Positions 1 through 15,627 of a stretch of DNA of 15,627 nt are shown one piece after another. The DNA is taken from NCBI GenBank assembly GCA_002413355.1, contig DHWV01000106.1:1-15627 (forward strand), written 5' to 3'. Made by a program: the position numbers and the translations under genes. A model generated the notes under the pieces. The model saw nothing but the letters and a program-made list of their open reading frames with translations, was not told where the DNA came from and did not search any database. Each line of letters begins with the position of its first letter. Position 1 is the stretch's first letter. This DNA is from Desulfobulbaceae bacterium UBA5173. Its GTDB lineage: Bacteria; Desulfobacterota; Desulfobulbia; Desulfobulbales; Desulfobulbaceae.

Positions 1-65
1 AGTCACAACTTGGGTTATAGATAGCAACGTCATCAAGGTTCATCCTGACGGAACTGGGACATTAA

Positions 66-365
66 AAAAATGGTCCGCAGCTTGCGGCAATTGGGGCACA
101 GGCCAAGGTGCCGACCGTGCTCAACCGCATCGGCTCGATGATGACCTGCTTCTTCACCGACGCGCCGGTGACAGACTTTGTATCGGCGATGAAATCGAAT
201 ACAGAACACTACGGGCAGCATTTCCGACAAATGCTCGCCAGTGGCATCTGGCTGGCTCCGTCGCAGTTTGAGGCTGCCTTTGTTTCCGCCGCCCATGACC
301 GGCAGCACTTGCAGAAGGCGTTAGATGCAACAGCGGCATCATTGGCAAAGTTGACTGCGGCGTAG
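66..365 (+). pseudogene. hemL: C-terminal fragment of glutamate-1-semialdehyde 2,1-aminomutase (HemL); roughly the 5' three-quarters of the gene is absent
   Basis: Frame-3 translation ...NRIGSMMTCFFTDAPV...GIWLAPSQFEAAFVSAAH... matches the conserved HemL C-terminus (E. coli ...GGMFGIFFTD...GVYLAPSAFEAGFMSVAH...). In-frame stops at 18-20 (TAG) and 63-65 (TAA) close the frame. Sequence 5' of about nt 80 is not HemL-like. Stop TAG at 363-365. Confidence 0.6.
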
Positions 366-373
366 GAAAAGCC

Positions 374-402
374 TTGCGTTTGCCGCACAGCCGTGCTATC
401 TA
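374..402 (+). promoter_or_regulatory. Candidate sigma70-type promoter for the atpZ-atpI-atpB-atpE cluster
   Basis: TTGCGT (374-379), 17-nt spacer, TATCTA (397-402), about 30 nt upstream of the atpZ start. Motif match only. Confidence 0.25.
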
Positions 403-433
403 CATGTTTTATCTAAACAGAAGCGGAGTTGTC

Positions 434-667
434 ATGCCCAAAGAGGAAAAAAGCGTTCTTGCTGACTTGGCCATATACAGCCAAAGCGGCATGACCTTTG
501 CCCTCTCGGTGATGATTGGCTTCGGCTTTGGCTGGTGGTTAGACAACAAGGTCTTTGCGGGCCGCACTGCGCCTTGGCTGATGTTCATCTTTCTCGGCTT
601 CGGCATTGCTGCGGGCTTCAAGCATCTCTGGGACTTGAGCCGCAGAATCGCCAAGAATGACCACTGA
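434..667 (+). CDS. atpZ: AtpZ/AtpI-family small membrane protein (ATP synthase gene-1 type)
   Basis: 77-aa two-TM protein (MPKEEKSVLADLAIYSQSGMTFALSVMIGFGFGWWLD...) directly upstream of atpI-atpB-atpE. GGAG at 425-428 precedes ATG 434, so ATG 434 is preferred over the TTG at 374 in the ORF track. Overlaps atpI by 11 nt. Confidence 0.75.
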   Translation: MPKEEKSVLADLAIYSQSGMTFALSVMIGFGFGWWLDNKVFAGRTAPWLMFIFLGFGIAAGFKHLWDLSRRIAKNDH

Positions 668-1058
668 GTCAGACGATGATTTCGCCCTGCTGCGGGCAGT
701 CGAGCAGTTCAGCCTGCTACTGCTCTCTCTGCTTGCGCTGGGCGGCGGTTATTTGTCGGGCTGGCGTTTCGCCTGCTCGGCATTGATTGGCGGGGCAGTG
801 TCCTTCAGCAGTTTTATCGTGCTGAAAAAGACAGTGTTGAAAATTGTCAGCAGAATCGGCGCACCGCAGCCGACAGCCGGTTTCGCGGTCAAGTTTTATC
901 TACATCTGCTTGCGCTGATCGTGCTGCTTACCGCATTGAGCTTGACGATCAAAATACATCTTCTTGGTCTGTTTGCAGGATTGTCTGTGGTCATGGTCAG
1001 CGTCGTCACTGTTGTCCTTGGCCGGGGCTTGCTAGAATTTTTCGGGAAAGGAGCATAG
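657..1058 (+). CDS. atpI: ATP synthase protein I (AtpI), polytopic membrane protein
   Basis: 133-aa hydrophobic protein with about 4 TM segments, in the conserved position immediately 5' of atpB and translationally overlapped with atpZ. Confidence 0.7.
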   Translation: MTTESDDDFALLRAVEQFSLLLLSLLALGGGYLSGWRFACSALIGGAVSFSSFIVLKKTVLKIVSRIGAPQPTAGFAVKFYLHLLALIVLLTALSLTIKIHLLGLFAGLSVVMVSVVTVVLGRGLLEFFGKGA

Positions 1059-1062
1059 AGAC

Positions 1063-1785
1063 ATGGAACATCCAATACTGTTCATTTCGGTGATTCTGCA
1101 CTGGATTGGTCTGCCGGTGCCGCATGGGCCAATCGGCGCAACGCTGCTGGAAAAGCTCTGCGAGCCGTACCTCACCTACACCTGGCTGCTGATGGCCTTT
1201 CTCTTTGTCGTGCCGAAGCTGACACTGGGCAACTTGGAGCTGGTGCCCGGTACAGGCCAGAATTTCTGGGAAGCGGTGATCGGCGGTCTCATGGATTTTT
1301 TCAGCGAGCACATGGGCAGGAAGCAAGCCCGCATCCTCTTTCCTGTGCTGGCCACCTTCTTCATCTACATTGTGCTGGCCAACATGATCGGCCTGCTGCC
1401 CGGCTTCATGTCGCCAACTTCCAGCATTAACATCACGTTGGCCATGACCCTGATCGTCTGGGTGCTGCATCACATCATCGGCTTCCAGCACCACGGCCTC
1501 AAATACTACAAGCATTTCACCGGGCCGATTGCTCTGATGGCTCCGTTCATGTTCGTGCTGGAGCTGATCGGCAACTTTGCCCGGCTCATTTCGCTCTCCA
1601 TGCGTCTGTTCGGCAACATCCTGGCCAAGGAGATCCTGCTGACCATCCTGTTCATGCTGGCGGGTGCTATTTTTGCGCCGCTGCCCATCCTCTGTCTCGG
1701 TGTGCTGGTCTCTCTGATTCAGGCATTGGTTTTCGTCCTGCTTTCAGTCATCTACTGCGTCGGAGCGATGGAGCACGCCCACTGA
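1063..1785 (+). CDS. atpB: F0F1 ATP synthase subunit a
   Basis: Diagnostic subunit-a motif ...ARLISLSMRLFGNILAKEILL... containing the essential Arg. 240 aa. SD AAAGGAG at 1047-1053. Confidence 0.95.
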   Translation: MEHPILFISVILHWIGLPVPHGPIGATLLEKLCEPYLTYTWLLMAFLFVVPKLTLGNLELVPGTGQNFWEAVIGGLMDFFSEHMGRKQARILFPVLATFFIYIVLANMIGLLPGFMSPTSSINITLAMTLIVWVLHHIIGFQHHGLKYYKHFTGPIALMAPFMFVLELIGNFARLISLSMRLFGNILAKEILLTILFMLAGAIFAPLPILCLGVLVSLIQALVFVLLSVIYCVGAMEHAH

Positions 1786-1854
1786 ACGTTTTTCCCCAGA
1801 TTACCCAAAGGAAGAAGGCCAATTCTTTCATCATTATTTCGGAGGTAGCAACAA

Positions 1855-2118
1855 ATGGACAAGATTTCTCTCGCCTTGGTATGCTTTTCAGCCGCGACAT
1901 CCATCGGCGTGACTGGCTTCGCCGCTGCTCTGAGCATGGGACGCGCCGTTGAGAGCGCGTGCAGCGGCATCGCCCGCAACCCAGAGGCCAAAGGGCCGAT
2001 CACCACCACCATGATCCTCGGCATGGCTCTGATCGAGTCCATCGCCATCTACGGTTTGGTTATCGCCATCATCCTGCTCTTTGCCAACCCGTACAAGGCG
2101 GCACTGATCGGCGGCTGA
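1855..2118 (+). CDS. atpE: F0F1 ATP synthase subunit c
   Basis: 87-aa hairpin proteolipid with ...GIARNPEAKGPITTTMILGMALIESIAIYGLVIAIILLFANP (loop RNP and carboxylate Glu). GGAGG at 1841-1845. Confidence 0.95.
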   Translation: MDKISLALVCFSAATSIGVTGFAAALSMGRAVESACSGIARNPEAKGPITTTMILGMALIESIAIYGLVIAIILLFANPYKAALIGG

Positions 2119-2145
2119 TCCACACAGCGCATTATGTGCAGAAAA

Positions 2146-2185
2146 GGCCGCAGTCGGAGATTTCCGGCTGCGGCCTTTTTGTTTT
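2146..2185. terminator. Bidirectional rho-independent terminator (ends atpE on +; can also end the mini-CRISPR transcript on -)
   Basis: 13-bp GC-rich stem GGCCGCAGTCGGA / TCCGGCTGCGGCC with one G:T pair (2146-2175). It is followed by TTTTTGTTTT on the + strand. On the - strand the same hairpin is followed by TTTTCT (2145->2140). Confidence 0.85.
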
Positions 2186-2190
2186 GGCGT

Positions 2191-2267
2191 GTACGCTTCT
2201 GCCTGTTCGGCAGTTAACATCTCGGCATTAAATATATTTTTCTAAGCTGACCTGTGCGGCAGTATAA
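2191..2267 (-). CRISPR. Mini-CRISPR (CreA/CreR-like): degenerate I-F repeat psiR1, 20-nt spacer, degenerate I-F repeat psiR2
   Basis: Minus strand reads TTATACTGCCGCACAGGTCAG|CTTAGAAA (2267->2239), then AATATATTTAATGCCGAGAT (2238->2219), then GTTAACTGCCGAACAGGCAG|AAGCGTAC (2218->2191). Compared with the canonical I-F repeat GTTCACTGCCGTATAGGCAG|CTAAGAAA: psiR2 keeps 17/20 of the Cas6f hairpin part but only 2/8 of the handle. psiR1 keeps 7/8 of the 8-nt 5'-handle and has a 5-bp stem with one bulged T. This is the complementary decay expected when only one mature crRNA is needed. Confidence 0.55.
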
Positions 2268-2273
2268 AAACAC

Positions 2274-2302
2274 ACTATAGTTATTTTTTCTTTTTTTTGC
2301 AA
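2274..2302 (-). promoter_or_regulatory. Candidate sigma70 promoter driving the mini-CRISPR
   Basis: Minus strand: TTGCAA (2302->2297), 17-nt A-rich spacer, TATAGT (2279->2274). The predicted start near 2267 coincides with the first base of psiR1. Confidence 0.4.
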
Positions 2303-2320
2303 CATTCGGCTTCGTGGAGC

Positions 2321-2348
2321 TTGACAGCGAAAAAATGCCGAGTATATT
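2321..2348 (+). promoter_or_regulatory. Candidate sigma70 promoter of the leader/csy operon, back-to-back with the mini-CRISPR promoter
   Basis: Consensus TTGACA (2321-2326), 16-nt spacer, TATATT (2343-2348). Predicted start about 2355. Confidence 0.45.
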
Positions 2349-2369
2349 GGTAGAGAGCAAGATTTTTTT

Positions 2370-2391
2370 ATTTCTACTTTAAATATATTGG
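2370..2391 (-). promoter_or_regulatory. Predicted Cascade/crRNA binding site (partial protospacer with CC PAM) in the early transcribed region
   Basis: Minus strand 2391->2370 reads CC|AATATATTTAAAGTAGAAAT. The mini-CRISPR spacer is AATATATTTAATGCCGAGAT. Positions 1-11 are identical and 16/20 match overall. Mismatches are at 12, 14, 15 and 18. The 5'-CC PAM is in the position used by type I-F. Confidence 0.5.
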
Positions 2392-2591
2392 ATGGAAACT
2401 ATGAACATCAGCATATCCCTTCATGCGACAACTGCCGAAATTGTGACATTTCTCATCATGTTACCTCTACTTGCAAGGCGGGCTGCTTCGGCACTGATCG
2501 TACTTGGCAGTGAACTTGCGGACACAGGCTATTGGATACGAAGAACCATGACGCAGCAGAACTGTATCTGCTAAGAAGGAGGGGGATTTCT

Positions 2592-3971
2592 ATGGAACAA
2601 GAAAGTCTGTCGGCAAAAATAGCTGGTTATATTTCGGAGCGGGCGAAACCGAAGCTGGAGGAGCTGACGAAAAAGGCGGAGAAGGAGCGCAAAAAGGCTG
2701 CGGACAGCCCGGAAGCCTTAGCCGAGGTAGAAGCGGCATTGGCGGAAGAAGAAATTGCGCTGAAGATCAAATTTGAGCCAGCCGTGTGGCTAACCGACGC
2801 GGCTCGACGGGCTGGGCAGATTCAATTCACAACCCATCCGATCAAATTCACCAATTCGCAGGCGAAGGGCGCAAGTAGCTGCTATGCTGAGTCAGGGCCG
2901 CAGCAGCCAGCGGAGATGCTTGAAGGTTCGCTGATTAGCACGGCTTCGCTGGCAAAACTTGCAATTGATGTGGATGGCAACGCTGCTGCCTTGGATGTGG
3001 CCGCGCTGCTGCAATTGGAGCAGGACGGCAGAATGCTGCTGAAATATATCCAGGCGCAGGATGCGGAACCGCTCCGGCCTTTTGCCAAAAGCGACGAGCA
3101 GCTTGCCGATTGGCTGGAGGGTTTCGGTCAGGCGGTGTCAGTCGCCGCACCGAGTTCTCACAGTCTGGCCAAGCAGCTATATTTTCCGGTCGGCGATGGC
3201 CAGTATCATCTGCTTTCACCGCTTTTTTCCTCGTCCTTGGCGCAGGCAGTGCATGAGCGGATTCATAGCTCCCGCTTTTCCGACAAGGCCAAGGAGGTGC
3301 GCAAAGCCAAGCGGGAGGAGAAATTCCACGAATCGCCGACTGTGGATTACCCCAACACGGCGGTGATGACCTTTGGCGGCACCAAGCCGCAGAATGTCAG
3401 CCAGCTCAACAGCAGGCGCGGCGGCAAGGTCTATCTTCTCTCCTGCGCCCCGCCGGTGTGGGAAAACCGCAATCAGCCGCCACTGGAGGAAACAGTCTTC
3501 AGCCCTCGGCAGTTTAGTTATTATGCCCGCAAAGAGGTCTATGCGCTGCATAGCCATCTAAAAGAGTGCTTGGCTAAATCAAAAAACGTCGCAATCCGAG
3601 ATCGGCGGGCTGAACTGGTTGACAGCATTATAGACAGGTTGACAATGTACGCCGCTGAAATTCAACACAACTTTGAAGCAGGATGGAGCGGCAAGACTGA
3701 ATGCAGACTCATCCACGTTGAACAGCTTTGGCTTGATCCACAGCGAGGCTTAACCGATGCGGAATTCAAGGTGGAGCGGGAGCGAAACGAATGGCAGGAA
3801 GAAATTGCTGCCCGCTTTGCCCGCTGGTTGAACAGGCAGCTGGAGGGAAAGCTGTGGGAGGAAGAAGAGGGAAGAAAGCTGAACGTGGGTGATCCTGGAA
3901 TCAGGGAATGGAAGAGCCTATTGGAAAAGAAGTTGCGGCTGCTTAAAGACGACTTGGAGGCGTTTGCATGA
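2592..3971 (+). CDS. cas8f: Type I-F CRISPR-associated large subunit Cas8f (Csy1)
   Basis: 459 aa. Blocks shared with P. aeruginosa Csy1: WLTDAARRAGQIQF, GNAAALDV, SHSLAKQLYFP, YHLLSPLF, FGGTKPQNVSQLN, VEQLWLDP. Strong SD AAGGAGGGGG (2575-2585) before ATG 2592, so ATG 2592 is preferred over the ORF-track start at 2532. Confidence 0.95.
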   Translation: MEQESLSAKIAGYISERAKPKLEELTKKAEKERKKAADSPEALAEVEAALAEEEIALKIKFEPAVWLTDAARRAGQIQFTTHPIKFTNSQAKGASSCYAESGPQQPAEMLEGSLISTASLAKLAIDVDGNAAALDVAALLQLEQDGRMLLKYIQAQDAEPLRPFAKSDEQLADWLEGFGQAVSVAAPSSHSLAKQLYFPVGDGQYHLLSPLFSSSLAQAVHERIHSSRFSDKAKEVRKAKREEKFHESPTVDYPNTAVMTFGGTKPQNVSQLNSRRGGKVYLLSCAPPVWENRNQPPLEETVFSPRQFSYYARKEVYALHSHLKECLAKSKNVAIRDRRAELVDSIIDRLTMYAAEIQHNFEAGWSGKTECRLIHVEQLWLDPQRGLTDAEFKVERERNEWQEEIAARFARWLNRQLEGKLWEEEEGRKLNVGDPGIREWKSLLEKKLRLLKDDLEAFA

Positions 3972-4921
3972 TTAACGACGAGCAAGGACTGCTGATTCTG
4001 CGGCGCATCAGGGTTGAAAACGCCAATGCCGTGGCTGGGCTGACATGGGGCTTTCCGGCGGTGTCCGCCTTTCTCGGCTTCACTCATGCCCTGTCGCGTA
4101 AACTGCCGCCTGAATTGGGGCTGAAGCTGACCGGTTGTGGCATCGTCTGCCATGAGCATGAGGCGCAGGCGTATCAGCCCAAAAGCTGGAGCGATTATGT
4201 CTTCTCCCTCAGCCGCAACCCGCTGACTAAAACCGGCGAAACCGCTTCCTTCATCGAAGAAGGCCGGATGCGGATGACCGTGTCGCTGCTGATTCCTTTC
4301 ACAGGAAATTTAGACAGTCTGTACGCGGACGAAAAAGAAGCCTTGCCTGAGACCTTCAAGAATCTTGTTCTCAGCCAGCGGCTTGCAGGCGGCACTATAT
4401 TAGACCTCAAAAAACCAGAAAGAAAGATGTTTCCAGAAAACTGGGAGGAACGGCAGAAATTCAATCGCGAACAGCTGCGGCAGCTTCTGCCCGGCTTTGC
4501 CTTAGTGCAGCGGGCTGATCTACTCGCCGAGCATCTCAGCGAATTAAGGAAGGAGACACCGGAGCCCGAGCCGATGGATGCTTGGTTGGATTTTGCCGCC
4601 CTCAAACACAAGGCGGAACAGCCGGAGGAAGGTAAAGAAAAAGCGGAATGGCGATACGTGCCAAAGCCGGGCGGCGGCTGGCTGGTGCCGCTTACGGTGG
4701 GGTATCGGGGCATTTCTGAGCTGCACGAGCCGGGCCGGGTGGCTCGCGTCCGTGATGCGCAAACTCCGTTCCGTTTTGCCGAGGCGGTGTACAGCGTGGG
4801 CGAATGGCTCAGTCCACACCGGGCAGAAAAGCTGGATGATCTGATCTGGCGGTATGAAACTGAGCCGGAAAGCGGCTGGTATCTGTGTCAAAACGGGTAC
4901 AAAGAAGTGTCGAACGATTAA
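3968..4921 (+). CDS. cas5f: Type I-F CRISPR-associated protein Cas5f (Csy2)
   Basis: 317 aa. Csy2-like blocks: ENANAVAGLTWGFP, GCGIVCHEHEAQ, SRNPLTKTGETASFIEEGR, QRLAGGTIL, LLPGFALV, VGEWLSPHR. ATGA overlap with the cas8f stop. Confidence 0.9.
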   Translation: MINDEQGLLILRRIRVENANAVAGLTWGFPAVSAFLGFTHALSRKLPPELGLKLTGCGIVCHEHEAQAYQPKSWSDYVFSLSRNPLTKTGETASFIEEGRMRMTVSLLIPFTGNLDSLYADEKEALPETFKNLVLSQRLAGGTILDLKKPERKMFPENWEERQKFNREQLRQLLPGFALVQRADLLAEHLSELRKETPEPEPMDAWLDFAALKHKAEQPEEGKEKAEWRYVPKPGGGWLVPLTVGYRGISELHEPGRVARVRDAQTPFRFAEAVYSVGEWLSPHRAEKLDDLIWRYETEPESGWYLCQNGYKEVSND

Positions 4922-4957
4922 AGGCAATTCAAAAAACACCTTTTCAGGAGAACAATC

Positions 4958-5983
4958 ATGGCCGTGAAAACAGCATCTGTTTTGGCATTTGAACGCAAGC
5001 TGGCAAATTCTGACGCGCTGCTCCATGCAGGCAAGTGGGAGAATCGGGATAAGAATGAGAGCTGGCAGCCGGTCAGCATTCAGGGAAAATCTGTCCGAGG
5101 CACTATCTCCAACCGGATGAAAATCAAGGTGAAAGAGGGTGAAAAAAAACATGATCCGGCAAAATTGGACGCTGAGATAGATGTTCCCAACCTCCAAACC
5201 GTTGATGTGGCTGCGCTGCCCTTTGACGCAGACACACTGCGGGTCAGCTTCAGCCTGCGGGTGCTGGGCAATCTCTCCCAACCCTCAGCCTGCAACAATC
5301 AGGATTATCAGAATGCCTTGGCCACTGTGATTGACGGCTACGCGCAGGAGCATGGCTTTAGGGAATTGGCTGCCCGTTATGCTGCCAACCTTGCCAATGG
5401 CCGTTTCCTTTGGCGCAACCGGGTTGGGGCTGAAGCAGTGGCAGTGCGGGTGCGGCAGATGCAGGGCGGCAAGGAGACAAGGGTGTGGACATTTGACGGC
5501 CTCGGTTTTGATTTGCGGAATTTTGCCGCGCCGACTGCGGAACTCAAGAGCTTGGCCGAGGTAATCGCCTCTGGATTGTCCGGCAGCACGTTTGTTTTGT
5601 TAGAGGTGGAGGGCTTTGTCCGGCTTGGCGCAGGGCAGGAGGTCTTTCCGTCCCAAGAGCTGATTCTCGACAAAAGTAGTTCCAAGAGCAAAACTCTCTA
5701 CCAAGTAAGCGGCGTGGCGGCCATGCACTCGCAGAAGATCGGCAATGCCCTCCGCACCATTGATACGTGGCATCCTGCTGCGGAGGAAATCGGGCCGATT
5801 GCGGTGGAGCCGTATGGTTCAGTCACCAACCGGGGCAAAGCATACCGTCAACCGGGCGACAAAATGGATTTTTACAGCATCTTTGATGCTTGGATGGTGA
5901 ACAATAAGGTTCCGCCGGTAGAGCAGCAGCATTACGTGATGGCCGTGCTGATCCGGGGCGGCGTGTTTGGAAAAGGGGAATGA
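4958..5983 (+). CDS. cas7f: Type I-F CRISPR-associated backbone protein Cas7f (Csy3)
   Basis: 341 aa, collinear with P. aeruginosa Csy3: [117 protein letters not shown]. Confidence 0.95.
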
Positions 5984-6552
5984 GCATGGATCATTATCTT
6001 GAACTTCGCCTGCGGCAAGACCCGGAGTTTCTCGAAACTGTGCTGATGAACGCTCTCTTTGCCAAACTGCACCGTGCGTTGTGCGAGGCAGGGCAGGGCG
6101 CGATAGGAGTCAGCTTTCCCAATGCGGACAAAAACTTGGGCGATAAACTCCGCCTGCACGGCAGCAAGGAGGCGTTGGAGCGGCTGATGGCCTTGAACTG
6201 GCTGATTGGAATGCGGGATCATCTCAGTATATTCGAGCTGCGTCCCGTGCCTGCGAACTGTCAGCACAGAATAGTGCAGCGGGTGCAGGCCAAAAGCAGC
6301 GCGGAGCGGCTGTATCGGCGTTCCGCGCGCAATGGCCGCTTGAGCGAGAGCGAGGCAGAGAAAAAGACAGCGGCGGCAAAGGAGAAAGAGAAGAAGGCGC
6401 TGCTTAAGCTGCCTTTTGTTCAGCTCAGGAGCGCGTCCACCGGCGAGCAATTCCGGCTCTTCATCAAGCAGGGCGCGCCAATGGACAGGCCGCAGCCGGG
6501 TCGTTTTTCCGATTACGGCCTGAGCAGTACAGCCACGGTGCCGTGGTTCTGA
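5980..6552 (+). CDS. cas6f: Type I-F CRISPR endoribonuclease Cas6f (Csy4)
   Basis: [15 protein letters not shown]..., [33 protein letters not shown] and C-terminal VPWF match P. aeruginosa Csy4 end to end. ATG 5980 overlaps the cas7f stop (ATGA). ATG 5986 (MDHYL) is an equally plausible start. Confidence 0.95.
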
Positions 6553-6565
6553 ATGACGAACGCAG

Positions 6566-8245
6566 TCAGCCTAAAAATGCTTCCGTCTGCGGCTGACTGT
6601 CACGTTCTGCGGCAAGACTGAAGGCATCAAGCACATTGCTTGCAATAAACAGCAGCACCATCGGATAAGCGGAATGTAACGCCCGTTGAATTTCTGAATA
6701 CGAGGTGATGGTCAGCAGTGTGAGGATGAATGCGATGGAGCAGAGGCCTGCCAAGGCAGCCGCACTGGCTGCCGTGAACATGCGCAGCTCTCGTTTTCTG
6801 AGGCTGATGACAAGACGGAAAAGAAAAAACGCCAGCCCGGCCAGAAACAGCAACGGCATCATCTTTTTGTATGCTGCGCCGATGTTATTCAGTATCCTCA
6901 CCTTTTCCTTGTTCAGTTGGCGGTGATAGTCTGGATAGGAATCAAGCACCTTCACTTTATTTGGTAGCAGCTTTTCCCTCGTGACGGTCTCATACATCAG
7001 CATGGTGCTTGTAAGGCCGCGACTGGTCATTCCTTGCGTGCTGGCAGAAAATTCTCTAAATGAAACGGCTTTCTTTAGCACGGCAAAAAAGGTCGGCAGC
7101 AGCAGCTTGTTGTATTCTTGATGCCATGACGGAACCAAGCTGGTCACTCTGGGCTGGCACTCTAGCTTGCCTGTCGCGCAGGCTTGATCAATTTCCCGTC
7201 CAACAGCGGCGTAAAATTGCAGCGCGTCCGCTCCGCTTTTTCCATGACCGGCATAGACGACCGCGTCACGTAAAGCCCAGATGAAAAATGCCGCCGGGAT
7301 GTCATCGCTTCCTGCCAGATTTTTCCAGTTCTGTCCAACCGCTCCCTCAAGATACGGCTTCAGTTCGTTGAAGGCCGGACTGACCGCATAGGCTTTTTCC
7401 CGGACATCTTGGACAACTGGATAAAACTGCCGCCATTTGTCTGATTTGATGCGGAGCAGGCCACCGTAGGCAGATTCAAACTCATCTGTTTTCAGCTCAA
7501 TAGTGGAAAAAACGCCATAGTGTTTGTAATTGATGCTTTTCAGGGTGTAATTGACTGTCAGCAGAATCAGCCAAGGCAGCAGATACAGGCCAAGCAAGGT
7601 AGCTGATCGGGTAGGCTCCGCCCGTCGGAGCAGCAGCAGACTGGTCAGCATGAGCAGTAGCAGCGTGGGGAGTATCCAGACTGACTCCTCGCGGGTGTTC
7701 CAGAAGGCGGCAAGAGCAATGCCTGCCCCGGCGGACCATGCTGCCGCCCGTTTCCAAGAAATGCTAGAATGGACATGAATGCCGAGGTGGCAGGAAAAGA
7801 CCAGCAGACCCAAGGACAGATAAACAAATTCCCTGAAAATACGGCCGATCTGCGGATAATTGAATGAAAAGGGATTGAGCAGCAGAAAAAGGAAAAGCAG
7901 CGGCAGGAGCCATTTTTTGCGCACCGCCGGATAAATAGCCCAAACAGCGGTCAGCGCGGCGAACCAGTACAGTAGCTGCTGGGCGGCGAGCAAAGGAATG
8001 TTCAGCCAATGCGCACAAGCGATGAACAGCGGATAAAACGGCCCTTTGATCATCACGAGCTGGTCATATGGGCCGAGCCAATTGCCGCTCAAGAGATTGT
8101 GCGCCTGCGTGATGAACAGCTTGTCATCATGAGGAGTCTCTGTGACCATCACATAATGGCCGCTGACCAGCCACAATTTTGCCGCCAGCAGGAGCAGGGC
8201 AAAATACAAAAGATTCCTTTTGGAAAACAAACTGTCCATCATCAT
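6566..8245 (-). CDS. Polytopic membrane protein, GT-C-fold (ArnT/PMT-like) glycosyltransferase-like. About 8 N-terminal TM segments, a ~230-aa extracytoplasmic domain and 3 C-terminal TM segments
   Basis: Long uninterrupted ORF. Hydrophobic segment pattern with an acidic HDD motif in the first loop after TM1. AGGA precedes ATG 8245 (MMMDSLF...). The ORF-track start at 8275 is a TTG. The function call rests on architecture only. Confidence 0.6.
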   Translation of the reverse strand: MMMDSLFSKRNLLYFALLLLAAKLWLVSGHYVMVTETPHDDKLFITQAHNLLSGNWLGPYDQLVMIKGPFYPLFIACAHWLNIPLLAAQQLLYWFAALTAVWAIYPAVRKKWLLPLLFLFLLLNPFSFNYPQIGRIFREFVYLSLGLLVFSCHLGIHVHSSISWKRAAAWSAGAGIALAAFWNTREESVWILPTLLLLMLTSLLLLRRAEPTRSATLLGLYLLPWLILLTVNYTLKSINYKHYGVFSTIELKTDEFESAYGGLLRIKSDKWRQFYPVVQDVREKAYAVSPAFNELKPYLEGAVGQNWKNLAGSDDIPAAFFIWALRDAVVYAGHGKSGADALQFYAAVGREIDQACATGKLECQPRVTSLVPSWHQEYNKLLLPTFFAVLKKAVSFREFSASTQGMTSRGLTSTMLMYETVTREKLLPNKVKVLDSYPDYHRQLNKEKVRILNNIGAAYKKMMPLLFLAGLAFFLFRLVISLRKRELRMFTAASAAALAGLCSIAFILTLLTITSYSEIQRALHSAYPMVLLFIASNVLDAFSLAAERDSQPQTEAFLG

Positions 8246-8286
8246 GCCATCCTGTTGTTGTCGTTCGTTCCGCAAGACCGCAGTGT

Positions 8287-9210
8287 TTATGACTGCTTCT
8301 GCTGTTCTCGCTCGGCTTTGAGCTTTTTGTAATCCTCTTCAATCCGGCGGAGGTTGTCTTCCTGCTCCTGCTTCATGACCTTGACCTTTTCCATCACCTT
8401 GTCCTTCCTGATGGTCATGCCTTCTGCGCCAAAGAGTGTGTTGGCCAGGTATTTGAAGGAAAAAAGCATCAGCTCCTCATCGTCATGCCGGATGCGCTCA
8501 ACGGTTTCTGAATCAACCTCGTAGGTCTTCAAAAAGGAGCTTTCAAAGACAAAGCGGCGAAAATGGTCCAAATCAGTGGTGGCCATGAAGAACATCCGCT
8601 GCGCCGCTTCGGAGAGTGTGGCCTGGAGGCTGAAGGACTTGCGCCGCATCACCAACCGCAGCCACTCTTTATTCATCTCGTCGCGCAGATCAACGCCTTG
8701 GTCAGCCCGCCATTCCCCGACAGTCCAGCATTTCTGTTCTTCAAAGCCCTTACAGTGCGGCTCTTTGACAAGAAAAAAGAATTTCTCCTCTGCGCCTTCT
8801 TTGCCGCCTTCGTGGAAATCAGCCATGCCTACGGGATAATAACGGCAGGCGGTGGGACGGTCGGAATAGACCGTGCAGCCTTTTGGCGTGACAAAAGGGC
8901 AGGCGTTTTTTTCGCCGGTCAGCTTGATCTGCACGCCAGGCATGTCGGTTTTTTCCAAATAGGCCGGTTCGGTGTGCTGGCTGATGAACTCAGGTGCTGA
9001 CATGCCGAGCCGCTTACGCAGCGTCATGATGTCGTAGGGAGTCAGCACGATTTGAACGTTGTGGCAGCAGGCGGTGAAACAGCTAACTCCCGGATGGCAT
9101 TCAAATTTGATGGGTGAATCAAGGCTTAATTTTTCCGGCATGATGCTGGAAGGATTTTTGTTGGTCGATTGCAAGAAATCCTTTGCTCCGTTGTCGTTGC
9201 TGTCGCTCAT
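8287..9210 (-). CDS. YkgJ/UPF0153-family cysteine-cluster (putative Zn/Fe-chelating) protein with a C-terminal coiled-coil tail
   Basis: Cys-cluster ...FECHPGVSCFTACCHN... then ...NACPFVTPKGCTVYSDRPTACRYYP..., typical of the CxxCxxCC family. Lys/Glu-rich C-terminus. Lies 11-41 nt upstream of the membrane protein gene on the same strand. Confidence 0.75.
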   Translation of the reverse strand: MSDSNDNGAKDFLQSTNKNPSSIMPEKLSLDSPIKFECHPGVSCFTACCHNVQIVLTPYDIMTLRKRLGMSAPEFISQHTEPAYLEKTDMPGVQIKLTGEKNACPFVTPKGCTVYSDRPTACRYYPVGMADFHEGGKEGAEEKFFFLVKEPHCKGFEEQKCWTVGEWRADQGVDLRDEMNKEWLRLVMRRKSFSLQATLSEAAQRMFFMATTDLDHFRRFVFESSFLKTYEVDSETVERIRHDDEELMLFSFKYLANTLFGAEGMTIRKDKVMEKVKVMKQEQEDNLRRIEEDYKKLKAEREQQKQS

Positions 9211-9308
9211 AGTCTGCTCTCATCCTTTGGAAGATTATATCGAGGAGCTGATGCTCCCGTTTTTTTGTTGGCTGAAAATTGCGCATCATCCTCAAAGCAC
9301 CGCGCCTA

Positions 9309-10205
9309 TCAGTTGTTTTTCTGGATAAGTTTCCAGATATCCGTGAACAAAAAATGATCAAATGTTTTAATGTGCTCTTGTAACATAGCCTCTGAGCACA
9401 TATTTGGCCGAATGTCGCAGTAATATACCCCGTCAAGAGGAGTCAGTTTGATGGTGTAGCCTTTGAAATGTCCGGCAAGAAATGTGGTGTTGATGCCGTA
9501 TTGACCTTCTTTTCCTTTTCGCTGCACATCATTCAGGAACACAGCAAAATGGGGCGTATTTGTGTCAGTCAGTCTACTGTAAAGAAACTTATCGATAAAT
9601 ATTTTGTCTATCCTGTCTTTGCTTGATGTCTTTACAGAACCAATAGCTTTCGTTTCTCCTGCTGATCGAAGAATCAAGTCATGTTGATAATTCATACTGA
9701 AAGCTGTTTTTCCGTCTATGTTGACGGGAACAGAAATCGTGCCTGCTGTGACATCAACACCTGTTTCAGCAATGATCAGCCTGATGAACCGTTCAAACAG
9801 ATCGCCGTTGATCTTTCTCGCCGTATTAGATTCCTTTGCCGGTAAAGCATCAAGAGTCGCGCCGATGCACTGCTGCGCCGTGTAGATCACCCGATTAACA
9901 ACAGCTCGGTTTTCCCTGTTGTCACATCCCCTGATTTCCCTGATGACTTTGAGAAATATGAGACTGGCCTGTTGAAACTCCTCGTAATCATACATGAGGC
10001 TGGCATTGATCGGTCGTGTCACATTATACGTTCCGTCCTGCTTGTACTGAAAGAATTGATAGTTATTTTCGTTTCTTGACACGATTACTGCTTGCAAGTT
10101 TGTCTTGATGAATTCAAGATAATCAAGCGCGAAATGGATGTAATTTCCAGGCGTGCAGAACAACTCTTTGTTACAGGCGGCAACAACAAGGTTTCTGAGA
10201 TTCAT
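9309..10205 (-). CDS. Putative type II restriction endonuclease (PD-(D/E)xK-like), partner of the upstream methyltransferase
   Basis: 298 aa. Its start overlaps the methyltransferase stop (ATGA at 10202-10205). Candidate catalytic signature ...HDLILRS...AIGSVKTSSKDR... Same AT-rich composition as the MTase gene. No family recognised from memory. Confidence 0.55.
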   Translation of the reverse strand: MNLRNLVVAACNKELFCTPGNYIHFALDYLEFIKTNLQAVIVSRNENNYQFFQYKQDGTYNVTRPINASLMYDYEEFQQASLIFLKVIREIRGCDNRENRAVVNRVIYTAQQCIGATLDALPAKESNTARKINGDLFERFIRLIIAETGVDVTAGTISVPVNIDGKTAFSMNYQHDLILRSAGETKAIGSVKTSSKDRIDKIFIDKFLYSRLTDTNTPHFAVFLNDVQRKGKEGQYGINTTFLAGHFKGYTIKLTPLDGVYYCDIRPNMCSEAMLQEHIKTFDHFLFTDIWKLIQKNN

Positions 10206-11125
10206 CTGATAGAATTCCTTCTTTTTTCGTTAGCCCGGTCAAAGGCTATCCATTCTTCTTTGGTCTTTCGCTGCACATGCTCAAGCCGCTCCACAGCCCA
10301 GTCATTGTATTTGGCTTCAACTTCACAGCCAAGCCATCTTCTACCTAATTGCTCGGCTGCAACCAGTGTTGTTCCTGAACCTGAGAACGGATCAAGCACT
10401 CTGTCGCCTTCGTTTGATGAAGCAAGAATAAATTTGCGCACTAGTTCTTCAGGTTTCTGCGCAGGATGCGGTGTTTTCTCCCCCATGCCGTTGCATGTTG
10501 TCGGCACTTCTATCACATCCTTTGGTTTTGCCCCTTTCTCATGAGGCACCCATATATCTTTCCTCTTGCCACTGTTTCCGTACTGGCTTGATTCAGCCTG
10601 CGGATGTGATGGGTATTTCAATGTATGGTTTCCGTAAGAAATACGAACATCATCAATATTGAATGTCTGTTTCTTGCTCTTTCGCAGGTGGAGCAGGCTT
10701 TCGTGGGAGCGTCCCCAGTCGTTGCCAAGATTTGCTTTATTTTTATAATGCCAGACAATCCATCTGCACGACGCGAAATACTGCATCGAAGGATGCTTCA
10801 GATCAGCAAGAATTTCCGAAAAACCGCAAACGTATAACGTCCCGACTGGTTTCAAAATTCTTGCCGCCTCTTTGATCCACTGCATGGACCATTCAATATA
10901 CTGCTCCTGACTCTCGAACTTGTCCCATTCCGCTTTGTTAATGTTGTACGGCGGATCAGCAAAAATCAAGTCAATGCTCTCTGCGGCTAACGACCTCAGC
11001 CAGCTCATGCTGTCTCCTTGATACAGTGATCCGTTCTGCTGTTTATACAGCAAGCTGAACGGCATCTCCTTGACGACGCTGTGCCTTTTGCCCCGTTCCT
11101 GTCGTTCAAACAGCAGTTGCCGCAT
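10202..11125 (-). CDS. Beta-class DNA methyltransferase, probably N6-adenine specific
   Basis: Motif IV IFADPPYNI lies N-terminal to motif I VLDPFSGSGTT. This circular permutation is typical of beta-class N6A/N4C enzymes, and DPPY favours N6-adenine. An alternative start at 11065 (MPFSLLY) is possible. Confidence 0.9.
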   Translation of the reverse strand: MRQLLFERQERGKRHSVVKEMPFSLLYKQQNGSLYQGDSMSWLRSLAAESIDLIFADPPYNINKAEWDKFESQEQYIEWSMQWIKEAARILKPVGTLYVCGFSEILADLKHPSMQYFASCRWIVWHYKNKANLGNDWGRSHESLLHLRKSKKQTFNIDDVRISYGNHTLKYPSHPQAESSQYGNSGKRKDIWVPHEKGAKPKDVIEVPTTCNGMGEKTPHPAQKPEELVRKFILASSNEGDRVLDPFSGSGTTLVAAEQLGRRWLGCEVEAKYNDWAVERLEHVQRKTKEEWIAFDRANEKRRNSIR

Positions 11126-11340
11126 AGTTTTCGCTCATCATGTGGTATTGCTTCAGCAAGCCGCGCTGCTCCGCAACGCAACTATACGCCAAAAACTCCG
11201 GCCTGTCACCTGCGGCCTGCGCAGTCCACGCTGGACAATCCGCAGCCAGCAGTTTACAATACCTGCTTTTCAGGCGGTTTTGAGCAAGAAAGCAGATTTC
11301 TCGACAGATTGTGCAGCTGACAACAACAGGCGGCAGAGAC

Positions 11341-13017
11341 ATGGACAGCTACTGCATCGGCATTGACACAGGGGGCACCTGCACTGATGGGGTGCTGATC
11401 AGCAACAGCACGCTCACGGTGGTGCGCTGGGTTAAGGAGCCGACCACGCACCACGACCTCGGCATCGGCGTGGGGCGGGCGTTGGAGCGGCTGCTGGACG
11501 GATCAGGTGTGCCACCGGAAGCTGTCACCCGTCTGTCGGTCTCCACGACGCTGGCAACCAACGCGGTGGTTGAAGGGCGCGGGGCACGGGTCGGTCTGCT
11601 GGTTTTTGGCCATGTCCGCCATTTTAAATTGCCTGTCACAGCCAGCGTCTTTATGAAGGGCGGCCACAAGATTACCGGCGAGGAGGACGAGCCACTTGAT
11701 CTTGAAGGGCTGGTGGATTCAGTGCGTTCGATCCGGGGTGAGGTGGACAGCTACGCGGTGTGCAGCGCAATGTCGATCAAAAATCCGACTCACGAGCTGG
11801 TGGCGGAGGAGGCTATCGGCATCCTCGATCCCAAGCCGGTTTTCTGCTCGCATCAGGTCAGCGGCAGTCCGGGAATGCACGCCAGAGCGGCCACCGCTTG
11901 CCTGCACGCCCGCCTGATGCCGCTGATGGTTGGTTTTCTTTCCTCGGTGCAGATTTCCATGCTCAAGACAGGCCTGAACTGCCCGGTGACCATCATCTGC
12001 GGCAGCGGCAGCGGCGCGAGTCTGGACGAAGCAGTGCGGCGGGCGGCGATCACCGTGGCCAGCGGCCCGGCAGCCACGGCCCGCTTTGGCTGTACCGCCG
12101 GAGAGCAGACCGCGCTGGTCGTGGATGTCGGCGGCACAACCACGGATGTCTGCATGATCCGCGACGGCCATCCTGTCCTCAGCAACGAAGGCTGCCGAAT
12201 CGGTCAATGGCAGACACACATTGAGGCCATAGATATGTACACCGCAGCAGGCGGCGGCGACTCGCACGTCATCTGCGCAACCGAGGACGGCGAGGGCGGC
12301 CGCCTCCGGCTTGCTCCAGTGCGGGTGCAGCCCCTCTGCATGACAGCCGGACTGCCCGACCCGGAAGATTGGCTGGGCTGCGGCCTGCGCAACACCCTGA
12401 TCATGCCGGTGGAGGGCATTGACGAGGCCGCCGCCTCGCATGACGACATTTTGCGCTGCCTGCTGCTGCACGGGCCGCTCAGTCCTGAGTCGCTATCCCG
12501 TAAAACCGGGGCTGCCGGGGTGCTGCTGGAAAAATGGCTGGAGCGACTGACGTACCGCCAGCAGATTCGCATGATCGGTTTTACGCCGACCGATGCCCTG
12601 CATGTGCTCGGCAAATTAGCCATCGGCAACCGGGAACAGGCGGAGCGTGGGGCCAAGGCTTTAGCCGAAGCGATGAAAATAGACGGAGAAAGCCTTTGCC
12701 TCCGGGTGGTGGCGGAAACCGAGCAGGTGATTGAAACCATCATCCTTGACTATTTGGCCCGCAAAGTCTGGCCCGCCAGCGAAACAGCACCATTTTTGAG
12801 CAGCAAGGACAACCCGCTCTTCAGCCTGAGCGTGGCGGTAAAAATTCCGATCATCGGCATTGGCGCGGCCTCGCGCTGCTTCCTGCCCGCTGTGGCGGAA
12901 CGGCTGCGCACCACGGTCAGCTTCCCGGATTATTACGAGGTCGGCAACGCGGTCGGCGCGGCCTTGATCGGCAGAGAGGAGTTCCCTGTCTGCTCCACAG
13001 TTTCTGAGCAGGAATAA
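11341..13017 (+). CDS. Hydantoinase/oxoprolinase-family (ASKHA-fold) protein
   Basis: N-terminal MDSYCIGIDTGGTCTDGVLI and internal ALVVDVGGTTTDVCMI phosphate-binding motifs typical of hydantoinase A/oxoprolinase N-terminal domains. ATG 11341 is preferred to the GTG at 11311. Confidence 0.8.
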   Translation: MDSYCIGIDTGGTCTDGVLISNSTLTVVRWVKEPTTHHDLGIGVGRALERLLDGSGVPPEAVTRLSVSTTLATNAVVEGRGARVGLLVFGHVRHFKLPVTASVFMKGGHKITGEEDEPLDLEGLVDSVRSIRGEVDSYAVCSAMSIKNPTHELVAEEAIGILDPKPVFCSHQVSGSPGMHARAATACLHARLMPLMVGFLSSVQISMLKTGLNCPVTIICGSGSGASLDEAVRRAAITVASGPAATARFGCTAGEQTALVVDVGGTTTDVCMIRDGHPVLSNEGCRIGQWQTHIEAIDMYTAAGGGDSHVICATEDGEGGRLRLAPVRVQPLCMTAGLPDPEDWLGCGLRNTLIMPVEGIDEAAASHDDILRCLLLHGPLSPESLSRKTGAAGVLLEKWLERLTYRQQIRMIGFTPTDALHVLGKLAIGNREQAERGAKALAEAMKIDGESLCLRVVAETEQVIETIILDYLARKVWPASETAPFLSSKDNPLFSLSVAVKIPIIGIGAASRCFLPAVAERLRTTVSFPDYYEVGNAVGAALIGREEFPVCSTVSEQE

Positions 13018-13061
13018 CCTTGCTCATCAAAATGCAACAGAGGAAAAGGAGAACAAAGGCG

Positions 13062-14375
13062 ATGAAGAAGAAAATCGTGCTGTCAGCCGCTGTCTTAGCC
13101 GCGCTGACCGTCACAGCTCCAGCAGGCTCGGTCAACGCCGCAAGCATCCTCAGAACAGTGGGGACTCATCCGGTTTCACGCCCGCTGGCAACGGTGAATG
13201 ATTTGCAGGCCATGATGCAAAACATGGGCAGGGACATTCAGGCTGGCATGGCGGCGGCGGGCAATGCCGGACTGTTTCCGCTGGTGCAGGCGCAGATCAT
13301 TCAGCAGCCTGCGCGGATCGCCATTGTTGACTACCTGCCAGGCCAGCACATGGACTGGATGCTGTTCCGGCACAACGGCAGAGGCCGGGTCAAGGTGGCG
13401 CGGGATGTGACGTGGAGTGGCAATGCTCCGCTCCAAGTTTTCGAGTTTGCAGTGGACAAAGACGGGCAGCGTTACACGTTCGCCGTGCCGCTCCAATGCG
13501 GCAATCTGGCCCTGAAAGAATTTGGCCCGGCACCTATGCCGGTGCAGGTGGCTCCTGTCATTCAGCAGGTGCAAGTTCCTGTTCCCGGCCCGACGGTCTA
13601 TGTCCCTAAAGAAGTGATCAAATACGTGGACAGACCGGTTGAAGTGGTGCGGCAGATTCAAGTCCCAGTGCCGGGTCCGACCGTTTATGTTGACCGGCCG
13701 GTAGTGAAAGAAGTGGTGCGGCAGGTGCAGGTTCCTGTTCCCGGCCCGACGGTCTATGTCCCTAAAGAAGTGATCAAATATGTGGACAAAGAGGTGGTGA
13801 AGGAAGTGCAGGTTCCTGGCCCGACCAGGACGGTGGTCAAACGAGTCACTGTGCAGGGGCCAGCACGAACGGTCTATGTTGACCGGCCGGTGGTGAAAGA
13901 GGCAAAATGCTGCGAATCACCCTTCCATTTTATCGCTGACGGCGGCTACCTGCATCAGCAGGAGGAGGCGGACTACGGCCTTGGCAGGTTGGGCGTGGAG
14001 TATGTTTTCAATCCGCAGTTTTCTTTCTTGGCTCTGGCAGGCGGTGCAGCCAAGGCAGGCGGCGATGCCGGAGCAGATGCCTTTGTGCTTGATTTTCTCG
14101 TCCAGTACAACCTGTTTCAATGTTCCCTCAACGGCTCAACGTGGTCGCCTTTCTTTATTGGTGTCGGTGTCGGGGCATGGATGACCAACGGCGATGACAA
14201 CGTGAAGAGCGAGGACAGCGGTGCGGATTTGATCGCCGAGGTTGGCCTCCGGCTCTTCGGCAATCCGTTCACCACCAGCGCGTCCATTTTTGTTGAAGGT
14301 CGGGCGGCGACTGACGAGCTGGATGAGCTGAATGAATACGGCCGCATCGGAGGCGGCTTGCGCTTCAGGTTCTAA
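13062..14375 (+). CDS. Secreted outer-membrane protein: signal peptide, VPVPGPTVYV-type tandem repeats, C-terminal beta-barrel-like domain ending in Phe
   Basis: MKKKIVLSAAVLAALTVTAPAGSVNA|AS signal peptide. Central repeats (QVPVPGPTVYV-P/D-KEV/RPV...). C-terminus ...GRIGGGLRFRF has the aromatic terminal residue typical of OMP barrels. AAGGAG at 13046-13051. Confidence 0.8.
   Translation: MKKKIVLSAAVLAALTVTAPAGSVNAASILRTVGTHPVSRPLATVNDLQAMMQNMGRDIQAGMAAAGNAGLFPLVQAQIIQQPARIAIVDYLPGQHMDWMLFRHNGRGRVKVARDVTWSGNAPLQVFEFAVDKDGQRYTFAVPLQCGNLALKEFGPAPMPVQVAPVIQQVQVPVPGPTVYVPKEVIKYVDRPVEVVRQIQVPVPGPTVYVDRPVVKEVVRQVQVPVPGPTVYVPKEVIKYVDKEVVKEVQVPGPTRTVVKRVTVQGPARTVYVDRPVVKEAKCCESPFHFIADGGYLHQQEEADYGLGRLGVEYVFNPQFSFLALAGGAAKAGGDAGADAFVLDFLVQYNLFQCSLNGSTWSPFFIGVGVGAWMTNGDDNVKSEDSGADLIAEVGLRLFGNPFTTSASIFVEGRAATDELDELNEYGRIGGGLRFRF
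13566..13632 (+). repeat. Intragenic direct repeat, copy 1 (67 nt)
   Basis: CAGGTGCAAGTTCCTGTTCCCGGCCCGACGGTCTATGTCCCTAAAGAAGTGATCAAATACGTGGACA. Matches copy 2 at 65/67 positions, 156 nt (52 codons) downstream. Confidence 0.9.
13722..13788 (+). repeat. Intragenic direct repeat, copy 2 (67 nt)
   Basis: Differs from copy 1 only at 13730 (A->G) and 13781 (C->T), both synonymous third positions. Confidence 0.9.
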
Positions 14376-14384
14376 GGTTTCTTG

Positions 14385-14424
14385 GCCAAGACGGGGAGGC
14401 GACTCTCCGCTTGGCACGTTTTAT
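14385..14424 (+). terminator. Rho-independent terminator after the OMP gene
   Basis: Long interrupted hairpin GCCAAG-A-CGGGGAG-GCGA-CTCTCCG-CTTGGC (14385-14415), followed by ACGTTTTA. Confidence 0.6.
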
Positions 14425-14456
14425 CAACCCAATACCGATGAAAACAGGAGAGAGCG

Positions 14457-14912
14457 ATGGATAAAAACGAGGTGATTGCAACACTGAGGAATGCCGTGCG
14501 TACCCACAAGCAATGGGTTGGAAACGCCCACGCCCTCATTGAAGGCGTGCCGCTGGACAAGGAAAAAGTCCCTCTCAACGCCACGGAATGCGAATTTGGC
14601 AGATGGTATTACAGTGATGGGCAGAAACTGAAGAAGATCAGCGGATTTAAGGAAATAGAAATATCGCACAACAATCTGCACAAAACTTACACGGAAATCT
14701 TTGCAATCTTGTTTGGCGAGAGCAGAGAACCGTCATTTTTCCAGAAGATGTTCGGGCTTTCTCGTAATGTCGCTGCGGCGAACCGTGATGAAGCAATGGA
14801 AAAGTATCATGTCTTGGAAAAACAATCTGAGACGATCATTAAGCAGATTGAGCAATTGGAAAAGGTGATCGCAGCAATGGGAGAGACCCAGCTAACGATG
14901 TACCTTGCTTAA
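14457..14912 (+). CDS. Stand-alone CZB (chemoreceptor zinc-binding) domain protein
   Basis: CZB signature: THKQWVGNAH..., ...ATECEFGRWYYSDG..., ...ISHNNLHKTY (His/Cys/His/His zinc ligands). 151 aa. AGGAG 8-10 nt upstream of the ATG. Confidence 0.8.
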   Translation: MDKNEVIATLRNAVRTHKQWVGNAHALIEGVPLDKEKVPLNATECEFGRWYYSDGQKLKKISGFKEIEISHNNLHKTYTEIFAILFGESREPSFFQKMFGLSRNVAAANRDEAMEKYHVLEKQSETIIKQIEQLEKVIAAMGETQLTMYLA

Positions 14913-14936
14913 TCTACAGCAGGTTGCTGAATAATT

Positions 14937-14967
14937 TTCAGGCGGAAAAAGCGCAGTTCCGCCTGAA
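14937..14967. terminator. Hairpin between convergent genes (possible bidirectional terminator)
   Basis: 11-bp perfect stem TTCAGGCGGAA / TTCCGCCTGAA with a 9-nt loop. The flanking A/T runs are short, so intrinsic termination efficiency is uncertain. Confidence 0.45.
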
Positions 14968-14985
14968 GCGTCAAATTTCCCCGCA

Positions 14986-15234
14986 CTACCTTCCGCAGCA
15001 GCTTGTTCCTCCCTCTTTCCTCGTTTCCGGCACCCCCAGTTTTTTCAGAATCAGACCCAGCGGACAGAATTTACTGAAACCGAACTGAAACAGGTTGAAT
15101 CCGACAAACAGCGGCAGAAAAAGAAAATAATGATGAACGAACAGCGGGTTGCCCCCGCCGCAGTCAAAGCCTAAGCTCAGGCCGAGGATGATGAAAAATC
15201 CGGCAATGCTGTGAATCAAGTCAGTGATGATCAT
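14986..15234 (-). CDS. DUF2892 (YgaP-like) small two-TM membrane protein
   Basis: 82 aa. ...GFNLFQFGFSKFCPLGLILKKLG... matches the DUF2892 FxG-NL-Q-...-CP-...-L-LG signature. Strong SD AGGAGG upstream of ATG 15234. Confidence 0.75.
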   Translation of the reverse strand: MIITDLIHSIAGFFIILGLSLGFDCGGGNPLFVHHYFLFLPLFVGFNLFQFGFSKFCPLGLILKKLGVPETRKEGGTSCCGR

Positions 15235-15278
15235 AATGCTGCCTCCTGTGTTGGTTGATTTGCTGCCTGTTGTCAGCT

Positions 15279-15309
15279 TGAATCTCCCCCGATGTTCTTC
15301 GGGGAGATT
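15279..15309 (-). terminator. Hairpin immediately 3' of the DAHP synthase stop
   Basis: 9-bp stem AATCTCCCC / GGGGAGATT around an 11-nt loop (15289-15299), starting 4 nt after the stop codon. No clear U-tract on the minus strand. Confidence 0.35.
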
Positions 15310-15312
15310 TAT

Positions 15313-15627
15313 TCACGCTTTCAGCATTTCCGCAATCCTGAAGGCCATTTCCAGCGACTGCTCGGCGTTGAGGCGCGGATCGCAGGCGGTGCAGTAGTTG
15401 CGGCCCAGCCCTTCGTCGCTCAGACCACCGGCACCTCCGGTGCATTCGGTCACGTCGCCGGTCTGCTCGTCTGTGCCGGTCAGCTCGAAATGCACGCCGC
15501 CCGGAACAGCACCTTCACTGCCGCAGACCGCGAAGAAGCTCTTCAGCTCCGCGAGAATATCCTCAAAACTGCGGGTCTTGCAGCCGCTCAAGGCTTTGCG
15601 GATGTTGCCGTGCATCGGGTCGCAGCA
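15313..15627 (-). CDS. 3-deoxy-7-phosphoheptulonate (DAHP) synthase, class II; C-terminal 104 codons, 5' end outside the window
   Basis: CCDPMHGNI..., ...GGVHFELTG...VTECTGG..., ...CDPRLNAEQSLEMAF... are the conserved C-terminal blocks of class II (plant/Mycobacterium-type) DAHP synthases. The frame is open to the window edge. Confidence 0.9.
   Translation of the reverse strand, partial: CCDPMHGNIRKALSGCKTRSFEDILAELKSFFAVCGSEGAVPGGVHFELTGTDEQTGDVTECTGGAGGLSDEGLGRNYCTACDPRLNAEQSLEMAFRIAEMLKA

Follow-up and report, generated by a model that had tools for sequence, protein, structure and literature searches.

A candidate regulatory mini-array upstream of the type I-F csy operon in an uncultured Desulfobulbaceae bacterium, predicted to guide Csy autorepression

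In type I-F1 CRISPR systems, Shmakov et al. ('Widespread CRISPR repeat-like RNA regulatory elements', 10.1101/2023.03.03.530964) described mini-arrays with shortened spacers whose targets lie on the cas8 side, are flanked by CC and are mismatched at positions 6 and 12. Mini-arrays of such design repress the target promoter with Cascade alone (10.1101/2023.03.03.530964; 10.1101/2024.01.05.574328), and for the validated mini-array of P. aeruginosa YL84 Cascade together with the mini-array RNA suffices for repression (10.1101/2023.03.03.530964). Autorepression by CreR is established for types I-B, I-E and V-A (10.1101/2023.03.10.532045), and in type I-F, CreA controls toxins, either RNA or protein, that are encoded ahead of csy1 (10.1101/2024.01.05.574328). 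The guides of type I-F mini-arrays (psiS) are reported to have lengths of 17–27 nt with an effect on AcrIF24 sensitivity, guides of 22 nt or less making Csy complexes AcrIF24-resistant (10.1101/2024.10.29.618823). Here we describe a related element within a window of 15,627 nt, the whole stretch of DNA analysed, which is part of a metagenome contig of 32 kb. Among named organisms, its nearest relatives are found in the Desulfobulbaceae and cable-bacteria group: Cas8f points to Ca. Electronema, and a 569-aa gene further downstream to Ca. Electrothrix. A minus-strand unit at 2191–2267 is very likely a regulatory crRNA-like mini-array of the CreR/CreA class, which would direct the type I-F Csy complex to autorepress its own operon.

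The locus resembles the mini-arrays of Shmakov et al. in its two repeat-like units, its one shortened spacer, its divergent orientation relative to the Cascade operon and its CC-flanked target on the cas8 side. The family surveyed below also shares the mismatches at positions 6 and 12. It differs in having atpE as upstream neighbour, as it does not lie between cas3 and cas8 and has no cas3 near. It also differs in that the target falls in the transcribed leader, 22–43 nt after the -10 element, and in that a conserved small ORF precedes cas8f. As in CreR circuits, a degenerate mini-CRISPR beside a cas operon is predicted from sequence to guide the effector to its own promoter by partial, PAM-dependent pairing, although here the subtype is I-F and the guide is 20 nt. 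The arrangement is also reminiscent of CreA-CreP in A. baylyi ADP1 and CreA-CreT in P. aeruginosa and Acinetobacter type I-F systems (10.1101/2024.01.05.574328; 10.1101/2024.10.29.618823), where the mini-array is likewise divergent from the promoter of a small gene before csy1. In these published pairs Csy-CreA represses the small-gene promoter, whereas here such repression is predicted. By domain and family searches, however, the small protein has no relationship to CreP, which is 103 aa long and has a KilAC domain; it also differs from the RNA toxins, and distant homologues of it occur away from CRISPR loci. Viral Cracr RNAs share a spacer of ~17–21 nt (10.1101/2024.10.29.618823), but the element described here sits in the chromosome, keeps its position in relatives and neighbours the operon that it targets.

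A circuit of this kind has already been described, and the locus is a clean new example rather than a new mechanism. With it, the documented range of type I-F regulatory mini-arrays reaches an uncultured Desulfobulbaceae/cable-bacteria lineage, where co-variation between spacer and target is unusually clear. Less ordinary are the presence of a csy cassette without cas3, cas1 or an array within ~20 kb, and a transcript, predicted to be repressed, that starts with a conserved small protein.

Anatomy of the mini-array and its target

The genes of an ATP-synthase operon on the plus strand (ATPase_gene1 family, atpI, atpB and atpE) end at 2118. The type I-F effector operon csy1-4 comes next on the same strand, with all four genes giving full-length Pfam matches (Table 1). 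The minus strand further downstream encodes a conserved hypothetical protein of 569 aa, a CxxCxxCC protein and a type II restriction enzyme together with its methyltransferase. The cas6f product can be aligned end to end with solved Csy4 structures and keeps the KLH motif, the histidine of which we take to be the catalytic residue, as in the P. aeruginosa enzyme.

Table 1. Features of the mini-array, its target and the csy operon in the window
Feature	Coordinates	Strand	Sequence or remarks
Hairpin after atpE	2146-2175		12-pair stem, 6-nt loop; T-runs follow on both strands
psiR2	2191-2218	-	GTTAACTGCCGAACAGGCAGAAGCGTAC, split as GTTAACTGCCGAACAGGCAG / AAGCGTAC; Cas6f hairpin intact (CTGCC/GGCAG), 3' eight nt degenerated
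Spacer, 20-nt guide (psiS)	2219-2238	-	AATATATTTAATGCCGAGAT
psiR1	2239-2267	-	TTATACTGCCGCACAGGTCAGCTTAGAAA, split as TTATACTGCCGCACAGGtCAG / CTTAGAAA; canonical 8-nt 5' handle; hairpin 3' arm with 1-nt insertion
Predicted mini-array promoter	2302-2274	-	TTGCAA-17-TATAGT; 9/12 sigma-70-like; predicted start at first bases of psiR1
Predicted promoter of small-ORF-csy1-4 operon	2321-2348	+	TTGACA-16-TATATT; 11/12 sigma-70-like
Target	2391->2370	-	PAM CC (2391-2390), protospacer AATATATTTAAAGTAGAAAT (2389-2370)
Conserved 57-aa ORF	2401-2574	+	First gene after target; stop 17 nt before cas8f start
cas8f (csy1)	2592-3971	+	Pfam Cas_Csy1, E = 1e-130; dN/dS 0.28-0.33
cas5f (csy2)	3968-4921	+	Pfam Cas_Csy2
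cas7f (csy3)	4958-5983	+	Pfam Cas_Csy3
cas6f (csy4)	5980-6552	+	Pfam Cas_Csy4; endoribonuclease expected to process psiR1 and psiR2

Two repeat-like units surround a single spacer ~325 nt upstream of cas8f. A canonical array would have at least three near-identical repeats and 32-nt spacers, whereas here there are two mutually divergent units and one 20-nt spacer. The arrays of the closest relatives (sister loci L005, L006 and L007) supply the canonical repeat, GTTCACTGCCGCACAGGCAGCTTAGAAA, to which both units are related. The sequences and coordinates given for psiR1, spacer and psiR2 by the sequence-only reading of this DNA all read back as stated, and its estimates of 7/8 for the handle and 17/20 for the Cas6f hairpin prove conservative. 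Against the relatives' repeat the psiR1 handle CTTAGAAA matches at 8/8 positions and the first 20 nt of psiR2 at 18/20, with a perfect 5-bp stem. The halves of the repeats that have decayed are those unneeded by a mature guide, while the psiR1 handle and the psiR2 hairpin are retained. The 1-nt insertion in the 3' arm of the psiR1 hairpin is present in three lineages (the window, L007 and L170: GGtCAG, GGCtAG and GGCcAG). The resulting bulge in the Cas6f hairpin might impair cleavage; its conservation in three lineages suggests that it is probably tolerated or useful. An Rfam gathering scan of the window gave no match, and a repeat finder detected neither additional I-F repeats nor arrays there.

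The mini-array and the operon are preceded by two divergent, back-to-back predicted promoters. These are the only sigma-70-like sites in a promoter scan of 2050–2650, and are the same two that had been proposed from inspection of the sequence. Both have equivalents in relatives. The mini-array promoter corresponds to TTGTAC-17-TATAAT in L007 and to a TATAAT before psiR1 in L170, and the operon promoter corresponds to strong sites, TTGACA-17-TATAAT in L007 and TTGACA-17-TATTAT in L170, in each case just upstream of the target. At the other end, the hairpin after atpE probably serves as terminator in both directions, for atpE on the plus strand and, with the tail UUUUCU, for the minus-strand transcript of the mini-array. 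Termination of the mini-array at this hairpin had been proposed before. The minus-strand transcript is predicted to fold into three hairpins (z = -5.2): psiR1 with a bulge, a clean psiR2, and that of atpE with UUUUCU behind it. The atpE hairpin was not flagged by a terminator scan. The U-tract behind the hairpin when read in reverse is weak (UUUUCU). The sole terminator-like match of the scan (2609–2627) is inside cas8f and outside the gap between small ORF and cas8f, and the promoter scan found no promoter in this gap. Given that the gap holds no promoter and is only 17 nt long, csy1-4 appear to be on the same transcript as the small ORF, and autorepression would follow from repression of the leader.

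The spacer matches the target at 16/20 positions, with a seed of 11/11 and mismatches at 12, 14, 15 and 18. The site is in the initially transcribed region of the operon promoter, and the strand paired by the crRNA would be the plus, non-template strand. Its CC flank, degree of match, mismatch positions and distance from the -10 element are all confirmed as first proposed. The spacer-target match is not due to chance: CC followed by the 11-nt seed, with at most one mismatch, occurs once in the window and in 0/200 shuffles, and the conservation and co-variation described below point the same way. As the target lies in the transcribed leader and not over the -35 and -10 elements, repression would hinge on a roadblock effect. 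The third guide segment (13–17) has two mismatches. A 9-nt match of the 3' half of the spacer to the promoter spacer region (2334–2342) was considered as a second target and rejected, having no CC PAM, seed match or L007 counterpart.

Spacer-target co-variation in relatives and a family survey

Comparison with relatives shows that the element is conserved and that spacer and target have changed together. One relative, L003, has 95% Cas8f identity and no differences from the window in 210 nt spanning the terminator, the mini-array and both promoters; outside this block, neighbouring genes differ by ~3% and adjacent intergenic DNA by 8–19%. In L007 (Ca. Electronema halotolerans, 66% Cas8f identity) a homologous mini-array lies upstream of the small ORF and cas8f, with spacer ATATTCGTTATGCTGAAATG and a target of CC followed by ATATTAGTTATATTGAAATG (mismatches at 6, 12 and 13). 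In L170 a homologous mini-array also lies upstream of the small ORF, on a short contig that ends soon after, with spacer ATACTGTTTTATGTCGAAAC and a target of CC followed by ATACTTTTTTAAGTTGAAAT (mismatches at 6, 12, 15 and 20). The spacers of L007 and L170 differ from that of the window, yet match their own leaders. Between 4 and 8 positions per pair have changed in both spacer and target and are still matched: 2, 3, 4 and 10 for the window and L170; 2, 3, 4, 7, 11, 16, 19 and 20 for the window and L007; and 4, 7, 10, 11, 16 and 19 for L170 and L007. The PAM overlaps the ribosome-binding site of the homologous small ORF in both L007 and L170. Two loci from a lineage with 78% Cas8f identity (L004 and L169) fall outside this mini-array comparison, with contigs that end where psiR1 would begin.

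The same design recurs more widely. Scanning the 1-kb region ahead of cas8f at 166 related loci yielded 39 minus-strand mini-arrays, including Yersinia pestis and Serratia loci, with 34 distinct spacers. Six loci with artefactual targets (L067, L148 and the L154 group), where the 'target' overlapped the mini-array itself, were left out, and 28 distinct mini-arrays were analysed. A CC-flanked seed match at 9 or more of 10 scored positions was found within 1 kb for 27/28, compared with 0–1/28 for each of the other 15 dinucleotides as flank and 1/560 for shuffled spacers. In 27/28 the mini-array and its best site share a strand. Family mismatches concentrate at positions 6 (20/27), 12 (23/27) and 18 (16/26), with no more than 6/27 at any other position. 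The three positions are those left unpaired in the published type I-F geometry (10.1101/2023.03.03.530964). The survey provides independent and purely comparative support for a dependence on the CC PAM, a same-strand geometry and sixth positions that vary freely.

Guide lengths in the survey range from 13 to 34 nt, with 19–20 nt commonest and many chromosomal mini-arrays at 18–22 nt. The 20-nt spacer had at first been regarded as unusual. This view is not upheld, as short psiS have been published (10.1101/2023.03.03.530964; 10.1101/2024.10.29.618823) and the 17–27 nt reported for type I-F encompasses the length seen here. The lengths cluster near 14, 20, 26 and 32 nt, with 22/28 within 1 nt (binomial P = 0.008), a clustering that depends on psiR2 being taken to begin 5 nt ahead of its stem. 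The clusters suggest that guide length follows the 6-nt step of Cas7f.

Proposed circuit and rival explanations

From this anatomy we infer a negative feedback on the csy operon. The mini-array would be transcribed from its own promoter and end at the atpE hairpin. Cas6f would then cut after the psiR1 and psiR2 hairpins to give a ~48-nt RNA consisting of an 8-nt CUUAGAAA handle, the 20-nt guide and a 20-nt hairpin. This RNA would assemble into a shortened Csy complex with four Cas7f subunits and not six, the number expected from the 6-nt rule (32 - 2 × 6 = 20). The complex is predicted to recognise the CC PAM, to pair with the non-template strand at 2370–2389 and to block early transcription of the small ORF, cas8f, cas5f, cas7f and cas6f, whereby the Csy proteins would limit their own synthesis together with that of the small protein. 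The target would not be cleaved, given the short and partial pairing and, in addition, the lack of a cas3 gene nearby. That a CC-flanked, partly matching leader site guides CreR/CreA-like autorepression by Csy was the central proposal of the sequence-only reading, and it now has strong comparative support from syntenic homologues, spacer-target co-variation, consistency of PAM, strand and 6/12/18 pattern, and conservation in the 95% relative.

The small gene that follows the target bears on the purpose of the circuit. Codon-level comparison marks the 57-aa ORF as a real, conserved protein-coding gene: the window and L003 differ by one I->V substitution and by three silent events, among them AGT->TCT, both codons for serine, and homologues retain length and position. 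An ATG at 2392 is lost in L003. The protein has a conserved GG..L..GWW(R/K) tail, rich in Trp and Arg, and a borderline membrane-helix score, so that it is possibly membrane-spanning. AlphaFold predicts one long helix (pLDDT 65), too weak for a fold search. No family match was returned from Pfam, NCBIfam or PADLOC, no KilAC-type domain was found, and only 7 proteins match the small-ORF profile among 1.84 billion cluster representatives. Two weak profile matches are outside CRISPR loci, one (L171) before a STAND-type ATPase gene and the other (L172) beside tatC; no mini-array was seen in the few hundred bases read upstream of either. Serratia and Yersinia loci have another small hydrophobic ORF at the corresponding place, and L009, L010, L024, L097 and L100 have no ORF between target and cas8f.

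The same molecular mechanism might serve a different purpose, namely addiction of the CreTA/CrePA type, in which the mini-array RNA is an antitoxin (CreA) that silences a 57-aa toxin and cells whose Csy proteins are lost or inhibited are arrested; repression of a leader-encoded toxin had also been raised by the sequence-only reading. The two purposes are not mutually exclusive, and we consider addiction unlikely here, if the best of the alternatives. A conserved small protein with a borderline membrane-helix score and a Trp/Arg-rich tail, encoded by the first gene after the target, speaks for such a system, as does the small hydrophobic ORF at the same place in Serratia and Yersinia. A CreA-controlled protein toxin between mini-array and csy1 has been published for A. 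baylyi (10.1101/2024.01.05.574328), and addiction would explain the survival, in two diverged lineages, of a csy cassette with no cas3 or array close by. Against this, the databases searched gave no resemblance of the ORF to CreP or to other known toxin families, and its distant homologues occur in non-CRISPR contexts with no mini-array in the upstream bases read. The ORF is also apparently co-transcribed with csy1-4, such that derepression would raise the repressor as well. Furthermore, the many family members without an ORF between target and cas8f indicate that plain autorepression is the common state.

The autorepression reading fares better still against the notion that the unit is a decayed, functionless relic of a former array, with a leader match due to chance or to an old self-acquired spacer. 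Degenerate repeats, a single spacer and the lack of cas1, cas3 or an array nearby would all be expected of a relic, but decay here is non-random and has spared exactly the psiR1 handle and the psiR2 hairpin. A relic would also not account for co-variation of spacer and target, for relatives' spacers that match their own leaders, for perfect conservation amid variable flanks, or for a family-wide CC PAM and 6/12/18 mismatch pattern, and the notion is very improbable. Least probable of all is a Cracr-type anti-CRISPR RNA left in the chromosome by a mobile element and silencing the host Csy on its behalf: the 20-nt spacer does lie within the viral range of 17–21 nt and not the 23–27 nt of bacterial CreA/CreR (10.1101/2024.10.29.618823), but many of the surveyed chromosomal mini-arrays also have 18–22-nt spacers, the element occupies the corresponding position beside small ORF and cas8f in diverged chromosomal relatives, its upstream neighbour is the atp operon with no flanking phage or plasmid genes, and the exact handle-plus-seed pattern is absent from 2.9 million viral contigs.

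A csy cassette without nearby cas3, cas1 or array

A complete type I-F1 locus would place cas1 and cas2-3 beside csy1-4 together with an array, whereas the window contains no cas1, cas2-3 or canonical array. Gene lists were used to survey the source contig beyond the window, and no cas3 or cas1 is present from 2.6 kb upstream to ~20 kb downstream; these genes, and arrays, may lie elsewhere in the genome. The locus is also distinct from a type I-F3 CRISPR-associated transposon, which would have tniQ, tnsABC and a fused cas8/cas5, as cas8f and cas5f are separate genes and no transposition genes were found in the window. In sister loci L005 and L006, csy1-4 are followed by a ~1000-aa gene with Cas3-like domains and then an array, and in L007 by a same-sized 996-aa ORF and then an array. 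In L173, cas6f (72% identical) abuts a homologue of the 569-aa gene (78% identical), the same junction as in the window. A diverged lineage therefore also has neither cas3 nor an array after cas6f. The csy genes are intact, and a dN/dS of ~0.3 for cas8f and cas5f indicates purifying selection.

The locus is a candidate for a natural instance in which a Csy effector has been retained alongside a regulatory guide, with no nuclease, array or adaptation genes nearby. One speculative reading is that the cassette is an immune-dead remnant which has lost cas3, cas1 and array, and is kept because its sole guide restrains a small membrane protein encoded in the leader. The protein would then be a new family of CRISPR-repressed protein toxin and the locus a CreTA-like addiction that has outlived CRISPR immunity, a reading we regard as unlikely. 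Along related lines, the Csy complex may have been co-opted as a free-standing regulator of transcription. The locus also places a conserved small protein under predicted CRISPR control, which is directly testable, as is the apparently nuclease-less cassette itself. The remnant reading would place such a cassette, made up of mini-array, small ORF and csy1-4, in cable-bacteria-like Desulfobulbaceae.

Mini-array repeats and spacer

In all three lineages compared (the window, L007 from Ca. Electronema halotolerans, and L170), the 3' arm of the psiR1 Cas6f hairpin has one extra nucleotide, reading GGtCAG, GGCtAG or GGCcAG versus the canonical GGCAG. As judged from these three sequences, the bulge is a conserved feature of psiR1. 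Nine nucleotides in the 3' half of the spacer (positions 10-18, AATGCCGAG) recur, exactly and in inverted orientation, in the csy promoter, where they fall between its -35 and -10 elements. This promoter copy lacks both a CC PAM and a seed match, and L007 has no equivalent of the inverted repeat, which is probably due to chance or a leftover of the spacer's origin. In the related type I-F locus L088, the mini-array has a guide of just ~14 nt (TATGAAATATCAAG) and the cas8f leader carries the site CC-TATGATATAT twice in tandem.

Small ORFs and relatives of the 57-aa protein

In three enterobacterial type I-F loci (L016, L023, L031), the interval from mini-array target to csy1 holds a short ORF for a hydrophobic protein of 52-61 aa. 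Its N-terminus has the form MKQGW... or MMKRGLF..., and it bears no relation to the small ORF of the window. The motif AAW.VVGG.L.D.GWW is common to two distant homologues of the 57-aa protein, both located outside CRISPR loci: one (L171) precedes a STAND/AAA_16-HTH gene and the other (L172) adjoins tatC.

Coordinates of features in the window and related loci
Feature	Locus	Position	Strand
psiR1 with bulge	window	2239-2267	
psiR1 with bulge	L007	9670-9697	
psiR1 with bulge	L170	about 1262-1290	
AATGCCGAG, spacer copy	window	2220-2228	
AATGCCGAG, promoter copy	window	2334-2342	
Mini-array and tandem CC-TATGATATAT sites	L088	about 1260-1400	
Target-to-csy1 gap with hydrophobic ORF	L016	9609-10001	
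Same	L023	9601-10001	
Same	L031 (Yersinia pestis)	9594-10001	
57-aa protein homologue	L171	1736-1918	
57-aa protein homologue	L172	941-1159	
Mini-array, small ORF and csy1-4 cassette	window	2190-6566	
cas6f/569-aa gene junction	L173	6830-7409	
Type II restriction enzyme (298 aa) and N6/N4 methyltransferase (307 aa)	window	9309-11125	minus
102-nt direct repeats	window	13565-13822	
451-aa ORF	window	13020-14375	

Surroundings of the csy cassette

Together, the mini-array, small ORF and csy1-4 form a cassette flanked by atpE on one side and by a conserved Desulfobulbaceae gene of 569 aa on the other; cas3, cas1 and arrays are all absent from its vicinity. In the diverged relative L173, cas6f adjoins the homologue of the 569-aa gene through the same junction, at 72-78% protein identity to the window. 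The restriction-modification pair looks like a local insertion, since it is absent among the called genes of L173 beside the CxxCxxCC gene. Further downstream, a 102-nt direct repeat occurs twice (82% identical, 156 nt apart) and is accompanied by shorter repeats, all within a 451-aa ORF without a family match; these internal repeats suggest an internally repetitive protein.

Follow-up and report, generated by a model that had tools for sequence, protein, structure and literature searches.

A type I-F1 Cascade operon without an adjacent cas3 carries a self-targeting mini-array and a conserved small ORF in a Desulfobulbaceae contig

Introduction

[quoted passage not shown] Autoregulatory mini-arrays of I-F1 systems are frequent in complete I-F loci, and Cas3 and Cas1 are dispensable for their function (10.1101/2023.03.03.530964). 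In Acinetobacter, repression by the I-F CreTA module needs the Csy complex and neither Cas3 nor Cas1 (Wang et al., Nat Commun 2023; PMC10097628), and in Pseudomonas aeruginosa CreTA shares its promoter with the csy genes (10.1101/2024.10.29.618823).

Here we describe a locus in a 31,986-bp metagenome contig of Desulfobulbaceae bacterium UBA5173. The stretch analyzed in full, called the window, is 15,627 nt long. An earlier note made from its sequence had recognized an orphan I-F1-like effector operon and proposed that it was either a Cascade kept purely as a DNA-binding regulator or by an addiction module, or one half of a split locus.

Results

The csy block (2592-6552) encodes full-length Cas8f, Cas5f, Cas7f, and Cas6f, one gene each, with the ATG of csy1 preceded by AAGGAGG (Table 1). 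Every one of the four proteins is an end-to-end match to the Pfam and NCBIfam I-F equivalog models (E values of 1e-52 to 1e-149) and can be aligned, almost from end to end, with P. aeruginosa Csy subunits of known structure (e.g., 5uz9 and 6b44). The earlier description of four complete, separate genes, collinear with P. aeruginosa I-F1 and unlike the I-F2 and I-F3 versions, thus holds: Cas8f is full length, and Cas8f and Cas5f are two unfused proteins. Among PDB matches, Cas7f scores 1e-132 against I-F1 and only distantly, at 1e-20 to 1e-26, against CAST Cas7. Cas6f keeps its catalytic His (FAKLHRAL) and its Ser motif (LRSASTG). We rejected a type I-F2 identity because full-length Cas8f is present, whereas I-F2 consists of Cas5f2, Cas7f2, and Cas6f only.

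Upstream of the block lie an atpI-like gene, atpB, and atpE, followed by a hairpin terminator, and downstream the csy4 stop (6552) is separated by 13 nt from the stop (6566) of a convergent gene for a membrane protein of 559/569 aa; both boundaries had been read correctly before. Profile and tblastn searches found no cas1, cas3, tnsABC, or tniQ in any window ORF, as the earlier note had also reported for cas1/cas2-3 and tnsABC/tniQ. Neither the window, searched by tblastn and profiles, nor the contig gene list contains a Cas3-like or Cas2-3 ORF, and Cas1 has no match in either. The portion of the contig inspected for cas genes comes to about 25 kb, including ∼10 kb past the window where the gene list holds housekeeping genes only. 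No tandem CRISPR array was found in the window; an array of 28-nt repeats and 32-nt spacers is absent from it, and just two degenerate repeats flanking a 20-nt spacer are present, with no further repeats of this kind.

Table 1. Features of the locus, in window coordinates
Feature	Position	Strand	Basis or description
atpE terminator hairpin	2146..2180		G+C-rich, T-runs on both sides; sequence read and RNA fold
psiR2, degenerate repeat 2	2191..2218	-	Pattern match, fold, comparison with relatives' array repeat
psi-spacer, 20-nt guide	2219..2238	-	AATATATTTAATGCCGAGAT
psiR1, first repeat	2239..2267	-	TTATACTGCCGCACAGGTCAGCTTAGAAA; Rfam CRISPR-DR4 and fold
Mini-array promoter-like site	2274..2302	-	TTGCAA-17-TATAGT
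Operon promoter, predicted	2321..2348	+	TTGACA-16-TATATT, 11/12 consensus
Guide target (CC PAM and protospacer)	2370..2391	-	Repeat search of window
Small ORF, 57 aa	2401..2574	+	Homologues upstream of csy1 in relatives
csy1 / cas8f, 459 aa	2592..3971	+	Pfam, NCBIfam, PADLOC, PDB matches
csy2 / cas5f, 317 aa	3968..4921	+	Pfam, NCBIfam, PADLOC, PDB matches
csy3 / cas7f, 341 aa	4958..5983	+	Pfam, NCBIfam, PADLOC, PDB matches
csy4 / cas6f, 190 aa	5980..6552	+	Pfam, NCBIfam, PADLOC, PDB matches; catalytic His and Ser motifs present
Junction of csy4 stop and convergent membrane-protein stop	6553..6565		13 nt; cas3 and array here in relatives

The two repeats belong to a minus-strand mini-array (2267-2191) with its own predicted promoter, two repeat hairpins, and a terminator. 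The mini-array of the earlier note is real, and its repeat matches the 28-nt repeat of the relatives' true arrays at 25/28 positions. In psiR1, a 1-nt bulge interrupts the hairpin, and the 8-nt 5′-handle CTTAGAAA is intact; the repeat matches Rfam CRISPR-DR4 on the minus strand over the full model length at 23.6 bits (E = 0.3), which is below the gathering score of 35 bits. Measured against the relatives' array repeat GTTCACTGCCGCACAGGCAGCTTAGAAA, psiR2 (GTTAACTGCCGAACAGGCAG followed by AAGCGTAC) agrees at 18 of its first 20 nt, which include the Cas6f hairpin, and is degenerate in its last 8 nt. It contains the CTGCCGAACAGGCAG pattern at 2213..2199 with 0 mismatches and forms a hairpin in the RNA fold. 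The two I-F-type hairpins stand at crRNA spacing with the exact 8-nt handle. The predicted transcription start is the first base of psiR1, and minus-strand promoters are equivalently placed before the mini-arrays of loci L012 and L005. Folding of the minus-strand transcript (133 nt) gave z = -5.8, with a 12-bp stem followed by UUUUCU; the terminator hairpin of atpE probably also terminates this transcript.

Back to back with the mini-array promoter is the predicted operon promoter; no other promoter-like site on the plus strand lies between atpE and csy1. The operon promoter is conserved in L012 (12/12 consensus), L165 (11/12), and L005 (10/12), and so is the divergent arrangement of the two promoters. 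The guide's target lies on the minus strand, with the CC PAM at 2391-2390 and the protospacer AATATATTTAAAGTAGAAAT at 2389-2370. Positions 1-11 pair perfectly and positions 12, 14, 15, and 18 are mismatched, two of the four mismatches (12 and 18) being at flipped-out positions. The target begins 22 bp past the -10 box and overlaps a small ORF's ribosome-binding site; it is the only CC-plus-seed site for the guide in the whole window, and just 12/200,000 shuffled guides found a site with CC and a perfect seed. Next to the psi-spacer's own copy stands AA in place of CC, which keeps the guide from targeting it. As in CreR-type elements, a degenerate mini-CRISPR with Cas6-recognizable hairpins and an intact 5′ handle (CUUAGAAA) sits beside a cas operon, and its guide is partly complementary to a PAM-flanked site in the effector-operon promoter region. 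Homologous modules occur at four other loci (L012, L165, L171, and L005). Their guides differ, and each fits a CC-flanked target of its own; the mismatches lie mainly at positions 6, 12, and 18, and the chance probability is at most 3e-4 per locus.

The small ORF is the first gene of the csy operon, immediately upstream of csy1. Its product, MNISISLHATTAEIVTFLIMLPLLARRAASALIVLGSELADTGYWIRRTMTQQNCIC, has 57 aa, or 60 aa with a start at ATG 2392, and features a hydrophobic helix, a basic patch, and a GYWIRR motif; confidence in its structure model is low (pLDDT 65). The family comprises 8 clusters among 1.84 billion representatives. It has no Pfam match and only marginal PHROG matches, and profile and cluster searches found no similarity to any known toxin, CreT, or CreP. 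Homologues lie directly upstream of csy1 in L008, L171, L165, L012, L005, L172, and L173, and this position is kept in every context that could be read. Between relatives, dN/dS is 0.14-0.23, which indicates conservation at the protein level. In the loci examined, the ORF accompanies the mini-array, and where the mini-array is absent (L003, L007, and L006) it is absent or truncated. Just past the target and divergent from the mini-array, the ORF occupies the exact position of the toxin in CreTA and CrePA relative to the CreA target, and it is a candidate CRISPR-repressed toxin. The window copy deviates from the conserved family motifs (GG to GS and WW to YW) and is only ∼40% identical to the copies of the closest relatives, though Csy3 is 97% identical to theirs; on these grounds, it may be attenuated or decaying.

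The nearest relatives form a cable-bacteria clade in which csy1-4 are followed by a Cas3 without a Cas2 domain and then by an array. The earlier note had expected cas1-cas2/3 upstream of the operon, an expectation that does not fit this clade: the missing parts are a stand-alone cas3 and an array downstream. The cas3 gene comes directly after csy4 in 6/6 clade relatives whose downstream region is known. One further relative, L009, shares the csy4/membrane-gene junction of the window, with 18 nt between stops. Between the window and L009, dS is 1.4-1.6 for csy3, csy4, and the two flanking genes; csy3 and csy4 have dN/dS values of 0.07-0.11. Judged by these sequence divergences, the cas3-less junction is old (shared at a dS of about 1.5) and purifying selection on the csy genes is strong.

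Discussion

The reading that we favor, and to which we give about an even chance, is that of an old, self-contained I-F1 Cascade module that lacks cas3, represses itself, and is possibly linked to a toxin, its Cas3 and array having been lost at least locally. [quoted passage not shown] Cas6f would process the mini-array transcript to a crRNA-like RNA of ∼48 nt, made up of the 8-nt handle, the 20-nt guide, and a 20-nt repeat hairpin. Loaded into a shortened Csy complex, the guide would pair with the CC-flanked site over the small ORF's ribosome-binding site, and the bound complex would block transcription both of the small ORF and of its own csy genes. This would be CreR-type negative feedback. 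A toxic small ORF would turn the circuit into an addiction of the CreTA/CrePA type as well, with the toxin freed whenever any Csy subunit is lost or inhibited. We attribute to such an addiction or regulatory circuit the retention, in a lineage in which cas3 and array would be long gone, of four csy genes still under strong purifying selection.

Of the options that the earlier note had raised, a regulatory or addictive role is accordingly the one favored, by a guide directed at its own operon's promoter, a conserved ORF, and an old junction. The mini-array by itself does not establish a purely regulatory Cascade, since such elements are common in complete I-F loci and also occur in the cas3-bearing relatives. 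The boldest form of the idea is one that we regard as tentative: an I-F1 Cascade would have survived for a long time (dS about 1.5) with no nuclease, adaptation genes, or immune spacers anywhere in the genome, kept solely because its guide silences a new small membrane-active toxin in its own operon, and would be a natural "addiction relic." If this were true, the module may also sense phage anti-CRISPRs that disable the complex, so that infection is aborted.

The strongest alternative, although we consider it rather unlikely, is a split yet working immune system in which Cas3, perhaps Cas1, and one or more I-F arrays act in trans from elsewhere; the mini-array would then be no more than the usual CreR-type autoregulator, with an accessory or anti-anti-CRISPR toxin encoded by the small ORF. 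The contig is metagenomic and was inspected over ∼25 kb, and the clade architecture is already loose (Cas3 without Cas2, no cas1 within 10 kb, and arrays of up to 16 repeats), which makes trans-acting parts plausible; at two other I-F loci (L132 and L169), csy1-4 come with long arrays, and neither cas1 nor cas3 lies within 10 kb. Conservation of the four Csy proteins equals that in the cas3-bearing relatives, with no rate acceleration. The C-terminal part of Cas8f recruits Cas2/3 in published I-F structures, and the window Cas8f has kept all positions that do not vary in the clade alignment, including those toward the C terminus. This conservation and the lack of relaxation would also be expected if Cas3 still acts in trans. 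Against a split system stands the place of cas3 directly after csy4 in all six clade relatives with a known downstream region: here and in L009, a conserved chromosomal gene fills that place, with 13-18 nt between the stops, and the mini-array is the only array or repeat in the window.

Clearly less probable is a regulatory relic with no toxin, a plain CreR loop passed down by a complete ancestor. In that case, the small ORF would be a harmless leader or accessory peptide, and the csy genes would be kept for other reasons (such as unrecognized host targets or competition with phage-borne mini-arrays) or be slow to decay. A guide aimed at the promoter that also drives csy1-4, where no second promoter was found, is enough for CreR-type feedback, and the ORF's lack of resemblance to known toxins and the motif departures of the window copy suit this account. 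A purely self-repressing loop, however, offers no selective reason for the low dN/dS of csy3 and csy4 over such a divergence, and no second CC-plus-seed target for the guide exists in the window. In relatives, moreover, purifying selection acts on the small ORF, which across the loci examined accompanies the mini-array and is absent or truncated where that is lacking. That the mini-array and target are chance similarities, as the AT-rich intergenic region and sub-threshold Rfam score might suggest, is effectively refuted by the same architecture with co-varying guide and target at four other loci, and the crRNA spacing, exact handle, and rarity of matching shuffled guides speak against it as well.

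The module that we favor can be set against the known systems as follows. Canonical I-F1 (P. aeruginosa PA14; PDB 5UZ9 and 6B44) has the same four separate subunits, collinear at full length, but here there is no cas1, cas2-3, or array nearby, and the sole guide, 20 nt long, is self-targeting. Type I-F3 Tn7-like CASTs likewise use an I-F effector without a nuclease, for DNA binding only. They have a Cas8/Cas5 fusion and tniQ/tnsABC, whereas Cas8f and Cas5f are separate here and the window contains no Tn7 genes; a CAST identity was rejected on these grounds.

The CreR mini-arrays of I-F1 systems (Shmakov et al. 2023, 10.1101/2023.03.03.530964; Liu et al. 2023, 10.1101/2023.03.10.532045) share with this locus a position upstream of cas8f and opposite to the cas genes, a short guide, a CC PAM, mismatches at every sixth position, and a target in the promoter region of the Cascade operon. 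Those elements lie inside complete cas1-cas2/3-csy loci, in contrast, and have no ORF between target and cas8f.

Acinetobacter CreTA (PMC10097628) has a creA with two psi-repeats upstream of csy1, divergent from a small ORF with a Shine-Dalgarno sequence, and its guide is partly complementary to a CC-flanked site past the toxin promoter, all as here. The module there stands between cas3 and csy1 in a complete locus, whereas no cas3, cas1, or array is nearby here; the toxin there is an RNA with an 11-codon mini-ORF, whereas the 57-codon ORF is conserved as a protein; and here a single promoter appears to serve both the small ORF and csy1-4. CrePA of Acinetobacter baylyi ADP1 (Shu et al., 10.1101/2024.01.05.574328) shows the same layout, with a CRISPR-repressed protein toxin between the creA mini-array and csy1, the position taken here by the candidate toxin ORF. 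There too, the target has a CC PAM, is located at the promoter or beside it, and leaves position 12 unpaired. CreP has 103 aa and a KilAC domain, is of phage origin, and blocks cell division, whereas the ORF of this locus encodes an unrelated 57-aa hydrophobic peptide from a family of eight clusters.

A complete csy operon without cas3 or an array

We recovered four consecutive, full-length csy genes from both the open reading frame (ORF) listing and profile searches, in agreement with the earlier note, and each protein aligned over nearly its full length with the solved P. aeruginosa subunit, which bears out the collinearity proposed there. Cas8f and Cas5f are distinct, unfused proteins, and Cas6f retains its catalytic His and Ser motifs. 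The ATP synthase genes upstream (atpI-like, atpB, and atpE) end in a strong hairpin terminator, and 13 nt separate the csy4 stop codon from that of a convergent membrane-protein gene, both as originally read. Identity as an I-F3 CAST is ruled out by the separate Cas8f and Cas5f and by the lack of any Tn7 gene among the window's ORFs, and I-F2 by the full-length Cas8f. We also rejected a mobile-element origin, as plasmid and phage collections yielded no close Cas8f (best match 43% identical), and the convergent 569-aa gene as a substitute effector, as its product is a multi-pass membrane protein found across the Desulfobulbaceae and without a defense-family match.

Features of the csy locus in the window
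Feature	Position	Strand	Description
Mini-array promoter-like site	2302..2274	minus	TTGCAA-17-TATAGT; ends six bases before psiR1
psiR1	2267..2239	minus	TTATACTGCCGCACAGGTCAGCTTAGAAA; Rfam CRISPR-DR4 match across full model
Guide, 20 nt	2238..2219	minus	AATATATTTAATGCCGAGAT
psiR2	2218..2191	minus	first 20 nt, including hairpin, kept; last 8 nt degenerate
Operon promoter	2321-2348	plus	TTGACA-16-TATATT, near-consensus
Guide target	2389..2370	minus	CC before site; sole other guide match in window
Small ORF	2401-2574	plus	57 aa
csy1/cas8f	2592-3971	plus	Pfam and NCBIfam I-F equivalog, end to end; P. aeruginosa structure alignment
csy2/cas5f	3968-4921	plus	as csy1
csy3/cas7f	4958-5983	plus	as csy1
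csy4/cas6f	5980-6552	plus	as csy1

Neither cas1 nor cas3 was present among the window's ORFs, nor a CRISPR array in its sequence, and the reported absence of cas1, cas2-3, and a conventional array therefore stands. The window is part of a 31,986-bp JGI metagenome contig, whose gene list adds ∼10 kb beyond it with housekeeping genes only and no cas gene; two further assemblies hold 100% identical pieces. The other ORFs of the window encode a CxxCxxCC protein, a type II restriction-modification pair, a hydantoinase-like protein, a repeat protein, a CZB-domain protein, and the end of a DAHP synthase. The restriction endonuclease and N6/N4 DNA methyltransferase genes (9309–11125, minus strand) lie in a stretch of 44–46% GC vs. 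52–60% in the surroundings; the matching place in L009, a diverged relative, lacks this pair, which has therefore probably been inserted beside the csy block only recently. At 13565–13900, a 437/451-aa ORF contains direct repeats, 102 nt long (82% identical) and 32 nt long (91% identical), which point to an internally repeated protein.

Six related loci carry cas3 downstream, four of them with an array

We placed the closest Cas8f matches (58–95% identity) in their own contigs. The nearest genome in one genome-collection scan was Candidatus Electronema halotolerans (66% Cas8f identity), and no genome of the same species was found in that single scan. A metagenome scan returned mostly distant canonical loci, the useful close relatives being just L165 and L171, both short. 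By its flanking membrane-protein homologues and nearest genome match, the organism is assigned to the Desulfobulbaceae, close to the cable bacteria.

In all clade members with a known downstream region (L003, L005, L006, L007, L012, and L173), a cas3 gene comes after csy4; its product, a Cas3 of 975–1007 aa, aligns with canonical Cas2-3 from about residue 100 on and has no Pfam Cas2 domain. An array with the repeat GTTCACTGCCGCACAGGCAGCTTAGAAA follows cas3 in L003, L005, L006, and L012; the contigs of L007 and L173 stop short of any visible array position. No cas1 was found in the fetched flanks (up to 10 kb) of these loci. What the window lacks is, therefore, a downstream cas3 and array, and the earlier note was right about the absence but not about an upstream cas1-cas2/3 pair as the missing part. 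The order of csy1–4 and a stand-alone ∼1000-aa Cas3 lacking a Cas2 domain is cable-bacteria-specific (e.g., L012:10001–17643). L003 (9707–10376 and 14391–14999) also has a PIN-like 154-aa ORF and a 70-aa ORF between csy4 and cas3, and a HigB/HigA pair divides its array into two parts. As a candidate empty site, with atpE beside the membrane-protein gene and no csy genes between them, P0125 was rejected, being located in an unrelated polysaccharide cluster and probably a paralogue.

Across ∼140 surveyed I-F loci, 110 were canonical and six had the cable-bacteria csy-then-cas3 arrangement. Three loci without cas1 or cas3 in their flanks had very long arrays (L132 and L169) or a decaying one (L086), and none of them resembles the array-free state of the window. 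An upstream minus-strand mini-array, csy1–4, and downstream arrays of >80 repeats occur in L132, L168, and L169, with cas1 and cas3 absent within the fetched flanks. L086 (9875–14303; Marinobacterium jannaschii DSM 6295) has csy1–4 and then only six decayed repeats, with chemotaxis and Mrp antiporter genes as neighbors. Both cas1 and cas3 are missing from its flanks (10 kb upstream, 7 kb downstream), and it appears to be an orphan I-F locus in decay, from an unrelated lineage.

L009, whose flanking proteins are 78–81% identical to those of the window, shows the window's convergent csy4/membrane-gene junction as well, and its two stop codons lie 18 nt apart. Between the two, dS was 1.48 for csy3, 1.57 for csy4, 1.36 for the membrane-protein gene, and 1.66 for the CxxCxxCC gene, and dN/dS was 0.07–0.11 in all of these. 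Read most simply, the cas3-less junction is older than the split between the window and L009, and purifying selection has acted on the csy genes from then on. In line with this, a relative-rate check placed the window's four Csy proteins no farther from canonical outgroups than the Csy proteins of relatives that have cas3. L009 and another compared locus, L008, gave no blastn match, ruling out a single lineage.

A mini-array matches the operon's own promoter region

Between atpE and csy1, two degenerate repeats (psiR1 and psiR2) surround a 20-nt guide. The predicted fold of the mini-array RNA has two repeat hairpins and, at its end, the atpE hairpin, which carries a U-run on the minus strand too. 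We rejected a plus-strand mini-array, as the handle, promoter, Rfam match, and PAM/seed logic fit the minus strand only. Guide and target pair perfectly at positions 1–11, with mismatches at 12, 14, 15, and 18; in I-F complexes, positions 12 and 18 are flipped out. The CC before the target is the I-F PAM, and the guide's own copy is flanked by AA. The target starts 22 bp downstream of the −10 box of the operon promoter, which is the only plus-strand promoter-like site before csy1, and its PAM overlaps the GGA(T)GGA ribosome-binding site of the small ORF. Within that ORF, ∼250 nt from the mini-array, GTTCACTGCC (2494–2518, minus strand) matches the initial 10 nt of the I-F repeat exactly and may be either a coincidence or what is left of a third repeat.

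The same arrangement (minus-strand mini-array, back-to-back promoters, CC-flanked target, small ORF, and csy1) recurred in four related loci: L012 (Ca. E. halotolerans), L165, L171, and L005. Their guides, ∼14 to 32 nt, are unlike the window's and each other, and each pairs with its own target at seed positions 1–5 and 7–11, with mismatches mainly at 6, 12, and 18. A chance match has a probability of ≤3e-4 per locus; in the window, 12 of 200,000 shuffled guides found a CC-plus-seed site in the 482-bp region. Chance similarity of mini-array and target is effectively excluded, and this co-variation is the strongest evidence for a functional circuit.

Identity between the window and L008/L171 falls from 97% in Csy3 through 91% in Csy2 and 80% in Csy1 to ∼40% in the small ORF, and guide and target are wholly different. 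This steep gradient and the change of guide and target suggest recombination or a regulatory module that turns over very rapidly. Long perfect inverted repeats near the mini-array/promoter region of L171 (296–355; AGACCTCTTGCATAAGTCGTA...TACGACTTATGCAAGAGGTCT) and L165 (1095–1150) may represent a small mobile or structured element. L013, a canonical cas1-cas2/3-csy locus that also bears a minus-strand mini-array upstream of csy1 (5363–5578), has a CC-flanked partial target, beyond which lie an SD sequence and a mini-ORF of 12 codons (MCSYLFLSSVQA), a CreTA-like layout; we did not count it as support, since its guide is mismatched at position 9 and does not pass the strict seed test.

The small ORF is a candidate toxin

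The stop codon of the small ORF runs into the csy1 ribosome-binding site. In an exhaustive profile search, 1.84 billion representatives yielded eight clusters of its family, and all members with readable context lie directly before csy1. They share an ALQAAANE motif, a hydrophobic helix, a KK/RR patch, V-V/I-G-G, and G-W-W-R/M-R, and dN/dS was 0.14 for L012 vs. L165 and 0.23 for L008 vs. L171; the small ORF represents a genuine protein family. L003 and L007 have neither mini-array nor small ORF, and L006 has no mini-array in the 243 bp at hand and only a 3′ remnant of the small ORF. Pfam gave no annotation and PHROG marginal matches only (E = 0.015–0.02); the AlphaFold model is a single low-confidence helix (pLDDT 65). 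Tentatively, and at somewhat less than even odds, we regard it as a toxin on four grounds: where it lies, its co-occurrence with the mini-array across the examined loci, a hydrophobic and basic nature, and the analogy with known circuits. It is a previously undescribed small-protein candidate for that role. At its conserved W-x-R-R (WW-R-R) motif, ATA-CGA-AGA (2536–2544) are consecutive rare codons, each ∼4 per 1000 codons in the window's genes, with CGA-AGA in L012 and CGG-AGG in L005 at the matching place. They recall the tRNA-sequestering CreT RNAs, a resemblance that proves nothing.

A proposed self-repressing Cascade module

From its sequence, the locus is best described as a CreR/CreTA-type self-targeting I-F Cascade module, found here without nuclease, adaptation genes, or array. 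Cas6f would process the mini-array RNA to a predicted product of ∼48 nt (5′-CUUAGAAA + AAUAUAUUUAAUGCCGAGAU + GUUAACUGCCGAACAGGCAG-3′), a shortened Csy complex would bind 2370–2391, and the bound complex would block transcription of the small ORF and csy1–4. Anatomy and co-variation make the feedback part of this circuit highly probable. The earlier choice between a regulatory or addiction-maintained Cascade and half of a split locus is partly supported and sharpened, in that the guide targets the operon's own promoter region. The chief alternative is a split system, in which cas3 and arrays lie at other places in the genome. It is plausible because Cas8f is unrelaxed and the clade's architecture is already dispersed, and we consider it less likely than not; the locus would then be an ordinary rearranged I-F system bearing a CreR/CreTA module. 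A toxin-free regulatory relic is more doubtful still.

CreTA-type modules have been proposed to render Cascade genes "addictive," which predicts that Cascade outlasts the other parts of a CRISPR-Cas system. Addiction of this kind would account for prolonged purifying selection on a Cascade that lacks a nuclease. If the self-targeting module is as we propose, an I-F1 Cascade without cas3 or array, under strong purifying selection and with a self-targeting guide, would be direct evolutionary evidence for addiction, and a new small-protein family would join the known CRISPR-repressed toxins. Its significance hinges on genome-wide absence of cas3 and toxicity of the small ORF. The compact csy1–4 operon and 20-nt guide, predicted to bind DNA without cutting, would also be a ready-made natural CRISPRi module.

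The proposal would extend circuits known from Acinetobacter, Pseudomonas, and haloarchaea to the Desulfobulbaceae (cable bacteria). Upstream of cas8f, autoregulatory mini-arrays run opposite to the cas genes and have short guides, a CC PAM, and mismatches every sixth position, and their repression needs Cascade but not Cas3 or Cas1 (10.1101/2023.03.03.530964). In Acinetobacter CreTA, creA is divergent from an SD-bearing small ORF downstream of the target (PMC10097628), in CrePA a protein toxin sits between creA and csy1 (10.1101/2024.01.05.574328), and one P. aeruginosa CreTA is driven by the same promoter as the csy genes (10.1101/2024.10.29.618823). The anatomy of the window matches these published I-F circuits, and it is from this likeness that we propose the three steps of repression.
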